Assembly (NCBI GenBank): GCA_021199355.1
Contig: JAJQIF010000016.1
Location: 10,230-74,229 of the forward strand
DNA length: 64,000 nucleotides
Direction of reading: 5' to 3'
From: Oscillospiraceae bacterium
GTDB taxonomy: Bacteria; Bacillota; Clostridia; Oscillospirales; Ruminococcaceae
Shown: positions 1-64,000 of the stretch, piece by piece
How positions within the stretch are numbered: the stretch's first letter is position 1
How the letters are laid out: every line of letters starts with the position of its first letter
Notes under the pieces: generated by a model
Databases searched by the model: none
Seen by the model: the letters and a program-made list of their open reading frames with translations, nothing else
Told to the model about the DNA's origin: nothing
Translations under genes and position numbers: made by a program

Positions 1-6
1 AAGGAC

Positions 7-1719
7 ATGGCAAAGAGCATTTCTTCGCTCAAGTCAAGTCTCGTCGTGAGACTGTGTGCGCTTGTCATAGCTTCCCTTCTGTCGGCTTACATAACGATTG
101 CGACCGACATGGGCTTGACGCTCATCCCGATTCTTACTCAGGCTACGTCCTATGTATTCGCAAACGTTATAATCGGGCTTGTCGCCTGCTTCGTTTCCTA
201 CACCGTCATATCCGTCGGTCTCAAAAAGCTCTTCACGATGAAGGCGGACAGCGACAGTCTTGCCGCAATTTCGATGATACTAAGCCTTGTTTCGGGCGTG
301 GCGCTGTTGGCGGACACGGGAGTTGTCCAGATGAAGCTTGCCAACGTCTATATCAGCGTTTCAATCTTCGGACTTCTTGTGAACACGATCGGAAAGCTTC
401 TTATCGTCACGAGAACCGAGCGGAATTTCAGATATATTTCCGGCGGATATTCGAAATACGCCGCCATGCACATCGACGACGAGGACGTCGCAAGCAAGTT
501 CACAAAGGGCGCTCTCACAGACTTCCCCTCTCTTTCGACCTCGAGAAAGACCGAGTTCGTCACCGACTTCATCAAGAACAGCTATTCAGCCGACCTGACC
601 GACTCCTTCTGCAAGATATTCGTGCCGGTTGTGACTGTCATTTCGATTATCGTCGGAGTTATAACGGCGTTTGTCTATCCGGTTGAGATTACCGACACCG
701 CATCAAGGATTTACTATGCGCTCTCCTGCGCTGCAGGGACGATGGCGCTCTGCTCGGCTATGGGCATGATGCTCGTCACGAACATCCCACTCGCCAAGGG
801 CTCGAAGAAATATCTCCAGTCGTCGGCGGTAATGCTCGGCTATTCGGCGGTTGACAAGTTCGCCGACACCAATTCGGTACTCGTCGACGCCGTTGACCTC
901 TTCCCCGACGGAATGGTCGAGATTGTGAATATCAAGCCGGTCCGCAAGACCCCGATTGAAGACGGCATCCTCTATGCCGCTTCCCTCTGCTGTCAGACCG
1001 AGAGCATTCTAAGACCCGCATTTTACAAGACTATCAAGGGCAAGACCGAAATGCTCTATCCCGTCGAGAGCTATATCTACGAGGACGGCTTGGGGCTTTC
1101 CGGCTGGATTGAGAATCAGCGTGTGCTTTTCGGCAACAGAACCCTCATGGAGAGCCATTCCATCGAAGGGCTCCCGACCCTCGAAAAAGAGCAATCCTAT
1201 GCCAAGGGCGACAACATCGTTTATCTGTCGATTGGCGGGGCGCTTGCCATGATATATGTAGTGAAGCTCAAGGCTTCGCTGTCCGTTTCGAAGGCGCTTC
1301 GTGACCTCGACAAACAGCATATAACCGTTATCCTCCGCTCGGTCGATTCGCTCCTGAGCATCACCAAGCTTTCAGAGCTCTTCGGTGTCAAGCCGACAAT
1401 ATTCAAGCTCCTGCCGTTCAGATATCATTCGGATTACGATGCGCAGACGTCCTATGTCGCCTCAATGTCCTCGCCGATGATTTATTCGGGAAGATTTTCG
1501 TCGCTCGCGATGCTCCTTTGCGGCACCAAGAAGCTCCAGCGCTCGGCGGCGGTCGGCGTCACGATTCAGGCTCTTGCCTCGGTAATCGGCGTAATACTCG
1601 CCGTTATATTCGCAATAGTCGGCTCCTTCGGCGGAACCCTCACGGCAACGACGGTGCTTGTCTACAATCTCATCTGGACAGCGATAACCGCCGTGGTGCA
1701 ATCAATTTCAAGAACATAA
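7..1719 (+). CDS. Polytopic membrane protein with a degenerate P-type (P1B-like) ATPase core
   Basis: 570-aa ORF. TM-rich N- and C-terminal parts flank a soluble block shaped like P/N domains (GNRTLMESHSIEG...). DKTGT is replaced by DAVDL and the TGD(N) region by RSVDS. There is no stop between the window edge and the ATG at 7, so the start may lie upstream. Confidence 0.5.
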   Translation: MAKSISSLKSSLVVRLCALVIASLLSAYITIATDMGLTLIPILTQATSYVFANVIIGLVACFVSYTVISVGLKKLFTMKADSDSLAAISMILSLVSGVALLADTGVVQMKLANVYISVSIFGLLVNTIGKLLIVTRTERNFRYISGGYSKYAAMHIDDEDVASKFTKGALTDFPSLSTSRKTEFVTDFIKNSYSADLTDSFCKIFVPVVTVISIIVGVITAFVYPVEITDTASRIYYALSCAAGTMALCSAMGMMLVTNIPLAKGSKKYLQSSAVMLGYSAVDKFADTNSVLVDAVDLFPDGMVEIVNIKPVRKTPIEDGILYAASLCCQTESILRPAFYKTIKGKTEMLYPVESYIYEDGLGLSGWIENQRVLFGNRTLMESHSIEGLPTLEKEQSYAKGDNIVYLSIGGALAMIYVVKLKASLSVSKALRDLDKQHITVILRSVDSLLSITKLSELFGVKPTIFKLLPFRYHSDYDAQTSYVASMSSPMIYSGRFSSLAMLLCGTKKLQRSAAVGVTIQALASVIGVILAVIFAIVGSFGGTLTATTVLVYNLIWTAITAVVQSISRT

Positions 1720-1727
1720 ACCCTCAT

Positions 1728-1757
1728 CTGTCTCACATTTGTGGGACAGATTTTTTT
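1728..1757 (+). terminator. Rho-independent terminator after the ATPase-like gene
   Basis: CTGTCTCAC-ATTT-GTGGGACAG 9-bp stem (one G.U) followed by A+T7. Confidence 0.8.
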
Positions 1758-1916
1758 CGAAACCATGCAATAATTCAGGGGTCTAATCTGTATTAATAGT
1801 TGAAGAGCAAACAAGTTTGCCCTTCAACTACAAAAGAACGACTAAAATTGCCCTAATGGCAATTTTACGGACGGCGTCCGCCGTCGTTCTTTACATAATG
1901 AAAGGAGTTTTGAACC

Positions 1917-3281
1917 ATGAAAAGAATCTTATCCACAATATTAGCAATAACCATGCTTTTATCCCTCACCGCTTGCGGAGCAAGTGAAAACAACGAGCCC
2001 GAGGTGACTACGGAGGCTACTCTTGGGAGTGAAGACGCTTCGGTTACTACTTCGATAGCAGACGAAGCCGTGCCCGGCAGTGTTACTGTCGAGAAGGTGG
2101 ACATCGTCGCGGTGTTTGAGGGGGTTTACTCCTACACCGAGAGAAGCTTCGATACCAAGAGCTACGAATCAAACGGCGGAACCGGATATACCCTCGAAAA
2201 CGACCAGTATGTCGACATTTATGAGTATGACTCGGAGGAGGCTGCCGCACAAGCCGCTTCTCAGTTCGACGCCGGCGGAACCACCTTCTATGGCAGTGAC
2301 GGCACTGTGACCGAATATGAATATGTCTACCCCGTCCACTTCTGGCTGAACGGCTTGAGCATCGTCTTCTACTGCTCCGAAACGGGAGAGTTCCTGCAGG
2401 ACTTCAACGCCATTCTTGGGGAGGAATTTGCGGGTGCAGGAAGCGACTACTACAGACCCGCCTATGCAAACGAGCTGATTTATGCGCTCTGGGACGCAGG
2501 CTATAACGTCGACTATAAGACTTCCACCGGCACCGGTCAGGACTATCTCAAGGAGACCGTCAGTGAGTGCATGCTTGTCGTCTCGAACGGCGATGTTATC
2601 TATCTCTTCGAGTACGCCGACGAGTATGAGGCGCTGGACGAAGCCTCGAGATATTCGGCTAATGCAAGCTTCTACTCGGGCGACGACTTCACCATCGGAA
2701 TTGATTACGCCAGCCCGGTGCACCTCTTCGTGCTTGATAACGTGATTGTCCAGTACTGCTCAAGCACCGGCGAGCTTCTTGACACAATTTCCTCGGTCTA
2801 TGGCTACCAGTTTGCGGGCGTCGACTATGATTATGACGGCGAAAAGCCCTGGTATGCCACCGGCACAGTCGAGTTCGACTATTACACCGTCCCCGCCGCA
2901 AGCGACGGCGGATTGTCCGTCTTCCCGCAGTCGGTCGTCATCCGCTCGCAGTATGCGCTCGAGACGACCCACGACGTTCTTAACCTCGAGATTGCCGACA
3001 ACGTCGACACCACCTGGGAGCTTCTGACGGCGAAGTATACGGACGAGTGGTTCCAAAATAACGACCTGATTCTCGTCCTTCTCGAGGAGCCGAGCGGCAG
3101 TATCAACCCCTATGTTTCAGATGTCACAAGGGACGAGGACCGCAACTACACTGTCAGCATCAACGATGACAAGCCCGAAGCCTACACCGACGACATGGCG
3201 TATTGGTATGTCCTGGTCGAGATTAACGGGACAAAGGTCAACCCGCTGACGGGGGTGGAGGTTGTTTCGAGCAGGGGATGA
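1917..3281 (+). CDS. Secreted lipoprotein of unknown function with an internal domain duplication
   Basis: AAAGGAG SD. Signal peptide plus lipobox (LSLTAC|G). Two ~80-aa segments are clearly homologous (..YEYDSEEAAAQAASQFDAGGTTFYGSDG..VHFWLNGLSIVFYCSETGEFLQDF.. and ..FEYADEYEALDEASRYSANASFYSGDDF..VHLFVLDNVIVQYCSSTGELLDTI..). Confidence 0.7.
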   Translation: MKRILSTILAITMLLSLTACGASENNEPEVTTEATLGSEDASVTTSIADEAVPGSVTVEKVDIVAVFEGVYSYTERSFDTKSYESNGGTGYTLENDQYVDIYEYDSEEAAAQAASQFDAGGTTFYGSDGTVTEYEYVYPVHFWLNGLSIVFYCSETGEFLQDFNAILGEEFAGAGSDYYRPAYANELIYALWDAGYNVDYKTSTGTGQDYLKETVSECMLVVSNGDVIYLFEYADEYEALDEASRYSANASFYSGDDFTIGIDYASPVHLFVLDNVIVQYCSSTGELLDTISSVYGYQFAGVDYDYDGEKPWYATGTVEFDYYTVPAASDGGLSVFPQSVVIRSQYALETTHDVLNLEIADNVDTTWELLTAKYTDEWFQNNDLILVLLEEPSGSINPYVSDVTRDEDRNYTVSINDDKPEAYTDDMAYWYVLVEINGTKVNPLTGVEVVSSRG

Positions 3282-3374
3282 GCCTTAAACGGCTCCTCCC
3301 TTTGAATACCCCGTTGACTTTTTGCCAAAACTCGTATATAATATAGTAACGTTCTTTAGTGAGGAGGCGGGCGG

Positions 3375-3842
3375 ATGGCTAAATCTCAGGGTGAGCGGAT
3401 TATTGCCGAGAATCGGCAGGCGCGGCACGAATACTTTGTTTTGGATACTTTGGAAGCCGGCATCGAATTGGTCGGCACCGAGGTCAAGTCCATTCGCTTG
3501 GGCGGCGTGAACCTCAAGGACAGCTGGTGCGAAATCCGGGACGGCGAGATTTTTGCCGTCGGCGTGCACATCAGCCCCTATGAAAAGGGCAACATCTATA
3601 ACCGCGACCCGCGGCGCGACCGCAGGCTCCTCATCCACAAATCGGAGATAAGACGGCTTTACGACAAGGTCCGGCAGGAGGGACTGACGATTGTCCCCCT
3701 CAAGCTCTACTACAGCGGCTCGAGGGTCAAGATGCAAATCGGGCTCTGCAAGGGCAAAAAGCTCTATGACAAGCGCGACGACATGGCTCGCCGCCAGACC
3801 GAGCGGGACATTGAGCGAGTCCTCAAAGAACGCAACCAATAA
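3375..3842 (+). CDS. smpB: SsrA-binding protein SmpB
   Basis: 155 aa with the typical SmpB sequence (ENRQARHEYF..GTEVKSIR..LLIHKSEI..KGKKLYDKR). tmRNA lies immediately downstream. Confidence 0.95.
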   Translation: MAKSQGERIIAENRQARHEYFVLDTLEAGIELVGTEVKSIRLGGVNLKDSWCEIRDGEIFAVGVHISPYEKGNIYNRDPRRDRRLLIHKSEIRRLYDKVRQEGLTIVPLKLYYSGSRVKMQIGLCKGKKLYDKRDDMARRQTERDIERVLKERNQ

Positions 3843-3844
3843 CC

Positions 3845-4195
3845 GGGGGCGTAAAGGTTTCGACGGGGATTCCGAAGGCGAATAAGCGAGTAGAGAACGC
3901 ACTGATCTCTTTAACCTGTGCAAACCTAAATTTTAAACGACAATAATAGTTTAGAATTGGCTGCTGCCTAATAGCGGCCCGTCCTGCCGATGAGTACTGC
4001 GGCATCGGTCTGGGCGTCGATTAGCAGTGAACGTTCTGCGGTAACTCCGGTAGCCGCAGGATGAATTACCGGATACCGAAGTCACAAGCCTGCTTACCGG
4101 CGTGAGATTTCGGAAATCCAAAAGATAAGCTACACTCGTAGAAAGTTCTCCCAAAGAGTTTTCGGACATGGGTTCGATTCCCATCGCCTCCACCA
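3845..4195 (+). ncRNA. ssrA: tmRNA (SsrA)
   Basis: 5' GGGGGCG pairs with 3' CGCCTCC, followed by ACCA. T-arm GGGTTCGATTCCC. Internal tag frame ..AAC GAC AAT AAT AGT TTA GAA TTG GCT GCT GCC TAA TAG (..NDNNSLELAAA**) at about 3936-3974. Confidence 0.92.
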
Positions 4196-4248
4196 AAATC
4201 TGAGAAAGTCCCCATTCGGGAATTTTTTCAAATAGGAGCTTAAGACAA

Positions 4249-4758
4249 ATGCCATTTCCTAACATAGACCAACCCGAAACAATCGAAATCGAGCCGGGAC
4301 TACGACTCAAGAAGTTTGATTGGAATATCGACAAGATGCTTGAGGGCTACCACGACCCGGTGGTCTATCAGAACTCCGAGGGGATTTTCGACGAAGACAA
4401 GATTCCCGATTCCGATTACATAGAAAGAATGTGCCGCTATCTTGATGGTGTCGGCGAGCTTTACTTTATTCAGGTGCTTGAAAACGGCGAATATACTTCT
4501 GTCGGAGATGTCACCGTGAAGCCCGAGAACCCGCCGATTGCAATCTGGGAGGAGAAATATCGCGGCGCCGGCATCGGCGCAAAGGTGATGAAGACGGTCA
4601 TCAGCCGCCTGTCAGCCTTAGGCTACAAGAAAATCACCGGAAGTACCGTCTACAAGTGGAACGTGGCATCACAGAAAATGCACGAGCGACTGGGTTTCAT
4701 CCGTACAGGAGAGACGGATAGGGATTATATTTATGAGTATACAATAAAGGAAGCCTGA
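4249..4758 (+). CDS. GNAT family N-acetyltransferase
   Basis: AGGAG SD. Acetyl-CoA motif region RGAGIGAKVMKTVISRLSALGYKKI...MHERLGF. Confidence 0.8.
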   Translation: MPFPNIDQPETIEIEPGLRLKKFDWNIDKMLEGYHDPVVYQNSEGIFDEDKIPDSDYIERMCRYLDGVGELYFIQVLENGEYTSVGDVTVKPENPPIAIWEEKYRGAGIGAKVMKTVISRLSALGYKKITGSTVYKWNVASQKMHERLGFIRTGETDRDYIYEYTIKEA

Positions 4759-4833
4759 AAATGCCCCAAGAAAATGCAAAAGCAGAACTTTTCGAGCGCA
4801 CGCCGATACCGAAAGCGGTGCTGAGAAGATTGA

Positions 4834-4871
4834 TAAAAAAAGCGGAAGCTACTGTGTAACTTCCGCTTTTG
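4834..4871. terminator. Bidirectional terminator hairpin (GNAT side / aspS side)
   Basis: A7-AGCGGAAG...CTTCCGCT-TTT between convergent genes. Confidence 0.65.
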
Positions 4872-4873
4872 TG

Positions 4874-6643
4874 TTATTCTACTATCTTGAGTCCCAGCTC
4901 CTTGAGCTGTTCCTCGTCGACCTCGGTCGGGCAGTTGCTCATGAGTTCGCTGGCGTTCTGAACCTTCGGGAAGGCTACGACATCTCTTAAGCTATCTGCG
5001 TCGCAGAGAAGCATCGCGAGGCGGTCAAGACCCATGCCGAGTCCTCCGTGCGGCGGTGCACCGTATTTGTAGGCGTCAACGAGGAAGCCGAACTTTGCCG
5101 AGATTTCCTCGTCGGTCATGCCGAGGGCTCTGAACATGTGCTCCTGAAGCTCACGGTCGGTGATTCTCATCGAGCCGGAGCAGAGCTCAACGCCGTTCAA
5201 GACGAGGTCATAGCACTTCGCCCTGACGTTTGCGGGATCTGAATCGAGATAAGGAAGGCACTCGTCAAGAGGCATCGTGAACGGGTGGTGCATGGCGTCC
5301 CAGTGCCCCGTTTCGTCGTTATACTCGAAGAAGGGCATCTCGACAATCCACAATAGATTGTACTTGTCCTTCGGGATGATGTCGAGCTTCTTGGCGCAGA
5401 TGAGACGCAATGCTCCCAAAGTCGGGAGAACAACTTTGTCCTTGTCGGCGACGATGAGGACAACATCGCCCTTTTCGGCACCGAGTGTCGAGAGGATCGC
5501 GTCGAGCTCACCTTCTTTAAGGAACTTCGCAAACGAGCAGTTCGGGGCGTCCTCGACCCATCTTATATAGGCAAGCCCCTTGGCGCCGATTCCCTTGGCG
5601 TGCTCCGTGAGCTTGTCGATTTCTTTTCTTGTGTAAACGCCTGCGCCGTTCTTAACGACAATCGCCCTGACGGAACCGCCCATCTCAAGAGCCGACTTGA
5701 AAACGGGGAATTCGCAGTCCTTGACGGTTTCGGAGAGGTCCTGAATCTCCATTCCAAAGCGGGTGTCCGGCTTGTCGGAGCCGTAGCGGTTCATGGCGTC
5801 CTTATAGGAAAGCCTCGGAAGCGGGGTCTCGATGTCGACGCCCTTTATCTCCTTGAAGAGCCTCTTCATGAAGCCCTCGGTGATTTCGAGAATGTCGTCG
5901 ACGTCTACAAACGACATCTCAAGGTCAATCTGGGTAAATTCCGGCTGTCTGTCGGCGCGGAGGTCCTCGTCTCTGAAGCATCTTGCGAGCTGGATGTATC
6001 TGTCGAGACCCGCAATCATAAGAAGCTGCTTATAAATCTGCGGCGACTGCGGAAGGGCATAGAACGAACCCTTATGAACTCTTGAGGGAACGAGATAGTC
6101 ACGGGCGCCCTCGGGAGTGGATCTAATCATCATCGGGGTTTCAATCTCGACGAAGCCGTTCTCATAGAAGTACTCTCTCGCAATTTTCGCAATTTCATGG
6201 CGGGTAATCAGGTTGCGGGTGAGCTTTTCGCTTCTCAAATCCAAATAGCGATACTTGAGCTTCAGCTCGTCGTTGACCTTATCGGAATTGGAGACCTCGA
6301 AAGGCGGTGTCTGAGCCTTCGAAAGGAGCTTGAGCTCGCTTACTCTTATCTCATAAGCGCCGGTTTTTATCTCTTTATTTATACTCTCCCTCGGAGTGAC
6401 GGTTCCCTTCGCCATAACGACGTACTCGTTACGAAGGGTTTCAGCCTTCTCGAAAACGTCCCTCGGAGTGTCGTCGCCGAAAGCGAGCTGAACGAGACCT
6501 GTGCGGTCTCTGAGGTCAATAAAGATAAGATTTCCTAAGTTTCTTACTCTCTGAACGAACCCGCCGACAACGACCTCCGTTCCGCCCTCGAGCGGAATTT
6601 CGGCGCAATAGTGGGTTCTACGCATATTTCCCATGGTGTCCAT
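4874..6643 (-). CDS. aspS: Aspartate--tRNA ligase
   Basis: 589 aa, class II aaRS bacterial AspRS sequence (FIDLRDRTG..., QSPQIYKQLLM, FRDEDLRADRQPEFTQ.D.E, GGLGMGLDRL). Confidence 0.95.
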   Translation of the reverse strand: MDTMGNMRRTHYCAEIPLEGGTEVVVGGFVQRVRNLGNLIFIDLRDRTGLVQLAFGDDTPRDVFEKAETLRNEYVVMAKGTVTPRESINKEIKTGAYEIRVSELKLLSKAQTPPFEVSNSDKVNDELKLKYRYLDLRSEKLTRNLITRHEIAKIAREYFYENGFVEIETPMMIRSTPEGARDYLVPSRVHKGSFYALPQSPQIYKQLLMIAGLDRYIQLARCFRDEDLRADRQPEFTQIDLEMSFVDVDDILEITEGFMKRLFKEIKGVDIETPLPRLSYKDAMNRYGSDKPDTRFGMEIQDLSETVKDCEFPVFKSALEMGGSVRAIVVKNGAGVYTRKEIDKLTEHAKGIGAKGLAYIRWVEDAPNCSFAKFLKEGELDAILSTLGAEKGDVVLIVADKDKVVLPTLGALRLICAKKLDIIPKDKYNLLWIVEMPFFEYNDETGHWDAMHHPFTMPLDECLPYLDSDPANVRAKCYDLVLNGVELCSGSMRITDRELQEHMFRALGMTDEEISAKFGFLVDAYKYGAPPHGGLGMGLDRLAMLLCDADSLRDVVAFPKVQNASELMSNCPTEVDEEQLKELGLKIVE

Positions 6644-6646
6644 AAA

Positions 6647-7948
6647 TTATCCCTCAATTCCTTCTAATTCAAACATATCGTTGAGCAACGTCGGCACGAA
6701 GCCGGTCTTGAAATCGTTAAGATTTACCGGAGTTTCGTCACCGGTTCTCATATTCTTGAGCTTCGCCTGTCCCGATTCGATTTCGTTGTCTCCGAGGACG
6801 CAGACGAACTTGGCACCGACTTTATTGGCGTATCTCATCTGGGGCTTCAAGCCTCTGCCGACTATGTCGAACTCGGCGGAGTAGCCCTCGGTTCTTAATT
6901 CCTGACAAAGCTTCGACGCCACTGAGTAAGCGTTCTCGCCCATCGGGGCGAAGTAGATGTCGGGGGTGTTCGGGTCGAGGAACTCGACGCCCTCGCCCTC
7001 CATCGTCATGATAAGGCGCTCGAGACCCATGCCGAATCCGAGTGCCGGTGTCGGCTGTCCTCCGAGTGAACTTACAAGCCCATCGTAACGACCGCCGCCG
7101 CAGACGGTTCCCTGCGCGCCGATTCCGTCATAGACGAACTCGAAAACGGTCTTGGTGTAGTAGTCGAGACCTCTTACAATCTTCGGGTTGACGACGTATT
7201 CTACTTTATAGGAGTCTAAAATTGCCTGAAGCTTTTCGAAGTGCTCGCGACATTCGTCACAGAGATAATCAAGTATCACGGGCGCATCCTTTGCAATCTC
7301 GGAGCACTTAGGGACCTTGCAATCAAGGAGCCTCATAGGGTTCTTGTCAAGTCTTTCAAGGCAGGTCTCGCAGAGGTCTTCCTTCCTCTTCGAGAAGTAC
7401 TCAACAAGCGCCTCCTGATACTTCTTTCTGCACTCGGGACAACCGATTGAGTTTATATTGAGCTTAACGCTGTCGATTCCGCAGGTCGAAAGAACCTCAC
7501 GAGCAAGCATAATGACGTCGGCGTCCGCATATGGTGAAGAGGTACCGAACATCTCAACGCCGAACTGGTGGAATTCTCTTAATCTTCCCGCCTGAGGCTT
7601 CTCGTGACGGAAGCAGGGAGTGATATAGTAAACCTTCTGCGGGAAGCCCTCGTTCATGAGTCCGTTTTCGAGCATAGCCCGGACGACTCCGGCGGTTCCC
7701 TCCGGCTTAAGTGTGAAGGTGTGCTCGCCCTTTGAGGAGACGGTGTACATCTCTTTTGTGACGACGTCCGATGTATCTCCGACCGAACGGACGAAGAGCC
7801 CCGTTTCTTCGAATGCGGGGGTTCTTATCTCCTTGAAGCCGAAGCGCTCGGCAGAATCTCTTGCCGCCTGCTCGACCGTTCGCCACTTGTTCGATTCCGA
7901 AGGCACCATGTCCTGGGTTCCCTTCGGTCTTTGCACGGAAAGTGCCAT
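6647..7948 (-). CDS. hisS: Histidine--tRNA ligase
   Basis: 433 aa with HisRS motifs (RPKGTQD, YYITPCFRHEKPQAGRLREFHQ.GVE, GGGRYDGL). 3-nt gap to aspS, so they form an operon. Confidence 0.95.
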   Translation of the reverse strand: MALSVQRPKGTQDMVPSESNKWRTVEQAARDSAERFGFKEIRTPAFEETGLFVRSVGDTSDVVTKEMYTVSSKGEHTFTLKPEGTAGVVRAMLENGLMNEGFPQKVYYITPCFRHEKPQAGRLREFHQFGVEMFGTSSPYADADVIMLAREVLSTCGIDSVKLNINSIGCPECRKKYQEALVEYFSKRKEDLCETCLERLDKNPMRLLDCKVPKCSEIAKDAPVILDYLCDECREHFEKLQAILDSYKVEYVVNPKIVRGLDYYTKTVFEFVYDGIGAQGTVCGGGRYDGLVSSLGGQPTPALGFGMGLERLIMTMEGEGVEFLDPNTPDIYFAPMGENAYSVASKLCQELRTEGYSAEFDIVGRGLKPQMRYANKVGAKFVCVLGDNEIESGQAKLKNMRTGDETPVNLNDFKTGFVPTLLNDMFELEGIEG

Positions 7949-7968
7949 AAATTTTCCTCCTTAGTTTC

Positions 7969-8008
7969 AAAAAAAGACGGCGACGCCCCAGTAGGGACGA
8001 CTGCCGCC
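7969..8008 (-). terminator. Rho-independent terminator after mgsA, upstream of hisS
   Basis: Minus strand GGCGGC[AGT]CGTCCC-TACT-GGGGCG[TC]GCCGTC followed by T7. Confidence 0.7.
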
Positions 8009-8036
8009 GTAATACACCCTATTCCCCGGGCTTATA

Positions 8037-8426
8037 TCAAGGGATTCTGTAGTCCAGATCTCCTCTGTCAAGAGCCATGATCAAAGCATCGGCTGTTGCA
8101 ATATTCGTCGCCACGGGAATGTTATATACATCGCAGAGCCTCAGAATATCTCTTTCGTCGGGCTCGCTTGTCTTTCGGTTAATGGGGTCTCTGAAGAACA
8201 GAAGCAGGTCGATTTCGTTGCAGGAAATCTTTGCGCTGATCTGTTGGCAACCGCCCTGAGAACCGGCAAGGTATTTTTCAATCTTAAGTCCTGTTGCTTC
8301 GGCGACTTGTTTCCCGGTGGTACCGGTTGCACAGAGGTTGTGTTTTCCCAAAATTCCACTGTATGCAGTACAGAACTGAATCATGAGTTCTTTTTTGGCG
8401 TCGTGAGCTATGAGAGCGATATTCAT
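8037..8426 (-). CDS. mgsA: Methylglyoxal synthase
   Basis: 129 aa; IALIAHDAKK...ATGTTG...GGCQQI...FFRDP matches the MgsA signature. Confidence 0.9.
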   Translation of the reverse strand: MNIALIAHDAKKELMIQFCTAYSGILGKHNLCATGTTGKQVAEATGLKIEKYLAGSQGGCQQISAKISCNEIDLLLFFRDPINRKTSEPDERDILRLCDVYNIPVATNIATADALIMALDRGDLDYRIP

Positions 8427-8579
8427 AGGCTACCCCCTTTAAGATATTACGGCATAAACCGCTTCTTATAGCATATCACATTATGCCCAAAAAGTCAATC
8501 ACTTTCGACGTAATATTTGGGTTAAATTATTGCACCTGATTTTCAAGGGACAGTCTAAAAAGATTAAATATTCGGCTTT

Positions 8580-9050
8580 TTATCCGCTTACGCCAAGGTC
8601 TTCGCCCGAGTCAATCCCGAACATAGCCTCAAATTCGTCGCGGTCGATGCCGTCCTCCCAAAGGATTTCAACCTCTTCCTCATCCTCGTCGACGGTGGTC
8701 GTTATAGCCGCAGTGGTTGTGGCTTCGGTTGTCGTCGTTGCCTTGGTGGTAGTGGTCGCCTCGGTGGTGGTAGCGGCTGTTGTGGTCGCCTCAGTAGTGG
8801 CTTCGGTGGTTGTCGTAGTTGCCTCGGTCTCGGATTCGGGAACGGTCGTAACCGCAGGGTCCTCGGTTGTGACCTCCGTCTCTTCCGGCAATACCTCCGT
8901 CACGTCCTCCGTTGCAACCGTTACCGGCAACTCGGCAGGCGTAATATCCTCGGAAACGTCGCCGGTGGATACGGCATCCCCGTCCCCACCGCAAGCGGTG
9001 AGCATTATTGCAGTCATCAGAGCTAAAATAATAAGTAGTGCTTTTTTCAT
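8580..9050 (-). CDS. Thr/Glu-rich low-complexity lipoprotein
   Basis: Signal peptide plus lipobox (IMLTAC|GG), followed by TTTEATT-type repeats. The + strand 'VVVA' ORF is its shadow. Confidence 0.6.
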   Translation of the reverse strand: MKKALLIILALMTAIMLTACGGDGDAVSTGDVSEDITPAELPVTVATEDVTEVLPEETEVTTEDPAVTTVPESETEATTTTTEATTEATTTAATTTEATTTTKATTTTEATTTAAITTTVDEDEEEVEILWEDGIDRDEFEAMFGIDSGEDLGVSG

Positions 9051-9091
9051 AATTTCACTCCGGTATATTTGATTTCCTTTTCAGGAATACT

Positions 9092-9134
9092 ATTAAAACA
9101 TAACGCGCCCCGCTTTGGGTTTTAAGCGGAGCGC
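9092..9134 (-). terminator. rpsT terminator
   Basis: Minus strand GCGCTCCGCTT...AAGCGGGGCGC followed by a U-rich tail. Confidence 0.6.
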
Positions 9135-9150
9135 AATCAAAGCGTCTTTA

Positions 9151-9396
9151 TCAGCCGTTAAGCTTCTTGGCGAGCTGAGACTTCTTTCTTGCCGCCTTGT
9201 TCTTGTGGATGATTCCCTTTGCGGCTGCCTGATCAACCTTCTTGGTTGCAACCTTTACAGCGGCGACCTTTTCCTCGCCCTCAGTAGCGTCAACCTTCTT
9301 GATAGCAGTCTTGAGCGCGCTCTTAGTAGCCTTGTTCTGAGCCGCCTTCTTCTCGTTGACGAGAACTCTCTTCTTGGCAGACTTAATATTTGCCAT
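9151..9396 (-). CDS. rpsT: 30S ribosomal protein S20
   Basis: 81 aa, [10 protein letters not shown]... S20 signature; AAGGAGGTG SD. Confidence 0.95.
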
Positions 9397-9581
9397 AAGA
9401 CACCTCCTTAGTTAATATTCTGCGGGAGCTTCCGCAAGCGGGTTTAACCCGCAGTCAAACTTAGTTGGATACCCGGTGCACGACTGAGAGAAAGTGCGCC
9501 TTGGGGCTAATGACTCCCCGACTATTCAACAAGTAGAATTCATGACCCTTGTGGTCATATAACCACATAGTCACAAGCTAT

Positions 9582-9610
9582 AATATACCACTACTCACTT
9601 GAAAATGCAA
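9582..9610 (-). promoter_or_regulatory. Sigma-A promoter of rpsT (TTGCAT-17-TATATT with TGn extended -10)
   Basis: Read on the minus strand. Implies a ~175-nt 5' leader before rpsT. Confidence 0.5.
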
Positions 9611-9649
9611 GTGTTTTTTTGATTTTTTCTTAAGAAAAGAGGATTTTTT

Positions 9650-10474
9650 ATGATTTTCAAGCCCGAAACGCCGAGAACCGACCTGGCACTCGAGCTTTCA
9701 GACAACCTGCCCGAGGGCGTCGAAGTCAGAAGCGGCACAATCGGCGGCTTCACCGTGACGGATATCAATCTCAAGAGCGAATCCGCCGCACGTTCGGTCG
9801 GCAAATCAGTCGGGCGATATCTGACCCTCGAGCCCCGGGACAGCTTCGAAATGATTCCGTCCAGTGCCGACGAATACTCGATGGGGCTTTCGGAAAAGCT
9901 TCGGGAGCTCTTGGGCGGTGCAAGCTCCGTTTTCGTCGCGGGGCTCGGAAACGAGTGCATCACCCCCGACAGCCTGGGACCGAGGGTGGTTTCGCACATA
10001 TTCGCAACGAGGCATCTCCCGACGGATGCTCCCGACCTCGACACAAGCGGCTTGGGGCTCGTCTCTTGTGCCGCTCCCGGGGTCATGGGTCAGACGGGAA
10101 TCGAGACGTCCGAGTTCTTAGGCTCCCTCATCGGGAAGCTTTCGCCCGACGCCGTGATTGTCATCGACGCCCTCGCCTGTCAGGACCCGAGGCACCTCGG
10201 GCGCACAATTCAGCTCACCGACGCCGGAATCTCCCCGGGGAGCGGCGTTATGAACTCCCGAAGCGAGGTCTCAAAGAGGACGCTCGGCATCCCCTGCATC
10301 GCAATCGGCGTCCCGACCGTCGCCGACGCCGGAACGAGCGGCGAGCCCCTGATGGTCACTCCAAAGAACATCGACAAACTGATTTCGACTTCGGCGATGA
10401 TTATTTCGGGAGGGATAAATAAGTGCTTGCATAAGGGGCTCAGTTTGGGGGAATTGAGGCTGTTGACGGCATAA
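9650..10474 (+). CDS. gpr: Germination protease GPR (spore endopeptidase)
   Basis: 274 aa, N-terminal RTDLALE motif. Synteny next to rpsT, as in Bacilli and Clostridia. Confidence 0.85.
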   Translation: MIFKPETPRTDLALELSDNLPEGVEVRSGTIGGFTVTDINLKSESAARSVGKSVGRYLTLEPRDSFEMIPSSADEYSMGLSEKLRELLGGASSVFVAGLGNECITPDSLGPRVVSHIFATRHLPTDAPDLDTSGLGLVSCAAPGVMGQTGIETSEFLGSLIGKLSPDAVIVIDALACQDPRHLGRTIQLTDAGISPGSGVMNSRSEVSKRTLGIPCIAIGVPTVADAGTSGEPLMVTPKNIDKLISTSAMIISGGINKCLHKGLSLGELRLLTA

Positions 10475-10477
10475 AAA

Positions 10478-10500
10478 CAACCGCCCCATCAGGGCGGTTG
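10478..10500. terminator. Bidirectional terminator hairpin
   Basis: CAACCGCCC-CATCA-GGGCGGTTG between convergent gpr and the lipoprotein gene. Confidence 0.7.
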
Positions 10501-10514
10501 CTAATTTCCGGTTA

Positions 10515-11966
10515 TTAGCTCACCGTTTCCGCATCGGGGTCGTATGCCGCGATGGATTCGTTCAGAGCGTTGATGTAGTAGTCAAGCTGTTCGTTATAGG
10601 TCTCCTTGAGCTGTGCCCATGTTGTGGGCTCCTCGGAATAGGCGTTGCCTTCGTAGCTGTAGAGAACCGCATAGAGCTTGTCGCCGTAGCCTTCGTAGTA
10701 GGTGATGACAACCTTGTCAATCTGAGTTGTGAGGTCGTAGCACTCATCCCACATGTCGAGCATTTCCTGAGTCCACATGTAGGTCTCCTCGAGCTGAATT
10801 CTGTCGATGTCGACAACTGTCGGGTCGAGAACCTTGAATCTCATGCAAGCCGCCAGAAGCGCAACGCCCTCGGGGTTCGAAGCACCGTTTACGATGCAGT
10901 AGCCGTCGGCTGTCGATTCCATGTAGTAAACGCCGTCGCCGTCATCATCTCTGGGAAGCGGAACGAACATGACTTCGCCCTCTTCGATGTCGCCCCAGAC
11001 GGAGTTGACGTTCTCAACCGTGTCGGTGAATTCGGAAGTCTCTGCGATGCAGAAGAGCTGAAGTCCTTCCTTGATACCGCCGCCGGAAACGCCGTTGCGG
11101 ATTGACCAGCTCTTGTTCCAGAGCGGATATACGCACTCGTTCTTGCCGAGGTTATAAAGAAGGTTCGCCGCACGCTCAACGGCAGGTGAATCTATATTAC
11201 TCTCAAACTGCTGTGTTTCGGTGTTATACTGGATTATCATCTCGCCACAGGAGTGCATCAGAGCCGCACTGTAGTACCATCCGTCAAGGGCATATCTGTC
11301 CTCATCGACGTCGGAGAAGTCTACGCACATCTCATAGAATTCGTCCCAGGTCCACTCGTCGTTCCAATAGAGCTCGGCGGGGTCGTCATAACCGAATTCC
11401 TCGATGACTCTTCTGTTGTAAACCACAACGTGACCGAAAGCGTTATCATAAACGATGACATAGGGTCTGTCCTTGAGGGAATAGTAGTCATAGGCGAATT
11501 CCTTCTCGCCTTCCCAAAGCGGGTCGTCATAGTCTATGTAGGTATCGACCGGCTGGAACATGCCCTTGATGCAGTTTGTCGGGAAGACCTCGTTGCCGCC
11601 CGGGTAGAAGTCGGGTGAGCTTGAAGCCAAGATAAGGTTTGCCAGTTCGTCAAAACGTGTATCCCAAGAGCACTCGTACCACTCGATAGAGCAGCCGTAC
11701 TTCTCCTGGAACGTCCAATAGCCTGAATTGATGATTTCATCGTCGGAATAGTTCTGCATATCGTCATACCATGCGAACCAGACGATGGTTGAATTTGCCG
11801 CAGATGTCTCTTCAACAGTCGGAAGATAAACGCCCGCCGCATTAAGGATAGCCTCGGCATCCTGTGTAGCGAAAGTAAGCTGAACTACCTCTTTATTTGC
11901 ACTGCCGCAACCGACCAAAGAAATAATCAGTATTCCGGCAAGAAGAAGCGAAATTACCTTCTTCAT
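10515..11966 (-). CDS. Extracellular solute-binding-like lipoprotein, paralog 1 (orphan, no permease nearby)
   Basis: Start reassigned to ATG 11966 (GGAGGTG SD; MKKVISLLLAGILIISLVGC|GS lipobox). The longer track ORF runs through its own promoter. About 70% identical by eye to 12552-14009. Confidence 0.6.
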   Translation of the reverse strand: MKKVISLLLAGILIISLVGCGSANKEVVQLTFATQDAEAILNAAGVYLPTVEETSAANSTIVWFAWYDDMQNYSDDEIINSGYWTFQEKYGCSIEWYECSWDTRFDELANLILASSSPDFYPGGNEVFPTNCIKGMFQPVDTYIDYDDPLWEGEKEFAYDYYSLKDRPYVIVYDNAFGHVVVYNRRVIEEFGYDDPAELYWNDEWTWDEFYEMCVDFSDVDEDRYALDGWYYSAALMHSCGEMIIQYNTETQQFESNIDSPAVERAANLLYNLGKNECVYPLWNKSWSIRNGVSGGGIKEGLQLFCIAETSEFTDTVENVNSVWGDIEEGEVMFVPLPRDDDGDGVYYMESTADGYCIVNGASNPEGVALLAACMRFKVLDPTVVDIDRIQLEETYMWTQEMLDMWDECYDLTTQIDKVVITYYEGYGDKLYAVLYSYEGNAYSEEPTTWAQLKETYNEQLDYYINALNESIAAYDPDAETVS

Positions 11967-12026
11967 TAAAGCACCTCCAAAAAGAATTTTGCTAAAAAGC
12001 TTGTCTAAAAAAAGCCTGCTTTTTTT

Positions 12027-12055
12027 ATTATACACCTTTTCACAAGCAAATTCAA
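12027..12055 (-). promoter_or_regulatory. Sigma-A promoter of lipoprotein paralog 1 (TTGAAT-17-TATAAT)
   Basis: Minus-strand hexamers with a 17-nt spacer. The homologous sequence is found upstream of paralog 2. Confidence 0.6.
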
Positions 12056-12124
12056 TTCAGCATAATAGACAAGAAACGGGGATTGATTTTGTGCAGGTTG
12101 CACAGAAGAAACCGCTGTATAAGC

Positions 12125-12153
12125 AATAAAAAAGCTGTTGACAAAACAACAGC
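12125..12153 (-). terminator. Terminator of the small-peptide mRNA (locus 1); its stem contains the -35 of the antisense promoter
   Basis: Minus strand GCTGTTG-TTTTGT-CAACAGC followed by TTTTTTATT. Confidence 0.65.
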
Positions 12154-12166
12154 GATGGAGTATAAT
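12138..12166 (+). promoter_or_regulatory. Consensus sigma-A promoter of the antisense RNA (locus 1)
   Basis: TTGACA-17 nt-TATAAT, perfect hexamers. Confidence 0.75.
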
Positions 12167-12172
12167 AAAAGA

Positions 12173-12307
12173 GGTGAGAGGATAGGTTACGGACAAAGTC
12201 CCTAACTTAGCCTGAATTGCAGTTCAGGCGACGGTCACTCTTTCCAATAATCAAAGACCATTAGTTAGAATGCCGCGCTGAATCAATCAGACGCGGTTAT
12301 TTCTTCT
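12173..12307 (+). ncRNA. Candidate type I antitoxin / antisense RNA (locus 1)
   Basis: No ORF. Starts about 7 nt after the -10. Internal hairpins (CCTGAA..TTCAGG). Ends at hairpin 12273-12296 plus TTATTTCTTCT. Complementary to the 3' UTR and last codons of the convergent peptide gene. Confidence 0.55.
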
Positions 12308-12389
12308 GGTTAGAACCCACGGTGTAACCAACAGTAAAGGCAGTCAAGAGCAAAGCTAAGACCTCCAAGATTATAGAAATAATCTCCAT
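12297..12389 (-). CDS. Candidate type I toxin: 30-aa hydrophobic peptide MEIISIILEVLALLLTAFTVGYTVGSNQKK
   Basis: GGAGGTG SD 7 nt upstream of the ATG. Single TM-length helix plus KK tail. Own consensus promoter. Paralog at 53099-53188. Confidence 0.6.
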   Translation of the reverse strand: MEIISIILEVLALLLTAFTVGYTVGSNQKK

Positions 12390-12440
12390 CAGCGTCACCT
12401 CCTCTCACGAGGAAAGAGTAGCCAACCTCTCACTGTCGAC

Positions 12441-12469
12441 ATTATAGCATATAAATTGACAACTGTCAA
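12441..12469 (-). promoter_or_regulatory. Consensus sigma-A promoter of the small-peptide gene (locus 1)
   Basis: Minus strand TTGACA-17 nt-TATAAT. The -35 sits in the palindrome TTGACA-GT-TGTCAA. Confidence 0.75.
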
Positions 12470-12470
12470 C

Positions 12471-12497
12471 AAAAAGCCACCCTTTCGGGTGGCTTTT
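12471..12497 (-). terminator. Terminator of lipoprotein paralog 2
   Basis: GCCACCC-GAAA-GGGTGGC followed by T5 on the minus strand. Confidence 0.8.
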
Positions 12498-12551
12498 CTA
12501 ATACTAAGCGGTTTTTGCGGGAATATCGGGATTACTATCCGGGATAGGCTA

Positions 12552-14009
12552 CTATCCTTCGTAGTCATTCATCTGATACGGGTCGTAGGAATCAATCTGG
12601 GCGTTCAGCTCGGCTACATAGTACTCAAGCTGTTCGTTATACGATTCCTTGATCTGTGCCCATGTGGAGGCATCAGAGGAGTCTGCGATTGACTCGTACT
12701 TCTCGGTTACAGCCTGAAGCTTGTCGCCCAAGCCGGAATCGTAAACGACGATGAGGTTTTCTGCGGACGATGCAAGTCTGTAGCACTCGTCATACATGTC
12801 GAGCATTTCCTGAGTCCAGAGGTAGGTTTCCTCGAGCTGGATACGGTCGATGGAGATAACAGTCGGGTCGAGAACCTTGAATCTCATGCAAGCCGCCAGG
12901 AGCACAACGCCTTCGGGGTTCGAAGCACCCTGAACGATGCAGTAGCCGGAAGCGGCAGACTCGGTGTAGTAGTAGCCGTCGCCGTCGTCATCTCTGGGGA
13001 GAGGAACGAACATGAGCTCGCCATCGGTGACATCGCCGAATACAGCGCTGATTTCCGCAACGGTTCCGGTGAATACCCATGAACCACGGATGTAGAAGAG
13101 AAGAAGTCCTTCCTTCATGCCGCCGCCCTCGGTGCTGTTACGGAGGCTCCAGCCGTTATTCCATCTCGGATAGATGCAGTCGTTCTTATTGAGGTCATAG
13201 AGAAGCTGTGCCGCACGCTCGATAGGCGCAGAATCAACGTTGATTTCATACTGCTGTGTCTCGGTGTTGTAGACAATTATCGTCTCGCCACTCGAGTGCA
13301 TGATACCGTGGTTATAACCCCAACCGTCAAGAGCATATCTGTCCTCGTCAGGGTCGGAGAAGTCAACGCACATCTCATAGAATACGTCCCATGTCCACTC
13401 GTCGTTATAGTAGAGCTCGGCGGGGTCGTCATAGCCCCATTCTTCCATAACTCTGCGGTTATAAGCAACAACGTTGCCGAAGGTGTTATCAAAGATGATT
13501 ATGTAGGGTCTGTTCTTGATTGAGAAGTAGTTGTAAGCATAGTCCTTCTCGTCTGCCCAAAGCGGGTCGTCATAGTCCATGTAGTCGTCAACGGGGACGA
13601 ACATGCCCTTGATACATCTTGTCGGGAAGATTTCGTTATCTCCGGGGTAGAAGTCGGGAGAGTTGGAAGCCAAGATAAGAGTTGCAAGCTCGTCATATCT
13701 TGTTTCCCAAGTGCATTCATCCCACTTGATTGCGCAGCCATACTTCTCCTGGAAGGTCCAGTAGCCGGAATTGATAATTTCATCTTCCGAATAGTTCTGC
13801 ATGCCGTCATACCAAGCGAACCATCTGACTGTGGAGCCAGCCGCCGCAGTTTCCTCTGCATCGGGAAGATAGATACCTGCTGCATTGAGGATGTCTTCAG
13901 CGTCCTGGGTATTGAACGTGAGCTGAACAACCTCACGCGAGGAGCTTCCACAGCCGACCAAAGCGATAATCATTAGCCCTGCCATAAGCATTGCGATGAT
14001 TCTTTTCAT
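12552..14009 (-). CDS. Extracellular solute-binding-like lipoprotein, paralog 2
   Basis: Start reassigned to ATG 14009 (AGGAGG SD; MKRIIAMLMAGLMIIALVGC|GS). Collinear homology with paralogs 1 and 3. Confidence 0.6.
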   Translation of the reverse strand: MKRIIAMLMAGLMIIALVGCGSSSREVVQLTFNTQDAEDILNAAGIYLPDAEETAAAGSTVRWFAWYDGMQNYSEDEIINSGYWTFQEKYGCAIKWDECTWETRYDELATLILASNSPDFYPGDNEIFPTRCIKGMFVPVDDYMDYDDPLWADEKDYAYNYFSIKNRPYIIIFDNTFGNVVAYNRRVMEEWGYDDPAELYYNDEWTWDVFYEMCVDFSDPDEDRYALDGWGYNHGIMHSSGETIIVYNTETQQYEINVDSAPIERAAQLLYDLNKNDCIYPRWNNGWSLRNSTEGGGMKEGLLLFYIRGSWVFTGTVAEISAVFGDVTDGELMFVPLPRDDDGDGYYYTESAASGYCIVQGASNPEGVVLLAACMRFKVLDPTVISIDRIQLEETYLWTQEMLDMYDECYRLASSAENLIVVYDSGLGDKLQAVTEKYESIADSSDASTWAQIKESYNEQLEYYVAELNAQIDSYDPYQMNDYEG

Positions 14010-14059
14010 TACATTACCTCCTGAATACCTGTGTTCCAAGTATATTTTCGTGTTCTTTA

Positions 14060-14088
14060 ATTATACGCCTTTTTCACACCGATTTCAA
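14060..14088 (-). promoter_or_regulatory. Sigma-A promoter of lipoprotein paralog 2 (TTGAAA-17-TATAAT)
   Basis: Minus-strand hexamers, homologous to the paralog 1 promoter region. Confidence 0.6.
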
Positions 14089-14170
14089 CTTGTCATTGTG
14101 CACAATATATGAAGGCTGATTTTGTACATAATGTCCAAGTGGGAAAGGCAACTTGTTACCAAGACGTAAC

Positions 14171-14199
14171 TTGACAATTTCGCCGTCTTAGAGTAATAT
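14171..14199 (+). promoter_or_regulatory. Putative glmM-glmS promoter (TTGACA-17-TAATAT)
   Basis: Hexamer match 36 nt upstream of the glmM ATG. Confidence 0.45.
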
Positions 14200-14234
14200 A
14201 TTATAATAGCATTTCTTTAATAAGGGGACTTGGT

Positions 14235-15608
14235 ATGTCAAGATATTTCGGAACCGATGGGTTTCGTGGCGAGGCTAACGTCGGTCTGACGGCGGAGCAC
14301 GCTTTCAAAGTAGGAAGATTTCTCGGGTGGTATTATTCGGAGCTCAGAAAAAGAGCCGGCGATAACTCTCCCGCTAAAATAGTTATAGGAAAAGACACCC
14401 GGCGCTCGAGCTATATGTTTGAATATTCGCTCGTGGGCGGCTTGGTCGCTTCGGGTGCCGACGCATATCTCTTGCACGTCACGACGACCCCGTCGGTGGC
14501 ATACGTCGTCGGGAGGGAGGATTTCGACTGCGGAATCATGATTTCCGCAAGCCACAACCCCTATTACGACAACGGCATCAAGCTCATCGGCTCGAGGGGC
14601 GAAAAGATGGACGAGGAAGTTATCAGCCTCGTTGAGGATTACCTCGACGGGAAGCTCAATGTTTTCGGCGTTGATTTCCCCGAGATTCCGTTTGCACATA
14701 AAGAGCAAATTGGCAGAACCGTCGACTATATCGAGGGCAGGAACCGCTACATAGGGTATCTTATTTCGCTCGGGATGTTCTCGTTCCGTGGGGTCAAGGT
14801 CGGGCTCGACTGCGCCAACGGTGCGAGCTGGCACATCGCCAAGGCTGTTTTTGACGCTCTCGGCGCCAAGACCTATGCCATCAACACCGAGCCGAACGGC
14901 TTCAACATAAACGACAATGCGGGCTCGACCCATATCGAGGCTCTCCGGAAGCATGTCCTCGAGAACCACCTCGACGTCGGCTTTGCCTATGACGGCGATG
15001 CTGACAGGTGCATAGCCGTCGACGAGAAGGGCGAGGTCGTCACCGGCGACCATATCCTCTATATCTGTGGAAAATACATGCGCTCCCGCGGCGAGCTCGA
15101 AAACAACACAGTCGTCACGACGGTTATGTCTAACATCGGGCTCTACAAGGCGTTTGACCGCGAGGGCATCGACTATGCCAAGACCGCAGTCGGCGACAAA
15201 TATGTGTATGAATACATGAGCCAAAACGGTTGCAGGCTCGGCGGCGAGCAGTCGGGGCACATCATCTTCTCGAAATACGCCGGCACCGGCGACGGAATCC
15301 TGACATCATTAAAACTCATGGAGGTCATGCTTTCCGAGAAGAAGACGCTTTCTCAGCTCTGCGAGGGCTTGCAGATTTACCCGCAGGTATTGGTAAACGT
15401 GAAGGTAAGCGATAAAGAGGCGACTCTCAGCGACCCGAAGGTGAAAGAGGCAATAGAAAAAGCTTCCGAAGCATTGGGCGATTCGGGAAGAATTTTAGTC
15501 AGAGCATCCGGCACAGAGCCCTTGGTCAGGGTAATGGCGGAGGCGGAGACGGAAGAATTGTGCAAGAAATATACGGATGATATAGTATCAGCGATAGAGG
15601 GAGGTTAA
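14235..15608 (+). CDS. glmM: Phosphoglucosamine mutase
   Basis: 457 aa with the active-site loop SASHNPYYDNGIK, FGTDGFRG N-terminus and DGDADR metal loop. Confidence 0.95.
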   Translation: MSRYFGTDGFRGEANVGLTAEHAFKVGRFLGWYYSELRKRAGDNSPAKIVIGKDTRRSSYMFEYSLVGGLVASGADAYLLHVTTTPSVAYVVGREDFDCGIMISASHNPYYDNGIKLIGSRGEKMDEEVISLVEDYLDGKLNVFGVDFPEIPFAHKEQIGRTVDYIEGRNRYIGYLISLGMFSFRGVKVGLDCANGASWHIAKAVFDALGAKTYAINTEPNGFNINDNAGSTHIEALRKHVLENHLDVGFAYDGDADRCIAVDEKGEVVTGDHILYICGKYMRSRGELENNTVVTTVMSNIGLYKAFDREGIDYAKTAVGDKYVYEYMSQNGCRLGGEQSGHIIFSKYAGTGDGILTSLKLMEVMLSEKKTLSQLCEGLQIYPQVLVNVKVSDKEATLSDPKVKEAIEKASEALGDSGRILVRASGTEPLVRVMAEAETEELCKKYTDDIVSAIEGG

Positions 15609-15611
15609 GCT

Positions 15612-17450
15612 ATGTGTGGTATTGTCGGATATTCGGGGAAGAATCAGGCGGCGCCGATACTGTTGGATGGGCTTTCGAGGCTCGAATACAGGGGCTACGA
15701 CTCCGCAGGAATCGCCGTCCGTGACGGTGACGGCGAGATTAAGGTCGTCAAAGCGAAGGGCAGGCTGGCGGTTCTTGCCGAAAAGACCGACGGCGGCAAG
15801 GCTCTTTCGGGCACATGCGGCGTCGGGCACACAAGATGGGCTACTCACGGTGCACCCTCCGAGATAAACGCTCATCCCCACCGTTCGGACGACGGCAACG
15901 TTGTCGGCATCCACAACGGAATCATCGAGAACTACAAAGAGCTCAAGGAGCTTCTCGAGAAGAACGGCTACAGCTTCTATTCCTCGACGGATACGGAAGT
16001 TGCAATAAAGCTGATAGATTACTATTATAAGAAGGGCTTGGGCACGCCGATTGACGCCCTGACCCGTGCCATGACGAGAATTTCCGGCTCCTATGCCTTT
16101 GCGGTGATGTTCAAGGACTTCCCCGACGAGATTTTCGCCGCCAGAAAGGACAGCCCGATTATCGTCGGCGTTAACGGCGACGAATCCTATCTTGCGTCGG
16201 ACGTCCCGGCTATTCTCAAGTACACCCGAAGCGTTTACTATATCGGCAACTACGAGATTGCGCACCTCTCGGGCGGAAGCGTTGAGTTCTACAACATCGA
16301 CGGCGAGAAGATTGAGAAAGAGCCGAGCGAGATAAAATGGGATGCCGCAACCGCCGAAAAAGCCGGCTACGAGCACTTCATGATTAAGGAAATCCACGAA
16401 CAGCCGGAAGCCGTCAGGAACACGCTTTCCTCGGTCATTCACGACGGAAAAATCGACTTAAGCTCGGTCGGGATTTCTGACGAGGAGCTCAAGTCCATCA
16501 GTCAGATTTACATAGTCGCATGCGGCTCGGCTTATCACGTCGGGGCGGTCATGCAGTATGTTATAGAGGACCTGGCGGGAATCCCCGTGCGGGTCGAGCT
16601 TGCTTCGGAATTCAGATACCGCAATCCGGTGCTCGACAAGAACGGGCTCTGCATCATCATCAGCCAGTCGGGTGAAACGGCGGACAGTCTGGCGGCGCTC
16701 CGTGAAGCAAAGAGCAGAGGGCTCAAAACCCTTGCGATAGTAAACGTCGTCGGAAGCTCGATTGCAAGAGAGGCTGACAACGTCTTCTATACCCTTGCCG
16801 GTCCCGAGATTGCCGTCGCAACGACAAAGGCATATTCGGCACAGCTCGTCGCGGGATACACTTTTGCCGTCCAGCTCGCCTATGTCATAGGCAGAATTGA
16901 CGAAGCGAAGTATGAAGACCTGATTGCCGAGCTCCTGACGCTTCCCGAAAAGATTGGGAAGATACTTGAGGATAAAGAGCGGCTACAGTGGTTCGCCGCA
17001 AAACAGGCTTCATCAACGGATATATTCTTCATCGGTCGCGGCATCGACTATGCCATCAGCCTCGAGGGAAGCCTCAAGATGAAGGAGATTTCCTATATCC
17101 ATTCCGAGTCCTACGCCGCCGGTGAGCTCAAGCACGGCGCAATCAGCCTCATCGAGGACGGAACCCTCGTTGTCGGTTGCCTGACACAGAGCGAGCTCTA
17201 TGAAAAGACGGTCAGCAACATGGTCGAGTGCCAAAGCCGTGGGGCATATCTCATGGCGGTGACGACCGACGGCAACTATAACACCGAGGACATAGCCGAC
17301 TTCACCGTCTATATTCCCGAGACGGATTCCCACTTCGCAGCGTCTCTCGCCGTAATCCCACTACAGCTGATGAGCTATTATGTCTCACTGGCGAAGGGAT
17401 TGGATGTGGATAAGCCGAGGAATCTGGCGAAGAGTGTGACGGTGGAATGA
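15612..17450 (+). CDS. glmS: Glutamine--fructose-6-phosphate aminotransferase
   Basis: 612 aa, N-terminal MCGIVGY, two SIS domains, C-terminal ..NLAKSVTVE. Confidence 0.95.
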   Translation: MCGIVGYSGKNQAAPILLDGLSRLEYRGYDSAGIAVRDGDGEIKVVKAKGRLAVLAEKTDGGKALSGTCGVGHTRWATHGAPSEINAHPHRSDDGNVVGIHNGIIENYKELKELLEKNGYSFYSSTDTEVAIKLIDYYYKKGLGTPIDALTRAMTRISGSYAFAVMFKDFPDEIFAARKDSPIIVGVNGDESYLASDVPAILKYTRSVYYIGNYEIAHLSGGSVEFYNIDGEKIEKEPSEIKWDAATAEKAGYEHFMIKEIHEQPEAVRNTLSSVIHDGKIDLSSVGISDEELKSISQIYIVACGSAYHVGAVMQYVIEDLAGIPVRVELASEFRYRNPVLDKNGLCIIISQSGETADSLAALREAKSRGLKTLAIVNVVGSSIAREADNVFYTLAGPEIAVATTKAYSAQLVAGYTFAVQLAYVIGRIDEAKYEDLIAELLTLPEKIGKILEDKERLQWFAAKQASSTDIFFIGRGIDYAISLEGSLKMKEISYIHSESYAAGELKHGAISLIEDGTLVVGCLTQSELYEKTVSNMVECQSRGAYLMAVTTDGNYNTEDIADFTVYIPETDSHFAASLAVIPLQLMSYYVSLAKGLDVDKPRNLAKSVTVE

Positions 17451-17499
17451 CTTGGCTTCGCCAAGTCAGCAAGTTTTGCTTTCAGCAAAACTTGCACTT
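17448..17499 (+). terminator. Two strong hairpins after glmS (the first contains the stop codon)
   Basis: TGACTTGGC-TTC-GCCAAGTCA, then GCAAGTTTTGC-TTTCA-GCAAAACTTGC. No clean U-tract. Confidence 0.45.
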
Positions 17500-17518
17500 T
17501 GAACAAATATAGAACAAA

Positions 17519-17562
17519 AGCGGGAGCGCAGTTCATTATGAATTGCGTTCCCGCTGATTTTA
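17519..17562. terminator. Long hairpin terminator between glmS and the convergent ABC operon
   Basis: AGCGGGAGCGCAGTTCAT/ATGAATTGCGTTCCCGCT stem followed by GATTTTAT. Confidence 0.6.
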
Positions 17563-17593
17563 TCTTTCAATATGAAAGCGTGCCGCTGGCTTC

Positions 17594-19438
17594 CTACGCC
17601 ACCTCTTCAAACTGGCTGTTATACAGCTCGGCATAGAAGCCGCCTTTGGCGAGGAGTTCGTCGTGCGTGCCTTGCTCGACAATGTCGCCGTCGCGCATAA
17701 CGAGGATGATATCGGCGTTCTTGATGGTCGACAGACGGTGGGCGATGACGAAGCTTGTTCTCTTATCGGTCAGCTTATCCATCGCTTCCTGAGTGATCAT
17801 CTCGGTCTTCGTGTCGACGCTCGAGGTCGCTTCATCAAGGATCAGCATCGGGCTGTTCTGAATCATCGCTCTGGCGATTGTCAGGAGCTGTTTCTGACCG
17901 GCGGAAATAGCCGTGTTGTCGCTGAGAACCGAATCGTAGCCGTTCGGAAGTGCCTTGATAAAGCTGTGGATTCCGCAAGCCTTGCAAGCCGCCTCCATCT
18001 GCTCATCTGTTACGCCCTCAGTGTTGTAGAGAAGATTCTCCCTGACGGTTCCTTCAAAGAGCCAAGTTTCCTGCAAAACCATTCCGAACTGGTTGTGGAC
18101 GTTGGACCTCGGGACGTCCTTGGTCGAAACACCGTCGATGAGAATATCTCCGCCGGTGGGCTCGAAGAAGCGCATCAGCAGGTTGACCATAGTCGTCTTG
18201 CCGGCGCCTGTGGGTCCGACGATTGCGACCTTCTGCCCGGGCTTGACCTTCACGCTGAAGCCATGGATAATCTCCTTTTCGGGAGCGTTCGGATATGCGA
18301 ACTTGACATTCTTAAATTCGACTTCGCCCTTAACATTCTCAATCTTCTTGGTCTTATCGGACTCGTCGTCCATCTCTTCCTCACCGAGGAATTCGAAAAC
18401 TCTCTCGGAAGCCGCCGCACAGGACTGAACCTGGGTCATAGCCTGAGAAATCTGACGGAGAGGAGACTCGAAGAGTCTTGTGTAAATCAGGAATGCGGTG
18501 ATAACGCCGAAGGTTATCTGTCCGTCGATGATGAGTGCCGCACCGACAACGCAGACAGCAACATAGCTGAAGTTGCCGATGAAGGTCATGATAGGCTGCA
18601 TAAGTCCCGAAAGGAACTGCGAGCGGAAGTTTGCGTTCTTGACAGCCTTGTTCATCGAAGTGAAGGTATCCTTGACCTCGCCCTCGGCGTTCAGGATTCT
18701 TATAACATCGTGACCGGTGTACATCTCTTCAATATAGCCGTTCAGGATACCTAAGTTTTCCTGACGAGCGGTAAAGTACTTCTGCGAATGGCTCATGACG
18801 ATTACCATGCAGATAAGTCCGACTATGGTAGCAACGACGGTCGTGGTTGCCATAATGGCGTTGGTGTAGTACATCATGATGAGGCAACCGATGAACTGAG
18901 CGATTGCGGTGACGAGGTTTGACAGGCTGTTGGACATAGCCTGACCTATCATATCGACATCGTTCGTCATTCTCGAGAGAACGTCGCCTGCGGCGTTACC
19001 CGAGAAGTATTTCAGGGGAAGTCTGTTAATCTTGGTGCTGATGTCGCCACGGAGCCTCTTCGAGGTTCTCTGTGTGACGGTCTGCATGATGTAGTGCTGT
19101 AAGAAGCTGAATATTGCACTTGCAAGGTACAAGCCGAGCAGGAGCAATGCAACGCTCAGAATTCCGTCCATATCTATTGAGGTGGTCAGACCATCATAGA
19201 TGTAGTCGGTAAGGCGACTGAGCTGGTTCGGTCCTATAATCGTGAGAACCGCACCTGCGGCGGCGAGAACGAGTGCAAAAATGATGATTCCCGTCTGGTT
19301 ACTGATATATCTGAGAAGTCCGAGGAGTGCGCCCTTCATGTCCTTGGCTTTGCCGCCCGACATGCCTCTGCCGCCCATGGGACCTCTTCCACCCATCGGT
19401 CTGCCCGTGGGTCTTGAATTTGTTTCCGGCATAATCAA
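17594..19438 (-). CDS. ABC exporter, fused permease/ATPase (heterodimer subunit with canonical Walker B, degenerate signature)
   Basis: 614 aa, 6-TM domain plus NBD: GPTGAGKTT, ISAGQKQL, LILDEATSSVD. Confidence 0.85.
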   Translation of the reverse strand: MIMPETNSRPTGRPMGGRGPMGGRGMSGGKAKDMKGALLGLLRYISNQTGIIIFALVLAAAGAVLTIIGPNQLSRLTDYIYDGLTTSIDMDGILSVALLLLGLYLASAIFSFLQHYIMQTVTQRTSKRLRGDISTKINRLPLKYFSGNAAGDVLSRMTNDVDMIGQAMSNSLSNLVTAIAQFIGCLIMMYYTNAIMATTTVVATIVGLICMVIVMSHSQKYFTARQENLGILNGYIEEMYTGHDVIRILNAEGEVKDTFTSMNKAVKNANFRSQFLSGLMQPIMTFIGNFSYVAVCVVGAALIIDGQITFGVITAFLIYTRLFESPLRQISQAMTQVQSCAAASERVFEFLGEEEMDDESDKTKKIENVKGEVEFKNVKFAYPNAPEKEIIHGFSVKVKPGQKVAIVGPTGAGKTTMVNLLMRFFEPTGGDILIDGVSTKDVPRSNVHNQFGMVLQETWLFEGTVRENLLYNTEGVTDEQMEAACKACGIHSFIKALPNGYDSVLSDNTAISAGQKQLLTIARAMIQNSPMLILDEATSSVDTKTEMITQEAMDKLTDKRTSFVIAHRLSTIKNADIILVMRDGDIVEQGTHDELLAKGGFYAELYNSQFEEVA

Positions 19439-19447
19439 AGCACCTCC

Positions 19448-21244
19448 TTATTCATTTGCCGCAAGCTCGTCTTCCGAGAGCTGTGACAAAGCTATCTGCT
19501 GATAAACCGGGCAATTCTTCATGAGTTCATCATGAGTGCCGATTCCTGCGACTGCACCGTCATCAAGAACGATAATCTTGTCGGCGTGACGGATGGTTCC
19601 GATTCTCTGGGCTACGATGAGGCAGGTTGTGCCGTCAAGGTCGGTCTTGATGCGCTGACGGAGTGCACGGTCGGTCTTATAGTCGAGAGCCGAGAAGGAG
19701 TCGTCGAAGATGAGGATTTCCGGCTTGCCGGCAACCGCTCTGGCAATGGAGAGACGCTGTTTCTGACCGCCGGACACGTTCGAGCCGCCCGCAGAAATTC
19801 TGCTGTTGACTCCGTCGTCCATGGCATTTACAAAGTCGGAAGCCTGAGCGATATCCATCGCATTTTCCATCTCTTCATAAGTAATATTATTTCTCGTTGA
19901 ACCGAACTTCAGGTTGCCCTCAACAGTATTTGCGAACAGAGTCGCTTTCTGAGGAATATAACCAATCTTGTTATAGAGCGTTTCAAAATCGTATTCCGAG
20001 ATTTCCTTGCCGTCGAGAAGAACGGTTCCCGAAGTGGCATCATAAAGCCTTGCGGCAAGACCGCCGAGGGTGGATTTACCGGAACCGGTGGCACCGATGA
20101 CGGCGACCGTTTCGCCCTTCTTGGCGGAGAATGTGATGTGCTTGAGGCAATCCTCAGAGGCATCGGGATAGCGGAAGGAAACATCCTTGAATTCGATGGT
20201 GCCGGTTTCTGTGGAAGTGGTTTCGTTGCCCTCTTTAACGGCAATATCCGAATCGAGGACTTCGTTGATTCTGGCTGCAGAAACCTGTGCACGGGGAAGG
20301 AGCATGAATATCATCAGAAGCATCACGAACGACATGATGACATAGAGCGCATACGAGCTGAACGAAACGACCTCGCCGAGCATGTTCGAACGCTCGGAAA
20401 TAGCGGTTGCGATTTCGGCGGCTGTTCCGCTCAGAGGCACTTCGATATTGTTGATGAGAATTGCGCCGACATAGTAGATGGCAACGCTGACGCCGCTCTG
20501 CACGAACATCATGATAGGCGACAGAATCGCCATTCCACGACCTGTGAAGAGCTGTGTTTTCATGAGGTTTGTATTAGCCGTGTCGAATTTATCTTCCTGA
20601 TACTTTTCGGCGTTGAAGGCACGAACAACTCTGATACCGTTGAGGTTTTCTTCCGTGATTCTGTTGACGTCATCAATCTGCTTCTGGACGACTCTGAATT
20701 TCGGAATCATAATTGCGAGTATCACAATCAGTGCTCCGACGACGATTACAACCGCCGATGCAACGACAACCGAGAGCTCCCAGCTCTTGCCGACAATCTT
20801 GATAATCGCCCAGATAGCCATAATAGGTGCACGAATAAGCATCTGAAGACCCATCGAGATTATCATCTGAATTTGGGTTATATCGTTGGTGGTACGGGTG
20901 ATTAAACTTGCGGTCGAGAACTTCTTTATCTCACCGGGTCCGAAAGAAGTGACTTTGTCGAATAGCTTAGCTCTTACGTCGTAAGAGAAGTCAGCCGCAA
21001 TCATAGCGGACAGATATCCGACTATGACCGTCAGCAAAGCACTGCACAAAGCACAGGCAAGCATCTTTCCGCCTGCTACGAAGTATTGCGACAGCTCGGT
21101 TACCTCACTGCTTATAAGAACTGTGATTTCAGCGGTGTAATCGGGCAGGCGCAAATCAAAATAAACCTGACCGCAAACAAGCAGCACACACAGAAGTGCG
21201 AGCCACCTGTCCTTGGTCTTCATATTTCCGAAAATATGAAGCAT
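19448..21244 (-). CDS. ABC exporter, fused permease/ATPase (heterodimer subunit with Walker B Asp-Asp)
   Basis: NBD motifs GATGSGKST, VSGGQKQR, ILIFDDSFSALD. Start set at ATG 21244, since GGAGG lies inside the TTG-initiated extension to 21262. Confidence 0.85.
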   Translation of the reverse strand: MLHIFGNMKTKDRWLALLCVLLVCGQVYFDLRLPDYTAEITVLISSEVTELSQYFVAGGKMLACALCSALLTVIVGYLSAMIAADFSYDVRAKLFDKVTSFGPGEIKKFSTASLITRTTNDITQIQMIISMGLQMLIRAPIMAIWAIIKIVGKSWELSVVVASAVVIVVGALIVILAIMIPKFRVVQKQIDDVNRITEENLNGIRVVRAFNAEKYQEDKFDTANTNLMKTQLFTGRGMAILSPIMMFVQSGVSVAIYYVGAILINNIEVPLSGTAAEIATAISERSNMLGEVVSFSSYALYVIMSFVMLLMIFMLLPRAQVSAARINEVLDSDIAVKEGNETTSTETGTIEFKDVSFRYPDASEDCLKHITFSAKKGETVAVIGATGSGKSTLGGLAARLYDATSGTVLLDGKEISEYDFETLYNKIGYIPQKATLFANTVEGNLKFGSTRNNITYEEMENAMDIAQASDFVNAMDDGVNSRISAGGSNVSGGQKQRLSIARAVAGKPEILIFDDSFSALDYKTDRALRQRIKTDLDGTTCLIVAQRIGTIRHADKIIVLDDGAVAGIGTHDELMKNCPVYQQIALSQLSEDELAANE

Positions 21245-21356
21245 ATAAAAACATTCCTCCAATAAAATCTATCTTCTGATATTAACTTAATACCGTCCTG
21301 TTTTCCCCTCAAGCAATATATTCCACGCATCACTTTCCTTAATGCCTGATTTATAA

Positions 21357-22538
21357 TTACAGAGGTAAATCTTTCTTCTGGAATCTGACTGCGCCGACTG
21401 CGTAGCAGACCACAGCTATTACAACCAAAGCTATAAGCTTCGGAACGAAAGCATAATCAACGGCACCGGAGCCGACCGTTCCGAGGGCTTCAACGTCAAA
21501 CAAACCTACTATAGTCAGATTATTGAAGACTCCGAGCATTTCGGCGCCAATTCCCATGCTGACCATCGTATCGGAACCGAACATTCCGAGAAGCGAGCAG
21601 AGGAAGAACCAGACATTGAGTCCGCCGCCGAGAGCCATAGCATTCTTGCTGAGGTTGAATACACAGCTTGCCATGTAGCAGATGCTCGCCATTGCCTCCG
21701 CTAAGAGATAGATTCCGCCGTAGAGAGCCAGGAATTTCACTACATCCACTTCACCGGTAAAACCTCTTGTCGCCACAAGCCTTACTATCAGTCCACAGCC
21801 GACCATTATCAGAGGCGTGACTATCATGTATATAAGCTGAGTGATGACAACAGCGCTTCTCTTTGTCGGTGTGGATAAGACATAAGCCATCGAGCCCTTG
21901 TCGACCTGGTCAACGAAAAGCTCGTTGCCGGCGAAGATGATGAAGAGTATAATCGGAAGTAAGCACATGATGGTGAAGTACATCTGATTGAGCATAGCGG
22001 ATGTATCCATCTCGGTCATGGTGTTGAGCATATCCGATGACATACCCATCATCTCAAACATGTTAGTCATCATTGTGCTGACATCCAAGGTGTCGCCCGT
22101 GAAGACGCCTTCGGTGGCGCCCAAGGCATAGACATACTCGAAGTTTGTGATATAGACATCAAGTCCTACGTCCGATTCCGAAAGAAGCTCAGCCGATTCT
22201 GCGAATTTCTCAACCGACAAATCGAGCTCTTCCGACTGCGCGGACATCATCTCGAAAACAGTCTCGTACATGGTCGTGTCGTCGGAAGATGCAAAGTCGT
22301 CATAGCTCAAGTCGGTTCCCATCATCTCGTTATATGCCGCCAGAACATACAGGTGGCTGTAGAAATCGGTCTGGGCGTCGGTATAATCGGTCGACTCCGT
22401 TCCGGCAATGAGGTTTCCGGCGTAGGTGGTGACAATCGTCATCAGGCATAAGACCACCGTGCAGGCAATCAGAAGCACTCTGTTTGCCCGAAGGCTCTGC
22501 TTGAACAGAGGTATTGAAAATACTTTCGTTACTTTCAT
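21357..22538 (-). CDS. ABC-2 type transporter permease
   Basis: 393 aa. N-terminal TM, large extracytoplasmic segment, C-terminal multi-TM bundle. Overlaps the upstream ATPase gene by 4 nt. Confidence 0.7.
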   Translation of the reverse strand: MKVTKVFSIPLFKQSLRANRVLLIACTVVLCLMTIVTTYAGNLIAGTESTDYTDAQTDFYSHLYVLAAYNEMMGTDLSYDDFASSDDTTMYETVFEMMSAQSEELDLSVEKFAESAELLSESDVGLDVYITNFEYVYALGATEGVFTGDTLDVSTMMTNMFEMMGMSSDMLNTMTEMDTSAMLNQMYFTIMCLLPIILFIIFAGNELFVDQVDKGSMAYVLSTPTKRSAVVITQLIYMIVTPLIMVGCGLIVRLVATRGFTGEVDVVKFLALYGGIYLLAEAMASICYMASCVFNLSKNAMALGGGLNVWFFLCSLLGMFGSDTMVSMGIGAEMLGVFNNLTIVGLFDVEALGTVGSGAVDYAFVPKLIALVVIAVVCYAVGAVRFQKKDLPL

Positions 22539-23434
22539 TTCTTTTTCTCCTCTTCTCTGTATATGTTCATGAAGTATTCCTCCAGATTCTCGTGGGTTTC
22601 GTCAACGGTAACGACTTCAAGGTTCCTAAGAGCCTTGAAAAGCCCGTCGGTTTCGTTTGCAAGAAGACCTATTGTCGCTTCGTTGCCGTTCATGGTCGCC
22701 TCGGGCATCCTCTCCGCAAATTTCTTTGCCGAGGGCTGATTGCCGAAGACAATTTTATAGTTTCTCTTGGTTCCGTGCCTGAGGTCGGAAAGGCTCAGGA
22801 CGCTTTCAATCTTGCCGTTGCCGATTATGGCGACTCTGTCGCAGACGTCCTCGATTTCCTCGAAGATGTGGCTCGACATGAAGATTGTTCTGCCCTTGTT
22901 CTTTTCCTCACGAACAAGCTCAAGGAAGGTTTCTCTCATCAACGGGTCAAGACCTGTTGTCGGTTCGTCCATGACGAGGATTTCCTTGTCGCCCATCAGA
23001 GCCGCAACGATTGCGGTCTTCTGCTTCATGCCCTTGCTCATTCGCTTTAAGTTAGCCGAAGGGTCGAGCCCGAGCTTGTCGATAAGGTAGTTCATATAGG
23101 TGAAATCCTTGACGCCAAGGAATTCCGCCTGAATTTTAAAGAAATCGGTTCCTGTCTTTACATCCGGGAAGGCAATCTCACCGGGGATGTAGCTCACGTT
23201 TTTCATGACCTCGGGGGCATTCTTCCAAGGATTTATGCCATTTACGTCCACCTCGCCGGAATCGGGCTTAAGAAATCCCATCATGTGGCGGATAGTAGTG
23301 GTCTTGCCGGAGCCGTTGGTGCCGAGGTATCCGAAGACCTCGCCCTTCTTGATGTCGAGGGAGATATCAAAGACACCACGATTATATCCATAGTCTTTTG
23401 TGAGATGCTGTACGGAAATAACGCTGTCGCTCAT
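22535..23434 (-). CDS. ABC transporter ATP-binding protein
   Basis: GTNGSGKTT, MSKGMKQK, ILVMDEPTTGLD. Confidence 0.9.
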   Translation of the reverse strand: MSDSVISVQHLTKDYGYNRGVFDISLDIKKGEVFGYLGTNGSGKTTTIRHMMGFLKPDSGEVDVNGINPWKNAPEVMKNVSYIPGEIAFPDVKTGTDFFKIQAEFLGVKDFTYMNYLIDKLGLDPSANLKRMSKGMKQKTAIVAALMGDKEILVMDEPTTGLDPLMRETFLELVREEKNKGRTIFMSSHIFEEIEDVCDRVAIIGNGKIESVLSLSDLRHGTKRNYKIVFGNQPSAKKFAERMPEATMNGNEATIGLLANETDGLFKALRNLEVVTVDETHENLEEYFMNIYREEEKKK

Positions 23435-24345
23435 CTGCTCACCCCCTCGAAATGATGACCTGTGTCATAGAAGCTCATGAAGTAGTCCTCAAGTGTGAAC
23501 GGAATCTCGACGAAATCCGCAATCTCATAATCTCCTAAGCACTGTGTCAGCTCGCCGACCCTGTCAGCCTCAATCTGGACTTTTGCACGAAGCTTGCCAT
23601 GGTTTTTAGATGTAAACCTGAACGGCTTCTCGATAAATCTTAAGTACGAGCCCTCGTCCTTGAATGTGACGCGATAGATTCTGTCGTGGCTCGCCTTGAG
23701 CTCATCCGACTTGAATTCCGAAACGATACTGCCGTCACGGATTATTGCAATCCTGTCGCACGAAGCGTCGACCTCGTGGAAGATGTGGGACGAGAGGAAG
23801 ATGGTCTTGCCTCTTGCCTTTTCCTCTTTTACAAAGTCAATAAACGTCTCCTGCATGACCGGGTCGAGTCCCGATGTCGGTTCGTCCAATATCAGAATAT
23901 CCGGGTCGTGCATGAAAGCCGTAACAACCGCAAGCTTTCTCTTGACGCCAAGACTCATCCGCTTGATGCTGATGTTCGGGTCGAGGTCGAACTTGTCAAG
24001 AAGCATCTTTAAGTAATCGTCGTTTTTTGTGTTCCGCATGCCCTCCATCATCTTAAGGAAGCCTGTTCCGGAAAGTCCCTGCGGGAGGGTGACCTCTCCG
24101 GGGAGATAGCCGACGGTGTTCTTGAGTTCCGCCGAGTGCTCCCAGCTGTCTTTACCTGAAATAGAGGTTTTGCCTTTTTCGGGCTTTGAAAAGCCCATCA
24201 GATGTCGTATTGTAGTGGTTTTCCCGGCACCGTTAGGTCCGAGAAAGCCGTAGCATTCGCCTTTGTCCACTTGAATAGACACATCAAACACGCCACGACC
24301 GTGACCGTAGTCCTTTGTCAGATGGTCTACAGAAATAACCGGCAT
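23431..24345 (-). CDS. ABC transporter ATP-binding protein
   Basis: GPNGAGKTT, MSLGVKRK, ILILDEPTSGLD; AAGGAGG SD. Confidence 0.9.
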   Translation of the reverse strand: MPVISVDHLTKDYGHGRGVFDVSIQVDKGECYGFLGPNGAGKTTTIRHLMGFSKPEKGKTSISGKDSWEHSAELKNTVGYLPGEVTLPQGLSGTGFLKMMEGMRNTKNDDYLKMLLDKFDLDPNISIKRMSLGVKRKLAVVTAFMHDPDILILDEPTSGLDPVMQETFIDFVKEEKARGKTIFLSSHIFHEVDASCDRIAIIRDGSIVSEFKSDELKASHDRIYRVTFKDEGSYLRFIEKPFRFTSKNHGKLRAKVQIEADRVGELTQCLGDYEIADFVEIPFTLEDYFMSFYDTGHHFEGVSR

Positions 24346-24363
24346 TCAAATTTCCTCCTTGTT

Positions 24364-24448
24364 ATTATCCAACAACCTGTTGTATGATTAGTATTATACT
24401 CAACCGAAATCGGGTGTCAACCCAACAATTTCCAAAGTGTCGGATAGT
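24364..24448 (-). promoter_or_regulatory. Promoter/operator module A (TTGACA-16-TATAAT plus ACAAC-CT-GTTGT operator) driving the ABC-2 operon
   Basis: About 85 bp homologous to 28668-28754, including an identical 24-mer ATTATCCAACAACCTGTTGTAT. -10 at 24393-24398, -35 at 24415-24420 (minus strand), operator at 24372-24383. Confidence 0.6.
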
Positions 24449-24463
24449 TCGCGGACGGTTCAA

Positions 24464-25444
24464 TTACGAAAAATACCTGCAAAATTCTTTGTAATTATAA
24501 TCCTTTTCAGGCTTGCAGAGGACGGCGAAGTCTATCGAGTCAAACAGCGCCTCCGCCGGCTTTCCGGCATAGGAGAAGCCCATAATCGCCTCATAAAACA
24601 GCCTTGATACAAGGCTTGCATCGTTTCCGTATATTCCGCAACCGAATGCGCCCAAGATCAAATGGCGATATTTTTCCGTTGCGGCGACCGTCAGCATTCC
24701 CCGAATACGGGTTTCGAGCATGCTTTCATACTCTTCCTGCGTCATCCCCTCGAGCCCCATGCGAATCATCGGTGCTGAGCACGACATGACCGATATCGGG
24801 AACGGCTCTGCGAGCGTTTCGGAAGAGTGATTTTTTATAACCTCGACATTTTCCGACATGACAATCCCGTCTGAGCCCATGTGGGTCTTGTGGGCGTTGT
24901 TATAGTCGTAATACTTCTTTGCGTTCTCGCTTTCGAGGGAAAGAAGGAGCGACGAACGCCGGCAGAGGTCTTCCTCCTGCGCACTTGCGCCCTTGCGGGT
25001 GCGTCCACCGGGCTCGGTAGCCGAAGCGAGATTCAAAACCAATACCTTCGGTGAGAAGTCCCCCGCTTCCTTCATTTCAAGATATCTTTTCTTTGCAAGA
25101 ACAAGCGCATCTTCGTTTTCACAGCCGAAAATCCGGCTTATATCGCGTTCATCGTGTGCTTCTGTAACCGGTGCCGACTTTTCAATAGCTTCGATATCTT
25201 CGGGGAGATAGACTTTTGCTTCTTCCATTTCGCCGACAGAGAATCTGAGATTTATTTCCTTGCCGTCCTTTTCATAAGAGCCTTTTTCGAGAATGCCGAG
25301 CGTGTCCTCAAGAATCCTGATATTTTCAAGCCTGCGCTTTTCTCTTTCGGCATCACGAACCTTGATTTGTTCCTCTGTCAGACCCTTGTTTTCCGCTTCG
25401 CGCATCTTCTCGGCAAGCTCTTTCATCTTTTCTTCATCAGGCAT
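24464..25444 (-). CDS. PARG-like macrodomain protein (TIGR02452/DUF2263-type)
   Basis: 326 aa; LNLASATEPGGRTRKGASAQEEDLCRRS matches the GG-X6-8-QEE bacterial PARG signature. C-terminal GAFGCG macrodomain diphosphate loop. Confidence 0.7.
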   Translation of the reverse strand: MPDEEKMKELAEKMREAENKGLTEEQIKVRDAEREKRRLENIRILEDTLGILEKGSYEKDGKEINLRFSVGEMEEAKVYLPEDIEAIEKSAPVTEAHDERDISRIFGCENEDALVLAKKRYLEMKEAGDFSPKVLVLNLASATEPGGRTRKGASAQEEDLCRRSSLLLSLESENAKKYYDYNNAHKTHMGSDGIVMSENVEVIKNHSSETLAEPFPISVMSCSAPMIRMGLEGMTQEEYESMLETRIRGMLTVAATEKYRHLILGAFGCGIYGNDASLVSRLFYEAIMGFSYAGKPAEALFDSIDFAVLCKPEKDYNYKEFCRYFS

Positions 25445-26147
25445 TTTTGCTCCGCCTTTCCTTAAGCTCTCTGAATACGTCGTCGCATTCTTCGCGAATG
25501 TTCAGATCCGCAACCCTGTCGAAGGCTGTGTGCCCCGGGTTAATCTGGACTATGGTGGCGTCGCTCCGTCTGTGGTTCCAATAAACGCCGCCATAGTAGC
25601 CGTTGGTGCCGATTACTATAATCAGGTCGGCTTTTGAAATCCAGTTCTGCGCGTCCTTGACGCCTTCGTCCCACAGCCCGATGTGGCTGTAGAGCTCCCA
25701 CGGGAGAATCGTCCCGCCGCAGGAATCGCACTTGGGGAGTTCATCCTTGTTCCATATCTCATAGCCGTCAAAGTGCTTGCCGCAATCCGAACAGCGGTTA
25801 ATCTGGAAGCTTCCCTGAATCTCGGCGACGTTCTGTGAGCCTGCGATGGTGTGCATGCAGTCCTCGTTCGTCGTGATGACACCTATGAGCTTGCCTTCGC
25901 GTTCAAGATCCGCCAAGGCATAATGACTCAGGCTCGGCTTATAGTGGTGCATGGTTTTGACATAGGACTTAAGAAACGATTCGCTTTCAAAACCTCCGGG
26001 GCGAAGATTGCGGGAGAGCTGACTGTAGGTCACTCCTCCGCCGGAAATCGAGATTCCCGCACCCGTGATTGCGACTATACCGCTACTGTTGTCTACATAT
26101 TCCGCAAATTTCTGTATCTTGTCGTCGAAGCCCGATTTAGAGAACAT
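25437..26147 (-). CDS. SIR2-family (sirtuin-like) protein B, catalytic His replaced by Gln
   Basis: TGAGISISGG, TTNEDCMHTIAGS, AEIQGSF (canonical xxxHGS), Zn-ribbon CSDCG..CDSCGG, IGTNG, VQINP. Confidence 0.7.
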   Translation of the reverse strand: MFSKSGFDDKIQKFAEYVDNSSGIVAITGAGISISGGGVTYSQLSRNLRPGGFESESFLKSYVKTMHHYKPSLSHYALADLEREGKLIGVITTNEDCMHTIAGSQNVAEIQGSFQINRCSDCGKHFDGYEIWNKDELPKCDSCGGTILPWELYSHIGLWDEGVKDAQNWISKADLIIVIGTNGYYGGVYWNHRRSDATIVQINPGHTAFDRVADLNIREECDDVFRELKERRSKNA

Positions 26148-26886
26148 TTTCGCACTTCTCCCATCCGTCCATCACTTCGCCAAGAACCTCTGCGGCGTCG
26201 GCGTGGATATTCCAGTCGGCAACGCTGTCAAGCGGAGTTTCCGAAGGATTAATCTGGACGAGCTTTGTATCCTTTCTCATCTTCTTGAGATACTCGTCGC
26301 TTCTGAACCCTGTTGTGCCGATGATAATGACCAAATCCGCCTCGGAAATCATCTCCTGCGCTTTCTTCATGCTTTCTTTGGAAACCTGCTCAGATATCTT
26401 GTTTTCCCTGCAGAAGGTTGTCGGCATCAGCGGTGAACCGCACTTTTCGCAGGTGGGTGTGTGCCCGTGATTCCAGATTTTATAATTAAGGTATCTTGCG
26501 CCGCAGTCCACGCAGATGTTGTCCCCGAAGCTTCCCTGAAACTCGACGACGTTCTTTGAACCGGCAATCGTATGCAGGCAGTCCATGTTCTGGGTGACTA
26601 TCCCATAGAGCAAGCCGTGCTTTTCGAGGGTCGCAAGCTGTTTGTGAACCTCGCTCGGACCCTTTTCGAAGGTGGCATCCAAAAATGATGTCTTGACTAT
26701 TTTATAGAAATCATCCGGGTTGCTTCTTACGAACGAAGGGGAGAGCACCTGCCTTGAATTCATGAGCCCGACGCTCTGCTTAAGGCGTCTCATCCCGTAC
26801 AAATAGGAGATGCCGGCACCCGTTACCGCGACTGTTTTGCCGCTTTGTTCCATATATTCTCTTAGCTGACTTGATTCGTATCTCAT
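26137..26886 (-). CDS. SIR2-family (sirtuin-like) protein A, catalytic His replaced by Gln
   Basis: TGAGISYLYG, TQNMDCLHTIAGS, VEFQGSF, CVDCG..CEKCGS, IGTTG, VQINP. 11-nt overlap with the next gene. Confidence 0.7.
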   Translation of the reverse strand: MRYESSQLREYMEQSGKTVAVTGAGISYLYGMRRLKQSVGLMNSRQVLSPSFVRSNPDDFYKIVKTSFLDATFEKGPSEVHKQLATLEKHGLLYGIVTQNMDCLHTIAGSKNVVEFQGSFGDNICVDCGARYLNYKIWNHGHTPTCEKCGSPLMPTTFCRENKISEQVSKESMKKAQEMISEADLVIIIGTTGFRSDEYLKKMRKDTKLVQINPSETPLDSVADWNIHADAAEVLGEVMDGWEKCENVL

Positions 26887-26916
26887 AAATTCATCTCCAT
26901 ATTTTTATAAATGCAG

Positions 26917-26962
26917 TTACAAACACCGACCCACCAAATCGTTGCTTCTTCGGTGGGTGGTG
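26917..26962 (-). terminator. Terminator after the nitroreductase operon
   Basis: Minus strand CACCACCCACC...GGTGGGTCGGTG followed by TTTGTAA. Confidence 0.55.
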
Positions 26963-27004
26963 CTTTATCTATATGTGACTTTGTGGAGGTACCAACGATT
27001 GCAG

Positions 27005-27697
27005 TTACTTCCAGGTGAAGTTTTCCTTTCCCGCACCGAGCTCGAAGAAATATTTGCTGATTCCGAGGTCTGCTTTTGAGAACGAGCCCTCGGGAACGGT
27101 CATCGAAACTTCGTTGCCGGTGCCTTTGATTGTGAACTCCTGACGGTTCATGCCCGTCGGAGCCAGTAGAGCCGCTTCAACTCCCGCCTTGAACCAGTCG
27201 GGGGCTTCGCCTTCATAGGAAGAAACTTCGCTTGCGGGCTTTGACTTGTGAGGAACGCCCTGCTCCATTCCGTAGCCGACGGCTACAACTCCAATAATTT
27301 TCGCATTTTCCGGAGCGTCAGAATTCTTTCTTGCGTTCTTCTTGCTGTACATTCCGCCTATCCACCAGGTGTTCAAGCCAAGTGTCTGGGCATACAGCAT
27401 AAGGTCGGCACTGACATATCCGAGCACCTCGTCGGTCGACGCCTTGTCGGGACCGGCTAAAATCATATAGTTCAGGACGTTCTTCGACATAGTCGCAGCC
27501 ATGATTCCGGGCATTGCCTCCTTGTTGTTCAGGACAAGCCGGATGTTCAAGGCATATTTTTTGTTGTTCTCCCCGATTCTTTCGTTGAGCTTTTCGACAA
27601 TGTCCGAAGAGAGCTTATCAGTCTTGTACTTGCGGACGGTGTGCCGTTCGCTCATCGCCTTCTTCATTGCCTCCTGTGTGACTTCATAAGTTGCCAT
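27005..27697 (-). CDS. Nitroreductase family protein
   Basis: 230 aa; RHTVRKY N-terminal motif and overall nitroreductase-fold pattern. Confidence 0.7.
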   Translation of the reverse strand: MATYEVTQEAMKKAMSERHTVRKYKTDKLSSDIVEKLNERIGENNKKYALNIRLVLNNKEAMPGIMAATMSKNVLNYMILAGPDKASTDEVLGYVSADLMLYAQTLGLNTWWIGGMYSKKNARKNSDAPENAKIIGVVAVGYGMEQGVPHKSKPASEVSSYEGEAPDWFKAGVEAALLAPTGMNRQEFTIKGTGNEVSMTVPEGSFSKADLGISKYFFELGAGKENFTWK

Positions 27698-27730
27698 AGT
27701 AGTGCCTCCTTGCTTTTTTAACAGTTCAGA

Positions 27731-28261
27731 TCAGATGTAGTTGGTGCTGAGTGAGACAGTCAGGTCTCTCGACTCTGCTTCACCGCTCAGGCTATAGCCG
27801 ATTGCGGCGGCGGAAACAGGTCTGAAGCCTTCCGGAATGCCTATCTTCGCACACATGTCCTTGTTTCTTGCAAGACCCTGAACAGGTCCCCAGAGATAGA
27901 TATTTCCAAGTCCCGCGTCAGTTGCGGCAATCAACATATTCTCGATGACGCAAGCGGAGTTGGCATATTCAATTCCCGGTGCCATTTGTTCCTCTGAAGC
28001 GGAAACGAAGACAACGACCGGTGCTCCATAGAAGAAGTCTCTTGCCGGCATCTTCATAGCTGCGGCGGTGGACTGGTTGATTTCTTCGAGAATCTCACGG
28101 CTCTTGCATACTGTCAGGTGAAGAGAATCTCTCTTGCCTCCGCCGACCGGAGCCTGACAACCCGCCTTGACGATTTCGTCGATAACCTCGTCCGGAACAG
28201 CCTTTGTGGGGTCAAAGTCCCTTGTTGACTTTCTTTTTGCGATTGCTTCCGATGTTTGCAT
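27731..28261 (-). CDS. Nitroreductase family protein
   Basis: 176 aa; KRKSTRDF motif, small NfnB/FRase-like fold. Confidence 0.75.
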   Translation of the reverse strand: MQTSEAIAKRKSTRDFDPTKAVPDEVIDEIVKAGCQAPVGGGKRDSLHLTVCKSREILEEINQSTAAAMKMPARDFFYGAPVVVFVSASEEQMAPGIEYANSACVIENMLIAATDAGLGNIYLWGPVQGLARNKDMCAKIGIPEGFRPVSAAAIGYSLSGEAESRDLTVSLSTNYI

Positions 28262-28284
28262 AAAAATTCCTCCTTAAAAATATA

Positions 28285-28620
28285 TCAGGTTTCTTCATCC
28301 TGCTTGTGTATCCACACCCGGAAGGTTGTCACATATGGACAATCCTCCGGAAGCGTGGTATTAAACAGCGCCGTGTACAAAGTCAGTTTTCCGCAGTGGT
28401 TGCACTTCTTGAATCGTTCCTCATACACACGGCACAGATTCGTCTGGGTGTCAAGATATTCGCAGGGGTTGTCATAATGAATCCTCACCTTGCCGTCGGA
28501 GCCGATTGAGCGGGTGTAACAGCATTTTCCGCAACGGGTGCACAGGGAATCCCAGTCCTTTCGCCACTTAAGCCATTCCTTGAATACGCTTATGGCATAT
28601 CCGCCAGCCGAGTCACTCAT
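28285..28620 (-). CDS. YkgJ-family cysteine-cluster (CxxCxxCC) protein
   Basis: CTRCGKCCYTR ... CEYL ... CRVY ... CNHCG pattern. Confidence 0.7.
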   Translation of the reverse strand: MSDSAGGYAISVFKEWLKWRKDWDSLCTRCGKCCYTRSIGSDGKVRIHYDNPCEYLDTQTNLCRVYEERFKKCNHCGKLTLYTALFNTTLPEDCPYVTTFRVWIHKQDEET

Positions 28621-28662
28621 ACATCCGCTCTCCTCTCCGACAAAATTACGGGAAGATTTGTC

Positions 28663-28754
28663 TTGACATTATCCAACAACCTGTTGTATAATATATATTA
28701 TACTCAGCTTGGAGGTATTATCAACCCCCAATTTTTCCGGAACTGTCGGATAAT
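28663..28754. promoter_or_regulatory. Divergent promoter/operator module B (TetR gene on +; ykgJ-nitroreductase operon on -)
   Basis: + strand: TTGACA(28663)-18-TATAAT(28687). - strand: TTGATA-16-TATAAT (28724-28697). Shared operator ACAACCTGTTGT at 28676-28687. Homologous to module A. Confidence 0.6.
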
Positions 28755-28773
28755 TAAGAAGAGGCGATTTTAG

Positions 28774-29343
28774 ATGAAAAAACAACCGGAAATCACAGAT
28801 AGAACAAGGCAAAAGTTTGTTGACTCCTTTTGGGCTCTGGCAAAGGAAAAGCCGGTTTCAAAGATTGCGGTGAGCGAGCTGACGCGACGTGCCGGCTACA
28901 ACCGCAGTACCTTCTATGAGTACTTTTTGGACACCGACGATTTATTGTCCTACGTCGAGGACAAGCTTATCGGTGAGGTCAAGGCAGTGGCTCAGAAATC
29001 CATGTCAGATGAGAAACCGCCAACGGAATTCTTCCGGATGGTATTTACCGCTATGAATGAGGAGATTTATATTCTCTTGGGTCCGAACGGGGACTCGAGC
29101 TTTTTGTCGAGGGTCAGAGCCGAACTGATTCCTCTCGCTTCGCAGTACATCCCCGTCCGTCCGGACTCAGAGAACTTCGACTATCTCGTCGCATTCGTCA
29201 ACTCCGCCATGTTTGGGCTCCTGGAGCGTTGGCATGAAAATAATAAGGACATCAGCCCGGAGGAAATCAGCGACCTGATGCAGAATCTGGTGTCCAGCGG
29301 CGTCAGGGGGTATATTGAGGGGAAGGGTACACTGAACGGATAA
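28774..29343 (+). CDS. TetR/AcrR family transcriptional regulator
   Basis: 189 aa with an N-terminal HTH, VSKIAVSELTRRAGYNRSTFYEYF. Confidence 0.85.
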   Translation: MKKQPEITDRTRQKFVDSFWALAKEKPVSKIAVSELTRRAGYNRSTFYEYFLDTDDLLSYVEDKLIGEVKAVAQKSMSDEKPPTEFFRMVFTAMNEEIYILLGPNGDSSFLSRVRAELIPLASQYIPVRPDSENFDYLVAFVNSAMFGLLERWHENNKDISPEEISDLMQNLVSSGVRGYIEGKGTLNG

Positions 29344-29449
29344 GCCGCTTTGGACGTTTTGCCAACCTGCAAGAATTATATTTAAGAAAAGCCCCGATTG
29401 CTTTCTTGTTCGAAAACAATCAGGACTTTTTATTTCTGCAAGGCAAATC

Positions 29450-30565
29450 TCAGGTATAGTATTGGTAAAGCCAGCACCTAATCATCCCATTATACAGCTT
29501 CCGCCGTTTATCGGCTTTTTTGCCGAAGAGGCGTTCGAATTCTTCGTGCGGGGAGATGATGTAGCAGGGGTGCTCCTTCGACGGGTCGAGAACCTGTCCC
29601 ATCACTTTATAGAGCTCCTCGGCTTCCTTGAGTTCGAGGAGGCGCTCGCCATAGGGCGGGTTGCAGACGGTGATGGTGCCGTCCTTCGGCTTGAAGCTTC
29701 GGATGTCGGCTTTCGCCGCCTTGATGTACTCCCCTACTCCCGCAAGCTTTGAGTTTTGTAGCGTAAGGTCAACCGCATGGTCGTCTATATCCGAGCCGGT
29801 GCCGGTGAAGCCGCCAACGAGGTACGCCTGCTCACGGGCGAGGTCACGCTCGGTCTTCCAGATGCTTTTGGGGACGCTTTCCCAGCTTTCGGCGGAGAAG
29901 TGGCGCATAAGCCCCGGGGCGATTCGCATCGACTTATATGCCGATTCGATAAGGAGCGTTCCGCTTCCGCACATCGGGTCGACAACCTGACTGCCCGTCT
30001 TGACACGGGCAAAGTCGGCGATTGCGGCGGCGAGGGTTTCCTTGATGGGCGCTTCGTTTGCCTCCTTGCGATACCCACGCTTGTGGAGACCGATTCCGGA
30101 GGTGTCGAGATAAATCGTGCACCTGTCCTTGTAGATATAAAACTGAATCTGGTGGAGGGCGCCCGTTTCCTCGAAGCGCTCGATGCCGTATTTCTTCGAC
30201 AGCCTTACGACTGCCGCTTTTTTTATTATCGACTGGCAATCGGGGATGCTGTGAAGCTGGGAATTGAGCGAGCTTCCCTTGACGGGGAAGCGGTCAAGCT
30301 TGCCGATGAAGTTCTCGAACGGCAGGGCTTTTACGCCTTGGAAGAGCTGTTCGAAGGTCTTCGCCTCGAAGCTTCCGAGCTCAATCATGACTCGCTCGGC
30401 GGTCGACAGCCTTATGTTCGCACGGGCTAACATATTTATGTCGCCGTCAAAGGAGATTCTTCCGTCGGAAACGGCGAGATTCTCTCCCCCAATTCTCTTA
30501 ATCTCAAAGGACAACACGCTTTCCACGCCGAAAAGGCAGGGACAGCAGTATCTTATCCCATCCAT
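29450..30565 (-). CDS. THUMP-domain class I SAM-dependent RNA methyltransferase (RlmL/YpsC-like)
   Basis: 371 aa; DPMCGSGT SAM motif, NPPYGERL motif IV. Confidence 0.8.
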   Translation of the reverse strand: MDGIRYCCPCLFGVESVLSFEIKRIGGENLAVSDGRISFDGDINMLARANIRLSTAERVMIELGSFEAKTFEQLFQGVKALPFENFIGKLDRFPVKGSSLNSQLHSIPDCQSIIKKAAVVRLSKKYGIERFEETGALHQIQFYIYKDRCTIYLDTSGIGLHKRGYRKEANEAPIKETLAAAIADFARVKTGSQVVDPMCGSGTLLIESAYKSMRIAPGLMRHFSAESWESVPKSIWKTERDLAREQAYLVGGFTGTGSDIDDHAVDLTLQNSKLAGVGEYIKAAKADIRSFKPKDGTITVCNPPYGERLLELKEAEELYKVMGQVLDPSKEHPCYIISPHEEFERLFGKKADKRRKLYNGMIRCWLYQYYT

Positions 30566-30607
30566 CAGAACACCTCAAATGCTAATTCAAATTTTGTCAC
30601 AGAGTAA

Positions 30608-30634
30608 GCGGGCGGATAATATCCGCCCCTACAA
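30608..30634. repeat. Palindromic intergenic repeat GCGGGCGGATAATATCCGCCCCTACAA (copy 1 of 3)
   Basis: Same unit recurs at 44307-44333 (inverted) and 44355-44380. Confidence 0.8.
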
Positions 30635-30637
30635 TTT

Positions 30638-32992
30638 TTAATAAAACTCTCTGAGTATCTCAGTTACATAAGTGTAGTTGTTGCCGGTCAGGGCGATGTA
30701 TTCGTTGACATCGATGCCGTCGGTGACTATGCACGCAGTAGAGCTCGAAGAGAGAGCCGAAAGGGTCTTGTCAAGCTCTGTTTCCTCGTGAACGCCCGAG
30801 CAGGTTGCCGGGATATTGGTCTTCTTGTAGTATCCCGTGGCGGTGCTTGTGCAGTTGCTTCCGGCGATAAGTCCCGTCTCGGTGCAGTATTCACGGGTTA
30901 CGACAGACGAGCATGTGTCGAATGTCGTAATCTCGCCTGCGTCGGCGATGTCCCCGAAGATGTTCTTCCACATGACAGCCGAACCGTAGCAGTTATCCGT
31001 ATCAATCTCCTCGGGAGTGTCATGACCAATCCAGAGACCCGTTACATATTCGGGAGTGCAACCGATGAACCAGAGGTCGCACCAGTCCTGAGTGGTACCG
31101 GTCTTAGCGATGAGCTCGACGTTGTCAAGCTTGGCGTTGCGGGCGGTTCCTCTTGAGGAAGAAACAACGCTCTCGAGCATTCTGTTCATGACATAAGCGG
31201 TCGATTCCTCGATGACCTGCTCGCCGGCATAGGCGTAGGTATAGATGGCGTTGCCGGAGCTGTCAAGGATTCGGGTGATGAACGTCGATTCATAATACTT
31301 TCCGCCGTTTCCGAAAATCTGGTATGCGGCGACCATATCCTGAAGCGTTACGCCGTCGGTAAGCGCACCAACCGACATAGGAGACCTCGCGACGTCCGTT
31401 AGTCCGTCCTCATAGAGCACCAGTGAACTCAGGTGGAGCTTATAGTACATGAACTCGAAGCATGCGCTCGGGCTCAGGAGCTCAACAAGCTGAGCCGCAC
31501 CTGTATTGAGCGAGCGTTGCAGGTTGTTCGCCACGGTGTTATATTCCTTCGACCACGACGACGTATAGGCGCCGCTCGTCGAGTAGTTTCTGGGCCAGAC
31601 GAGATAACCGTTGTCCGAGCTCGCATCTTCAATGAGAAGAGGCACATCCAAAAGGAGCGTCGACCAGGTTACGAGATCGTTCTCGATTGCAAGTGAATAG
31701 GACGAAAGCGGCTTGATTGACGAACCGGGCTGACGGGTCGACATGGTGGCGCGGTTCAAGCCCAAGGGGCTTTCCTTCTCGCCGATGCCGCCGACAACGG
31801 CAAGTACCTGTCCCGAGTAGTTCATGCAGATGAATGCACTCTGCGGGATGTCTTCATTTCCATCCTCCGAGAAGGTGTAGAGGTCTAAATATTTCTCCTC
31901 GAGCTCAATCTGGACATCGAGGTCGACACAGCAGTAAATCTTGTAGCCGCCGGAGCAGAGCTCGGTATAGGCTTCATCCCAGGTCTCATAGCCGTAGTAG
32001 CTCATGAAGTAGTCGACCGCCTGATAGATTACGGCATCGACATAGTAGGACGAAACATCGTCGAAGTTATCATAAGCCGAAAGCGACGATGTGTCTACTT
32101 CTTCTGACGAAGAAGAATTATAATCCATGCTTCCGACGAGATTCAGCTCTTCGTTGAGAGCCTCCTCATACTCCTCAGTCGAAATAGCTCCGTTTTCGAG
32201 CATCTGGTCAAGAATGTATTTCCGTCTTTCGTAGTTTTTTTCCGGGTGAGTTATCGGGTCGTTATTGTAAGGGCTCTTGGTAATAGCCGCTATACATGCC
32301 GACTCGGCAAGCGTGAGCTGGCTTACGTCCTTATTGAAGTAATAGTTCGCCGCCGCCTGAACGCCGTAGATATTGTTGTTAAGGGGGACCAAATTCAGGT
32401 ATGCCTCAAGGATATCGTCTTTTGAATAGTTCTTCTCAAGCTGAACCGCACGGTAAATCTCGCGGAGCTTTCTCTGGATGCCCTCGATGCCGTCTGCATC
32501 GTCATCGCCGGTTATCTGCTTGACCGTCTGCTGAGTGATGGACGAAGCGCCTCTGACGTCGCCTTTGATGAATATCTCCACAACCGCAGTTGCGATTCCA
32601 TAGAAGTCGACGCCGTCGTGGCTGTAGAATCTCTCGTCCTCGGAATAGACGAACGCGTCTCTTAAGTACTGGGGGATTTCCTCAAGGTCTGCCCAGATAC
32701 GCTTTTCGCCCTGACTCGACAGGGTGTCGTAAACAACCCATTCATCGCCCGATTGGGCATAGATATAAGTGGTATAGCTCGAAGAGATGTCGTCGAGGCT
32801 TATCTCCGAGGTGTCTTCCATCAGATTCACGACAAAAACGGTTGCCGCACATGCGACAATCATGACGGTTATAATCGCAATCATCAGGGCGCACAAAATG
32901 ACCGTTCCTATCGTCTTAAGAATAACTGCGAACGGCTTGGTCGCCTTCTTGAATCCTCTTTTGAATTTTTTCAGGTTGGAAGTTTTCTTCAC
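30638..32992 (-). CDS. Bifunctional class A penicillin-binding protein (PBP1A-type)
   Basis: 784 aa. N-terminal TM. GT51 motifs (EDERFYSHDGVD, ASSITQQ, RKLREI). Transpeptidase SIKP motif. Confidence 0.9.
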   Translation of the reverse strand: MKKTSNLKKFKRGFKKATKPFAVILKTIGTVILCALMIAIITVMIVACAATVFVVNLMEDTSEISLDDISSSYTTYIYAQSGDEWVVYDTLSSQGEKRIWADLEEIPQYLRDAFVYSEDERFYSHDGVDFYGIATAVVEIFIKGDVRGASSITQQTVKQITGDDDADGIEGIQRKLREIYRAVQLEKNYSKDDILEAYLNLVPLNNNIYGVQAAANYYFNKDVSQLTLAESACIAAITKSPYNNDPITHPEKNYERRKYILDQMLENGAISTEEYEEALNEELNLVGSMDYNSSSSEEVDTSSLSAYDNFDDVSSYYVDAVIYQAVDYFMSYYGYETWDEAYTELCSGGYKIYCCVDLDVQIELEEKYLDLYTFSEDGNEDIPQSAFICMNYSGQVLAVVGGIGEKESPLGLNRATMSTRQPGSSIKPLSSYSLAIENDLVTWSTLLLDVPLLIEDASSDNGYLVWPRNYSTSGAYTSSWSKEYNTVANNLQRSLNTGAAQLVELLSPSACFEFMYYKLHLSSLVLYEDGLTDVARSPMSVGALTDGVTLQDMVAAYQIFGNGGKYYESTFITRILDSSGNAIYTYAYAGEQVIEESTAYVMNRMLESVVSSSRGTARNAKLDNVELIAKTGTTQDWCDLWFIGCTPEYVTGLWIGHDTPEEIDTDNCYGSAVMWKNIFGDIADAGEITTFDTCSSVVTREYCTETGLIAGSNCTSTATGYYKKTNIPATCSGVHEETELDKTLSALSSSSTACIVTDGIDVNEYIALTGNNYTYVTEILREFY

Positions 32993-33222
32993 AGCACTTC
33001 TCCTCTCTTGAAACCTAACACGGGTGGTATTGTGAAGCTGTTACATGCTATTATAGCACAAATCTCGGCGGATGTTAAGAGGGTAAGGAAATTTGTAATG
33101 GATTTTTAATCTTTTCCGGTTAGATAAAATAAGAGGGGTAGCACAGGGCTACCCCGACTAATTTTTCACAGTTTATTCTGCCACTTGAGACGGGTTTAAG
33201 GTCTCCGTCCCGGCCGAATGTA

Positions 33223-35253
33223 TTATTCCTCAGTCTCAGCCTCTTCGGCTTCGTCCTCAGCGGGAGCGGTCTCCTTTGCGGGCTTGTATTCTCCCTTGGG
33301 GAGAAGAGCTCTGATGGAAAGGCTTACTCTCTTGTTAGCGATATCGCAATCGGTAATCTTTGCCTTGACTACGTCGCCGACAGCGAGGAAGTCAGCAACG
33401 TTTGCGACTCTCTGGTTGGCAATCTGGGAAATGTGGATAAGTCCGTCGATGCCGGGGATAATCTGAGCGAACGCTCCGAAGCCGGTGATTGAAACAATCT
33501 TTACTTCAACGGTCTGTCCGACAGAATAGTTCTTCTCGAAGATGACCCAAGGGTTGTCCTCGGTCTTCTTGTAGACGAGAGAAACCTTGCCGGTCTCCTT
33601 GTCGATGTCCTTGATGGTGACTTCGATGTGGTCGCCAACGGAAACAACGTCCGAAGGATGCTTGATTCTTGCCCATGTGAGATCCATTCTTCTTACGAGT
33701 CCGTCAACTCCGCCGACATCAACGAATACTCCGTAGTCGGTGATGGACTTGACTTCGCCCATAACGGTCTGTCCGACCTCTGCGGTCTCGAAGAATGCTT
33801 CTCTGCGCTGAGCTCTCTCTTCGGCGGTTACCTTCCTGATGGAGCCGACTGCTCTCTTTCTCTGCTCGTTGAGCTCGATAATCTTGAAACGAACTTCCTT
33901 CTTGAGAAGAGTGTCCATGGAATCAGCCGCTCTCACACCGGTCTGGGATGCGGGAACAAAGACTCTCATGCCGTTGCAGGTGACGATAACGCCGCCCTTG
34001 ATGATGTTGGTGACTGTGCCTGTGAGAACCTCGCCGCTCTCATAAGCCTTCTTGACGTCGTCATAGCCCTTCTGAGCATCTACCTGCTTCTTCGAAAGCA
34101 TTGCAATGCCCTCTACGTCGTTAAGCTTTGTGACGATTACGTCGATGGTGTCGCCGACCTTGACTACGTCCTCGGGCTTGGCGTTCGGGTCCGCCGAAAG
34201 CTCGGACAGAGGAATATATCCGGTATGCTTGGTGCCGATATCAACTATAACTTCAGTGCTGTTGACAGCTGTAACTACGCCGCTTACTCTCTTTCCGGTA
34301 TATATTTTCTTGAGGCTTTGTTCCATCGCTTCTTCGAAGTTGAACTCTTCCTCGTTTGACAAAATCTCAGTCATGTCTTTTTTTACCTCCTCAATGATAT
34401 ATGCCGGAGTTGATGCGCCGGCCGAAATCCCTACGGATTTCGCTTTAGAAAAATCAATGTCCTTGAGCTCTCGCGAATCTTCGATAAGAAAGCACCTTGA
34501 GTTAGCTGAGCAAATATCGTACAGCTTCTTCGTGTTTGAGCTGTTGCGCCCGCCAATAATCAGCATCGTATCACATTTGCGGGAAAGACTCTCCGCCTCC
34601 GACTGCCGTTTTTCGGTAGCCGTGCAGATGGTGTCGTAAACAGTGACATCTTCGGCGGAAAATTCCGAGATCGCCCTTATACACTGATTCCACATTACTA
34701 TATTATAAGTTGTTTGAGAAAGAATTGCAACACCTTTTTTTGATTTTTCACAATTCTTTCTAAGAAGCTTAACAAGCTCAACGCAATTCGGGAAGACTTT
34801 GGCACAACCTTCGCCCGAATTGTCGCAGACAGCGGAGCTTTCTGTCCAGCCGAGAATTCCCTGAACCTCCGGGTGCTCCCTGTCTCCGGCTATGAGCACG
34901 AGCTCGCCCTTAGCCGTTCGCTCCGCCACGAGCTTATGAATCTTCGTAACGAACGGGCATGTGGCGTCGACTATGTTTACTCCCCTGTCTTTAAGCTCGT
35001 CGAAGACAGCCCTGCCGACTCCGTGGGAGCGGATAATGACCGTGTCGCCCTCTTTGGCTTCGGACGGCGAATTTATCACGCCGATGCCCCGCTTCTCCAG
35101 ATCCGCAACAACCGACGGGTTATGGATAAGAGGACCGAGGGTGTAGATTTTTTTGCCCGTCTGCTTATCTGCTGTCTCGTAAGCGATTTTCACCGCTCTG
35201 TCCACTCCGAAGCAGAAGCCGGCGGTTTTCGCAACCGTAATGCTCTTATTCAT
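33223..35253 (-). CDS. ispH: Bifunctional IspH (HMBPP reductase) / ribosomal protein S1 fusion
   Basis: N-terminal AKTAGFCFGVDRAV IspH domain (~285 aa), followed by four S1 repeats. Confidence 0.9.
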   Translation of the reverse strand: MNKSITVAKTAGFCFGVDRAVKIAYETADKQTGKKIYTLGPLIHNPSVVADLEKRGIGVINSPSEAKEGDTVIIRSHGVGRAVFDELKDRGVNIVDATCPFVTKIHKLVAERTAKGELVLIAGDREHPEVQGILGWTESSAVCDNSGEGCAKVFPNCVELVKLLRKNCEKSKKGVAILSQTTYNIVMWNQCIRAISEFSAEDVTVYDTICTATEKRQSEAESLSRKCDTMLIIGGRNSSNTKKLYDICSANSRCFLIEDSRELKDIDFSKAKSVGISAGASTPAYIIEEVKKDMTEILSNEEEFNFEEAMEQSLKKIYTGKRVSGVVTAVNSTEVIVDIGTKHTGYIPLSELSADPNAKPEDVVKVGDTIDVIVTKLNDVEGIAMLSKKQVDAQKGYDDVKKAYESGEVLTGTVTNIIKGGVIVTCNGMRVFVPASQTGVRAADSMDTLLKKEVRFKIIELNEQRKRAVGSIRKVTAEERAQRREAFFETAEVGQTVMGEVKSITDYGVFVDVGGVDGLVRRMDLTWARIKHPSDVVSVGDHIEVTIKDIDKETGKVSLVYKKTEDNPWVIFEKNYSVGQTVEVKIVSITGFGAFAQIIPGIDGLIHISQIANQRVANVADFLAVGDVVKAKITDCDIANKRVSLSIRALLPKGEYKPAKETAPAEDEAEEAETEE

Positions 35254-36538
35254 CTATAAGTCCCTTGACTTCGTTTAAAATTATATCCCTTGAATGCTTG
35301 AGTTCACTTGAGCTCAGCGAGTTGACTTTGAGCTTATAATAGGGAATCAGCTTGCCGAAGCGCACTGTCAGAAACGTCCTTCCGAGCCTGGTCTTGCGCC
35401 TTGTGATTCCGACCGGCAGGACATCGGCATTTGCCTCGCTTGCAACAAACACAACGCCGCTCTTGAATGCGCCGAGCTTGCCGTCCTTCGAGCGTGTCCC
35501 CTCGGGGAAGATGGTGAGGTTATAGCCTCGCTCCAAATAGTCAAGAGAGGTCTTGATTGCGCTCCTGTCGCTCGTTCCGCGCTTCACGGGAAACGCGTGG
35601 AATATCTTAAGGATATGAAATAGTTTGACTTTAAAAACGTCATCCTTGACCATGTACGCCGAGATGTTCGGAATCCTGACGCTGACGGCGACAGGGTCCA
35701 TAAGCGTATGGTGATTCGGGGCGACGATATATGAGCCGGTTTTCGGGATGTTCTCGAGCCCTTCGTGCTCAATTTTCATCGGAATCCTCAGGATTAAGAG
35801 AGCTATCCACCGAACAATTCTATAGAAGAAGCGGTTGACGGGCGGCGCCATCTTCGGAGCCGGTCGAAGAGCATTCATCTTCTCGTCGACAATCCCGAGC
35901 ACCGCCAAAACTGCGCCGTTTATGTCGAGATTCGAGGTATCAAGTTCATAAGCATCGTTGGCTTTCTTTAAGGGTGCCGCCGCTCTGTGGGAGTCGTTAT
36001 AGTCCCGCTCGTTGATTTCTTTTAAAATCTCTTCATATGAGATTTCCTGACCCTTGGCAAGATGCTCTTTCAAGCGCCTGTTGGCTCTCTCCTCGGCAGA
36101 AGCCGTGATGAAAATCTTGACCTGTGCGTTCGGGAGGATTACGGTGCCGATGTCCCGCCCGTCCATGACGATATTGTGCTTTTCCGCCATGTTTCTCTGC
36201 AAGTCGAGCAGGAATTCGCGGACCTCGGGGATTGCCGAAACGTCCGACGCCGCCATCGCTATCTCGGGGGCTCTTATCGCCTCGGAGACGTCCTCGCCGT
36301 TCAGGATGACCCTCTGTGTGCCGTCTATATACTTAAGCTCAAGCTTGATGTCCCCGAGAAGCGGAACAACCTCGCTTGCGTCATTCGTCTTTTTTCCGAG
36401 CCTGTATGCGTAGAGCCCGATTGAGCGATAGAGGGCGCCAGTGTCGACATAGACATAGCCAAGGCTTTTGGCGACCTCCTTAGCTATCGTCGACTTTCCG
36501 GCACCGCTCGGTCCGTCGAGCGCAATGCTTATTCCCAT
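35246..36538 (-). CDS. cmk: Cytidylate kinase fused to a lysophospholipid acyltransferase (PlsC-like) domain
   Basis: N-terminal IALDGPSGAGKST..DTGALYR (Cmk). C-terminal NHHTLMDP...FPEGTRS (LPLAT HX4D / EGTR motifs). Confidence 0.85.
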   Translation of the reverse strand: MGISIALDGPSGAGKSTIAKEVAKSLGYVYVDTGALYRSIGLYAYRLGKKTNDASEVVPLLGDIKLELKYIDGTQRVILNGEDVSEAIRAPEIAMAASDVSAIPEVREFLLDLQRNMAEKHNIVMDGRDIGTVILPNAQVKIFITASAEERANRRLKEHLAKGQEISYEEILKEINERDYNDSHRAAAPLKKANDAYELDTSNLDINGAVLAVLGIVDEKMNALRPAPKMAPPVNRFFYRIVRWIALLILRIPMKIEHEGLENIPKTGSYIVAPNHHTLMDPVAVSVRIPNISAYMVKDDVFKVKLFHILKIFHAFPVKRGTSDRSAIKTSLDYLERGYNLTIFPEGTRSKDGKLGAFKSGVVFVASEANADVLPVGITRRKTRLGRTFLTVRFGKLIPYYKLKVNSLSSSELKHSRDIILNEVKGLIDE

Positions 36539-37785
36539 GTAGCTTCACCATCCTGTGTTGTATTTAAAATCGCCCGAGCCGCCGTTTCAGCGGTCGCAAA
36601 CGCTATCTGCAAATTAAATCCGCCCGTCATGGCGTCGCAGTCGATAATCTCGCCCGCAAAGTAGAGTCCACGGACAAGCTTCGATTCCATCGTCTTCGGG
36701 TTGATTTCACCGGTTTTAACTCCGCCTCGGGTGACGATTCCCTCTTCAATCGGACGCAGTCGTGTTACCGTGAGAGTCAGGTTCTTCGTGAGCCGGGCGA
36801 GCCGCTCTTTTTCTTCTCTTGTAATCTGGTTGCAGGGCTTGTCCTGCGGGATTTCCGAAAGGCGAACCATGTCCGCTCTCAGCTCCCTCGGGAAAAGCCG
36901 ACCGAGCGATTCGCCAAAGGGCGTGTTCGGCGTTTCGTCGAAATCCCTCTGAATCCGCTTTGTGAGCTGTTCCATACTGAGCCCGGGCTTGAGGTCTATT
37001 ACTATCTTATAATCTTGTTTATCGTCGATATAGCATGAAGCCGACAGACTGAGCGGTCCCGCAATGCCGTATCTTGCGAAGCTCATCTCGCCGAGTTCTG
37101 TGTAAATCGGCTTTTTCTTATTGCCGTACAGCGAGAGGGTCACATTCTTTACCGTGAAGCCCCAGAGCTCTTCGGAAAAGTGTTCTTTGGTCTCAATCGG
37201 GACAAGCGAAGCCTTCGGCTCGGAGATTGTGTGCCCCAAATCGCCTGCAAGCTTATATCCGTCGCCGGTCGAGCCGGTTTTCGGATAGCTCTTCCCGCCG
37301 GTTGCCAAAATCACGGCGTCGGCTTTGTATTCTCCGTGCTCGCCCTTAACTCCCGTAACTCTGCCGTCCTCGGTGAGAATCTTGATTGCTCTGTCTTTTA
37401 CAATCTTAACGTCGCTTTTCTCAAGAGCCGCCGCAACGTCCGAAGCCTTGTCACTTATGGGGAAGACTCTCCCGCCGCGCTCGGTCTTAAGCGGCACGCC
37501 GTGCGATTCAAACCACGCCATCGTGTCCTGCGGGGACAGGTTGTCAAGCGCACTGTAGAGAAACTTCGGGTTTCGCATGACGTTTTTCATGACCTGCTCG
37601 ACTGTGCAGTTGTTCGTAAGATTGCATCTGCCCTTGCCGCTGATTCTGAGCTTCCGAAGCGTTTGCCCCGTCGGCTCAAGAACGGTCGCCCGGAGTCCCA
37701 TTTCCGAAAGCCTCGCGGCAGCAAACATCCCTGCCGCACCGCCGCCGATTATCAGTATGTCAGAATTTATTCTGTTAGACGCCAC
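36529..37785 (-). CDS. NAD(P)/FAD-dependent oxidoreductase, HI0933/YhiN (BaiN-like) family
   Basis: IIGGGAAGMFAA dinucleotide motif; GKGRCNLTN motif typical of the family. Confidence 0.8.
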   Translation of the reverse strand: MASNRINSDILIIGGGAAGMFAAARLSEMGLRATVLEPTGQTLRKLRISGKGRCNLTNNCTVEQVMKNVMRNPKFLYSALDNLSPQDTMAWFESHGVPLKTERGGRVFPISDKASDVAAALEKSDVKIVKDRAIKILTEDGRVTGVKGEHGEYKADAVILATGGKSYPKTGSTGDGYKLAGDLGHTISEPKASLVPIETKEHFSEELWGFTVKNVTLSLYGNKKKPIYTELGEMSFARYGIAGPLSLSASCYIDDKQDYKIVIDLKPGLSMEQLTKRIQRDFDETPNTPFGESLGRLFPRELRADMVRLSEIPQDKPCNQITREEKERLARLTKNLTLTVTRLRPIEEGIVTRGGVKTGEINPKTMESKLVRGLYFAGEIIDCDAMTGGFNLQIAFATAETAARAILNTTQDGEATWE

Positions 37786-38653
37786 GGTTTCCGTCCTCGC
37801 TCTTCTGGTAGACGTCGTATTCGTCCCAGATTTCCTCGAGTATCGCGAAGCTCTTCTCGACTTCCTCGTGATTTTTGAGCGAAACCGCCGCGATAAGGGC
37901 GTTAATCAGGCTCATCGGCGCAACGAGCGAATCGACAAACGAGACCATATCACTTCTTGCCAAAAGAACATTTCCCGCATTCTCGGCAATCGGCGAATCG
38001 AGGCTGTCGGTAATGGCGAGGGTTTCCGCACCCTTCTTCTTGGCATAGGCAAGAGCCTGAACCGTCTGGCGCGAATACCTCGGGAAGGAGATTCCGATAA
38101 GAAGGTCGCCCTCGCCGAGGCGCATGAGCTGCTCGAAAAGCTCCGAACGGCTTCCCTGCCGCAGAGCCACGACATCGGGGCGCATAAGCTGGAAATAGTA
38201 GCCCATGAAGGACGCCAGAGCCGCCGAGCTCCGGACGCCCAATATGTAGATGTGTCTTGCGTTTATGATGCTGTCGACCGCAGAATTGAAGTTCTTTTCG
38301 TCGGTCTCCTCGAGGGTGCGGCGGATGTGCTCGATGTCGTTTTTCAGAACCTTGCTGAAAACTTCCTCGGGGCTGAGCCTTGATTGCTCGATTCTCTGAA
38401 CGGCAGTCAACTTGTTTCTGGCGGCTTCGCGAAGGGATTTCTGGAATTCCGGGTATCCCGAAAAACCGAGGTCAGATGCAAACCTGACAACCGTCGATTC
38501 GCTCACTCCGACGCACTCGCCCAATTTCGCCGCAGTCAGATATTCCGCCTTGTCATAGTGGTCGAGGATATACTCGGCGATTTTTTTGTGCCCCTTCGAG
38601 GCGGTTTTTTCCCTTTCCCTTATCAAATCGAAAAGGTCCGATGAAGTATTCAA
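37775..38653 (-). CDS. MurR/RpiR family transcriptional regulator
   Basis: N-terminal HTH (..ESTVVRFASDLGFSGYPEF) plus a SIS domain. Confidence 0.85.
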   Translation of the reverse strand: MNTSSDLFDLIREREKTASKGHKKIAEYILDHYDKAEYLTAAKLGECVGVSESTVVRFASDLGFSGYPEFQKSLREAARNKLTAVQRIEQSRLSPEEVFSKVLKNDIEHIRRTLEETDEKNFNSAVDSIINARHIYILGVRSSAALASFMGYYFQLMRPDVVALRQGSRSELFEQLMRLGEGDLLIGISFPRYSRQTVQALAYAKKKGAETLAITDSLDSPIAENAGNVLLARSDMVSFVDSLVAPMSLINALIAAVSLKNHEEVEKSFAILEEIWDEYDVYQKSEDGNRGV

Positions 38654-38886
38654 TCCTCTTCACTCCTGTGTTCGAAAAGTTTATCCTGCATTTGCTTCAT
38701 TGTTTCGCGGCGAACCTCCGTAAGGAGCTTATGAAGTACAAATTTGCCTTCGTTCTCGACATACTCGACAATGTCGCCCTCACAGGCGCCCTCAGGCATA
38801 TCCGACTTGGGTCCCGTCAGACGGTATTCCTTGCCTATCTCAAGGATGACCTTGTCCCCTTCAAATCTTTCAATGGTCATGAACAT
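38650..38886 (-). CDS. DUF3006-like small protein
   Basis: 78 aa, IERFEGDKVILEI... pattern. 4-nt overlap with the downstream gene. Confidence 0.6.
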   Translation of the reverse strand: MFMTIERFEGDKVILEIGKEYRLTGPKSDMPEGACEGDIVEYVENEGKFVLHKLLTEVRRETMKQMQDKLFEHRSEED

Positions 38887-38889
38887 ATT

Positions 38890-39882
38890 TTATCCTCCGC
38901 TCTCAGTCTCGATACTAAAGCCGGAGCCGGTGCAGGAAAAGATGACCGTTCCGTCAATATCGGTTCTGTAAATATTTTCGGTATAAAGCTCTAATCTATC
39001 AACAACATCCGAATTCGGATGGTTATAGCTGTTGTCGCCGCATTCTATGACGCAATATTCCGGCGTGACGGCATCAAGGAAGGCATAGGACGACGAGGTC
39101 GAGCTTCCGTGGTGCGCGACCTTAAGCACGTCGACGTCCAAATCAATTCCGCTTTCGACAAGCTGGGTCTCAATCAGCTTCTCGATGTCTCCGGTGAACA
39201 AAAACGAACTGCTTCCAAAATCAAATCTTATCACTATCGAATAGTTGTTGAGCTCGTCCTCGGAATAGTCCGGCACGATTATCCTGAGCGTCCCGCTTCC
39301 GAACGCGATGGTTTCGTCCTCGGCGGCATACAGGTGACAGCCCTTCTTCTCGATAGCCGTAAGGAGCTTTTCATAGGAGTTGGTCGTCGGGACGTAATCG
39401 TCGGGAATTTCCGGCATGATAACCTCGCCGATTTCGATGTCGGAGGAGATGACCTTGCGAAGCCCGCCGATGTGGTCGGAATGAGGGTGCGTCCCCACGA
39501 CATAGTCAAGCCTGGTGATTCCGAGTTCCCCAAGGTATGCGACCACCGTGTCGCCATACTCCGACTCACCGCCGTCGATGAGCATCGTGGTGCCGTCGTC
39601 GGCAACTATGAGCTCGCAGTCGCCCTGCCCGACGTTGATAAAGTACACCTTAGCACAGCTTCCGTCCGCAACCGGCACTACGGTCTCGTCCGACGAATTT
39701 GTCGCCGAAGTGGTAACCGAGCCGCCCGAATCGGTGTCCGCAACCTGCGGCTCCATAAAGAAGTGGTCAACGCCGACGTAGATTATAAACAGCGAGCACA
39801 ACAGCACCAACGCCGCCGCAAGGTTTAATCTGTTCTGTTTTCTCTTTTTAGCAGACCTGCGCCTGCGATGGGTTTTGGGCAT
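38890..39882 (-). CDS. Membrane-anchored MBL-fold hydrolase (ComEC C-terminal-domain-like)
   Basis: N-terminal TM; INVGQGDC and HPHSDHIGG metallo-beta-lactamase motifs. Confidence 0.75.
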   Translation of the reverse strand: MPKTHRRRRSAKKRKQNRLNLAAALVLLCSLFIIYVGVDHFFMEPQVADTDSGGSVTTSATNSSDETVVPVADGSCAKVYFINVGQGDCELIVADDGTTMLIDGGESEYGDTVVAYLGELGITRLDYVVGTHPHSDHIGGLRKVISSDIEIGEVIMPEIPDDYVPTTNSYEKLLTAIEKKGCHLYAAEDETIAFGSGTLRIIVPDYSEDELNNYSIVIRFDFGSSSFLFTGDIEKLIETQLVESGIDLDVDVLKVAHHGSSTSSSYAFLDAVTPEYCVIECGDNSYNHPNSDVVDRLELYTENIYRTDIDGTVIFSCTGSGFSIETESGG

Positions 39883-39902
39883 TAGTGTCCCCTACTTAAA
39901 TC

Positions 39903-40658
39903 TCAATAAATATGGCTGAAAATCAGCGCTAAGATTCCGGCTAAAATCAGGAACGGCAGAATGTACAACAGGAAGGCATACCCGAGGGTCTGCAGGCAGG
40001 ACTTTTCCTGCTTGCGCTCAGCTTGGCGCTGACGCATCGCTTCACGCTCTTCGGCTATCTTTGCCGAGCGCTCCTCTTTTTCCTTCTCCTCGGCTTCGCG
40101 TTTCTCCTGTTCCTTGGCATCGACTTCATAAACTATTCTGTCAAAAAGCGTTCCAATCATTTCATCCGGAGATATTTCCTTCGGCACGGAAATGCCATAC
40201 TTCCGGTTGGCTTCGTCGACAACTGCGTCGACATCGCTCTTGGAAAATCCAAAGCCTCTGTCAAGCAGGATATCAACAGATATCTCATCCGAAGTGAAGA
40301 CAATTCCGTTAAGTGCCTTTTCCGGATGGGCATGTCTCACAACACACTCGGCGAGGAAGTTCCAGACGCCCATTTCAACATTATCCCAGCTGTAGCTGTC
40401 GACAAGTTCCTGAAACATGACATCATAGACGTCCTTCATAGTCTCGCATCCCTCGGCAATCGCCATGCCTGTGGCTTCGTCATACTCGTCCATGATGCCT
40501 TCACATATATCGCCGAAGTTGAAGTCATCGATTCCGGCTTCCGAAAGCGTGGTCTCAAAGCTGAGACCGTCGGCAGAAGTTCCCGTTGTCTTCTCGGTAA
40601 ACCGCTTTATGTCGTCCCAGAGCTTACTGCACTCAAGAATCATATCTTTTCTTTGCAT
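39903..40658 (-). CDS. Hypothetical tail-anchored protein with a charged coiled-coil segment
   Basis: ATG 40658 is preceded by AAAGGGA; the track start at 40676 is a TTG. C-terminal TM LGYAFLLYILPFLILAGILALIF. Confidence 0.5.
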   Translation of the reverse strand: MQRKDMILECSKLWDDIKRFTEKTTGTSADGLSFETTLSEAGIDDFNFGDICEGIMDEYDEATGMAIAEGCETMKDVYDVMFQELVDSYSWDNVEMGVWNFLAECVVRHAHPEKALNGIVFTSDEISVDILLDRGFGFSKSDVDAVVDEANRKYGISVPKEISPDEMIGTLFDRIVYEVDAKEQEKREAEEKEKEERSAKIAEEREAMRQRQAERKQEKSCLQTLGYAFLLYILPFLILAGILALIFSHIY

Positions 40659-40706
40659 ATTCAATTTCCCTTTCAAATTTTATTTAAAGCCGTCCGGCTT
40701 AAATGA

Positions 40707-43307
40707 TTATTCCCCTTCGGAGCTGTCTGTTGGCGTCTGTGCTCCAGCGCCAATCATCGCCCGTCTTTCGAGCCACTGTGCCTTGGTCATGAGCACCTGC
40801 CTCGGCTTTGCTCCGTCGGCGGGACCGACGATGCCCATCGCTTCGAGCTCGTCCATGGTGCGGGCGGCGCGGGCATAGCCTAATTTCAGCCTTCTTTGCA
40901 GGAAGCTTGTCGAGGCTTGTCCCGCTTCGACAACGGCTTCAATGGCGCGCTCGGTCATATCATCATTGCTGTTGGTTTTAGCTTCGGAATCGTCGGACGA
41001 AGGCTTGTCCTTCTTCGAAGAAAGATCCTCCGCCGCCTTATCAGCGGCTCTCTCAAACTCTTCGTCATACGTTGCTTCTTTCTGAGCCTTCAGAAATTCA
41101 ACAACGCGTTTAATCTCATCCGTTGCGACAAAGCTTCCCTGAATTCTTGTCGGCTTCGACTGCCCGACCGGCTTATAAAGAAGGTCGCCGTTGCCGAGGA
41201 GGTCTTCGGCGCCGCCTTCGTCGAGAATTACTCTCGAGTCAATCTGATTCGAAACCTTCAACGCAACACGGCTCGGGATATTCGCCTTGATAAGACCGGT
41301 GACGATGTCGACTCTCGGGCTCTGGGTTGCGACTATCAGGTGCATGCCTGCGGCTCTCGCCAACTGTGCCAGACGGCAAATCGAATTTTCAACGTCCTTC
41401 GGAGCCGCCATCATAAGGTCGGCAAGCTCGTCCACGACGATTACCATCTGCGGAAGCGGCTTCAGATTCTCGCTCTCTTCGGCGAGCTTGTTATAGTCCT
41501 TCAGGTCCCTCACGCCGTTATCGGCGAAGATGCTGTAACGTCTGAGCATTTCGGTGACAGCCTGATTCAGGGCGCCCGCCGCTTTCTTGGCGTCGGTAAC
41601 GACCGGAATCAGAAGATGCGGAATGCCGTTATAGACGGGGAACTCGACCTGCTTCGGGTCAACCAAGATAAGCTTGACCTCGTCCGGCGAAGCGTTATAA
41701 AGGATGCTCATTATAATCGAATTTGTGAAGACGGATTTACCGGAGCCGGTGGTACCGGCAATCAGGATATGCGGCATTTTTGAGATGTCGCCGATGATGA
41801 TCTTGCCGTCGATATCGCGCCCTACGGGAAAGCTGAGCTTGCCCTTGGCGTTTCTGAACTCGTCGCTGTCGATGAGCTCTCTTATGTAAACGGTTTCACG
41901 CTGTTTGTTTGCAATCTCGATGCCGACTGCGGCTTTTCCCGGGATGGGCGCTTCGATTCTGACGCCGCTCGCCGCAAGGTTCAGGGCGATGTCGTCCGCA
42001 AGGCTCGTGATCTTCGAGACCTTGACTCCCGCCGCCGGCTGTAATTCGTATCTCGTGACGGAAGGTCCACGGCTGATGCCGACAATTCTGGTGGCAACGC
42101 CGAAGCTCCGAAGAGTCTCGACCAATGTCTGCGAATTCTTCTCTGATTCTATGGCTGTATCCTCCGCAGAGGCTTTTCTCTCTACCGGATTAAGCAAATC
42201 AATCGGCGGGGCGTTATATGCCGAGACGGTTGTGTCCTCCATCTCGATAAGAGTCGTCTGACCGCCCTCGGTGACATAGAGCTTGTTCTCGGGCTCCGCT
42301 TCGGTGACGCCGGTTTCGACAGTTTCCTCTTTCTTCGGTTCTTCCTTAACCGGCTCGGGTTTGACTTCAGGCTTTGTCTCCTCGGCGGGCTTTTCCTCTC
42401 CCTTCGGGAATTCCTTCGGGAAGATTTCCTCGCTCGCCTTGATGGTTATATCGTCGTCTGAGATGAAGTCCGCCGGCATCTTCTCGCGCTTTTTATTCGA
42501 TTTCTTAACGGGAAGCTTCTTGAGAGCCTCCTGCTCGTCGTCCTCAAGGAACTTGGCAACGTCGATTCTCGGCTCCTGCGCCTTCTTCTGCTTCTCTTTT
42601 TCCTTGGCTTCGGCTTCCTGCTTCTTGCGCTTTTCTTCGTTTGCGGCTTCGCGCTCGAGGCGCTTGATTTCCTGCTCCTCTGCTGTTTCCGAAAGGGCGA
42701 CCTTAGCCTTGCCGAAGAGACCGGCGATGAATTTTCCGATATCGACAATAGTGATGTTCGTAAGCAGCATTACGAACAGGAGCACCAGAAGTATTATGAT
42801 AATCAACGCTCCGACATTGCCGCAGAGCTTAGAGAGCCCTCCGCCTATGAAGATAGACAGAGCGCCGCCGCCCTTGTGGTTCTCGGCGCCGTTTTTATAA
42901 AGAGCGCTGATGATGGTCCCGAAACTATCCCCCGAAAACGCGCTGTTTCCGGAGGTGAAGCCGTTGATAATTTCAAACATCGGGCTGACAAGGAAGATGA
43001 GGACAACTCCCTGAACCGTCTTGATGACAGCCGCACTGCCCGACTTGTCGATTGCGAGCATGCAGGCGACATAGATGATTATGGGCGCAACAAGAGCCGC
43101 GGAGATTCCGAAGAGTCCCCACATGACATTGTGCATACCGTTCCAGAGGGATTCCCCCTTGACCCACGTCACGAAGAGAAGGAATATTCCCACCACGGAA
43201 AATACTATTGAGTAAACCCGATTTTTGCGAAGCCGCTGTGCCTCGGAAGCCTTAGCCGAAGCCGAAGCGCGCTTTCTTGTTGTCGTTTTCTTCTTAGTTT
43301 GCGCCAT
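40707..43307 (-). CDS. ftsK: DNA translocase FtsK/SpoIIIE
   Basis: 866 aa. N-terminal TMs, Lys/Glu-rich linker, motor domain with GTTGSGKS Walker A, C-terminal gamma wHTH. Confidence 0.95.
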   Translation of the reverse strand: MAQTKKKTTTRKRASASAKASEAQRLRKNRVYSIVFSVVGIFLLFVTWVKGESLWNGMHNVMWGLFGISAALVAPIIIYVACMLAIDKSGSAAVIKTVQGVVLIFLVSPMFEIINGFTSGNSAFSGDSFGTIISALYKNGAENHKGGGALSIFIGGGLSKLCGNVGALIIIILLVLLFVMLLTNITIVDIGKFIAGLFGKAKVALSETAEEQEIKRLEREAANEEKRKKQEAEAKEKEKQKKAQEPRIDVAKFLEDDEQEALKKLPVKKSNKKREKMPADFISDDDITIKASEEIFPKEFPKGEEKPAEETKPEVKPEPVKEEPKKEETVETGVTEAEPENKLYVTEGGQTTLIEMEDTTVSAYNAPPIDLLNPVERKASAEDTAIESEKNSQTLVETLRSFGVATRIVGISRGPSVTRYELQPAAGVKVSKITSLADDIALNLAASGVRIEAPIPGKAAVGIEIANKQRETVYIRELIDSDEFRNAKGKLSFPVGRDIDGKIIIGDISKMPHILIAGTTGSGKSVFTNSIIMSILYNASPDEVKLILVDPKQVEFPVYNGIPHLLIPVVTDAKKAAGALNQAVTEMLRRYSIFADNGVRDLKDYNKLAEESENLKPLPQMVIVVDELADLMMAAPKDVENSICRLAQLARAAGMHLIVATQSPRVDIVTGLIKANIPSRVALKVSNQIDSRVILDEGGAEDLLGNGDLLYKPVGQSKPTRIQGSFVATDEIKRVVEFLKAQKEATYDEEFERAADKAAEDLSSKKDKPSSDDSEAKTNSNDDMTERAIEAVVEAGQASTSFLQRRLKLGYARAARTMDELEAMGIVGPADGAKPRQVLMTKAQWLERRAMIGAGAQTPTDSSEGE

Positions 43308-43326
43308 TATATCACCTTTATAAAAT

Positions 43327-43391
43327 CACTTAAAGCCTCCCCTGAAAGGGGAGGGGGACCGCCGCCGAAAGCGGTGGTGGAGGGGTTATCC
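43327..43391. repeat. 65-bp two-hairpin intergenic repeat, copy 1 (overlaps the uppP stop codon)
   Basis: CACTTAAAGCCTCCCCTGAAAGGGGAGGGGGACCGCCGCCGAAAGCGGTGGTGGAGGGGTTATCC. About 92% identical to the reverse complement of 57825-57888. Confidence 0.85.
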
Positions 43392-44252
43392 ACCTATCAC
43401 AAACGCATGCCCTACGATTGCCTCGAGTATTGCGATGAATATTGTTACAATTCCGAGAACTCCGGTGTAAATCCAGAATATCTTGAACTTATCCGACTTG
43501 ATTATGTACTGAATGAGCCTGATTGCGAGGAATCCGACCACTGCGGCGACTATGAAGCCGACGAGGCAGGGGAAGAACCCGACCGAGCTCTCCGAGCCTA
43601 TGGCTCCGCCGATTTCGCTTATGCAACCGGCGATGATTGCCGGAATGCCGAGGATGAACGAATAGCTGACGGCGGCGTCTCTTGAAAGTCCGCAGAAGAT
43701 ACCGGCTGAAATAGTGGAGCCGGAACGCGAAACGCCCGGGAGAAGTGCAACGCCCTGGAAGAAGCCTATCTTCACGGAATCACTGTACTTCAGATCGGTC
43801 ATCTTCTTCGAGCCCTTCGACTGCATATCTGCCATGAAGAGGATTGCGGCGGTATAGAGGAAGCAGATGCCCTCCATGAGAATCGAGCCGTCCTCCGAGA
43901 AGCTTTCGAAGAAGCCCTTGAAGATAGCGAACGGGATGAGCATTGCCGTTGAGATTATGAACATGAACACCAGGCGTCTCTCGGGAGAGGCGTTGTCGAT
44001 TGAGAAATTGCGGGTGAAGATGTCCTTTATCATCCGTCCGAATTCCTTGATGAGCTCCCAGATCTGCTTATAGTAAACAAAGCAGACGGCGACAAGTGTG
44101 CCGAGGTGCAAAACAGCCGTTAAGACAAGTCCGTCCTCGCCGCTCGTGCCTGTGAAATGCTGGAACAAAGAAAGGTGTCCCGACGACGAGACCGGCAGAA
44201 ACTCCGTCAACCCCTGAATGATTCCTTGCCAGATTGCTGATAATATCGACAT
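43386..44252 (-). CDS. uppP: Undecaprenyl-diphosphate phosphatase
   Basis: 288 aa, multi-TM; GLTEFLPVSSSGHL and PGVSRSG BacA motifs. Confidence 0.95.
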   Translation of the reverse strand: MSILSAIWQGIIQGLTEFLPVSSSGHLSLFQHFTGTSGEDGLVLTAVLHLGTLVAVCFVYYKQIWELIKEFGRMIKDIFTRNFSIDNASPERRLVFMFIISTAMLIPFAIFKGFFESFSEDGSILMEGICFLYTAAILFMADMQSKGSKKMTDLKYSDSVKIGFFQGVALLPGVSRSGSTISAGIFCGLSRDAAVSYSFILGIPAIIAGCISEIGGAIGSESSVGFFPCLVGFIVAAVVGFLAIRLIQYIIKSDKFKIFWIYTGVLGIVTIFIAILEAIVGHAFVIGG

Positions 44253-44306
44253 ATGCTCAAGTCCTTTCTATAAGTGGATCTGTTTTATTCTTTGGTGTGG
44301 CAACTT

Positions 44307-44380
44307 CTGTAGGGGCGGATATTATCCGCCCGCTTTTTCGCAGGTGCTTTGGTTCGGGCGGATGATATCCGCCCCTACAA
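44307..44380. repeat. Inverted pair of the GGGCGGAT(A/G)ATATCCGCCC-CTACAA repeat (copies 2 and 3)
   Basis: CTGTAGGGGCGGATATTATCCGCCCGC ... CGGGCGGATGATATCCGCCCCTACAA, between ylzJ and uppP. Confidence 0.8.
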
Positions 44381-44569
44381 TTAAATCCGTTTCCCCGGCT
44401 GGTACCTTTCCTCCAGATACACCCTCGGGTCGGTCGAAAACAAGCTCTTTACTACTTTATTTTTGCCGGAGACGGTATATTCTACTTTTCCGTTCCCGAT
44501 GTCCATAAACCGCGTCGGTTTTTCGCCTCGGGTGAAGATGTCGTACTCGGAGATTATTGTGTAGAGCAT
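44381..44569 (-). CDS. YlzJ-like small protein
   Basis: 62 aa from the ATG that overlaps the tepA stop (ATGA). Position downstream of tepA as in Bacillus. Confidence 0.6.
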   Translation of the reverse strand: MLYTIISEYDIFTRGEKPTRFMDIGNGKVEYTVSGKNKVVKSLFSTDPRVYLEERYQPGKRI

Positions 44570-45255
44570 CACTCGCCACCTTCTATCATCCGATATAAGC
44601 ACTCGATTGCCTCGCTCAGACCTCCGACGGAATCTATTATCCCTTCAGAAACTGCGTCCTCGCCCGTCAGAACGCTTCCCACGTCCATGACGAGCTCGCC
44701 GGTCTTGAGCATAAGCTCCTTGAAGCGCTCGGCGGAAACGTTCGAGTTGTCGGCAACGAACCGCACGATTCGCTCCTGCATTTTTTCAAAATACGATAGC
44801 GTCTGCGGCACTCCCAAGACGAGCCCCGTAAGCCGCACCGGGTGAATTGTCATCGTGGCGGATTTGACTATGAAGGAATGCTTTGCGCTGACCGCCAAGG
44901 GAACTCCTATCGAATGCCCTCCGCCGACGACTATCGAGACGGTCGGGGTCTTCATCGAAGAGATAAGCTCCGCCAAGGCAAGCCCCGCCTCAACGTCCCC
45001 GCCGACGGTGTTTATTATTATAATGAGCCCTTCGATGGTCGTGTCCTGCTCAATGGCGACGAGTGCGGGCATGATGTGCTCGTATTTTGTGGTTTTGTTC
45101 TGCGGCGGAAGGATATAGTGCCCTTCAATCTGCCCGATAACACTCAGGCAGTGGATGAGGTGCCGCGAATTCTGGATTGCGATGTCGCGATACTGCTCCG
45201 AAAGCTCCGCCTGCTCCTCGGTGACTTCGTTGTTTTGCGCCATTTCATCACTCAT
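44569..45255 (-). CDS. tepA: ClpP-family protease-like protein TepA
   Basis: ClpP/crotonase-fold pattern ([14 protein letters not shown]..., GGGHSIG). Start ATG 45255 is preceded by GGGAG. Confidence 0.7.
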
Positions 45256-45493
45256 GTAATCAACTCCCGATTGGTTTTTGATTAGCATGTGCGGGGCGAG
45301 CAAAATTATGCAGGAAGACTACGCCTGATTATTCATCTTCAATTATACTCTATAAAAGCGAAATCGTCAAGGAAATAAGAACATTTTTGCAAGAACAATT
45401 TTATGAGATAGCGAAAACAGGATTGCTAAAATAATTGAAACTATATTCAGCAGTTTCTACGATTTTTTGTATATACTGCTTAAAAACTTATTA

Positions 45494-45522
45494 TTGCGCC
45501 CGAATATTAAAATTGTTATAAT
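45494..45522 (+). promoter_or_regulatory. Sigma-A promoter of lipoprotein paralog 3 (TTGCGC-17-TATAAT)
   Basis: Hexamer match 47 nt upstream of the ATG. Confidence 0.5.
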
Positions 45523-45568
45523 GGCATCAGGAGTATATTCCACTACTTTTGAAAGGAGCTTCACCAAA

Positions 45569-47008
45569 ATGAAAAAACTTATTTCGCTTGCGCTGGCGAT
45601 TGTCATGATAATGGCGCTTGTGGGTTGCGGAAGCTCAACCCGCCAGGTTGTTCAGCTGACCCTCTCGACGGAGGATTCACAGGCGATTTTAGCCGCCGCG
45701 GGAATCCGCCTCCCCGATGCCGAGGACACCGCCGCTTCGGGGACAACCGTCAAGTGGTATGCGTGGTATGACGACTTCCACAACTACTCGGAGGACGAGG
45801 TTGTCAACACCGGCTACTACACCTTCACCGAAAAATACGGCTGTGAAGTCAAGTGGATTGAGTGCACATGGGACGCGAGATTTGACGACCTTGCCAATCT
45901 TGTGCTTTCGAGCAATTCGCCCGACTGCTATCCCGGCGACGTCGAGACCTTCCCCGCAAACTGCATAAAGGGAATGTTTCAGGCAGTCGACCCCTATATC
46001 GACTATGAGGACCCACTGTGGGAGGGCACCGCGGATCTCGCCTACTCAAGATTCACCCTCGGCGACCACGTTTATATGATTATAACCGACATCACAACCG
46101 AGCACGTCGTTGCATATAACCGCCGTGTCATCGACGAATACGGTTATGACGACCCCGCCGAGCTCTATTGGAACGGCGAGTGGACCTGGGACGTATTCCT
46201 TGAGATGTGCATCGACTTCTCCGATGCCGACGAGGACAGATATGCACTCGACGGTTGGGCTTATGACAACGCAATTATGGAGTCGAGCGGCACCGACATC
46301 GTTACATACGACACCGACCTCGGGGAGTTCGTCACGAACCTTGACGACCCGAGGCTCGAGCGTGCGGCGAACCTTATATACGAGCTCAAGAAGAACGACT
46401 GCATCTATCCCGTCTGGAACAACGGCTGGCAACTCCGTGGCGGTCAGGAAATCGAGGGAGTCGGAATCAAGGAAGGCTTGACTCTCTTCTGGCTGAGAGG
46501 CACATGGGCGTTCACCGGAACGGTCGAAGAGATGAGCCAGATCTGGGGCGACATCTCCGAGGGCGAGCTCATGTTCTGCCCGCTTCCGAGAGACTCCGAG
46601 GGCGACGGCAACCACTACGTCACCGTCAAGACCTCGGGCTACGTCATCGTTGAAGGTGCCGAAAACCCCGAGGGCGTTGCGCTCCTCGCTTCCTGCGACA
46701 GATTCAAAATCTTAGACCCGACAGTCGTTTCCGTCGACCGCAAACAGCTTGAAGAAATTTATCTCTGGACCGACGAAATGCTCGAGATGTACGACCACGT
46801 CCACGACCTCGCCAACGGCGACTACACCGTCGTGGTTTACGACGCAGGTCTCGGCGATAAAGTAGACGGCGCCGTCAACAGCTGCAAGGAGCTCGGACGC
46901 CTCGCCACCGCCTCCACCTGGGCACAGGTCAAGGAGTCATATTCCGAGAAGCTTGAGTACTATGTTCAACTGCTGAATGAAGAGGTTGATGAGTACAACA
47001 ACGGATAA
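45569..47008 (+). CDS. Extracellular solute-binding-like lipoprotein, paralog 3
   Basis: ATG 45569 with AAAGGAG SD; MKKLISLALAIVMIMALVGC|GS. Collinear homology with 10515-11966 and 12552-14009. Confidence 0.6.
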   Translation: MKKLISLALAIVMIMALVGCGSSTRQVVQLTLSTEDSQAILAAAGIRLPDAEDTAASGTTVKWYAWYDDFHNYSEDEVVNTGYYTFTEKYGCEVKWIECTWDARFDDLANLVLSSNSPDCYPGDVETFPANCIKGMFQAVDPYIDYEDPLWEGTADLAYSRFTLGDHVYMIITDITTEHVVAYNRRVIDEYGYDDPAELYWNGEWTWDVFLEMCIDFSDADEDRYALDGWAYDNAIMESSGTDIVTYDTDLGEFVTNLDDPRLERAANLIYELKKNDCIYPVWNNGWQLRGGQEIEGVGIKEGLTLFWLRGTWAFTGTVEEMSQIWGDISEGELMFCPLPRDSEGDGNHYVTVKTSGYVIVEGAENPEGVALLASCDRFKILDPTVVSVDRKQLEEIYLWTDEMLEMYDHVHDLANGDYTVVVYDAGLGDKVDGAVNSCKELGRLATASTWAQVKESYSEKLEYYVQLLNEEVDEYNNG

Positions 47009-47020
47009 CTGACGCATAAG

Positions 47021-47055
47021 AAAAAGCCTACCGGTTTTACCGATAGGCTTTTTTG
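47021..47055. terminator. Bidirectional terminator
   Basis: A5-GCCTA(C)CGGT-TTT-ACCG(A)TAGGC-T6. Confidence 0.8.
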
Positions 47056-47062
47056 TTTGTAA

Positions 47063-47437
47063 TCAGCCCTGCCACAATCCATGCAGATTGCAATAAGCAT
47101 AAACCGCAACAACCTCGTCGTCCGGGAGAAGTGCAAAGCTTGCCTTTGGAGCGTCAGTTGGGGTGAGAACCTTTCTCTGGTTTCCGTTCTTGGTCTCGAG
47201 GAGAATCCACTCTATGTAATGAGCCTCGGTCATCGGGTGCTCTACTGAGCCGACGGTGACGTTTACGACGCCGTTCTCAACGGTATATACCGGAATATGC
47301 TTCTCATGTGCGGCTTCAGTGGTTCCGGGGACGAGCTCTTTCATCGGTTCGCCACAGCAGATAACCGGCACACCCTTGTCCTTGATTTTCGCAACAACTT
47401 GCCCGCAATGGGCGCAGATATAGAACTTAAGCTTCAT
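47063..47437 (-). CDS. dfx: Desulfoferrodoxin (class I superoxide reductase)
   Basis: N-terminal CAHCG...CCG desulforedoxin-like site; C-terminal H..H...CNLHG centre II. GGAGG SD before ATG 47437. Confidence 0.85.
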   Translation of the reverse strand: MKLKFYICAHCGQVVAKIKDKGVPVICCGEPMKELVPGTTEAAHEKHIPVYTVENGVVNVTVGSVEHPMTEAHYIEWILLETKNGNQRKVLTPTDAPKASFALLPDDEVVAVYAYCNLHGLWQG

Positions 47438-47501
47438 AGTGTTTACCTCCAAGTATTATTCTTGTGTTTATGATAGCATATTCGTCCACACTTTTCAAGC
47501 C

Positions 47502-48773
47502 TTAATCATCCGAAACTGTGAGCACTCCGACCTGCCCGAGAACTCTTTCCGCTTCATCCGAGTCGAGCTCGCCGACCGAGCCCATTTTCTTCTGGATAAT
47601 ATCGGAGCGGTGCTTGAGCTCGTCGACGCCAGAACGTGCAGAATCCAACTGCTTCATGACCTTGTCAATCTGGGTGCCGAACTTCTGATACTGAGCCTTG
47701 ACCGCCATCAGGAGCTTGAGGACCTCGGCACTCTTTTCGTTCAAGGCGACGTTCGCAAATCCCACACGGAGGCTGTTGAGAAGAGCCGTAATCGTCGTGG
47801 GACCGGCAATCATAATCTTCTCGTTCTGCTGGCACCATTCGGAGAGACCGTCGATTCGGAGTACTTCGGCATAAAGCCCCTCGGTCGGAAGGAACATGAT
47901 TGCGAAATCTGTGGTGTACGGCGGGTCTATGTATTTCGAGGAAATGCTCTTTGCCTCAGCTTTGATGCGCTGTTCGAGCTCTTTTACTCCTGCCGAAACA
48001 CCTGCAGGGTCGCTGGCTTCGGAAGCGTCAAGAATCTTGTTGTAGATGTCGGATGGCATCTTCGAGTCTATCGGCAGATAGGTGAACGTCTTCTTGTCAC
48101 CGGTGCTCGACGGGAGCTTGACGGCGAATTCGACCCTGTCGGAAGAACCGCGCTTTGTGGCGACGTTTTTCTCGTACTGTGACGAGGACATGGTGTCCTC
48201 AAGGATTGCGGCAAGCTGTTGCTCGCCCCAGATTCCTCTGGTCTTGACGTTCGAGAGCGTGCGGTTCAGGTCCTGAACCCCGCCGGAAAGCTGATTGAGC
48301 TCGCCAAGGGTCTTATAGAGCTCGCTTAACTGTTCGCCAATCTGCTTGAAGTTCGAGTCGAGGCGCTCGTTGAGGGTCTTCTGCATCTTCTCGTCGACGA
48401 CGCCCTTGATTTCGCCGAGCTTTTCGTTCATGATGTTCCGAACGCTGTTGAAACCGCTGTCCATCGCCTCCGATTGCGACCTGCGTGAGGCTTCAATCGA
48501 CTTCGAGAGCTCTTCCCTATTATCGGAAAGCGACTTCGAGAGCTCCTGCCGGAGTATCTGGTCGGAGGTGAGCTGAGAGGAACGGATTCCCTCAATCTGC
48601 GCTTTTATCTCGCCGATGGGCTTCGAGCTCTCCCTTATCTCGGATAAGATTTTTTCGTTCTCCTGAGAATTATCTTTCTGGGCGTTCTTCTTGCCGAAGT
48701 ATATTACCGCCGCAAGAGTGCCCGCCAAGAGAGCTATTGCGATGGCAAGCAAAACTATCGTCAGTGTTTGCAT
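47502..48773 (-). CDS. rmuC: DNA recombination protein RmuC
   Basis: N-terminal TM, long coiled coil, C-terminal RmuC nuclease-like domain (FAIMFLPTEGLY...). Confidence 0.85.
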   Translation of the reverse strand: MQTLTIVLLAIAIALLAGTLAAVIYFGKKNAQKDNSQENEKILSEIRESSKPIGEIKAQIEGIRSSQLTSDQILRQELSKSLSDNREELSKSIEASRRSQSEAMDSGFNSVRNIMNEKLGEIKGVVDEKMQKTLNERLDSNFKQIGEQLSELYKTLGELNQLSGGVQDLNRTLSNVKTRGIWGEQQLAAILEDTMSSSQYEKNVATKRGSSDRVEFAVKLPSSTGDKKTFTYLPIDSKMPSDIYNKILDASEASDPAGVSAGVKELEQRIKAEAKSISSKYIDPPYTTDFAIMFLPTEGLYAEVLRIDGLSEWCQQNEKIMIAGPTTITALLNSLRVGFANVALNEKSAEVLKLLMAVKAQYQKFGTQIDKVMKQLDSARSGVDELKHRSDIIQKKMGSVGELDSDEAERVLGQVGVLTVSDD

Positions 48774-48797
48774 GGTTAAACTTCCTTTCAAAATCCT

Positions 48798-48986
48798 CTA
48801 AACAGCTTGCTTAAATGTCTTGCATTGCTCGCTGTTTTTTGATATAATGTCTGTATCGGCTTCAATCTGGGCTCTCAAGAGCTGTTCTTCTTTTGCATCA
48901 TTGTAATTTTGAATGATGAGAAGACCCTCTCTGAGTTTGTAGATTCCGATAAGTCCGAGTGCGAGTGCCGCTAAATATGAAAGCAT
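48798..48986 (-). CDS. Small membrane protein, hypothetical
   Basis: 62 aa, N-terminal TM helix. Directly upstream of rmuC. Weak SD. Confidence 0.4.
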   Translation of the reverse strand: MLSYLAALALGLIGIYKLREGLLIIQNYNDAKEEQLLRAQIEADTDIISKNSEQCKTFKQAV

Positions 48987-49126
48987 AATGATGCCGCCTT
49001 TCTTTTTAAACTAACACCATTATACTATACAGGTTGTCCGTTTATTCGGACTATGGGCGGCTTTTATTCGATTTTTGGTACCATTTTTCGTACTTCAACG
49101 CTATTTTTTGCGGGAGATGAGCATAT

Positions 49127-49669
49127 TTGTCCGAAATTAAGCTTATTGCGGGGGTCAGCGTCGGCGCCGACTCCGTCAGAAAAGAATATAAAATCGAGGA
49201 CGGCAGGCTCACCCTGACGCTTTCCGCCGAAGACTACAAGAGTTTCTTCCGGCAAGCAATCGCCAAGTTCACCGAGCCGATGTTCTTCTTTATCGAAGTT
49301 CCGGATGGAGACTCAGACGAGTATCTGACTTATTACCTCAACTGCACCGTTCCCGTTGCGAAGGCAATACTCAAGCGCTACGGCGGAATTCTCTTCTCAG
49401 ATGGCGTGATAAAGTTCGGCTTCGGAAGCGAAGCGGGCGACGAGATATACATGCAGGAGTTCCAGCGCCTCGACATCTACTCTAACAGTTTATCAAAATT
49501 CGAGGCGATTGTAAAGTCCCTCGGCTACAAAAATAATCCCGAAGCGACTACTATATGGGACGTCCTGAGCGACGATAACCCCGGAATGAGGGAATGCGTC
49601 GAAGTCGACGACGAAAGCTTTGAGGATATTGTGGAAAATCTTAAAGACGTAGGATTATATTGCAAATAG
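49127..49669 (+). CDS. Hypothetical protein
   Basis: 180-aa ORF, TTG start 10 nt after GGGAG. No recognisable motifs. Confidence 0.5.
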   Translation: MSEIKLIAGVSVGADSVRKEYKIEDGRLTLTLSAEDYKSFFRQAIAKFTEPMFFFIEVPDGDSDEYLTYYLNCTVPVAKAILKRYGGILFSDGVIKFGFGSEAGDEIYMQEFQRLDIYSNSLSKFEAIVKSLGYKNNPEATTIWDVLSDDNPGMRECVEVDDESFEDIVENLKDVGLYCK

Positions 49670-49753
49670 GCTCCCCTACGCTTAGGGGAGCTGTCAGCGA
49701 AGCTGACTGAGAGGTTCGCCGAAGGCGACAAAAGTAAATTACCGGCTTGCCGG
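49670..49753 (+). repeat. Cluster of four short GC-stem hairpins (two with GAA triloops)
   Basis: GCTCCCCTA..TAGGGGAGC; GTCAGC-GAA-GCTGAC; TCGCC-GAA-GGCGA; CCGGC-TT-GCCGG. Confidence 0.7.
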
Positions 49754-49776
49754 AACATATATTGGAGGAATCATTT

Positions 49777-51300
49777 ATGGCTTACATTATAGGTGTAGAC
49801 ATTGGCACAAGCGGAACCAAGACGGTTCTGTTTGACGAAATGGGTACGGTTATCGCTTCAAAGACGATAGAATACCCGATGTATCAGCCGAAGAACGGCT
49901 ATGCGGAGCAGGATCCCGCAGACTGGGCTAATGCCGCTATCGGCACTATCAAGGCTGTCGTTGCGGAAAGCGGCGTCAAGAAGGAGGATGTCAAGGGCAT
50001 CGGTCTTTCCGGTCAGATGCACGGTCTTGTCATGCTCGACAAGGACAACGAGGTTATCCGTCGCTCAATCATCTGGTGCGACCAGAGAACGGCAAACGAG
50101 GTTGACGAGATGAACCGCATCCTCGGCAGAGACAAGCTCATCGAAATCACCGCTAACCCCGCACTCACCGGCTGGACAGCCGCAAAGATTCTCTGGGTCA
50201 AGAACAACGAGCCCGAGAACTACGAGCGTTGCCGCCACATCCTGTTGCCTAAGGACTATATAAGATTCGTTCTCACTCATGAATATGCAACCGAGGTTTC
50301 CGACGCTTCCGGAATGCAGCTTCTTGACGTTCCGAAGAGAAACTGGTCGGAGGAGGTCATCGACGCTCTCGGATTCGACCGCTCGATGTTCGCAAACGTC
50401 TATGAATCCTGCGAGGTTACCGGCGGCTTGACGAAGGAAATCGCCGAGACAGTCGGACTTTGCGAGGGCACACCGGTTGTCGGCGGTGCCGGAGACAATG
50501 CCGCGGCGGCAGTCGGCACAGGCGTAGTCGAGGACGGCAAGGCGTTCACCACTATCGGAACCTCCGGCGTTGTATTCGCTCACACATCTAACATTTCTAT
50601 AGACAAGCTCGGCAGAGTCCACACCTGCTGTGCGGCTGTTCCGAACAGCTGGCACGTCATGGGCGTCACACAGGGCGCAGGTCTTTCGCTTAAGTGGTTC
50701 AGAGACAACTTCTGCAACGCCGAGAAGGAAACCGCAAAGATGATGGACGTCGACGCGTATTATCTCATGGACAAGGAGACCGCAACCGTCCCGATTGGTG
50801 CGAACAGGCTTCTTTATCTCCCGTATCTTATGGGCGAGAGAACTCCGCACCTCGACCCTGATGCAAGAGGCGTGTTCTTCGGTCTTTCCGCTATGCACAC
50901 GAAGAAGGATATGCTCCGTGCCGTTATGGAGGGCGTTTCCTACTCGCTCCGTGACTGCGTCGAAGTGTTCAGACAGATGAACATCAACGTTTCCGACATG
51001 ATGGCTTGCGGTGGCGGCGGCACCAGTCCCATCTGGAGACAGATGCTCGCAGACCTCTATAACTGCCCCGTAAAGACCGCTTCCTCGAAGGAAGGTCCTG
51101 CCCTCGGCGTCGCAATCCTCGCCGGTGTCGGCGCAGGACTCTACTCAAGCGTCCCCGAAGCCTGCCACGCAATCATCAAGACCGACAAGGTTCAGGGGCC
51201 CATCCCCGAGGATGTCCCGAAGTATGAGGAGTTCTATCAGCTCTACACCGAGATTTACCCCGCACTCAAGGCGGAGTTCAAGAAGCTCGCCGCTTTGTGA
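49777..51300 (+). CDS. xylB: Xylulokinase (FGGY family)
   Basis: ATG 49777 after GGAGG; IIGVDIGTSGTK and GGGA..S..W FGGY motifs. Confidence 0.85.
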   Translation: MAYIIGVDIGTSGTKTVLFDEMGTVIASKTIEYPMYQPKNGYAEQDPADWANAAIGTIKAVVAESGVKKEDVKGIGLSGQMHGLVMLDKDNEVIRRSIIWCDQRTANEVDEMNRILGRDKLIEITANPALTGWTAAKILWVKNNEPENYERCRHILLPKDYIRFVLTHEYATEVSDASGMQLLDVPKRNWSEEVIDALGFDRSMFANVYESCEVTGGLTKEIAETVGLCEGTPVVGGAGDNAAAAVGTGVVEDGKAFTTIGTSGVVFAHTSNISIDKLGRVHTCCAAVPNSWHVMGVTQGAGLSLKWFRDNFCNAEKETAKMMDVDAYYLMDKETATVPIGANRLLYLPYLMGERTPHLDPDARGVFFGLSAMHTKKDMLRAVMEGVSYSLRDCVEVFRQMNINVSDMMACGGGGTSPIWRQMLADLYNCPVKTASSKEGPALGVAILAGVGAGLYSSVPEACHAIIKTDKVQGPIPEDVPKYEEFYQLYTEIYPALKAEFKKLAAL

Positions 51301-51314
51301 TTTAGCATAGTAGC

Positions 51315-51348
51315 AATCGCCCACCATTATCGGTGGGCGATTATTTTG
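51315..51348 (+). terminator. xylB terminator
   Basis: AATCGCCCACC-ATTATC-GGTGGGCGATT followed by ATTTTG. Confidence 0.8.
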
Positions 51349-51368
51349 CAATTTATCGTTCGATTTTC

Positions 51369-51397
51369 TTGACTTTTCCGTTCGATTCGCATATAAT
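51369..51397 (+). promoter_or_regulatory. Sigma-A promoter of the phd-vapC-kinase operon (TTGACT-17-TATAAT)
   Basis: Hexamers 30 nt upstream of the antitoxin ATG. Confidence 0.65.
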
Positions 51398-51426
51398 ATA
51401 GGTAGAACATCTAAGGAGATGATAGT

Positions 51427-51642
51427 ATGACCGTTACGGCAACAGAATTCAAAATGAACCTCGGAAAATACCTCGTTCTTGCGGAAACCGAGGACGTATT
51501 TATCTCGAAAAACGGCAAAGTAAGCGTCAAGCTTGTCAACAGCAATCAGGATAAGGTCGAGGCAATGCGGTCTCTCTTCGGAATTCTCCCGTCGGACATT
51601 TCTCTTGAAGAAGCCCGGGAAGAGAGGCTCGGGAAGATATGA
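51427..51642 (+). CDS. Type II antitoxin, Phd/YefM family
   Basis: 71 aa; N-terminal VTATEFKMNLGKYL pattern. 4-nt overlap with the PIN gene. Confidence 0.75.
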   Translation: MTVTATEFKMNLGKYLVLAETEDVFISKNGKVSVKLVNSNQDKVEAMRSLFGILPSDISLEEAREERLGKI

Positions 51643-52064
51643 ACGTAATTGTGGACACCTGCATCATCATCGACGCTCTCGCCAACCGTGAGCCGTTTGC
51701 GGGGGACGCCCAGGCACTTTGCCTTTCTGTTGCAAACGATGAAATCACAGGATTTATCCCCGCGAAATCCGTTGCGGACATCTACTATATCATGCACAAG
51801 TGCTTCCACAGCGATTCGCAGACCCGGGAACTGCTGAAAAAGCTCTTTATGTCCTTCGGCATTCTCGACACCACTGCCCTTGACTGCCGCAACGCCCTGA
51901 CTTCCCCGATTTCCGACTTCGAGGACGCCATCCTCGCCGAAACCGCCTATAGATGCGGCGTGGATTACATCGTCACGAGGAATACGCGTGACTTCGCCCG
52001 CTCCGTTGTGCCGGTGGTGACGGCTGGGGAGATTATGGAGATGTGTGGGGATAATTCATTATGA
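51639..52064 (+). CDS. vapC: Type II toxin, PIN-domain ribonuclease VapC
   Basis: 141 aa; VIVDTCIIIDAL N-terminal acidic motif, later D/E residues (FEDAI). Confidence 0.8.
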   Translation: MNVIVDTCIIIDALANREPFAGDAQALCLSVANDEITGFIPAKSVADIYYIMHKCFHSDSQTRELLKKLFMSFGILDTTALDCRNALTSPISDFEDAILAETAYRCGVDYIVTRNTRDFARSVVPVVTAGEIMEMCGDNSL

Positions 52065-52963
52065 ACGAAACCAGAAATCTTACCGCCGAGGAATGGGCGG
52101 AATTTGCAGGGGTATTTGAGAAAGCCGGGGTTTACAGCCCCGATTCGGTGCGGAGATTCGTCGATACCCGCCTCAACAAAATATACGACGTCTTCCTATT
52201 GGACGGCAAGCTTGTGTTGAAGAAGTCCGATCGCGACAAGGAGAAGTTTGAGAATTATTTCGCCGGTCACGGCTTCTCGGTCCCGCTTGTTGTCTCAAGC
52301 TTTCGGCATGGCGACGACTGCTGGGTGACTATGCCGTATATAGACGGCACGGACGCAAGAGATTGCTCGCCCGAGGATGCAGAGAAAGTCGGCAGGGAGC
52401 TCGCGAAAATTCAGAGCTACTATCTCGGCACCGGTACCAATCCCGACGGGTGCAAAAGCTACTTTGACCGCAAGGTTCTTCGGTTCTGGGAGAAGAGCCG
52501 CAAGTATTTTCCCGAATACAGCGACATTTTCGGAGCAATCGAAGCCCGTTTCTTTTCGGCTCCACGGACACTGATTCACGATGATTTTCTCCCGATAAAC
52601 GCTCTTCTGGACGGCGAAAACGCCTGGCTCATCGACTGGACGTATGCCGACATTCTCCCCTACTTTCTGGACTTGGGGCGGTTCGCCTTTGTCGGGTACG
52701 AAGATGGCAAGCCGTACATCTCCACCGATTCCGCAAAGGCGTTCCTTGAGGCTTACTACGAAGAAATGCGCCGGAATCCCCGGTTTACAGTTAACAGGCA
52801 GGAATTCTCCCGCGACACCGCCATCTCCGCCTTCTGCCAGTACTCAATGTTTGTATATTTCGAGGAAGAGGAAAAAGTGAAAGAGTCAGAGGATTATCGC
52901 ATGCTTGGGGAGATTCTTGGGTATCTTGATAAGGAATTTAAAAGCACAAAAAAATCCTCTTGA
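52061..52963 (+). CDS. APH/choline-kinase-like phosphotransferase
   Basis: 300 aa. Brenner motif LIHDDFLPINAL and LIDWTYA (DxD-like) loop. ATGA overlap with vapC. Confidence 0.7.
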   Translation: MNETRNLTAEEWAEFAGVFEKAGVYSPDSVRRFVDTRLNKIYDVFLLDGKLVLKKSDRDKEKFENYFAGHGFSVPLVVSSFRHGDDCWVTMPYIDGTDARDCSPEDAEKVGRELAKIQSYYLGTGTNPDGCKSYFDRKVLRFWEKSRKYFPEYSDIFGAIEARFFSAPRTLIHDDFLPINALLDGENAWLIDWTYADILPYFLDLGRFAFVGYEDGKPYISTDSAKAFLEAYYEEMRRNPRFTVNRQEFSRDTAISAFCQYSMFVYFEEEEKVKESEDYRMLGEILGYLDKEFKSTKKSS

Positions 52964-52971
52964 CAAAGAGG
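52946..52971 (-). terminator. Terminator of the small-peptide mRNA (locus 2); its stem contains the -35 of the antisense promoter and the kinase stop codon
   Basis: Minus strand CCTCTT-TGTC-AAGAGG followed by ATTTTTTTG. Confidence 0.6.
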
Positions 52972-52988
52972 AAGAAGTGGCATATAAT
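52960..52988 (+). promoter_or_regulatory. Consensus sigma-A promoter of the antisense RNA (locus 2)
   Basis: TTGACA-17 nt-TATAAT. Confidence 0.75.
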
Positions 52989-52994
52989 AAAAGT

Positions 52995-53108
52995 AGCGAG
53001 AGGGTTGCCTGAACGCCAATTCAGACAACACGGTCACTCTCCGAACAAATAATGTTACAGGAAAGCGAAGCTGTTTTTGACCATCCGGTCAAGGACAGCT
53101 ATTTCTTT
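52995..53108 (+). ncRNA. Candidate type I antitoxin / antisense RNA (locus 2)
   Basis: No ORF. Shares the block CGGTCACTCT with the locus 1 RNA. Ends at the 14-bp hairpin 53069-53100 plus ATTTCTTT, which is the complement of the Lys-Lys-stop codons. Confidence 0.55.
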
Positions 53109-53188
53109 GAGCTATTGCCGATGGTAATGCCCAAATTGATAGCCGAAATCAGCAAACCCAGAAGTTGAATCATAGTTGAAACGTCCAT
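53099..53188 (-). CDS. Candidate type I toxin: 29-aa hydrophobic peptide MDVSTMIQLLGLLISAINLGITIGNSSKK
   Basis: AAAGGAG SD 8 nt upstream. Homologous to the 12297-12389 peptide (..G.T.G.N..KK* tail). Own promoter. Confidence 0.6.
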   Translation of the reverse strand: MDVSTMIQLLGLLISAINLGITIGNSSKK

Positions 53189-53238
53189 GAGCATCACTCC
53201 TTTCCGTTCGGAAGAAGTGACTGCCTCTCGCTGAATGT

Positions 53239-53267
53239 ATTGTATCATATAAAGAACTTATTGTCAA
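53239..53267 (-). promoter_or_regulatory. Sigma-A promoter of the small-peptide gene (locus 2), TTGACA-17-TACAAT
   Basis: Minus-strand hexamers. The -35 lies within the palindrome ATTGACAAT. Confidence 0.7.
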
Positions 53268-53282
53268 TCTTTGCCGGAAATT

Positions 53283-53460
53283 TTGTATTATCAGCTTGAA
53301 GTTGATATAAAGAAACAACCGCAACATAGTATAGCGGTTAGCGGTCAATCTTCAAGTTTTTGAATTTTAGAGGTTGTACCCCAAACTGCTGGAACAGTTT
53401 CGTCTCCTCATGTCATTACTATACGTCATTCATCCCTCTTTGTCAAGAGGCTTTTTTATT
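53283..53460. ncRNA. Convergent promoter/terminator pair without an ORF (possible overlapping sRNA pair or decayed TA copy)
   Basis: + strand: TTGTAT-17-TATAAA (53283-53311), then hairpin CCTCTT-TGTC-AAGAGG plus T-tract (53435-53460). - strand: TTGACA-17-TATAGT (53446-53418), then AACCGC..GCGGTT plus U-rich (53339-53305). Confidence 0.4.
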
Positions 53461-53595
53461 TTAACCCCAAGTCCCCTCCCCGCATAAAATGAACCAAGCT
53501 TCCGTTTTCTCCCCGACGGGGCTGAATAAACGGCTTTGATGTCGTCAACAATATGAGTACAAAAGCGTTTATTCATCGAAAGGAATGGTGATTTT

Positions 53596-53949
53596 ATGTC
53601 AATGCCGGTGCCGGTATACAGAGGAGAGATTTATTATGCGGACTTAAGTCCCGTAATTGGCAGTGAACAAGGAGGAATCCGTCCCGTACTTATAGTTCAG
53701 AACGACGTTGGAAACCGTCATTCGCCGACGGTCATCGCCGCCGCTATCACAAGTCAACGGGAAAAGACCCACCTGCCGACGCATATCGAGATAGACTCGA
53801 ACTCATGCGGGCTCGCAAAGGATAGCATTGTTCTTTTGGAGCAGATTCGCACGATTGACAAAAAGCGCTTGAAGGAGCGCATGGGCGTTTTGGACCAGAC
53901 CTCTATGGACAAAATAAATCAGGCACTTGCCGTGAGTTTAGGAATGTAG
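53596..53949 (+). CDS. mazF: MazF/PemK-family endoribonuclease toxin
   Basis: 117 aa; RGEIYYADLSPVIGSEQGGIRPVLIVQND..., typical MazF/EndoA. Confidence 0.9.
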   Translation: MSMPVPVYRGEIYYADLSPVIGSEQGGIRPVLIVQNDVGNRHSPTVIAAAITSQREKTHLPTHIEIDSNSCGLAKDSIVLLEQIRTIDKKRLKERMGVLDQTSMDKINQALAVSLGM

Positions 53950-53978
53950 CACTTTGCGGAGCATAGCGAAGCAAAGTG
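53950..53978. terminator. Hairpin between convergent mazF and ricT (contains GCGAAGC)
   Basis: CACTTTGC...GCAAAGTG 8-bp stem. Confidence 0.5.
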
Positions 53979-53992
53979 TGTGCCCGAACGGC

Positions 53993-54853
53993 TTATTTCT
54001 CTAAATCCTTGAGCGCCTTGAGCTCTTCACGGGAGACCTTTATAACCGCATCCTTGATGACGGTCAGCTTGTCCCGCTCGAAGACGGTTGTGCCCTCGGC
54101 ACCGTCAAGCTTGACGGTAATCTTGCCGGAAATCAGGTTCGCGTCGGTGACGGTTCCTCTGCCGGAGGGAGTGTTGACGAGTGCGCCGACCTTGGGGGTA
54201 ATCTTGAGGAGCTCCTCATAGCCGTCCTGCTCGTACTTGAGACAGCACATGAGCCTTCCGCAGGCTCCCGAAATCTTTGTCGGGTTGAGGGACAAGCCCT
54301 GCTCCTTTGCCATGCGGATTGAAACCGGCTGGAACTCGCCGAGGAAGCTCGCACAGCAGAACTGCCTGCCGCAAACTCCCAAGCCGCCCATCATCTTGGC
54401 TTCGTCCCTGACGCCAATCTGCCGGAGCTCTATTCTCGTGTGGAAGACGGACGCCAGATCCTTTACGAGCTCGCGGAAGTCGACTCTGTTCTCCGCAGTG
54501 AAGTAGAAGAGGAGCTTCGAGTTGTCGAAGGTGCACTCGACGTCGACGAGGTTCATCTTGAGCCCATAGTGGGCAATCTTTCTCTCGCAGATGTCGGCGG
54601 CGTCGACCTCTTTTATCTTGTTCCGCTCAATCTGCTTGAAATCGTCCTCTGTGGCGATTCTTATGATAGTTTTGAGAGGCGGAACAATCTCACTGTCCTC
54701 GACCATTTTGTTGGCGAGCACGACGCTTCCGCACTCAACGCCCCGGGCGGTCTCGACAATTACCTTCGTCCCGACGGGAATCTCAGCCCCGTCCGGCGAG
54801 AAGTAATAGACCTTCCCGACGCTCTTAAATCTTACTCCGATTATTTCAGTCAT
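53993..54853 (-). CDS. ricT: PSP1-domain protein RicT (YaaT)
   Basis: 286 aa; VRFKSVGKVYYF start and the GVCGRQFCCASFL / CGRLMCCLKYE Cys motifs. Confidence 0.9.
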   Translation of the reverse strand: MTEIIGVRFKSVGKVYYFSPDGAEIPVGTKVIVETARGVECGSVVLANKMVEDSEIVPPLKTIIRIATEDDFKQIERNKIKEVDAADICERKIAHYGLKMNLVDVECTFDNSKLLFYFTAENRVDFRELVKDLASVFHTRIELRQIGVRDEAKMMGGLGVCGRQFCCASFLGEFQPVSIRMAKEQGLSLNPTKISGACGRLMCCLKYEQDGYEELLKITPKVGALVNTPSGRGTVTDANLISGKITVKLDGAEGTTVFERDKLTVIKDAVIKVSREELKALKDLEK

Positions 54854-54901
54854 TTCCGTTCTCCCCGTTATTTGCGACGGGGTCCTTTCTTATATATAGG
54901 T

Positions 54902-55861
54902 CTATATTCTCCCAACCAACTTCCCGCACAAATCCGCCATGGTGAGCCCGACGCTTGCATTGCCCTTAAGCTTTTGCAAAGCCTCGAGCGCCCTGTCGTA
55001 CATAGTCATGAGCGCTTTGCCGCTTATCGTTTCGCTCAGCTTCCGGGCTTCGTTCGCATAGAAGCTTACGTCCTCGTAGCCCTGCTTGCGCTTTATCGCT
55101 TCGGAGAGGACTTTTGAGAGCTCGGTTGCAAGTTCCGTTGCCGTTGCACGGTCGGCTTCGTTCAGGATTTTCAGGAGTGCGTATTCGTCCGATTTGACGA
55201 GTGCCTCCGACGCCGATTTTACTCTTAAATAGAGCTCGTCGCTCCCGCCGTTCAGGTATTCAATGCACGCTCCGATGTTGCCGCCAAGGAGCCCATAAGC
55301 CCGCTCGGCGTCTTCTTTCGAAATCTTTCTCTCCGAAAGAGCCGCAATCGTGTCTTCTCTAGAAGCTTCCGGCACATTAATCACAATCGCCCTCGAGCGG
55401 ACCGTCGGCAGGACGTTCTCCCGCTTCTCGGCGGTCATAATGATGATGACGTGGTCGGGCGGCTCCTCGAAAATTTTGAGAAGCGTATTCTGCGCCGCGG
55501 GGAGAGCCTTGTCGATGTCCGGCAGGATATAAATCTTGTAACCGCCCTCGTTCGAAGCGATATATGCGTCGCTTATGAGGGGTCTGAGGTCGTCGGCGCG
55601 ATAGTTGCCCGACTTTCCGCTCGCCGAAACGGTTATCACGTCCGGGTGTGCGTCGTTCAGAATCGTCCGGCAATCTTTGCACTTCCCGCAGGGGACTTCT
55701 CCGTGACTTCTGCAAAGAATCTCGAGCGCCATATATTTCGCCGCCGTCTTCTTGCCGACGCCCTTGTCTCCTACGAGAAGGAACGAATGGCAGAGGCGGT
55801 CGCGCTGTCTCATAGAGAGGACGAGCCCCGAGATGTTGTCTTTCGAATAAAGCTTAAGCAT
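54902..55861 (-). CDS. holB: DNA polymerase III subunit delta'
   Basis: HSFLLVGDKGVGKKT P-loop-like motif, CGKCKDC zinc module. Confidence 0.85.
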   Translation of the reverse strand: MLKLYSKDNISGLVLSMRQRDRLCHSFLLVGDKGVGKKTAAKYMALEILCRSHGEVPCGKCKDCRTILNDAHPDVITVSASGKSGNYRADDLRPLISDAYIASNEGGYKIYILPDIDKALPAAQNTLLKIFEEPPDHVIIIMTAEKRENVLPTVRSRAIVINVPEASREDTIAALSERKISKEDAERAYGLLGGNIGACIEYLNGGSDELYLRVKSASEALVKSDEYALLKILNEADRATATELATELSKVLSEAIKRKQGYEDVSFYANEARKLSETISGKALMTMYDRALEALQKLKGNASVGLTMADLCGKLVGRI

Positions 55862-56178
55862 CAGAACTTCTCGAACCGGTCGACGTCGGTGACGAAGATT
55901 GTCGCACCGCCGATTGTGACCTCGAGCGGCTTTGCGGCGAAGTTGCCCCTGACAGCCGTCATCGGGACGCTCTGCTTGCGCTTGCGGCAGTTGTGCTTGA
56001 TTATTTCGATGCAGTCCTCAAGCTTTCCATCGTCGACGCAGATTAAAAGCGTCGAGTTCCCCGAACGCAGGAAGCCGCCGGTGGATGAGAGCCTTGTAGA
56101 CTGAAATCCGGCAGTGTTCAAGGCGTCCGAAACGCCTCTGAAATCGTCATCGTTTATAACAGCAAAAATCAGTTTCAT
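55861..56178 (-). CDS. darA: PII-like cyclic-di-AMP receptor DarA (YaaQ)
   Basis: 105 aa; MKLIFAVINDDD...STGGFLR..NSTLL pattern. ATGA overlap with holB. Confidence 0.8.
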   Translation of the reverse strand: MKLIFAVINDDDFRGVSDALNTAGFQSTRLSSTGGFLRSGNSTLLICVDDGKLEDCIEIIKHNCRKRKQSVPMTAVRGNFAAKPLEVTIGGATIFVTDVDRFEKF

Positions 56179-56213
56179 GTAATCAGGCTCCTTAGGGTAC
56201 TATTAATAGTTCT

Positions 56214-56242
56214 ATTATAACACAGCGCTTGAAAAAATGCAA
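56214..56242 (-). promoter_or_regulatory. Sigma-A promoter of darA-holB-ricT (TTGCAT-17-TATAAT)
   Basis: Minus-strand hexamers with a TGT extended -10. Confidence 0.6.
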
Positions 56243-56272
56243 CGATTCGCCCGGGTTTTTAAAATATCACGC

Positions 56273-56479
56273 TCAAAGATATTTCCGCATGGCGATGATG
56301 TCCTCCAAAATCTCGAACCTTTCGACATCCGCGGCGTAGATTCGCCTTTGCAAGGATTTCCGTTCGTTCACGTCTCTTTCAATCTCGAGCTGAGCCTTGA
56401 GCTTTTCAAGATGCTCCCCGAGCCGAACCGCTTCTTTTTCATAACTCTCAATCAATTCTTTCAAATATTCTACCTCCAT
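56273..56479 (-). CDS. Small coiled-coil protein, hypothetical; candidate SOS-regulated gene
   Basis: 68-aa ORF. An alternative TTG start at 56464 sits 8 nt after GGAGG. Tandem LexA boxes lie immediately upstream. Confidence 0.45.
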   Translation of the reverse strand: MEVEYLKELIESYEKEAVRLGEHLEKLKAQLEIERDVNERKSLQRRIYAADVERFEILEDIIAMRKYL

Positions 56480-56487
56480 TAATCTTA

Positions 56488-56511
56488 GAACTTCTGTTCG
56501 AACTTTTGTTC
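56488..56511. promoter_or_regulatory. Two abutting LexA (Cheo-type) boxes, GAACTTCTGTTC GAACTTTTGTTC
   Basis: Both fit GAAC-N4-GTTC. They lie just downstream of a minus-strand TTGACA-16-TATCAT promoter (56549-56522). Confidence 0.6.
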
Positions 56512-56603
56512 TTCAATTTCAATGATAGCAGAAAATTTGTTTTTGTCAAACGAAGTTAGGGTAAATCTTCGGACTGATTGCAAAAATTTTTTCGAAGTTG
56601 GGA

Positions 56604-56632
56604 TTGAAATTAGCTTCAAGGCGTGATATACT
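56604..56632 (+). promoter_or_regulatory. Sigma-A promoter of the DUF896-WYL operon (TTGAAA-17-TATACT with TGn)
   Basis: Hexamers 31 nt upstream of the DUF896 ATG. Confidence 0.6.
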
Positions 56633-56662
56633 TTTTCTATTGCTGATAACGGAGCTGAAATT

Positions 56663-56833
56663 ATGGAACAGAAAAAGATAGACAGAATCAACGCGCTTGC
56701 AAGGAAATCCCGCACAGATGGGCTTTCGGACGAAGAAAAAGAGGAGCAACAGGCTCTTCGTGACGAATACAGAGCGGCAATGAGAGCGAGTCTCAAGGCA
56801 ACGCTTGACAATATAGAAATCAAAGAAGGCTGA
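56663..56833 (+). CDS. ynzC: DUF896/UPF0291 protein (YnzC-like), 56 aa
   Basis: Below the ORF-track size cut-off. GGAG SD. MEQKKIDRINALARKSRTDGLSDEEKEEQQALRDEYRAAMRASLKATLDNIEIKEG follows the YnzC pattern (INELA..K...T.EE..EQ..LR.EY....R.S...TL). Confidence 0.8.
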   Translation: MEQKKIDRINALARKSRTDGLSDEEKEEQQALRDEYRAAMRASLKATLDNIEIKEG

Positions 56834-56837
56834 CATT

Positions 56838-57830
56838 ATGTTTGAACCGAGACCGAAAATCAAGCTTCTGGTGCTCCAGAAGATTCTTTTTGAAAACACC
56901 GACCCCGAACACCCGATATCCGGAAACGATATTATCCGCCTCCTCGGGGAATACGGCATCAACGTCGAGCGGAAATCCGTCTATGACGACATCGACACCC
57001 TCATCCAGTCGGGGATGGACATCGTGACCGAGCGGAGAGGGCATGCAAACTACTATTATGTCGGCTCGCGGACCTTCCAGGACGAGGAGCTGATGATCTT
57101 AGTCAACACCGTCGCGTCGTCGAAATTCCTGACGAAAAAGAAGTCGGACGAGCTCATCCAGAAGCTCAAGACGCTTACGAGCAAGTATCAGGCGCAGTCG
57201 CTCTCGAGAACAATCTATGTAGACGGGCGGTCTAAGTCGAACAACGAGCGTATATACTACTCTATAAACGCGATTCACGAGGCTATTGTCACGAACAGGC
57301 AGATTACCTTCCACTACACCGAGTACGACCTGAGCCTCAAGAAGAAGTATCGCCGTGGCGGACAGCTCTATACTGTCTCACCGATTTACCTGATTTCCGA
57401 CAGCGACTATTACTATCTCACCGCCTACAACCCCGGTCACGACGACATCTCGAACTTCAGAATCGACCGCATGACGGACGTCGCCATTTCCGAAGAGCCG
57501 AGAGTTGAACTGAGCCCCGAATTGCAGGAAAAGGCGAAGGAATGCCGCACCACCTTCGGGGCGTTCGTCCGTGAGACCTCGACCGTCACCCTTCGGATGA
57601 CCAATAAGCCCTATGTTATCGGCGTTCTCGTCGACAAATACGGCTCGAATCTCCACCCGACCCGCATTTCCGAGGACAAATTCACCGTCCGCATCGAAGC
57701 CCAGATAAGCCCCGCCTTCTACGCCTGGCTCTTCTCGTTCGGAGAAGACGCAGAGGTTATGGAACCGGAATGGGTTCGCAATGAGGCGAAAGAGCAACTG
57801 GAGAAGATGGCGGCGGTGTATAAGGGATAA
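56838..57830 (+). CDS. HTH plus WYL-domain transcriptional regulator
   Basis: 330 aa. N-terminal wHTH (ISGNDIIRLLGEYGINVERKSVYDDI), central WYL-like region (YYYLTAYN). 4 nt after the DUF896 stop. Confidence 0.7.
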   Translation: MFEPRPKIKLLVLQKILFENTDPEHPISGNDIIRLLGEYGINVERKSVYDDIDTLIQSGMDIVTERRGHANYYYVGSRTFQDEELMILVNTVASSKFLTKKKSDELIQKLKTLTSKYQAQSLSRTIYVDGRSKSNNERIYYSINAIHEAIVTNRQITFHYTEYDLSLKKKYRRGGQLYTVSPIYLISDSDYYYLTAYNPGHDDISNFRIDRMTDVAISEEPRVELSPELQEKAKECRTTFGAFVRETSTVTLRMTNKPYVIGVLVDKYGSNLHPTRISEDKFTVRIEAQISPAFYAWLFSFGEDAEVMEPEWVRNEAKEQLEKMAAVYKG

Positions 57831-57888
57831 CCCCTCCACCACCGACTTCGTCGGCGGTCCCCCTCCCTTTCAGGGGAGGCTTAAGTGC
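57825..57888. repeat. Two-hairpin intergenic repeat, copy 2 (inverted; overlaps the last codon and stop of the WYL gene)
   Basis: GGATAACCCCTCCACCACCGACTTCGTCGGCGGTCCCCCTCCCTTTCAGGGGAGGCTTAAGTG. Confidence 0.85.
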
Positions 57889-57920
57889 TCCTGACTACAG
57901 ATACTAATTCGGAGGTTTCC

Positions 57921-58400
57921 ATGTTTTCCTGGCTAACATCAACACATATCGGCAAGCTGATTGCCACGTTTTTAATCTCCATGCTCCCGATTGTCGAGCT
58001 GAGGGGAGGCATCCCCTATGGCGTCGGGTTCGGGCTTAAGCCCTATGAGGCTTTTATCGCCGCGGTCCTCGGGAATATGCTCCCGATTCCGTTTATTCTC
58101 CTTCTCCTTGACAGGATTCTCAAGTGGATGAAGAAGCAGCCCAACTTTCTCGGCAAAGCCGCCAACTGGCTCGAGAAAAAAGCCTACAGCAAGCAAGGCA
58201 CTATCGAGCGCTTCAAAGCCCTCGGGCTGTTTATCTTAGTTGCCATCCCCCTCCCCGGCACCGGCGCCTGGACCGGCTCGCTCGTCGCCGTCGTCCTCGG
58301 CATCGACAAAAAGAAAGCCTTCCCGATTATCTTTGTGGGCGTCATCACAGCAGGCGTGATTATGCTACTCGTGTCGTATGGAGTTAAGGCGATTTTCTGA
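57921..58400 (+). CDS. COG2426-type small membrane protein (putative small multidrug export protein)
   Basis: ATG 57921 after GGAGG; MLPIVELRGGIPYG and PLPGTGAWTG motifs. Confidence 0.7.
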   Translation: MFSWLTSTHIGKLIATFLISMLPIVELRGGIPYGVGFGLKPYEAFIAAVLGNMLPIPFILLLLDRILKWMKKQPNFLGKAANWLEKKAYSKQGTIERFKALGLFILVAIPLPGTGAWTGSLVAVVLGIDKKKAFPIIFVGVITAGVIMLLVSYGVKAIF

Positions 58401-58462
58401 AAAAATAGGTTGAATTTCTCCTATTCATGGTGTATAATAGTATCAGAAAGGAGTGCGTCAGC

Positions 58463-58705
58463 ATGAATGTCAATACAAGTAACCTCGTGTCCATCACCGA
58501 AGCAAATCAGAACTTTTCGAGAGTCGCCCGCATGGTGGACGAAAACGGCGCAGTCGTCATTCTCAAAAACAATACTCCCCGTTACCTGCTCATAGAGTTC
58601 GGCACCGCCGAAGGCGAACAGCTTGCCAGAGACGAAGACGTCTCTGCCATCTCCAAAAGACTGATAGCAAAGAATAAGCAGGCATATGAGGAGTTGGCGA
58701 AATGA
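58463..58705 (+). CDS. phd: Type II antitoxin, Phd/YefM family
   Basis: ATG 58463 after AAAGGAG; VSITEANQNFSRVARMVDENGAVVILKNN. 4-nt overlap with doc. Confidence 0.8.
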   Translation: MNVNTSNLVSITEANQNFSRVARMVDENGAVVILKNNTPRYLLIEFGTAEGEQLARDEDVSAISKRLIAKNKQAYEELAK

Positions 58706-59079
58706 TTCGGCTCAGCAAAGCACAGATAATCAGTCTGCACCAAGACCTTATCGAAGCCACCGGCGGAAGTGACGGAATCCTGAATGAGGATCTCCTCGAG
58801 TCGGCGATCAACGCCCCATTTCAGAGCTTCGGCGATACGGAGGCTTATCCCTCAATTCAGCAGAAAGCCGCAAGGCTCGGCTATGGTCTTGTCAAAAACC
58901 ATGCCTTTGCGGACGGCAACAAGCGCATCGGTGCCCACGCGATGCTCGTCTTTCTTGCCCTGAATGGCATCGAACTCGAATATACCCAAGAGGAACTTTC
59001 GGACATCTTCCTGAACCTCGCCGCCGACAACTCCGACTTTGACGACCTGCTCGATTGGGTAATCTCCCATCAAATATGA
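58702..59079 (+). CDS. doc: Type II toxin Doc (Fic-fold kinase)
   Basis: Fic motif HAFADGNKRIGAH. Confidence 0.9.
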   Translation: MIRLSKAQIISLHQDLIEATGGSDGILNEDLLESAINAPFQSFGDTEAYPSIQQKAARLGYGLVKNHAFADGNKRIGAHAMLVFLALNGIELEYTQEELSDIFLNLAADNSDFDDLLDWVISHQI

Positions 59080-59134
59080 TTTCAGCCCCACCGAATCCCG
59101 GCAGGGCTGAATTTTTATGCTTTTTTCTTTTCCG

Positions 59135-59644
59135 TCAGGATATTTCCGCTAACTTTGCTTCTCTTTCGGCGATGGTGAGGACTTCTGCGTCTGCCCGGGC
59201 GTCGCTTTGCACGTCCTCTATCGGCACGATTTCTTCCCGCAAGCCGTCGAGGGCGGTTTCGCCGTCCGGCTGAACTATGGCGAAGTCGAAGCCGCCGCTG
59301 TAGATGATGGTGCTGTCCTTATACTCGTAAAACGGCGACTGCTTGTAGGTCGAGTAAACTGTCGGCTCGTAGGTTGTAAGGTCAATCACCATCCAACCGA
59401 CGCTTTTGCCGCTGTCGTAAGAAAACTCCACGCAGGTATAGGTCTCGTTTCCCGAGACATCGGTGAGATGATAGGCATCCGTCGGCATGACCTCCAAGCC
59501 GTTGTTCTCGAAGATTACCGCCTGAGCATAGGCAGAGTCGACCGCAAGCAAATCTTCGTCCGAAACACCGGCAGAGAACACCGCCACCGCCGAGACGGCT
59601 AAAAGTACCACCACAGCCACAAGTAAACCGATAAATCTTTTCAT
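59135..59644 (-). CDS. Secreted hypothetical protein
   Basis: 169 aa, N-terminal signal peptide. Last gene of the ECF sigma operon. Confidence 0.55.
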   Translation of the reverse strand: MKRFIGLLVAVVVLLAVSAVAVFSAGVSDEDLLAVDSAYAQAVIFENNGLEVMPTDAYHLTDVSGNETYTCVEFSYDSGKSVGWMVIDLTTYEPTVYSTYKQSPFYEYKDSTIIYSGGFDFAIVQPDGETALDGLREEIVPIEDVQSDARADAEVLTIAEREAKLAEIS

Positions 59645-59670
59645 GCTGATTTCTCCTTTCTCTTTTCCAA

Positions 59671-60921
59671 TTAGTTAAAGCTCCCGTCCCAGACGGTCAG
59701 GTCGGAGATGTATTCCTCTGAGATTGCAGGGACGTAGTAGGCGGCGTAGGTGGTCAAGCCACTATTGTAGAAGCTGTCGCCATAGCCGGGGTCGATTTCG
59801 ACATAGAAGCGGTAATACGGGATAAAGTTCTCCTCATAGGCTCCGGTGCGATAGATGAGCTCAACCTTGCCTATATACTCCGTTCCCGGGAACTCAACCG
59901 GCGCCGATGTGAGATACTTTCCCTCCGTCAACATTTCGGTCGCCTCATCCGCAGTGATGATGGGATAGTCGCCGATTTTGTCCGACAGGTCAACATTGAA
60001 GAAGCTAATCTTCCACAAATAGCCGTCACTGTCGCAGCTGAAGCGGATTTTTTTAAAGTTATAACTGAGAATGTTCTCGGTGTCGTCGCCTGTAGTCTCA
60101 TAGAATGAGATGCTGAACGACTGCTCGCCCTCAGTGTCATAGTCGCCGCCATCTATGCTGATGCTCGGATTCTCCATGCAGATAAGCTCCGAATATTCTT
60201 CAAGGAAATTCTCTGCGAGTGCATAGGGGTCATCCTCAATCTCATCGGGAAGCGAAACAGGGTTTTTGAATGTAACCATCACAGTCAGATAGGTGTTGAC
60301 TTCTATATCATAGTCGTCCGTTTCGCACATATAACGAGTGGCATCGAAGTAGCTATCGGGAATGTCATAGCCGGATCCCTCGTAACTCTTGATAACGCTC
60401 TGCTTGCGCTCCTCGCTGTAGGCATCGTCGGTTATTTCAAGAGTTTCCGTGTCGAGCCCAAGACGTCCCGCAACGTCATAGAGAAGCTCCGACATTCTGT
60501 CGTAATCCACACCGCTCAAAGGCACATAATAATCGTCATACGAAATGACATTCTGATAAACCGGAAGGGTCGAAAGCTCCATGTCCTCGTTCCACGGATT
60601 CCCGCTCACGAGGTCAGAGATGTCGTAAACCCAATAGCCCTCAAAACCCATTCCACTGTCGCCAAGCGAAATCGTCAGCATCGGCAGGTCGACAGAATTG
60701 ACCGTATCGTCGCCATAATCAATAACTTCAAACCTGCTATCATCCCAATTCACCCAGACCGTCGCCGCTACAACAAGGCACAGCGCCGCCGCGAGGGCGA
60801 GATATCTCACATAAACAGGTTTCTTTTTCGGCGCCGCTTCCGGCTTATAGCCGAGCATTTCGGTCACATACTTCGGGTCGAGTTCACCCATCGCTTCGGA
60901 AAAAAGCTCACTCGTAATCAT
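59671..60921 (-). CDS. Putative anti-sigma factor, single-pass membrane protein with a large extracytoplasmic domain
   Basis: ATG 60921 overlaps the sigma stop (ATGA). TM helix YLALAAALCLVVAATVWV about 50 aa in. Confidence 0.55.
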   Translation of the reverse strand: MITSELFSEAMGELDPKYVTEMLGYKPEAAPKKKPVYVRYLALAAALCLVVAATVWVNWDDSRFEVIDYGDDTVNSVDLPMLTISLGDSGMGFEGYWVYDISDLVSGNPWNEDMELSTLPVYQNVISYDDYYVPLSGVDYDRMSELLYDVAGRLGLDTETLEITDDAYSEERKQSVIKSYEGSGYDIPDSYFDATRYMCETDDYDIEVNTYLTVMVTFKNPVSLPDEIEDDPYALAENFLEEYSELICMENPSISIDGGDYDTEGEQSFSISFYETTGDDTENILSYNFKKIRFSCDSDGYLWKISFFNVDLSDKIGDYPIITADEATEMLTEGKYLTSAPVEFPGTEYIGKVELIYRTGAYEENFIPYYRFYVEIDPGYGDSFYNSGLTTYAAYYVPAISEEYISDLTVWDGSFN

Positions 60922-61475
60922 TCCATCACACCCCTTTCTTTCAGGTATTCTTTCAGGCTCTTTCTGAGACGCACCAGCCGCACCGAGACGTTTTTCTTGG
61001 AGAGCCCAACCGCTTCGGCGATTTCGTCGTAGCTCTCGGATAACCAATATCTGCGCATAAAAATAGCTCGGTTCTCGGCTGAGAGCGTATCGAGGAAGCT
61101 CTCGATAATTTTCGCCAGCTCCTTTGCCTCGAGGTCGCCCTCAACACTGCCGCCGCTCGCAAGGCAACCCTCAATCTCCTCCATCGCAACCGTGTAGGAG
61201 CTCCGCCGCTTGGCGGCTTCCTTTTTGCGGTAGGCGTTGATTGAGATGTTGCGGACGATTTTGATGACGAACGACAGAAGCGGCTCCGGTCTCGCCGGTG
61301 GGATGGAGTTCCAGACGCCTAAGTAAGCATCATTGACGCACTCCTCCGCATCCTGCCTGCTCCCGAGGATGTTCCGGGAAAATCCCCGGCAAATCTCGCC
61401 GTACTTCAAATCGAGCTCCCGTATCGCCGTCTCCGACCGGTCAAAAAACAGGTCGATAATCATGCTGTCTTCCAT
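60918..61475 (-). CDS. ECF-type sigma-70 family RNA polymerase sigma factor
   Basis: 185 aa. Region 2 (DAEECVNDAYLGVW) and region 4 HTH (SYDEIAEAVGLSKKNVSVRLVR). AGGAGG SD. Confidence 0.85.
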   Translation of the reverse strand: MEDSMIIDLFFDRSETAIRELDLKYGEICRGFSRNILGSRQDAEECVNDAYLGVWNSIPPARPEPLLSFVIKIVRNISINAYRKKEAAKRRSSYTVAMEEIEGCLASGGSVEGDLEAKELAKIIESFLDTLSAENRAIFMRRYWLSESYDEIAEAVGLSKKNVSVRLVRLRKSLKEYLKERGVME

Positions 61476-61557
61476 ATTTTCTCCTCCTTTTTGGGGCTTT
61501 AACTGTATACTACGGTTTTGTGGAAGAAAACTACAAACCCCATAAAAAACGGGCGGG

Positions 61558-61611
61558 CAGTTAGCGAAGCTAACTGTATATCCAGCCCCTACATGGTCGG
61601 TTACGCCGACC
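61558..61611. repeat. Hairpin pair downstream of the GNAT gene (CAGTTAGC-GAA-GCTAACTG; GGTCGG..CCGACC)
   Basis: Same GCGAAGC-centred hairpin type as at 49693, 53966 and 17454 (reverse complement). Confidence 0.6.
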
Positions 61612-62135
61612 TATCCCCAATAAAACCACACATCCGCCTTCCCCGCTTGCTTCGTGCCCTCGTAGATTTCGGTGTCGAGACCGCCGATGCGGAAGCCGGT
61701 GGAGAGGTAGAGGCGGCAGGCGATGAGATTGTTGTCCTGACCGACGGTGCAGATGCCTTTGTAGCCATGTTCGGTGGCATAAGCTTTGCAAGCCTCGACA
61801 AGAAGTCTGCCGACGCCTTTGCCCCGGGCTTTACGGGAGACCTTCAGGTCCTCGAGATAGAGCCGCCCGGTGAAGTGCGGGCAAAGAATCGCCACGCCGA
61901 CGCAAACATCATTCTCATAAGCACCGAGAAAGACGTAATCTGGCATCTCCTCGTAAACATAGTTCTCGTCGGGGAAGACCATTTCGGAGGCTTCCGCCTC
62001 GGGGAGCATCTCCTCCCGATATCTCCATTCACCGTCACGGCGTTCGACAACGAGACGTCCAATCAACCTGAACGGGTCGTTTTTGAGATTGATGTCCGCC
62101 TTGTTTTCGGCGGTTATTTTGCGGATTTCAATCAT
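61611..62135 (-). CDS. GNAT family N-acetyltransferase (streptothricin acetyltransferase SatA-like)
   Basis: 174 aa; RGKGVGRLLV acetyl-CoA loop, C-terminal YLSTGFRIGGLDTEIY.. resembles Sat/YyaR-type enzymes. Confidence 0.6.
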   Translation of the reverse strand: MIEIRKITAENKADINLKNDPFRLIGRLVVERRDGEWRYREEMLPEAEASEMVFPDENYVYEEMPDYVFLGAYENDVCVGVAILCPHFTGRLYLEDLKVSRKARGKGVGRLLVEACKAYATEHGYKGICTVGQDNNLIACRLYLSTGFRIGGLDTEIYEGTKQAGKADVWFYWG

Positions 62136-62824
62136 TTCGTCACTTCCTCCACCGTCAATCTGTCTCCATCAACCTTAAACCCCACCTTCATCTCGGCAAA
62201 CTCGAATGTATAAACCCTCTCAGGGTCGTCCTGATAGGCGGGTCTCGGGTCGAGGCTGAGAAGGGTTTTCAGATTCTCGAGCTTATCTTCGGGAATTTCT
62301 TGCTCGATTTCGGGAGGGATGGTGACTTGTAGCACATGATGCTCGGCGTCGGCAATGTCGGAGAAGCCGCAGACGGCATCGGGGTGGCTGTCGGAATAAG
62401 CGATATAGGGCTTGATGTCGAAGATAGGAGTGCCGTTCATGAGGTCTGCGCCCGTCACTTCGAGGACTGTGCCCTTGTCGGGGGTCTTCTTCACGCCGAT
62501 GAGCTTCACGGACGAAAGCCCGAGGGAATTGGGACGGAAGGGCGAACGCGTTGCGAACACTCCCACCCGCCTGTTGCCGCCGAGCCTCGGCGGGCGCACC
62601 GTCGGGGAGAAGCCGTCCCGCACCGACTCCGAAAACTGCCAGATAAGCCACAGGTGCGAGAAGCCGTCAATCTCCCGTAGCGCCTGCTCGTCCCGGAATT
62701 CCGGCTCAAATACTATTGTAGATTTCATATTCTCAAGAAGCCCACTCTGCCTCGGAATTCCGAATTTCGAGGTGAAGTCGTTCTCGATATGCGCAATTTG
62801 CTTTATTTCAAAGGTTTTGGACAT
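62132..62824 (-). CDS. trmO: tRNA (t6A37) methyltransferase TrmO (TsaA/YaeB family)
   Basis: FGIPRQSGL, SHLWLIW, RPPRLGG motifs. Start ATG 62824 after AAGAGGGA. Confidence 0.8.
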   Translation of the reverse strand: MSKTFEIKQIAHIENDFTSKFGIPRQSGLLENMKSTIVFEPEFRDEQALREIDGFSHLWLIWQFSESVRDGFSPTVRPPRLGGNRRVGVFATRSPFRPNSLGLSSVKLIGVKKTPDKGTVLEVTGADLMNGTPIFDIKPYIAYSDSHPDAVCGFSDIADAEHHVLQVTIPPEIEQEIPEDKLENLKTLLSLDPRPAYQDDPERVYTFEFAEMKVGFKVDGDRLTVEEVTK

Positions 62825-62984
62825 TGTAGTCCCTCTTTTCAACTCTTTTTAAACAGTATAACAGATTCCACGCCACCTTTCAATAAAATTCCCCGACATT
62901 TTCTCAAAACTGTGCCCTTTTCAAGTTGTGTTCAGGTGAATTTTATGCTAAAATAAGGTTAATAAAAGCTTGGAGGCGGCAGTT

Positions 62985-64000
62985 ATGGCAGACAAAAAGT
63001 ACATCTTGGCTCTCGACGAGGGCACAACGAGCGCTCGCGCGATTCTCTTCGACAAAAACGCGAAGATTATCGGGATTTCACAGCAGGAGATCCCGCAGTT
63101 TTTCCCGCATCCCGCATGGGTCGAGCAGGACCCAATGGACATCTATGCCAGTCAATACGCCGCCATGACAGAGTGCGTCCTGAAAAGCGGCATTTCGCCC
63201 GCTGAAATCGCCGGAATCGGCATCACAAATCAGCGCGAGACGACGATTGTCTGGGACGCCGAAACCTCAAAGCCGATTTTCAACGCCATTGTCTGGCAAT
63301 GCAGACGCACCTCGGACATCTGCGAGGAGATTCTTGCGAGCGGCGAGGGAGATTACATAGCCGAAACGACCGGGCTTCGGGTCGACGCCTATTTCAGCGC
63401 CACAAAAATCAAGTGGATTCTTGACAACGTCGAAGGCGCCCGTGAGAAAGCCGACAGGGGCGAGCTCCGATTCGGCACAGTCGACACTTGGCTCGTCTGG
63501 AAGCTGACGGGCGGAAAAGTTTACGTCACAGACCGCACCAACGCCTCCCGCACGATGCTGTATAACATAGACAAGGACGACTGGGACGACAGGCTCTTGG
63601 GGCTCTTCGGGATTCCGCGCTCGATGCTCCCCGAAATCCGCTCGTCAAGCGAGATTTACGGCTACACCGAGATTATGGGAGAACGGATTCCCATATGCGG
63701 AATTGCCGGCGATCAGCAGGCGGCGCTCTTCGGGCAGTGCTGTTTCGAGGAGGGCGACGCCAAGAACACCTATGGCACCGGTTGCTTCTTACTCTCCCAT
63801 ACCGGAAACCGCAGGGTCACGAGCTCACATGGGCTTGTAACGACCGCGGCGGCTTCGGAAAAAGGCAAGCCGAGAGAATTCGCACTCGAGGGGAGCGTTT
63901 TTGTCGGCGGAGCGGTTATCCAGTGGCTTCGGGACGAAATGAGGCTCATTGCGGAAGCCAAGGACAGCGAGTATTTCGCCGAGAAGGTTCCCGACTGTGC
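62985..64000 (+). CDS. glpK: Glycerol kinase (3' end beyond the window)
   Basis: GGAGG SD; [23 protein letters not shown]...[13 protein letters not shown]...FGTVDTWL. The ORF runs off the window end. Confidence 0.9.

Follow-up and report, generated by a model that had tools for sequence, protein, structure and literature searches.

A candidate chromosomal type I toxin-antitoxin-like module with a 3'-overlapping antisense RNA in gut Oscillospiraceae

Introduction

Antitoxin RNAs that overlap the 3' end of a toxin mRNA and act through RNase III have already been described (PMC5848175). [quoted passage not shown] In Fst/RNAII and SprA1/SprA1AS, 5'-end sequence elements of both RNAs matter for their interaction (PMC8594479). 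[quoted passage not shown]

The locus described here (locus 1), found in a 64-kb stretch of Oscillospiraceae DNA (the window), resembles the Bacillus subtilis pairs txpA/RatA, bsrG/SR4, bsrE/SR5 and yonT/SR6 in its Firmicute host, convergent genes and sigma-A promoters. Further likenesses are a single-helix toxin (28-60 aa) with a basic C-terminus, a Shine-Dalgarno sequence (SD) partly buried in the mRNA, and an antisense RNA of ~100-200 nt directed at the toxin mRNA, where it pairs with the 3' end or the 3' UTR. RNase III-dependent decay, known from those systems, is only expected for the family of locus 1 (PMC5848175; layouts in PMC8594479). The layout shared with these Hol_Tox systems denotes a shared working principle and is not evidence of homology. 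We consider it likely, from comparative sequence analysis, that locus 1 is a chromosomal type I TA-like module of a previously undescribed family.

Results

Genomic setting and promoters of locus 1

Locus 1 is flanked by two co-oriented paralogous genes encoding solute-binding lipoproteins of housekeeping type, and an exact look-up of the neighbouring lipoprotein returned no match. No obvious mobile element is seen around the locus. The 516-bp gap reported by the first-pass annotation holds for a GTG start at 12035; with the lipoprotein start placed at 11966 (MKKVIS...), as is likely, it widens to ~585 bp. Its statement that the gap contains no credible ORF of at least 60 aa stands, since the mechanical TTG-start ORFs touching the gap (63 and 78 aa) are unconserved and not credible. 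The full extent of the module is 372 bp (12094-12465), and it is missing between the same two genes at the syntenic site of the close relative GCA_020861185.1, an indel-like presence/absence polymorphism.

Two facing promoters, proposed in the first-pass annotation and recovered here with 12/12 sigma-A matches, border the locus: a TG-extended toxin promoter, TTGACA-17-TATAAT (12441-12469, minus strand), and an antisense (antitoxin) promoter, TTGACA-17-TATAAT (12138-12166, plus strand). A counterpart of the toxin promoter is found in all intact family loci. Perfect TTGACA-N17-TATAAT sites occur three times in the whole 64-kb window versus 0.00 expected from 100 shuffles, and all three belong to locus 1 or to the paralogous locus at 52955-53267, with none elsewhere in the window.

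Alternatively, the region could belong to a neighbour, as 3' UTR or read-through RNA of the lipoprotein gene upstream or as 5' UTR of the one downstream, with the promoters as chance matches. Its position between two co-oriented paralogous genes fits this reading, which we nevertheless regard as extremely improbable. A strong terminator of the upstream gene itself (12476-12493, followed by a T-run) separates that gene from locus 1, so the locus is not simply the 3' UTR of that gene, and a second terminator, that of the locus itself, precedes the downstream gene. Chance alone predicts 0.00 perfect promoters, the relative lacks the module between the same genes, and elsewhere the module occurs in many unrelated contexts. 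The concern raised earlier, that the region might belong to the 3' UTR of the second paralogue, is thus answered by both terminators and by the absence of the module in the relative.

Predicted architecture of the candidate toxin mRNA and the antisense RNA

Transcription from the minus-strand promoter, predicted to start near 12434, would yield an mRNA of ~310 nt composed of a 45-nt leader, a 30-codon ORF and a ~170-nt 3' UTR reaching its own terminator; transcript 5' and 3' ends of locus 1 are those implied by consensus motifs. The 5' UTR (12390-12434, minus strand) carries box A GTGAGAGG (12433-12426), box B/anti-SD CTCTTTCC (12418-12411), which forms a hairpin with the SD, and the SD GGAGGTG (12402-12396) itself, 6 nt upstream of the ATG at 12389. 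The leader of ~45 nt with its GGAGGTG SD matches the first-pass description, a length that assumes a start ~7 nt past the -10 box. The 30-codon ORF proposed at 12389-12297 is present exactly as described (12297-12389, minus strand, 30 codons and a stop). This candidate toxin, MEIISIILEVLALLLTAFTVGYTVGSNQKK, has a single helix of TM length, the motif G21xxxG25 and Lys-Lys as its tail. An exact look-up of a 33-aa variant of the ORF returned no match.

The 3' UTR (12125-12296, minus strand) is complementary to the entire antisense RNA and contains the elements GGAAAGAGTGACCGT and CCTCTCACC, which are the complements of box B and box A in the leader of the same mRNA. Its segment CCTCTCAC, in the 12174-12181 region, is the partner of box A (12433-12426) in a predicted 5'-3' lock. 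The mRNA terminator hairpin, GCTGTTG-TTTTGT-CAACAGC (12134-12153, minus strand), is followed by a T-run to ~12125. This hairpin encloses the antisense -35 box, an arrangement common to every family locus, and the mRNA 3' UTR consequently spans the whole antisense RNA.

The antisense gene, with its own perfect promoter and terminator, has a predicted transcript of ~134 nt (12173-12306, plus strand; fold z = -4.7; 92.4 bits against the RNA model), whose structure is conserved and covaries. It begins with box A' GGTGAGAGG (12173-12181), followed by an extra, lineage-specific hairpin (12183-12209), hairpin P2 (12210-12229), the core ACGGTCACTCTTTCC (12231-12245) with an AU-rich linker behind it, and the terminator hairpin (12273-12296). 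The terminal U-tract TTATTTCTTC (12297-12306) is the complement of Gln-Lys-Lys-stop. The terminator and its complementarity to the Lys-Lys-stop codons were thus correctly identified at the outset, and the claimed non-coding plus-strand transcript of ~135 nt agrees with the ~134 nt predicted here, complementary to the 3' UTR of the peptide mRNA by overlap.

A paralogous locus in the same window

The second copy within the window, at 52955-53267, repeats this architecture. Its toxin promoter, TTGACA-17-TACAAT, is TG-extended (53239-53267, minus strand) and its toxin ORF, MDVSTMIQLLGLLISAINLGITIGNSSKK, comprises 29 codons and a stop (53099-53188, minus strand). A perfect TTGACA-17-TATAAT promoter (52960-52988, plus strand) precedes the antisense RNA (52995-53108, plus strand; RNA model 77 bits), which has its terminator hairpin at 53069-53100. 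The toxin mRNA terminator hairpin (52955-52972, minus strand) again holds the antisense -35 box. A third family copy was considered at 53305-53460 and rejected, as the covariance model made no detection there. The loci in the window show no CRISPR association.

Distribution and conservation of the family

The common layout recurs in ~30 loci from at least nine Oscillospiraceae genomes or metagenomes. Scanning one genome per species for the RNA motif recovered 20 loci in eight Oscillospiraceae/Ruminococcus MAGs together with four chance hits, and the layout was identical in 20/20 loci; the same scan of viral contigs gave only one chance match, inside a coding region. Further loci with the same RNA elements (62-86 bits, RNA model) came from an independent scan based on the peptide and from a profile search with a subfamily alignment. 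Carriers of this main group are all uncultured MAGs. Copy number is two in the window and at least four per genome in several MAGs, with divergent paralogues and tandem clusters, and the loci sit in many unrelated contexts with no conserved neighbour gene.

The 3'-overlap layout of txpA/RatA or bsrG/SR4 type put forward in the first-pass annotation gains computational support from this comparison: the same architecture recurs in the ~30 loci, the ORF is conserved and the antisense structure covaries. ORF-preserving conservation in related genomes, which had been set beforehand as a test, was found: every intact copy has an open frame of 28-35 codons behind a well-spaced SD, at a peptide identity of only 31-73%. 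Variable sites per codon position number 13/5/12, 8/4/11 and 6/0/7, with position 2 varying least. Values of pN/pS range from 0.26 to 0.8 in divergent pairs and exceed 1 in some close pairs, where they rest on very few substitutions. Taken from the sequences, these figures suggest purifying selection on the peptide that is only mild, and the conservation of Lys-Lys-stop could be due in part to the antisense terminator U-tract and not to peptide function. In the RNA structure, 98.6% of cells are paired and 7/13 pairs show compensatory change, with a covariation score of 0.377 vs 0.172 in shuffles, equalled by 0/500 shuffles. The RNA elements are more conserved than the peptide. In four degenerate copies the antisense gene persists together with its promoter, but the ORF is truncated or absent; among the family loci, none has an intact ORF without the antisense gene.

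Lachnospiraceae harbour a sister group, seen on at least 1000 contigs and annotated only as hypothetical. It was recovered by peptide-only searches (profile-profile probability 97.7%), and its UTR sequences are unrelated to those of the main group. The cultured type strain Lachnospira eligens ATCC 27750 carries a member (NC_012780.1, ~160,130-160,470, with its ORF at ~160,258-160,350), which makes the family experimentally tractable. When 50,697 phage records were searched by tblastn with the locus 1 peptide (E up to 10), a single match came back, a human faecal phage contig, and this match belongs to the sister group, as do all tblastn matches in the phage and plasmid collections.

These data bear on whether the 30-codon ORF is incidental to a convergent pair of non-coding RNAs or to a small promoter cassette that is mobile and bounded by inverted repeats. 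The ends of the module are similar in inverted orientation (promoter boxes and GTGAGAGG), the module acts as an indel and the peptide is less conserved than the RNA elements, all as such a cassette would have it. Against this, the ORF stays open behind a well-spaced SD in all intact loci at 31-73% peptide identity, variation is least at codon position 2, and searches with the peptide only find loci of the same layout as well as the sister group with unrelated UTRs (97.7% as above). The inverted similarity is moreover limited to functional boxes, and the promoter spacers differ; we hold this explanation to be very unlikely. Mobile-element terminal repeats at the module ends were likewise rejected, the similarity being confined to the promoter boxes and box A with differing spacers.

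A different alternative is a gene for a non-toxic small membrane protein, such as a regulator or an accessory subunit, with expression tuned by a cis-antisense RNA and no addiction or defence module. The position of locus 1 between housekeeping-type solute-binding lipoprotein genes with no obvious mobile element is compatible with it, and so is purifying selection on the peptide, as for any functional small protein. Multi-copy divergent paralogues, tandem arrays, syntenic presence/absence and the lack of a conserved neighbour point the other way. The antisense gene survives in every decayed copy and the ORF alone in none, and toxin control is characteristically marked by a sequestered SD and a very strong antisense promoter (PMC5416894). 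We rate this alternative unlikely, though as the foremost of those weighed here, and retain the TA-like module as the preferred reading.

Predicted 5'-3' pairing and SD sequestration

In the TA-like module, the peptide would be membrane-toxic when made, and a hairpin between the SD and the upstream CU-rich box would keep translation of the peptide intrinsically low. Modelling gives an SD unpaired probability of 0.04 at locus 1 and a mean of 0.11 over the loci, with sequestration predicted for all states modelled. The SD-box B hairpin covaries, with CG<->UA exchanges at two pairs. The plus-strand promoter inside the mRNA terminator would drive the ~134-nt structured non-coding RNA, fully complementary to the 3' UTR, with its terminator U-tract overlapping the last ORF codons. 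Pairing over ~130 nt of the 3' UTR would then lead to RNase III-type decay of the mRNA, in the manner of RatA, SR4, SR5 and SR6 in B. subtilis.

An additional layer may come from the mRNA itself. The 5' end of the toxin mRNA carries the same sequence as the 5' end of the antisense RNA and is therefore complementary to its own 3' UTR, which predicts a hok/AapA1-like 5'-3' lock: the mRNA 5' end would pair over a long distance with its own 3' UTR, and leader and antisense RNA would be rivals for the same 3' UTR segment. In the models, the first 14 nt of the mRNA pair with its own 3' UTR at a mean probability of 0.77. The energy of the 5'-3' duplex has a mean z of -4.06 vs dinucleotide shuffles, and in 13/21 loci at most 1/500 shuffles is as good. 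Cognate 5'-3' pairs are stronger than non-cognate ones in divergent subgroups, and lineage-specific box-A variants (GCGAGAGG, GAUGAGAGG, GGUGGGAGG and AGCAAGAGGG) co-occur in both RNAs. Long-distance pairing in the full-length toxin mRNA is a prediction only, and the box-A likeness of the two RNAs could stem partly from shared promoter-proximal constraints and not from 5'-3' pairing.

Masking the 3' UTR shifts the modelled probability of an unpaired SD from a mean of 0.11 to 0.05, and from 0.04 to 0.06 at locus 1, changes that are small and inconsistent between loci. We accordingly do not claim an SR4-style tightening of SD sequestration by antisense binding, the predicted change being of this kind. 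Blocking of the SD in trans by the CU-rich core CACUCUUUCC of the antisense RNA was also rejected, as SD variants (GGAGGCG) occur with no compensating change visible by eye. Any CU-rich run can pair with an SD.

Searches against known toxin and RNA families

None of 13 family peptides (0/13) matches Hol_Tox (PF16935; TxpA/BsrG) at E up to 1-10; the positive controls BsrG (E ~2e-8) and TxpA (E ~2e-7) are detected. The Fst/Ldr/PepA1 models (PF13955 and NCBIfam NF033608) likewise match 0/13 peptides and recover Fst (E 1e-8) and PepA1 (E 5e-16), both values from NCBIfam. Searches of PHROGs, Pfam and NCBIfam with family peptides returned noise only. The placement of the peptide outside the known type I toxin families thus holds in that Pfam and NCBIfam models catching BsrG, TxpA, Fst and PepA1 miss all 13 peptides.

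Rfam at the gathering threshold reports only tmRNA in the window. A permissive scan of 11950-12600 produced terminator-like noise (best E 0.013, 28.5 bits vs a gathering score of 55), and a scan of the related loci produced no match, so the check for an existing Rfam family, as suggested in the first-pass annotation, yielded none at locus 1 or related loci.

Discussion

The locus provides a comparatively validated RNA and peptide signature for abundant, mostly uncultured gut Oscillospiraceae. If the family is confirmed, Pfam, Rfam and T1TAdb would gain a toxin family and an antitoxin RNA family that are both new, strain-level variation among gut commensals would gain markers, and the compact natural competition among leader, 3' UTR and antisense RNA could be reused as an RNA regulatory device. 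We raise more tentatively, as a possibility that we think less probable than its opposite, that locus 1 is the founding member of an extensive, as yet unannotated superfamily of type I TA systems in gut Clostridia (Oscillospiraceae and Lachnospiraceae), with a leader-mimic antitoxin control new for Gram-positive 3'-overlap systems. Were that so, leader and antitoxin would compete, and a single site would have two alternative fates, the 5'-3' lock or antisense-triggered decay.

Among described systems, the C. difficile pairs CD2517.1/RCd8, CD2907.1/RCd9 and CD0956.2/RCd10 and their prophage homologues share the clostridial host, convergent overlapping toxin and antisense genes and multiple copies, and their toxins share a hydrophobic N-terminus and a Lys-rich C-terminus (PMC6563280). 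They differ, by description, in a length of 34-59 aa and a location beside CRISPR arrays or in prophages, whereas the present loci occur in Oscillospiraceae and Lachnospiraceae and have no CRISPR association in the window.

The B. subtilis systems are unrelated in sequence, Hol_Tox matching BsrG and TxpA but none of the 13 family peptides, and the antisense RNA of locus 1 has no Rfam family. In locus 1, moreover, the 3' UTR covers the whole antisense RNA and the ORF overlap is limited to the last 2-3 codons, the antisense -35 box lies within the mRNA terminator hairpin, and leader and 3' UTR are mutually complementary.

Fst/RNAII (par, pAD1) and SprA1/SprA1AS resemble locus 1 in their Gram-positive hosts, ~30-aa toxins, convergent transcripts and shared terminator region. 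Fst and PepA1 both match Fst models, whereas the locus 1 family does not. The 5' repeats of par make its RNAs mutually complementary; in the locus 1 family, the 5' ends are alike and not complementary, so that both RNAs would compete for the 3' UTR.

With hok/Sok (plasmid R1) and aapA1/IsoA1 (Helicobacter pylori), locus 1 shares 5'-3' closure of the mRNA and a sequestered SD, features that are only predicted for locus 1. [quoted passage not shown] Their antisense RNAs overlap the 5' region or the ORF, whereas the antisense RNA of locus 1 would target the very part of the 3' UTR with which the leader is predicted to pair, its own 5' end being a copy of that leader.

Architecture of the locus 1 module

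Both facing TTGACA-17-TATAAT promoters, the leader, SD, 30-codon ORF and hairpin that the first-pass annotation had described were recovered within 12094-12497, between genes for paralogous solute-binding lipoproteins. On the minus strand of this module (locus 1), a TTGACA-17-TATAAT promoter with a TG extension (12469-12441) is followed by a ~45-nt leader, the SD GGAGGTG (12402-12396) and the 30-codon ORF (12389-12297) of the putative toxin, MEIISIILEVLALLLTAFTVGYTVGSNQKK. The putative antitoxin, an antisense RNA, would be read on the plus strand from its own TTGACA-17-TATAAT promoter (12138-12166) to a terminator hairpin (12273-12296) and the run TTATTTCTTC, the complement of Gln-Lys-Lys-stop. 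To this description we add the peptide mRNA's own terminator hairpin and T-run (12153-12134, minus strand), which enclose the antisense -35 box, so that the peptide 3' UTR spans the entire antisense RNA. The hairpin just 3' of the stop codon lacks a U-tract when read in the mRNA sense and should therefore not terminate the peptide mRNA. The upstream lipoprotein gene has a strong terminator of its own (12476-12493).

Searching the window with locus 1 (tblastn and blastn) revealed a paralogue on the same strand at 52955-53267 (locus 2), composed of a TTGACA-17-TACAAT promoter, a leader, an SD, the ORF of the peptide MDVSTMIQLLGLLISAINLGITIGNSSKK, a hairpin directly next to its stop codon, and a perfect antisense promoter (52960-52988) that lies within the terminator hairpin of the mRNA. 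The two peptides share 38% identity, and the RNA boxes are far better conserved. The 64-kb window contains just three perfect consensus promoters spaced by 17 nt, each of them in locus 1 or locus 2, against a chance expectation of 0.00.

The surroundings of locus 2 are toxin-rich, with a Phd/YefM-like and PIN (VapC-like) pair and an APH-family phosphotransferase at 51427-52064 (+) and 52061-52963 (+), and a MazF/PemK toxin gene (PF02452, E 1e-36) at 53596-53949 (+). The DNA directly upstream of the MazF/PemK gene encodes no recognisable MazE-type antitoxin; the one ORF there is remnant-like and has 12 codons. Another pair of facing promoter/terminator signals lies immediately upstream of locus 2, at 53305-53460. 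Its minus-strand promoter TTGACA-17-TATAGT (53446-53418), inside a hairpin readable as a plus-strand terminator (53435-53450), would yield a ~105-nt RNA ending at the hairpin AACCGC...GCGGTT and GTTTCTTTAT (about 53339-53305). This segment holds no convincing ORF, is not detected by the family covariance model and may represent an antisense pair that is unrelated or has decayed. Elsewhere in the window, a tmRNA gene at 3845-4195 (+) is the sole family to reach the Rfam gathering score (RF00023, 166.7 bits).

Distribution of the family

The source organism lies within Oscillospiraceae, and its rpsT product is present on contigs of GCA_021201135.1 and GCA_020861185.1. A scan of 185,579 species, each represented by one genome, with an RNA motif from the antisense core gave 24 loci: 4 chance matches in Bacteroidota and 20 in eight Oscillospiraceae or Ruminococcus sp. 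MAGs. Each of these 20 is either complete in architecture or a decayed form. Independent, peptide-based routes comprised a profile built from the locus 1 and locus 2 peptides against 1.84 billion protein representatives (seven small unnamed proteins) and a metagenome scan by peptide pattern (seven loci). The main-group (Oscillospiraceae) loci recovered by these routes share the RNA elements, in versions whose cores (GAGTAACCGC, GGGTGACCGT and GAGTAGTCGC) the RNA pattern could not match; they score 62-86 bits with the antisense RNA covariance model. This model detects only locus 1 and locus 2 in the window, and additional copies in loci outside it; one 359-kb contig carries copies in four separate regions, one of them a cluster. 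Locus L012 (400-1200; JAJQHJ010000004.1) is a tandem cluster in which three units stand head to tail within ~800 bp: a variant module, which encodes MSVSEVLQLLELLAVVIFGLLDHRIDKKK from a GTG start and carries box A AGCAAGAGGG, an orphan antisense gene, and a module that is intact.

With the locus 1 peptide, tblastn also hit unannotated intergenic DNA at three places: a megaplasmid of Lachnospira (Eubacterium) eligens ATCC 27750 (NC_012780.1), a second L. eligens plasmid and a human faecal phage contig. These group with metagenome loci L035 and L042-L044 into a sister group whose members have in common peptides of the MLTTELFIAIISLCITCFALGYTIGSKSKK type, a TTGACA-17/18 antisense promoter further downstream, an antisense terminator directly next to the stop codon, and leader/antisense 5' similarity. 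Profile-profile comparison relates the main and sister peptides with a probability of 97.7% (E 2e-12). The sister peptide cluster is present on 1000 or more contigs, named just 'hypothetical' or 'uncharacterized' (e.g., Clostridium sp. CAG:230 and Clostridium sp. L2-50). In L035 (ENA ERZ27247126), from a low-GC organism (33%), the toxin promoter and leader (TTACAA-17-TATAAT...AAGAGCTAC...) are directly repeated ~475 bp apart (1850-1950 and 2325-2420), which suggests tandem modules.

Coding constraint and asymmetric decay

ORF-preserving conservation in relatives, earlier proposed as a check, is evident: no intact locus has an interrupted ORF, and its length stays at 28-35 codons. Counts of variable sites at the three codon positions are 13/5/12, 8/4/11 and 6/0/7 for three subfamilies; the more divergent pairs have pN/pS values of 0.26-0.8, and G21, A17, G25 and the terminal Lys are near-invariant. 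One copy (L027; JAJQGB010000007.1, about 3750-4100) has a 22-nt hairpin inserted between SD and ATG, an SD that is weakened (GGGGCGTG) and extra C-terminal residues that bring the peptide to 35 aa, and may be heading towards inactivation.

The close relative GCA_020861185.1 retains the two lipoprotein genes, the terminator and the downstream promoter of the locus 1 site, with ~142 bp of unrelated sequence in place of the 372-bp module (12094-12465). This replacement (L002, 3165-3305) is edged by the inverted repeats AACCCCTC...GAGGGGTT, contains GC-rich hairpins and may be a different small element in the same intergenic slot. GCA_021201135.1 carries the module; its antisense RNA is unchanged, and the four substitutions all fall in the leader and ORF. 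Four decayed loci keep the antisense gene and promoter with the ORF truncated or gone (L012 4392-4501, L012 757-861, L013 2010-2120 and L017), and no intact ORF lacking an antisense gene was found among the family loci examined, an asymmetry expected if loss of the RNA were costly.

Antisense RNA structure

The antisense RNA follows the consensus 5'-GGUGAGAGG-(optional hairpin)-GCCUGAA-N6-UUCAGGC-ACGGUCACUCUUUCC-(AU-rich linker)-terminator-UUAUUUCUUU. Across 28 aligned sequences, 98.6% of cells are paired and 7/13 pairs show compensatory change; the covariation score of 0.377 (0.172 in shuffles) was reached in 0/500 shuffles. The optional hairpin has the same shape and differing sequence in four lineages. 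Locus 2 (52995-53108) and its orthologue L028 (3210-3348, MAG U.3_2) are nearly identical, the sole notable difference being an inserted perfect hairpin of 26 nt that separates box A, the 5' box, from the antisense hairpin P2. Hairpins of other sequences occupy that position in locus 1, L013 and L029; it looks like a recurrent expansion segment.

Predicted SD sequestration and 5'-3' lock

A local hairpin between the SD and box B, a CU-rich stretch upstream of it, is predicted in all loci, and its loop and closing pairs covary between subfamilies; the predicted probability of an unpaired SD in full-length mRNA averages 0.11 (0.04 in locus 1). A surprise was that the same two boxes, A (GGUGAGAGG) and B (CUCUUUCC), open both the toxin leader and the antisense RNA; the leader and the 3' UTR of the mRNA are therefore complementary. 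Box A varies between loci, and each variant is found in both RNAs at once: GCGAGAGG at locus 2 and its orthologues, GAUGAGAGG in L025, L027 and L031, GGUGGGAGG in L013, and AGCAAGAGGG in the L012 copy L012d. In minimum free energy folds, the 5' end of the full-length mRNA pairs with the 3' UTR at 5/5 loci inspected. In ensembles, the first 14 nt pair with the 3' UTR with a mean probability of 0.77 (locus 1, 0.65; locus 2, 0.60), and duplexes of the 5' end with the mRNA's own 3' UTR have a mean energy z of -4.06 versus dinucleotide shuffles. The sister group shows leader/3' UTR complementarity too, with entirely different sequences, and its cognate duplexes are far stronger than non-cognate ones (L044, -46.9 vs -30 kcal/mol or weaker; L043, -32.4 vs -24 kcal/mol or weaker). 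These predictions point to a hok/aapA1-like long-distance lock on the same segment as the antisense RNA would bind. Masking the 3' UTR shifts predicted SD exposure only slightly and inconsistently. Most intriguingly, the putative antitoxin, by mimicking the leader, may truly compete with it.

Relation to known type I systems

Pfam and NCBIfam models recognise 0/13 family peptides, while they do recognise control toxins (BsrG and TxpA by Hol_Tox, Fst and PepA1 by Fst models, all scoring well), in line with the earlier failure to match the peptide to a known type I toxin family. An Rfam match, named earlier as a threat to novelty, did not appear for either RNA in Rfam 15; PHROGs gave nothing significant for the peptides, and full-text literature searches turned up no paper that describes a type I system from Oscillospiraceae, Lachnospiraceae or L. 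eligens. Within Clostridia, characterised type I systems are those of C. difficile alone, according to a review (PMC6563280).

The proposed 3'-overlapping type I layout is supported computationally by the family-wide architecture, the open ORF and the covarying antisense RNA. The finding is real and, as far as computation goes, the type I toxin-antitoxin interpretation is supported; this is a new candidate family within a known kind of system and not a new kind. Its layout resembles that of B. subtilis txpA/RatA, bsrG/SR4, bsrE/SR5 and yonT/SR6 (PMC8594479), 3'-overlap systems in which duplex formation recruits RNase III (PMC5848175); the likeness to hok and aapA1 lies in the mRNA lock, here only predicted (PMC5416894). 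By analogy, the family would work like the 3'-overlap and hok/aapA1 systems, while being a sequence member of none.

Follow-up and report, generated by a model that had tools for sequence, protein, structure and literature searches.

In the hok/Sok system of plasmid R1 and the aapA1/IsoA1 system of Helicobacter pylori, the antisense RNA binds the 5' region or leader, which in hok/Sok is the mok SD region, and activation requires 3' trimming. The standard descriptors of type I toxin mRNAs are SD/anti-SD hairpins and long-distance 5'-3' interactions (PMC8594479). The extreme 5' end of par RNA I is held in a 5' upstream helix that adds to stability, and the SD of this RNA is sequestered by a 5' stem-loop (PMC7472228). 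In the bsrG mRNA, nt 1-35 pair with nt 232-262, adjoining the terminator; SR4, which overlaps the bsrG 3' end, opens this 5'/3' helix, extension of the SD helix comes next, and in the SR4-bound mRNA nt 1-33 are single-stranded and the SD helix has grown from 4 to 8 bp (PMC3834814).

Two loci in the 64-kb window (the whole stretch of DNA that was analysed, from a gut-type Clostridia genome) look like pairs of a peptide-toxin mRNA and an antisense RNA, belonging to a family without annotation or description (Table 1). Each probably forms a type I toxin-antitoxin-like module on the plan of bsrG/SR4 from Bacillus subtilis. As in bsrG/SR4, an mRNA of ~300 nt (predicted here) encodes a short hydrophobic peptide with terminal lysines, the antisense RNA lies over the 3' part of this transcript, the mRNA is closed by a long 5'/3' helix that adjoins the terminator, and the SD is held in a helix.

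Layout of the loci and their homologs

The promoters, the terminators, the peptide ORF and the position of the antisense RNA were established in silico and comparatively; the transcript ends given in Table 1 are predictions. Of the four sigma-70-type promoters, three agree with the consensus at 12 of 12 positions and the fourth, that of the locus 2 mRNA, at 11 of 12, with a spacer of 17 nt in all. Intrinsic terminators were called for the mRNAs of both loci and for the antisense RNA of locus 2. The antisense -10 and -35 columns are invariant (28 homologs), as are, in the homolog alignment, the TTGTCAA columns of the mRNA terminator stem. The two RNAs have separate terminators, and the antisense promoter is located within the mRNA, upstream of the mRNA terminator. 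The antisense RNA extends from the 3' arm of the helix termed P1 to the peptide stop codon, i.e., it is opposite the 3' part of the mRNA. Two features of the type I class were thus found: a small hydrophobic peptide ORF on a short, highly structured mRNA (fold z-scores against dinucleotide shuffles of -5.9 in locus 1 and -5.7 in locus 2), and a predicted cis-encoded antisense RNA, complementary to the peptide mRNA, with its own promoter and, as called in locus 2, its own intrinsic terminator.

Table 1. Predicted features of the two loci (window coordinates)
Feature	Position	Strand	Remarks
Locus 1 peptide mRNA, predicted ~308 nt	12126..12433	-	TSS G12433 to U-run past terminator
Locus 1 mRNA promoter	12469-12441	-	12/12 consensus match
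Locus 1 P1 5' arm GUGAGAGG	12426..12433	-	Extreme mRNA 5' end; paired in minimum-energy fold; covaries
Locus 1 P2 5' arm GGCUACUCUUUCC	12411..12423	-	7-nt overlap with anti-SD arm
Locus 1 SD hairpin UCUUUCCUC-GUGA-GAGGAGG-U-GA	12395..12417	-	SD GGAGG at 12402-12398
Locus 1 peptide ORF MEIISIILEVLALLLTAFTVGYTVGSNQKK	12297..12389	-	30 aa plus stop
Locus 1 P2 3' arm (decoy) GGAAAGAGUGACC	12233..12245	-	SD-like, in 3' UTR
Locus 1 P3 hairpin GCCUGAA-CUGCAA-UUCAGGC	12210..12229	-	Between P2 and P1 3' arms
Locus 1 second hairpin	12206-12186	-	Lineage-specific, after P3
Locus 1 P1 3' arm CCUCUCAC	12174..12181	-	Complement = antisense RNA nt 1-8
Locus 1 mRNA terminator stem	12134..12153	-	Then T-run; houses antisense -35 box (TTGACA, + strand)
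Locus 1 antisense RNA, predicted ~130 nt	12174..12305	+	Promoter 12138-12166, TSS G12174
Locus 1 antisense terminator hairpin	12273-12296	+	Then U-tract
Locus 2 peptide mRNA, predicted ~285 nt	52948..53232	-	Promoter 53267-53239, terminator 52972-52955
Locus 2 P1 5' arm AGCGAGAGG	53224..53232	-	Sequence, fold
Locus 2 P2 5' arm GUCACUUCUUCCGAAC	53206..53221	-	Leader
Locus 2 SD hairpin CACUUCUUCC-GAAC-GGAA(A)GGAGUG	53195..53219	-	Sequence, fold
Locus 2 peptide ORF MDVSTMIQLLGLLISAINLGITIGNSSKK	53099..53188	-	29 aa plus stop
Locus 2 P2 3' arm (decoy) GUUCGGAGAGUGAC	53033..53046	-	3' UTR
Locus 2 P1 3' arm CCUCUCGCU	52995..53003	-	Sequence, fold
Locus 2 antisense RNA, predicted ~114 nt	52995..53108	+	Promoter 52960-52988, terminator 53069-53100 plus U-tract

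A pattern scan of genome contigs returned at least 113 loci, about two-thirds of which proved to be chance matches from unrelated phyla and were dropped; nhmmer filtering of the matches yielded at least 35 full-length homologous loci. Among the matches listed, the full-length homologs all belong to about 10 MAG species of Oscillospiraceae/Ruminococcus, often in multiple copies, and with so few related species and many paralogs the number of independent covariation events is smaller than the cell counts below suggest. Multi-copy tandem arrays occur among the homologous loci, and orphan antisense genes are common. The loci are placed in a toxin-antitoxin islet adjoining PIN and PemK/MazF genes. 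Pattern matches in viral contigs fell in unrelated coding sequences and were rejected as due to chance; among them was an AT-rich family of phage genes with seven members, whose gap length was the same by accident. A blastn search of locus 1 against plasmids and phages gave no match. With Rfam, only tmRNA was found in the 64-kb window at the gathering threshold, and permissive scans of both loci returned only sub-threshold chance matches.

The family peptides are 28-35 aa long and hydrophobic, with a K-rich C terminus in 35/35 loci. The window peptides matched no Pfam family (E <= 10), Hok-family and Fst/Ldr-type peptides included, and no NCBIfam family; none of 21 family members analysed matched Fst. 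One of these 21 peptides reached 10.3 bits (E = 0.7) against Hol_Tox (PF16935) and the rest had no match to it, while BsrG, of the BsrE-G-H group, scores 34.5 bits with a cutoff of 23.3. The MT(I/V)YE...KKK appearance of type B peptides had pointed to BsrG as a homolog; this was rejected after an HMM-versus-shuffle test, in which the family HMM scored -1.9 bits on BsrG and 2399 of 2871 scored shuffles did at least as well. A PDB sequence search with the peptide profile gave one chance match. Most family peptides are missing from a collection of 15 billion proteins, and those present are all without a name.

With peptides that match no family and whose toxicity is presumed, the loci might not be toxin-antitoxin modules at all; they might consist of a gene for a small membrane peptide together with a cis-antisense regulator, a pair of structured non-coding RNAs, or a site acting at the DNA level. 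We consider this very improbable. All 35 loci retain the ORF, the SD and the KK terminus, the gap blocks visible in the coding-region alignment are 12 and 3 columns long, and tandem arrays, orphan antisense genes and a PIN/PemK/MazF islet are typical type I traits.

The 5'/3' helix P1

The original prediction held that the ends of each peptide mRNA are complementary and that the mRNA and the antisense RNA of a locus share their first 8-9 nt. Complementary segments were indeed found in both loci, GUGAGAGG/CCUCUCAC in locus 1 and AGCGAGAGG/CCUCUCGCU in locus 2, and all four begin 7 nt past a -10 box, so that mRNA and antisense RNA are predicted to begin alike. The 3' arm is not terminal, being located ~20 nt upstream of the terminator hairpin and ~50 nt before the predicted 3' end. 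The complement of the locus 1 5' 8-mer occurs once on the relevant strand of the window, at the homologous position. The resulting helix, P1, is 8-12 bp long, is present in the minimum-free-energy fold of every one of the 35 loci, and was predicted by RNAalifold in both subfamilies, unprompted.

Across the family, the sequence following the -10 box exists in about 10 versions (GGUGAGAGG, GAUGAGAGG, AGUGAGAGG, GGUGGGAGG, AGCGAGAGG, AGCAAGAGGG, AGCAAGAGAG, GACAUGGGGAGAC and others), and within each locus it is identical for mRNA and antisense RNA. The spacers and discriminators of the two promoters are unlike despite the matching start sequence. When 11 P1 pairs were tested, 85% of cells were paired, compared with 38-55% in slid controls, and two-sided changes were observed in six pairs; in the 8 core columns, 5 of ~223 cells were unpaired. 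The change from U-A in locus 1 to C-G in locus 2, originally put forward as compensatory, is one among several such two-sided changes (column 9/333: UA 24, CG 3; column 8/334: GC 18, AU 9). The P1 covariation score was 0.213 versus 0.130 in shuffles (0/500), and the summed duplex energy was -676 for cognate pairs versus -521 +/- 19 for permuted ones (0/20000).

These data bear on the DNA-level form of the very improbable alternative above, in which the common 8-9 nt would be a site at both promoters and not an RNA helix. Paralogs on one contig carry different, matched 5'/3' sequences, and such a model would therefore need a separate binding protein for each paralog. P1 mismatches are, in addition, often G-U-compatible, which also counts against this alternative.

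The SD hairpin and the decoy helix P2

Leader hairpins that hold the SD and differ in sequence between the loci had been proposed, and they were recovered at 12415-12398 and 53219-53195. RNAfold analysis of the ~300-nt mRNAs, suggested at the outset as a check, gave unconstrained minimum-energy structures in which the SD hairpin and the 5'/3' helix are present together. In the family, the SD hairpin is 86.5% paired (column 31/39: CG 12, UA 12; 0/500 shuffles) and belongs to the minimum-energy fold of 14 of the 35 loci, both window loci having it.

The proposed 3'-UTR segment complementary to the anti-SD arm was also found, is within the stretch that the antisense RNA covers, as expected if the latter is to mask it, and is longer than had been claimed: the helix it forms with the leader, P2, comprises 10-14 bp. 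In locus 1, GGAAAGAGUGACC pairs with the leader sequence GGCUACUCUUUCC at 12 of 13 positions; in locus 2, GUUCGGAGAGUGAC and GUCACUUCUUCCGAAC form 14 bp with two 1-nt bulges. The core of the 3' arm, or decoy, GAGUGACCGU, is the same in both window loci. P2 has at least six sequence versions at a conserved position, divergent type B loci included, the variation observable in type A being limited by the fact that the P2 3' arm belonged to the search pattern for type A loci. P2 is 85.7% paired versus 48-58% in slid controls (column 28/263: UA 15, AU 7), and its duplex energy is -727 for cognate versus -612 +/- 18 for permuted pairs. Of the 35 minimum-energy folds, 22 contain P2, and family-wide its overlap with the anti-SD arm is almost without exception. 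The block formed by the decoy and the P3 hairpin is near-identical in divergent paralogs. Covariation, whose absence from aligned homologs would have counted against the original prediction, is present for P1, the SD hairpin and P2 (35 loci). Judged by sequence comparison, all three are well supported as structural elements.

P2 and the SD hairpin are mutually exclusive and, across the family, near-isoenergetic. Forcing P2 costs 2.9 kcal/mol in locus 1 and 4.5 kcal/mol in locus 2. The SD is largely paired in silico in both conformers; forced P2 raised its accessibility from 0.035 to 0.31 in locus 1 and from 0.11 to 0.19 in locus 2. The locus 1 value, together with P1 closing the mRNA in all 35 folds, the SD hairpin in the minimum-energy fold of both window loci, and a conserved decoy complementary to the anti-SD arm, is what a hok- or aapA1-like inert precursor would lead one to expect. 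In such a precursor, P1 and the SD hairpin would lock the full-length mRNA off, translation would become possible only once 3' processing had cut away the P1 3' arm or the decoy, acting as a genuine activator of translation, had captured the anti-SD arm, and the antisense RNA would neutralise the activated form only. We regard this as distinctly unlikely. Forced P2 hardly frees the SD of locus 2, and the processing step is without evidence. The antisense RNA is moreover opposite the 3' UTR and not the leader, unlike in hok/Sok, and 3' trimming would therefore strip the antisense target and the decoy together.

Proposed switch, related systems and masking of the 3' UTR

In the favoured, bsrG/SR4-like scheme, a ~300-nt mRNA would encode a hydrophobic peptide of 29-30 aa ending in KK, and a convergent antisense RNA of ~115-130 nt would start in the mRNA 3' UTR and end at the peptide stop codon. 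In the free mRNA, the first ~25 nt would pair with two 3'-UTR segments, the extreme 5' end forming P1 and the leader, including the anti-SD arm, forming P2; the two helices would flank the conserved P3 hairpin and close the molecule just upstream of the terminator. The P2 3' arm resembles the SD region and would vie with the real SD for the anti-SD arm, and this competition would leave the leader with two states of nearly equal energy, one with P2 and one with the SD hairpin. The antisense RNA, fully complementary to the P1 and P2 3' arms, would in effect be a copy of the leader. Its binding would displace the leader, which would then collapse into the SD-sequestering hairpin and block translation, leaving an exposed 5' end and an mRNA/antisense duplex of more than 100 bp as a decay substrate. 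The toxicity of the peptide, the state that is translated and the nucleases involved are presumed in this scheme. It is possible, if doubtful, that the SD mimic in the 3' UTR is a built-in translational activator and that the antisense RNA, as a leader copy, works by strand displacement in a three-player RNA relay of SD, anti-SD arm and 3' decoy, to which the 5' end and the P1 3' arm would add another SD-like/anti-SD-like pair.

The original prediction likened the arrangement to hok. The 5'-3' long-distance interaction and the SD sequestration, general hallmarks that keep the toxin mRNA inert (PMC8594479), are indeed shared with hok/Sok and aapA1/IsoA1; the closest logic is nevertheless that of bsrG/SR4, since the antisense RNA covers the 3' end, here both 3' arms. 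No Hok-family match was found. With par (fst/RNA II of Enterococcus faecalis pAD1) the loci have in common an SD-sequestering stem-loop, a 5'-end helix and convergent transcripts. The par RNAs, however, share a bidirectional terminator and pair via 5' direct repeats (DRa/DRb), whereas here no terminator is shared, that of the antisense RNA being separate and located at the stop codon, transcription of the mRNA passes over the antisense promoter, and the peptide is not Fst-like. As in bsrG/SR4, antisense binding to the 3' arm is proposed to free the 5' arm and to strengthen SD sequestration. The loci differ from that Bacillus prophage system in their chromosomal Oscillospiraceae host, in a shorter antisense RNA (~115-130 nt versus 180 nt for SR4), and in having no detectable peptide homology, no Hol_Tox membership and no Rfam match. 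The long-range helix is here divided by a hairpin into two parts, P1 and P2, and includes the anti-SD arm, through which the P2 3' arm would act as an SD mimic.

Overall, the loci look like a new, unannotated type I toxin-antitoxin-like family on a known design, adding a multi-copy family from uncultured gut Oscillospiraceae. The alignment provides comparative covariation support for a switch made of a 5'/3' helix and SD refolding, experimentally documented so far in bsrG/SR4. That this design recurs in an unrelated peptide family suggests that it either arose convergently or long predates the peptides. The helices and their coordinates can be used as targets for compensatory mutagenesis and as an annotation descriptor.

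Antisense binding was simulated by masking the mRNA 3' UTR. The most consistent effect in silico was on the 5' end, whose unpaired fraction increased from 0.03 to 0.29 (p = 3e-7). The expected SD-leader pairs increased in 19 loci and decreased in 3 (p = 3e-4), and the unpaired fraction of the SD changed from 0.22 to 0.17 family-wide, a small change because RNAfold pairs the SD with coding-region segments in the P2 state. In both window loci, SD pairing was unchanged, the minimum-energy fold already containing the SD hairpin.

A marked exposure of the 5' end with little alteration of SD accessibility is also compatible with a function in stability only, on the model of the upstream helix of par RNA I or of txpA/RatA. 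P1 would then hide the 5' end from 5'-dependent nucleases, the SD hairpin would merely slow translation, P2 would have no switching role, and the antisense RNA would act solely through the RNase III substrate that it creates and through exposure of the 5' end. Par RNA I provides a precedent for a stabilising helix that sequesters the 5' end (PMC7472228). We nevertheless think this reading unlikely, for it hardly explains why the position of P2 is kept through its different sequence versions and why P2 overlaps the anti-SD arm almost throughout, and the near-equal energies of P2 and the SD hairpin across the family also count against it.

The near-identity of the decoy-P3 block in divergent paralogs and the frequency of orphan antisense genes would fit a wider role, as doubtful as the relay above, in which the antisense RNAs cross-react as a network of antitoxins against the many toxin paralogs of uncultured gut Oscillospiraceae. 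A local 3'-UTR "anti-decoy" hairpin that sequesters the decoy was seen in several folds, in a region where the MAFFT subgroups are out of register.

Predicted transcription units, surroundings and relatives

Locus 1 and locus 2, the two peptide-mRNA/antisense-RNA pairs of the window, are described here from the DNA sequence; the peptide is a putative toxin, and the RNAs and their ends are predictions. Each mRNA follows a σ70-type promoter (consensus match 12/12 in locus 1, 11/12 in locus 2), and carries an SD of the GGAGG type in its leader, an ORF of 29-30 codons (MEIISIILEVLALLLTAFTVGYTVGSNQKK; MDVSTMIQLLGLLISAINLGITIGNSSKK), and a 3' UTR of ca. 130 nt followed by an intrinsic terminator. 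The antisense promoter, on the plus strand inside each 3' UTR, matches the consensus 12/12 in both loci, with its -35 box inside the mRNA terminator stem. The predicted antisense RNA, ca. 115-130 nt long, ends at a hairpin and U-tract on the peptide stop codon. This U-tract is the complement of the final lysine codons and stop (AAGAAAUAA / AAGAAAUAG), so the antisense terminator and the peptide's conserved KK terminus constrain one another.

Features of the window
Feature	Position	Strand	Remark
Locus 1 transcription unit (predicted, ~300 nt)	12433-~12126	minus	homologous to locus 2
Locus 2 transcription unit (predicted, ~300 nt)	53232-~52948	minus	homologous to locus 1
mRNA terminator stems, loci 1 and 2	12134-12153, 52955-52972		contain antisense -35 box TTGACA
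Antisense terminator U-tracts, loci 1 and 2	12297-12307, 53099-53108
Second exact GUGAGAGG copy	12401-12408	minus	locus 1 leader, hairpin loop and SD start
Decoy hairpin, locus 1	12267-12272 with 12235-12240
Orphan type B module	53308-53475	plus (mRNA sense)	directly upstream of locus 2
Orphan antisense gene	~53411-53315	minus	promoter 53446-53418 (minus)
tmRNA gene	3845-4195	plus	Rfam RF00023, 166.7 bits
Two paralogous extracellular solute-binding lipoprotein genes	10515-12035, 12552-14039	minus	Pfam SBP_bac_1 / SBP_bac_8; flank locus 1
PIN-domain gene, PemK/MazF-type toxin gene	51639-52064, 53596-53949	plus	flank locus 2

The neighbourhood of both loci is ordinary chromosome, with nearby ORFs that, judged by eye from their translations, we take to resemble rpsT, a spore protease gene, glmM and glmS. 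The genes flanking locus 2 make the region a small toxin-antitoxin islet; no obvious antitoxin ORF was found upstream of the MazF gene in the window ORF list (≥90 aa). The setting of locus 1 recalls that of par_EF0409 of E. faecalis, which is reported to lie between two paralogous PTS operons (bioRxiv 10.1101/2022.02.04.479212).

No Rfam, Pfam or NCBIfam family was recognised at either locus, and nothing similar was found in plasmid and phage collections. Homologs were sought in a genome set with a single representative per species, using GAGUGACCG plus the adjacent hairpin as DNA pattern. This pattern is identical in both loci and depends on neither the 5'/3' helix nor the SD hairpin. The matches listed comprised chance ones and a coherent group from Oscillospiraceae and Ruminococcus MAGs. 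On the contigs of this group, an nhmmer profile found at least 35 full-length loci: at least 28 of type A, including both window loci, and at least seven of a divergent type B lacking the search pattern. Those listed come from ca. 10 MAG species, frequently as several copies per contig and in tandem. The sample is a narrow clade with many paralogs. TTGTCAA, in the mRNA terminator hairpin, is invariant in 28 of 28 type A homologs. That the loci are no toxin-antitoxin module at all is very improbable: an ORF of 28-35 codons is kept in all 35 full-length loci listed, and the gap blocks visible within the coding region span 12 and 3 columns. A 15-billion-protein collection lacks most of the peptides, and those few that it contains are unnamed.

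Orphan 3' halves retaining only the antisense gene were also found. The one near locus 2 keeps the 3' UTR, antisense promoter, antisense RNA and both terminators, without toxin leader or ORF; in a relative (L136), the matching position is occupied by a complete type B locus. Comparable orphans occur on L055, L066, L077, L104 and L112. In two homologs (L049:4045-4356 and L133:3776-4105) an additional hairpin, GUUCAGC...GCUGAAC, lies between SD and start codon and places the AUG 20-30 nt from the SD in sequence.

Long-range helices and the SD hairpin

The original prediction described complementary 5' and 3' mRNA segments forming a panhandle, together with an SD-sequestering leader hairpin. Both elements are present in both loci at the positions given, and unconstrained RNAfold places them in the minimum-energy structure of both predicted mRNAs (z-scores -5.9 and -5.7 relative to dinucleotide-shuffled sequences). 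We regard the observation as confirmed and its structural reading as supported, with a second long-range helix, P2, as an extension. The 3' arm of the 5'/3' helix, P1, does not reach the physical end of the mRNA; ca. 20 nt separate it from the terminator hairpin downstream.

The mRNA and antisense -10 elements of every locus are followed by the same sequence; spacers and discriminators differ. This shared sequence exists in ca. ten matched versions (GGUGAGAGG, GAUGAGAGG, AGUGAGAGG, GGUGGGAGG, AGCGAGAGG, AGCAAGAGGG, AGCAAGAGAG, GACAUGGGGAGAC and others), and the P1 arms therefore change together. A DNA-level site, such as one for a protein bound at both promoters, could also account for the shared sequence, but is unlikely, since it requires a separate protein for each paralog on one contig. 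RNAalifold predicted P1 unprompted in type A and again in type B. Over 11 tested pairs in type A, 85% of alignment cells are paired (38-55% in slid-register controls), with 5 of ca. 223 cells unpaired in the eight-column core, and the covariation score exceeds 500 of 500 shuffles. Two-sided changes occur in six pairs, e.g., column 8/334 (GC 18, AU 9); the proposed compensatory U-A to C-G change recurs at column 9/333 (UA 24, CG 3). All 35 loci listed have P1 in their minimum-energy fold, and its cognate duplex energies are better than all 20,000 partner permutations.

Family-wide, the 5' arm of P1 resembles an SD and its 3' arm an anti-SD. Given the second GUGAGAGG copy in the locus 1 leader, the P1 3' arm, CCUCUCAC, could pair with the SD region and not the 5' end.

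The SD hairpin is paired in 86.5% of type A cells, scores above every shuffle and every slid register, and covaries clearly near the loop (CG 12, UA 12).

The 3'-UTR complement of the anti-SD arm is likewise present, and longer than originally noted: it forms P2, in which locus 1 pairs at 12 of 13 positions and locus 2 has 14 bp interrupted by two bulges. Its 5' arm lies just 3' of P1 and takes in most of the anti-SD arm; its 3' arm (the "decoy"), which resembles the SD region, directly precedes a conserved hairpin, P3. Position is constant across subfamilies while sequences differ. Type A pairing is 85.7%, versus 48-58% in slid registers, and one swap stands out (UA 15, AU 7); column-wise support is modest in type B alone (72.7% paired, 36/500 shuffles).

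Arms of P2 by subfamily
Type	Leader	3' UTR
A	GGUUGCUCUUUCC	GGAAAGAGUGACC
Locus 2 type	GUCACUuCUuCCGAAC	GUUCGGAGAGUGAC
B1	GUAUAGCCUC	GAGGUUGUGC
B2	CGGUUUGACCU	AGGUUGAACCG
B2'	CGGCUUGAUCU	AGAUUGAGUCG
B3	AACCUCU	AGAGGUU

P2 and the SD hairpin both need the anti-SD arm and are therefore mutually exclusive. Their energies are close, with a penalty for imposing P2 of 2.9 kcal/mol (locus 1) or 4.5 kcal/mol (locus 2). In folds of the whole family, the minimum-energy structure has P2 for 22 loci and the SD hairpin for 14.

Antisense binding and known systems

The predicted antisense RNA, effectively a copy of the leader, is by position complementary to the P1 3' arm, the P2 3' arm and P3, and covers the segment it was proposed to mask. 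When its binding was simulated by masking the 3' UTR, expected SD-leader pairs went up in 19 loci and down in three (p = 3e-4), and the unpaired fraction of the 5' end rose from 0.03 to 0.29 (p = 3e-7). Overall SD accessibility changed little (0.22 to 0.17), since in the P2 state the SD is paired by RNAfold to segments of the coding region. The two window loci showed no change at all.

In probing experiments on bsrG mRNA, nt 1-35 were paired with nt 232-262 beside the terminator, and the SD lay in a 4-bp helix; with SR4 bound, nt 1-33 are single-stranded, the SD helix reaches 8 bp, and translation is lowered besides decay being promoted (PMC3834814). The wiring is the same as that predicted for the window loci. 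Our best reading, somewhat more probable than not, is that they follow the bsrG/SR4 logic: P1 and P2 would close the free mRNA, the antisense RNA would displace the leader, which would then fold as the SD hairpin, and nucleases would gain access to the 5' end and the long duplex. The direction of this switch is suggested by analogy and weak thermodynamic differences.

par RNA I combines an SD-sequestering stem-loop with a helix in which the extreme 5' end is buried (PMC7472228). A role for P1 in stability only, like that upstream helix, is doubtful for the present loci; par also differs in that its two RNAs have a common terminator and pair via direct repeats. hok/Sok and aapA1/IsoA1 share the fold-back idea, but there the antisense RNA works on the 5' side, unlike those described here. 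That the mRNA is an inert precursor of this kind, activated by processing or by the decoy, seems quite unlikely.

As standard, type I toxin mRNAs are described in terms of SD/anti-SD hairpins and 5'-3' long-distance interactions (PMC8594479). No account of a type I system from Oscillospiraceae or Ruminococcus came up in full-text literature searches, and the T1TAdb paper mentions neither Clostridia nor Ruminococcus. We conclude that the system is a new, unannotated family on a known design, no demonstrable member of the bsrG/SR4 family. Membership of the BsrG peptide family was rejected: BsrG matches Pfam Hol_Tox, one of 21 family peptides from the present loci reaches E = 0.7, and our family HMM scores BsrG no higher than shuffles.

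A local 3'-UTR hairpin, in which the decoy pairs with a segment just past the antisense terminator hairpin, was seen in locus 1 folds and in the type B consensus (columns 232-240 with 276-285 of alignment A3). It would be a fourth element in a chain resembling an attenuator. One homolog, L055a, carries a matched change in this hairpin, GGUUACC with GGUAACC.

Follow-up and report, generated by a model that had tools for sequence, protein, structure and literature searches.

The window, that is, the whole stretch of 64,000 nucleotides that was analysed, encodes two sirtuin-fold proteins, SirA and SirB, in which the catalytic histidine is replaced by glutamine, together with a PARG-type macrodomain hydrolase. 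This array is present in many gut Clostridia and appears to be an undescribed relative of the ADP-ribosylation switch formed by class M sirtuins (SirTM) and their macrodomain partner. The chances are roughly even that the module operates as an NAD+-dependent ADP-ribosylation writer/eraser system, assembled from a lineage of Gln-type sirtuins outside class M. Its core comprises three genes:

24464 to 25444, minus strand: PARG gene, bacterial-type PARG (macrodomain) hydrolase of 326 aa
25437 to 26147, minus strand: SirB gene, second Gln-type SIR2-fold paralog of 236 aa, Q111
26137 to 26886, minus strand: SirA gene, Gln-type SIR2-fold protein of 249 aa with Q117 at the position of the catalytic His

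ORF analysis placed all three genes on the minus strand with overlaps of 11 nt (sirA/sirB, 26137-26147) and 8 nt (sirB/PARG, 25437-25444), as had been described in the sequence-only reading. SirA and SirB are 38% identical.

Both sirtuins were recognised by the Pfam SIR2 model PF02146 (cut-off 24), SirA with 85.8 bits (E 4.5e-24) and SirB with 71.9 bits (E 8.1e-20). The AF2 model of SirA (pLDDT 89.1) had Sir2Tm and Sir2Af1/2 as its best Foldseek matches, and that of SirB (pLDDT 83.5, residues 35-60 of low confidence) had Sir2Af2, Sir2Af1 and Sir2Tm, the E-values against Sir2Tm and Sir2Af being about 1e-18 to 1e-19 for both models. These models predict a sirtuin fold for both proteins with confidence. 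In phmmer alignments against PDB sequences, SirA 'VVEFQGS' was aligned to 'VIELHGN' of Sir2Tm, which contains His116, and SirB 'VAEIQGS' to 'VIHLHGS' of Sir2-Af1, placing Gln (Q117 and Q111, respectively) at the catalytic position. The SIR2 fold and the two His-to-Gln replacements, initially read from the bare motifs, thus held in the Pfam, AF2, Foldseek and phmmer comparisons.

The other motifs also proved to be as first read. Both proteins keep GAGIS (residues 23-27 in SirA, 29-33 in SirB), the (T)QN.D-type motif (TQNMD 98-102 and TTNED 92-96), the zinc cysteines (C125/128/146/149 and C119/122/140/143) and the IGTTG or IGTNG loop, and both lack FR of GIPxFR, which is replaced by LK in SirA and YS in SirB. 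In addition, the FGE position reads ISE in SirA and SHI in SirB, GTSxxVxP is replaced by GTTGFRSDE and GTNGYYGGV, respectively, and the cofactor-loop/helical region of SirB is shorter than that of SirA. SirA and SirB share with Sir2Tm, Sir2-Af1 and CobB the overall fold, the size (about 240 aa), the Cys4 zinc ribbon, and the GAGIS, T(Q)N.D, DxLHxxAG and INP (adenosine-ribose) motifs, Sir2Tm and Sir2-Af1 being their best matches in both sequence and structure, but differ from these deacylases in the catalytic His and in FR, the FGE loop and GTSxxVxP, none of which is kept.

Glutamine at the catalytic position is a trait of the family and not a chance replacement. Searches at E<=1e-10 gave 243 homologues of SirA and 362 of SirB, and among the best 120 of the 243 SirA homologues the position was occupied by Gln in 117, by Met in three and by His in none. 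The 63 sirtuin ORFs of 28 genome loci contained 61 with Gln, one with Glu and one with masked sequence (61/62 scorable), and a motif scan of all DNA retrieved revealed 73 Gln codons at the site (56 CAG and 17 CAA) and no His codon. The use of both Gln codons and the lack of any His codon, which a single base change would create, indicate that Gln is under selection. The Gln-type sequences form a single clade in an NJ tree with only moderate bootstrap support (42/100). Two relatives, P0362 (Gln-type) and P0370 (Trp-type), are solo genes with no PARG linkage, and the contig of a third, P0378, is too short to judge. Most members of the SirA/SirB family bear the PGAP label 'hypothetical protein'.

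An alignment of 122 SirA and SirB sequences showed G23, G25, S27, N100, D102, C125, C128, C146 and C149 (SirA numbering) to be invariant. The only invariant histidines are H81 and H105, and since both match positions that have His in Sir2Tm too, no replacement base is evident; a catalytic His supplied from elsewhere was not found among the invariant residues of these 122 sequences. The alignment contains no invariant Arg or Lys.

One question raised by these data is whether SirA and SirB might still be slow or atypical lysine deacylases, the macrodomain protein clearing their O-acyl-ADP-ribose product. They share a superfamily with Sir2Tm/CobB (27-30% identity), and macrodomains are known as O-acetyl-ADP-ribose deacetylases (PMC8120803). 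Moreover, the title of PDB entry 2h59, a crystal of Sir2Tm H116A, names deacetylated peptide and 3'-O-acetyl-ADP-ribose, which are turnover products, so the loss of His does not by itself prove the loss of deacylation. To this extent the writer/eraser reading proposed from the sequence alone stood only in part: the base is absent and both the NAD pocket and the PARG signature are intact, but the His replacement cannot carry the conclusion alone. A deacylase role is nevertheless very unlikely, given that Gln is under selection with His one base change away, that FGE, GTSxxVxP and the cofactor-loop FR are all altered, and that every NCBIfam deacylase (CobB) model stays far under its cut-off (at best 142.5 vs 320 bits for SirA and 119.3 vs 243 bits for SirB). 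In addition, the QG enzyme SirTM has no appreciable deacylase activity (PMC4518038), and O-acyl-ADP-ribose hydrolysis has been described for macrodomains of the MacroD/TARG type, not for those of the PARG type (PMC8120803).

The loss of the canonical base, together with the shortened cofactor loop of SirB and its low-confidence prediction, might also indicate proteins that bind NAD/ADP-ribose but are catalytically inert, pseudoenzymes or sensors through which PARG or the nearby redox enzymes would be regulated. Dead enzymes, however, usually lose their catalytic residues. In this family Asn100 and Asp102 are invariant, the equivalent Asn118 being needed for catalysis by SirTM, and the conserved Gln is catalytically required in SirTM as well (PMC4518038), which makes the pseudoenzyme explanation highly improbable.

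In the preferred reading, ADP-ribosyl transfer, SirA and SirB would bind NAD+ via the sirtuin pocket formed by GAGIS, Asn100 and Asp102 of T(Q/T)N.D, and Asn213. What secures the acyl-lysine peptide and the cofactor loop in a deacylase, namely FR of GIPxFR, the FGE loop and GTSxxVxP, has been remodelled here. Because of this remodelling and the loss of the His base, ADP-ribose would be moved to an acceptor rather than used in lysine deacylation. By analogy with SirTM, in which Gln likewise stands for His, the acceptor would receive ADP-ribose after the release of nicotinamide. Class M sirtuins are defined by the replacement of HG by QG and were shown to be ADP-ribosyltransferases with no appreciable deacylase activity, reversed by a macrodomain protein encoded in the same operon (PMC4518038). 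The Q137H mutant of SirTM is inactive, and catalysis requires Arg192 together with Gln137, as well as Asn118 (PMC4518038).

The resemblance to the SirTM operons of Streptococcus pyogenes and Staphylococcus aureus, which contain GcvH-L (Rack et al. 2015, PMC4518038), extends beyond QG at the catalytic position. In both cases the sirtuin gene adjoins or overlaps the gene of a macrodomain-superfamily hydrolase, and flavin oxidoreductases are attached to the operon (OYE and LLM enzymes in SirTM operons, nitroreductases here); by analogy, one would expect ADP-ribosyl groups to be transferred and removed again in both. However, the class M motifs (GAGxSAx2Gx2Y, T[ST]N[VA]D, Cx3C and GVGx[NT]TP; PMC4518038, supplement) are not those of SirA and SirB, which read GAGIS(Y/I)..G with no SA/Y pattern, TQNMD/TTNED, CxxC and IGT(T/N)G. 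The nearest solved structures of SirA and SirB are Sir2Tm and Sir2Af1/2 at the 27-30% identity given above, and SpySirTM (5A3A), for which an identity to Sir2 of only 10.6% was reported (PMC8120803), was absent among their top 60 phmmer and top 50 Foldseek matches. Arg192 is conserved in SirTM, and as the family considered here has no invariant Arg, its chemistry may differ from that of SirTM. Other differences are the PARG-type partner (PF10021/TIGR02452) instead of a MacroD-type Zn-Macro, the absence of GcvH-L and LplA2 genes, and the tandem arrangement of the sirtuins, which fall into two distinct paralog types. Judging by motifs, identity and structure matches, the Gln-sirtuins probably represent a second lineage, independent of class M. 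No GcvH-L-type carrier or target was found among the products of the neighbouring genes.

The assignment of the third gene product to PARG, proposed from a GG-X6-8-QEE signature, was borne out by family models and alignment. It matched PF10021 (PARG_cat_microb) with 94.4 bits (E 1.1e-26, cut-off 23.5) and TIGR02452 with 160.5 bits (cut-off 50 for PARG), and the solved bacterial structures DrPARG 5zdf and TcPARG 3sig were among its matches. The signature GG146-147-X8-QEE156-158 (PGGRTRKGASAQEED) includes both catalytic Glu residues, the diphosphate loop GAFGCG occupies residues 265-270, and these motifs align with Deinococcus radiodurans PARG (E 5e-27), to which the protein is 32% identical by tblastn. 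PGG[QHR]TRxGAxAQEE and GAFGCG are kept in all 120 of the PARG homologues listed. The only match to a MacroD-type model was insignificant (E 0.012, 15.5 bits vs a cut-off of 215). The protein thus resembles the T. curvata and D. radiodurans enzymes (DUF2263/TIGR02452) in passing the family models and in its QEE pair and GAFGCG loop, and differs from them in that the third Gly of GGG is Q, H or R, followed by a conserved TRxG, and in carrying about 45 additional, charged residues at the N-terminus. Furthermore, it is linked to sirtuin genes, whereas in several species bacterial PARGs are described as accompanying PARPs (PMC8120803). With the GG...QEE and GAFGCG motifs intact, the co-translated PARG would hydrolyse the ADP-ribose linkage made by the sirtuins and so reset the system.

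One point against this reading is that PARG-type enzymes characteristically cleave ribose-ribose bonds, leaving the protein-proximal ADP-ribose (PMC8120803), so that for a simple protein mono-ADP-ribosyl switch an eraser of the MacroD/TARG type would be expected. One possible explanation is that the Gln-sirtuins place ADP-ribose on a ribose hydroxyl, so that oligo- or poly-ADP-ribose, or else a nucleotide or RNA carrying ADP-ribose, would be formed, in which case the PARG partner would not be incidental and one paralog type might start a chain that the other extends; we regard this as a rather improbable variant. Another is that SirA and SirB act as an NAD+ glycohydrolase or a signal-nucleotide synthase, using up NAD+ or making a ribose-ribose-linked ADP-ribose product that PARG degrades. 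The intact NAD pocket combined with the loss of acyl-lysine-binding motifs is consistent with this, as is the fact that PARG is the one macrodomain class specialised for ribose-ribose O-glycosidic bonds (PMC8120803), but where the function of QG sirtuins is known, the nearest precedent is the ADP-ribosylation of proteins (PMC4518038), the small zinc-ribbon domain, which helps to form the substrate cleft of sirtuins that modify proteins, is kept in full, and no effector-type gene was linked in the loci examined. The glycohydrolase or synthase explanation is therefore unlikely.

The survey of gene neighbourhoods, in which many of the loci stem from a handful of MAG projects and thus do not count as independent, found the order SirA-SirB(n)-PARG in 23 of 28 genome loci, often with a nitroreductase gene nearby, and additionally in loci L029-L031. 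The source MAGs of the syntenic loci are labelled Oscillospiraceae, Lachnospiraceae, Erysipelotrichaceae and Clostridiales. Each locus has exactly one SirA-type gene, while SirB is present in one to three copies in most loci and is missing from L012, so what was described as two paralogs is correct for the window but is one instance of an array with one to four, usually two or three, Gln-sirtuins per locus. The co-occurrence of SirA and SirB as distinct types suggests non-redundant roles, for example in a heteromer or on different acceptors. The following elements flank the core genes in the window:

24393 to 24420, minus strand: sigma-70-like consensus promoter (12/12), in the 118-nt spacer downstream of PARG
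26921 to 26965, minus strand: conserved RNA hairpin of 17 bp, within the 118 nt that separate sirA from the nitroreductase gene
27005 to 27697, minus strand: TM1586-type nitroreductase-family flavoprotein of 230 aa (PF14512, E 6.4e-60)
27731 to 28261, minus strand: nitroreductase-family protein of 176 aa (PF00881, E 1.4e-18)
28285 to 28620, minus strand: small Cys-cluster protein (YcgN-like) of 111 aa
28663 to 28724, both strands: back-to-back sigma-70-like consensus promoters
28774 to 29343, plus strand: divergent TetR-family regulator of 189 aa (PF00440 and PF14278)

The promoter at 24393-24420 starts the downstream ABC-transporter operon and therefore marks the 3' boundary of the module. 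At the other end, the idea of a three-gene operon stood as far as the overlaps are concerned, but the three genes lie downstream of the TetR-flanked cluster of the YcgN-like gene and two nitroreductase genes, with which sirA, sirB and the PARG gene may be co-transcribed, the YcgN-like gene being the first of a putative longer transcription unit. The promoter scan scored the plus-strand promoter (28663-28692) at 12/12 and the minus-strand one (28724-28697) at 11/12. An AT 18-bp perfect palindrome, GTATAATATATATTATAC (28686-28703), was located by reading the sequence, while an inverted-repeat search gave nothing; it spans both -10 boxes, is kept exactly in eight of nine closely related loci and is a candidate TetR operator. 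The hairpin in the gap upstream of sirA has a minimum free energy of -25.2 kcal/mol (z -4.27, none of 200 shuffles as stable) and is more conserved than the flanking spacer in nine related loci. Its U-tract is poor and it was not called by the terminator scan; possible roles are those of a weak terminator, of an attenuator or of an element that stabilises the transcript.

Several of these neighbours recur with the array. The TM1586-type nitroreductase is found near it in L001-L009, L015, L024 and L028, and the 176-aa nitroreductase, the most often retained neighbour of sirA, lies upstream of SirA in L010, L011, L013-L015, L029 and L031 despite differing other flanks; nitroreductase neighbours thus persist where the rest of the surroundings differs. 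The 176-aa protein was also considered as a BluB-type DMB synthase, which would have pointed to a CobB/CobT link, and this was rejected (27 bits vs the BluB cut-off of 150). The YcgN-like gene, whose product reaches E 4e-17 with NCBIfam YcgN models while staying under their cut-offs, recurs in 13 of the 28 loci. In L001-L009 and L015 the TetR gene keeps its position; upstream TetR-like genes are likewise seen in L020-L022, L024 and L027, whereas L031 has an Rrf2 regulator instead. The recurrence of nitroreductase, YcgN-like, TetR/Rrf2 and MDR-type ABC genes around the array suggests a response to redox or xenobiotic stress, and the nitroreductase context parallels the OYE and LLM flavin oxidoreductases of SirTM operons; judging by gene neighbourhood, the module is perhaps linked to such stress.

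The locus might also be viewed as a DarT/DarG-like module, acting as a toxin-antitoxin pair or against phages, in which the Gln-sirtuins are toxins that ADP-ribosylate a target or deplete NAD and PARG is the antitoxin that undoes the damage. The architecture recalls DarTG (PMC8120803) in that the gene of an ADP-ribosyl writer precedes, and here overlaps, that of a macrodomain eraser within a small operon, the variable paralog number of one to four per locus is typical of conflict systems, and L031 sits among Abi_2, RelB/PIN, TrbL and PrgI genes. However, the tight overlaps are limited to the closest relatives, the DarT writer is of another fold and DarG is a TARG1-like macrodomain (PMC8120803), and the array occupies a syntenic chromosomal nitroreductase/ABC-transporter/TetR context conserved in several lineages. 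A PADLOC scan of SirA, SirB and PARG gave no convincing match, only marginal ones with E 0.007 to 0.04. Neither a PADLOC match nor a linked partner gene was found for the known anti-phage SIR2 systems (Thoeris ThsA, DSR, SIR2-HerA, pAgo-SIR2 and others), the neighbours being nitroreductase, ABC-transporter and TetR genes. A tblastn search of 72,556 plasmid records revealed no linked sirA/PARG pair and no close homologue of either gene, the best matches being distant canonical deacylases for SirA (at most 34% identity) and distant PARGs for PARG (at most 32%). A role in conflict is quite unlikely in the light of these results.

The writer/eraser system thus remains the preferred reading, and the view that its configuration is unusual holds: the class M motifs other than QG failed, the partner is of the PARG type and no account of the arrangement appeared in the literature searched. 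Searches for the SirA-SirB-PARG arrangement gave general reviews only, and the Iyer/Aravind survey of NAD-ADPr systems contained no passage relevant to the terms used. The analysis shows the gene structure, folds, motif states, conservation and synteny of the module, from which transferase activity, reversal by PARG, the target and the connection with stress are inferred.

If this reading is true, a second lineage of Gln-sirtuins, closer to Sir2Tm-type deacylases, is again tied to a macrodomain-superfamily hydrolase and flavin oxidoreductases, and would supply a natural comparison set for the Gln-based mechanism. It would raise the question of which linkage is removed by a PARG-type eraser in bacteria that may lack PARP. 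If ADP-ribose is indeed placed on a ribose hydroxyl, these would be the first sirtuin-fold makers of PARG-sensitive ribose-ribose linkages known, and a PARP-independent bacterial route to such linkages. The tandem A/B paralogs offer a test case for heteromeric sirtuins or a division of labour between them. Members of the family come from uncultured Clostridia of the gut, among them a MAG from koala faeces, so that a role in xenobiotic or redox stress, if true, would be relevant to gut microbial ecology. More generally, the replacement of His by Gln together with a macrodomain partner would then look like a repeatable evolutionary route from a deacylase to an ADP-ribosyl writer.

The two neighbouring SIR2-fold paralogs, SirA and SirB, and the bacterial-type PARG gene that follows them were recovered as three open reading frames:

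26137-26886, minus strand, SirA, ORF of 249 aa
25437-26147, minus strand, SirB, ORF of 236 aa
24464-25444, minus strand, PARG, ORF of 326 aa

These coordinates bear out exactly the three coupled genes of the sequence-only reading, with overlaps of 11 nt (SirA/SirB) and 8 nt (SirB/PARG). Its assignment of a SIR2-family pair with a PARG-like macrodomain partner also agrees with the profile searches, as Pfam placed SirA (E 4.5e-24) and SirB (E 8.1e-20) in the SIR2 family and found the catalytic domain of microbial PARGs in the 326-aa protein (E 1.1e-26), while NCBIfam included the latter in TIGR02452 (160.5 bits, cut-off 50).

The best phmmer matches among all PDB chains were the deacylase-type sirtuins Sir2Tm of Thermotoga (E 3e-27) and Sir2-Af1 of Archaeoglobus (E 1.6e-24). 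In these alignments 'VVEFQGS' of SirA falls on 'VIELHGN' of Sir2Tm, and 'VAEIQGS' of SirB on 'VIHLHGS' of Sir2-Af1, which puts Gln at the position of the catalytic His116 in both paralogs, as had been proposed. GAGIS, T(Q/T)N.D, DxLHxxAG and both CxxC pairs are kept, and the loss of FR from GIPxFR, likewise noticed earlier, takes the form of LK in SirA and YS in SirB. Two further segments are changed: the FGE loop (ISE in SirA, SHI in SirB) and GTSxxVxP (GTTGFRSDE and GTNGYYGGV, respectively). Profile and structure prediction, the checks proposed with the sequence-only reading, support the same fold: the AlphaFold2 models are confident (pLDDT 89.1 for SirA and 83.5 for SirB), and Foldseek ranks Sir2Tm, Sir2Af1/2 and PfSir2A first in the PDB (27-30% identity, TM 0.7-0.8). 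The only invariant His residues of the family are H81 and H105 (SirA numbering), and Sir2Tm has His at both; therefore no substitute base is apparent, and a catalytic His supplied from elsewhere, which would have spoken against the earlier proposal, is not seen in the alignment. All CobB/deacylase models of NCBIfam score SirA and SirB far under their cut-offs (e.g. 142.5 vs 320), and the explanation that the pair are atypical deacylases is very unlikely.

The Gln is a property of the family. Among the best 120 SirA homologs the catalytic site is Q in 117, M in 3 and H in none, and in the sirtuin ORFs of the 28 genome loci described below it is Q in 61 of 63, the other two being one E and one masked sequence; the Glu belongs to a SirB-type paralog (L023:6717-7439, 'NVAELEGS'). 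A motif scan of all DNA fetched found 73 Gln codons at the site, CAG in 56 cases and CAA in 17, and none for His, which a single third-position change would give. Judged from the codons, this pattern is one of synonymous turnover under selection for Gln. SirA and SirB could also be inert NAD-binding proteins, with NAD-site motifs kept and the catalytic His gone, but given the maintained Gln this has a very low probability.

An exhaustive search of 1.84 billion representatives returned only 7 cluster representatives with E<=1e-30, beyond which there is an abrupt fall to ordinary sirtuins of about 30-36% identity; of the best 150 representatives, 15, all of them top-ranked, have Q at the catalytic position, against 124 with H and a few with W, F, Y or N. 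In a neighbour-joining tree that took in 126 full-length representatives, the eight Gln representatives group into a single clade with only moderate bootstrap (42/100), and this clade joins four Trp-variants at 49/100. The neighbouring Trp group (P0370, P0378, P0420 and P0464, at loci L034-L037; e.g. 'HVADIWHS') has a G(S/T)xGxY loop in common with the Gln family; its member P0370 is a solo gene adjoining TetR-like and small GNAT genes, with no PARG linkage. A separate sirtuin-like protein, P0403, has QG with GAGxS also lost ('LTGDAIVKG') and falls outside the Gln family in the tree.

The gene-neighbourhood survey proposed earlier, with one genome per species, gave 28 loci, all from metagenome-assembled genomes (MAGs) labelled Oscillospiraceae, Ruminococcus, Lachnospiraceae, Erysipelotrichaceae, Clostridiales or Bacillota. 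By tblastn mapping, the order SirA-SirB(n)-PARG recurs in 23/28 loci, which are phylogenetically non-independent because they come largely from a few MAG projects. Among the other five, L012 has SirA followed directly by PARG, L016, L018 and L027 are cut by contig ends, and L028 is rearranged. Each of the 28 loci has exactly one SirA-type gene and one to three SirB-type genes, the latter missing from L012; a further locus, L031, carries three adjacent sirtuin genes and a fourth about 4 kb upstream (L031:1920-8035). Elsewhere, four Gln-sirtuin paralogs are interleaved with PARG and a nitroreductase gene (L015:6001-10683), and three flank PARG (L026:1-3723). With a single exception, the genome loci L001-L028 have accessions with JAJQ*, JAJB* or JAJP* prefixes; the exception, L022 (MSHM01000006.1), is 'Zagget12', a MAG from koala faeces (PMC5697889). 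The distribution of the module may be specific to a host or diet.

In L010, L011, L013-L015, L029 and L031 sirA has the gene of a 176-aa nitroreductase upstream, despite differing other flanks; a TM1586-type nitroreductase, a YcgN-like Cys-cluster protein, TetR/Rrf2 regulators and MDR-type ABC exporters are also recurrent neighbours. With such surroundings the module may take part in the response to redox or xenobiotic stress. The pairing of a putative ADP-ribose writer with an eraser would also suit a DarTG-like toxin-antitoxin or defence module, an unlikely alternative beside these neighbours.

In the window, the promoter scan and related searches gave the following features:

28686-28703, 18-bp perfect palindrome GTATAATATATATTATAC covering the -10 boxes of both divergent promoters
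26921-26965, minus strand, 17-bp hairpin in the spacer that separates sirA from the nitroreductase gene
21357-24345, minus strand, downstream ABC operon of two tandem ATPase paralogs, then an ABC-2 permease
3845-4195, plus strand, tmRNA gene (Rfam RF00023, 166.7 bits)

The divergent promoters are back-to-back, consensus and sigma-70-like, and lie between the TetR and YcgN-like genes; the palindrome, exactly identical in 8/9 close relatives (L001, L002, L004-L009), may serve as a TetR operator. Over the 118 nt upstream of sirA, where the hairpin lies, the scan called no promoter, and the ABC operon has its own promoter, scoring 12/12, immediately downstream of PARG; therefore the three genes are a tight sub-unit. 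The hairpin is stable (-25.2 kcal/mol, z -4.3), is better preserved across nine related loci than the spacer sequence around it, has a poor U-tract and may be a terminator, attenuator or stabiliser. Assuming read-through past it, sirA-sirB-PARG is probably the tail of a TetR-controlled unit encoding YcgN-like, nitroreductase, nitroreductase, SirA, SirB and PARG. The tandem ATPases are 44-45% identical to each other, and the ABC trio recurs adjoining the module in L024 (49-66% identity). The tmRNA tag peptide given by ARAGORN is DNNSLELAAA.

The closest precedent is the class M sirtuins (SirTM), defined by HG to QG replacement and macrodomain linkage (Rack et al. 2015, PMC4518038), which perform robust protein ADP-ribosylation with no appreciable deacylation; the modification is reversed by the operon macrodomain, and the Q137H mutation abolishes activity (PMC4518038). 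Therefore the His to Gln change, common to SirA and SirB, is a known hallmark and supports, by analogy, the writer/eraser reading proposed from the sequence. Of the class M motif set (supplement of PMC4518038), QG apart, GAGxSAx2Gx2Y, T[ST]N[VA]D, Cx3C and GVGx[NT]TP are unmatched, and, as to the catalytic Arg of that set, no Arg or Lys is invariant in an alignment of 122 SirA and SirB sequences. SirA and SirB are 27-30% identical to Sir2Tm whereas SirTM is reportedly only 10.6% identical to Sir2 (PMC8120803), the partner is a PARG and not a Zn-containing MacroD-type domain, and the GcvH-L and LplA2 genes have no counterpart near sirA-sirB-PARG. SpySirTM, the S. pyogenes representative, was absent from the best 50 Foldseek PDB matches of both models. 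Because of these differences the pair appears to lie outside class M, and on the published motifs it is therefore not filed there. The sequence-only reading did not recognise the configuration, and in the literature searched no account of an operon joining a sirtuin with a PARG came up either.

The PARG protein aligns with those of D. radiodurans (E 5e-27) and T. curvata (E 8e-25). PGG[QHR]TRxGAxAQEE and GAFGCG are kept in 120/120 homologs among the matches listed, and the whole subfamily has another residue in place of the third Gly of the classical GGG; from these motifs the enzyme should be catalytically competent. The eraser type is the main difficulty for the writer/eraser model, as bacterial and canonical PARGs cleave between riboses and spare the ADP-ribose next to the protein (PMC8120803). 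Human PARG is the major hydrolase of ADP-ribosylated RNA in HEK293 cells (PMC11920425), and together these specificities leave a less conventional product open, quite improbable though it is: ADP-ribose in oligomeric or polymeric form, or attached to the ribose of a nucleotide or of RNA. SirA and SirB might instead consume NAD+ as an NADase or signal synthase, for which the kept NAD-site motifs would serve; this is unlikely.

In the transfer model, SirA and SirB would bind NAD+ and pass ADP-ribose to an acceptor, leaving lysine acylation untouched, and PARG would take that ADP-ribose off again. We infer all of these functions, and the model as a whole, with transfer, removal and a redox or xenobiotic stress role, stands at about an even chance. 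SirA-SirB-PARG is regarded as a variant of the SirTM kind of system, probably of independent origin.
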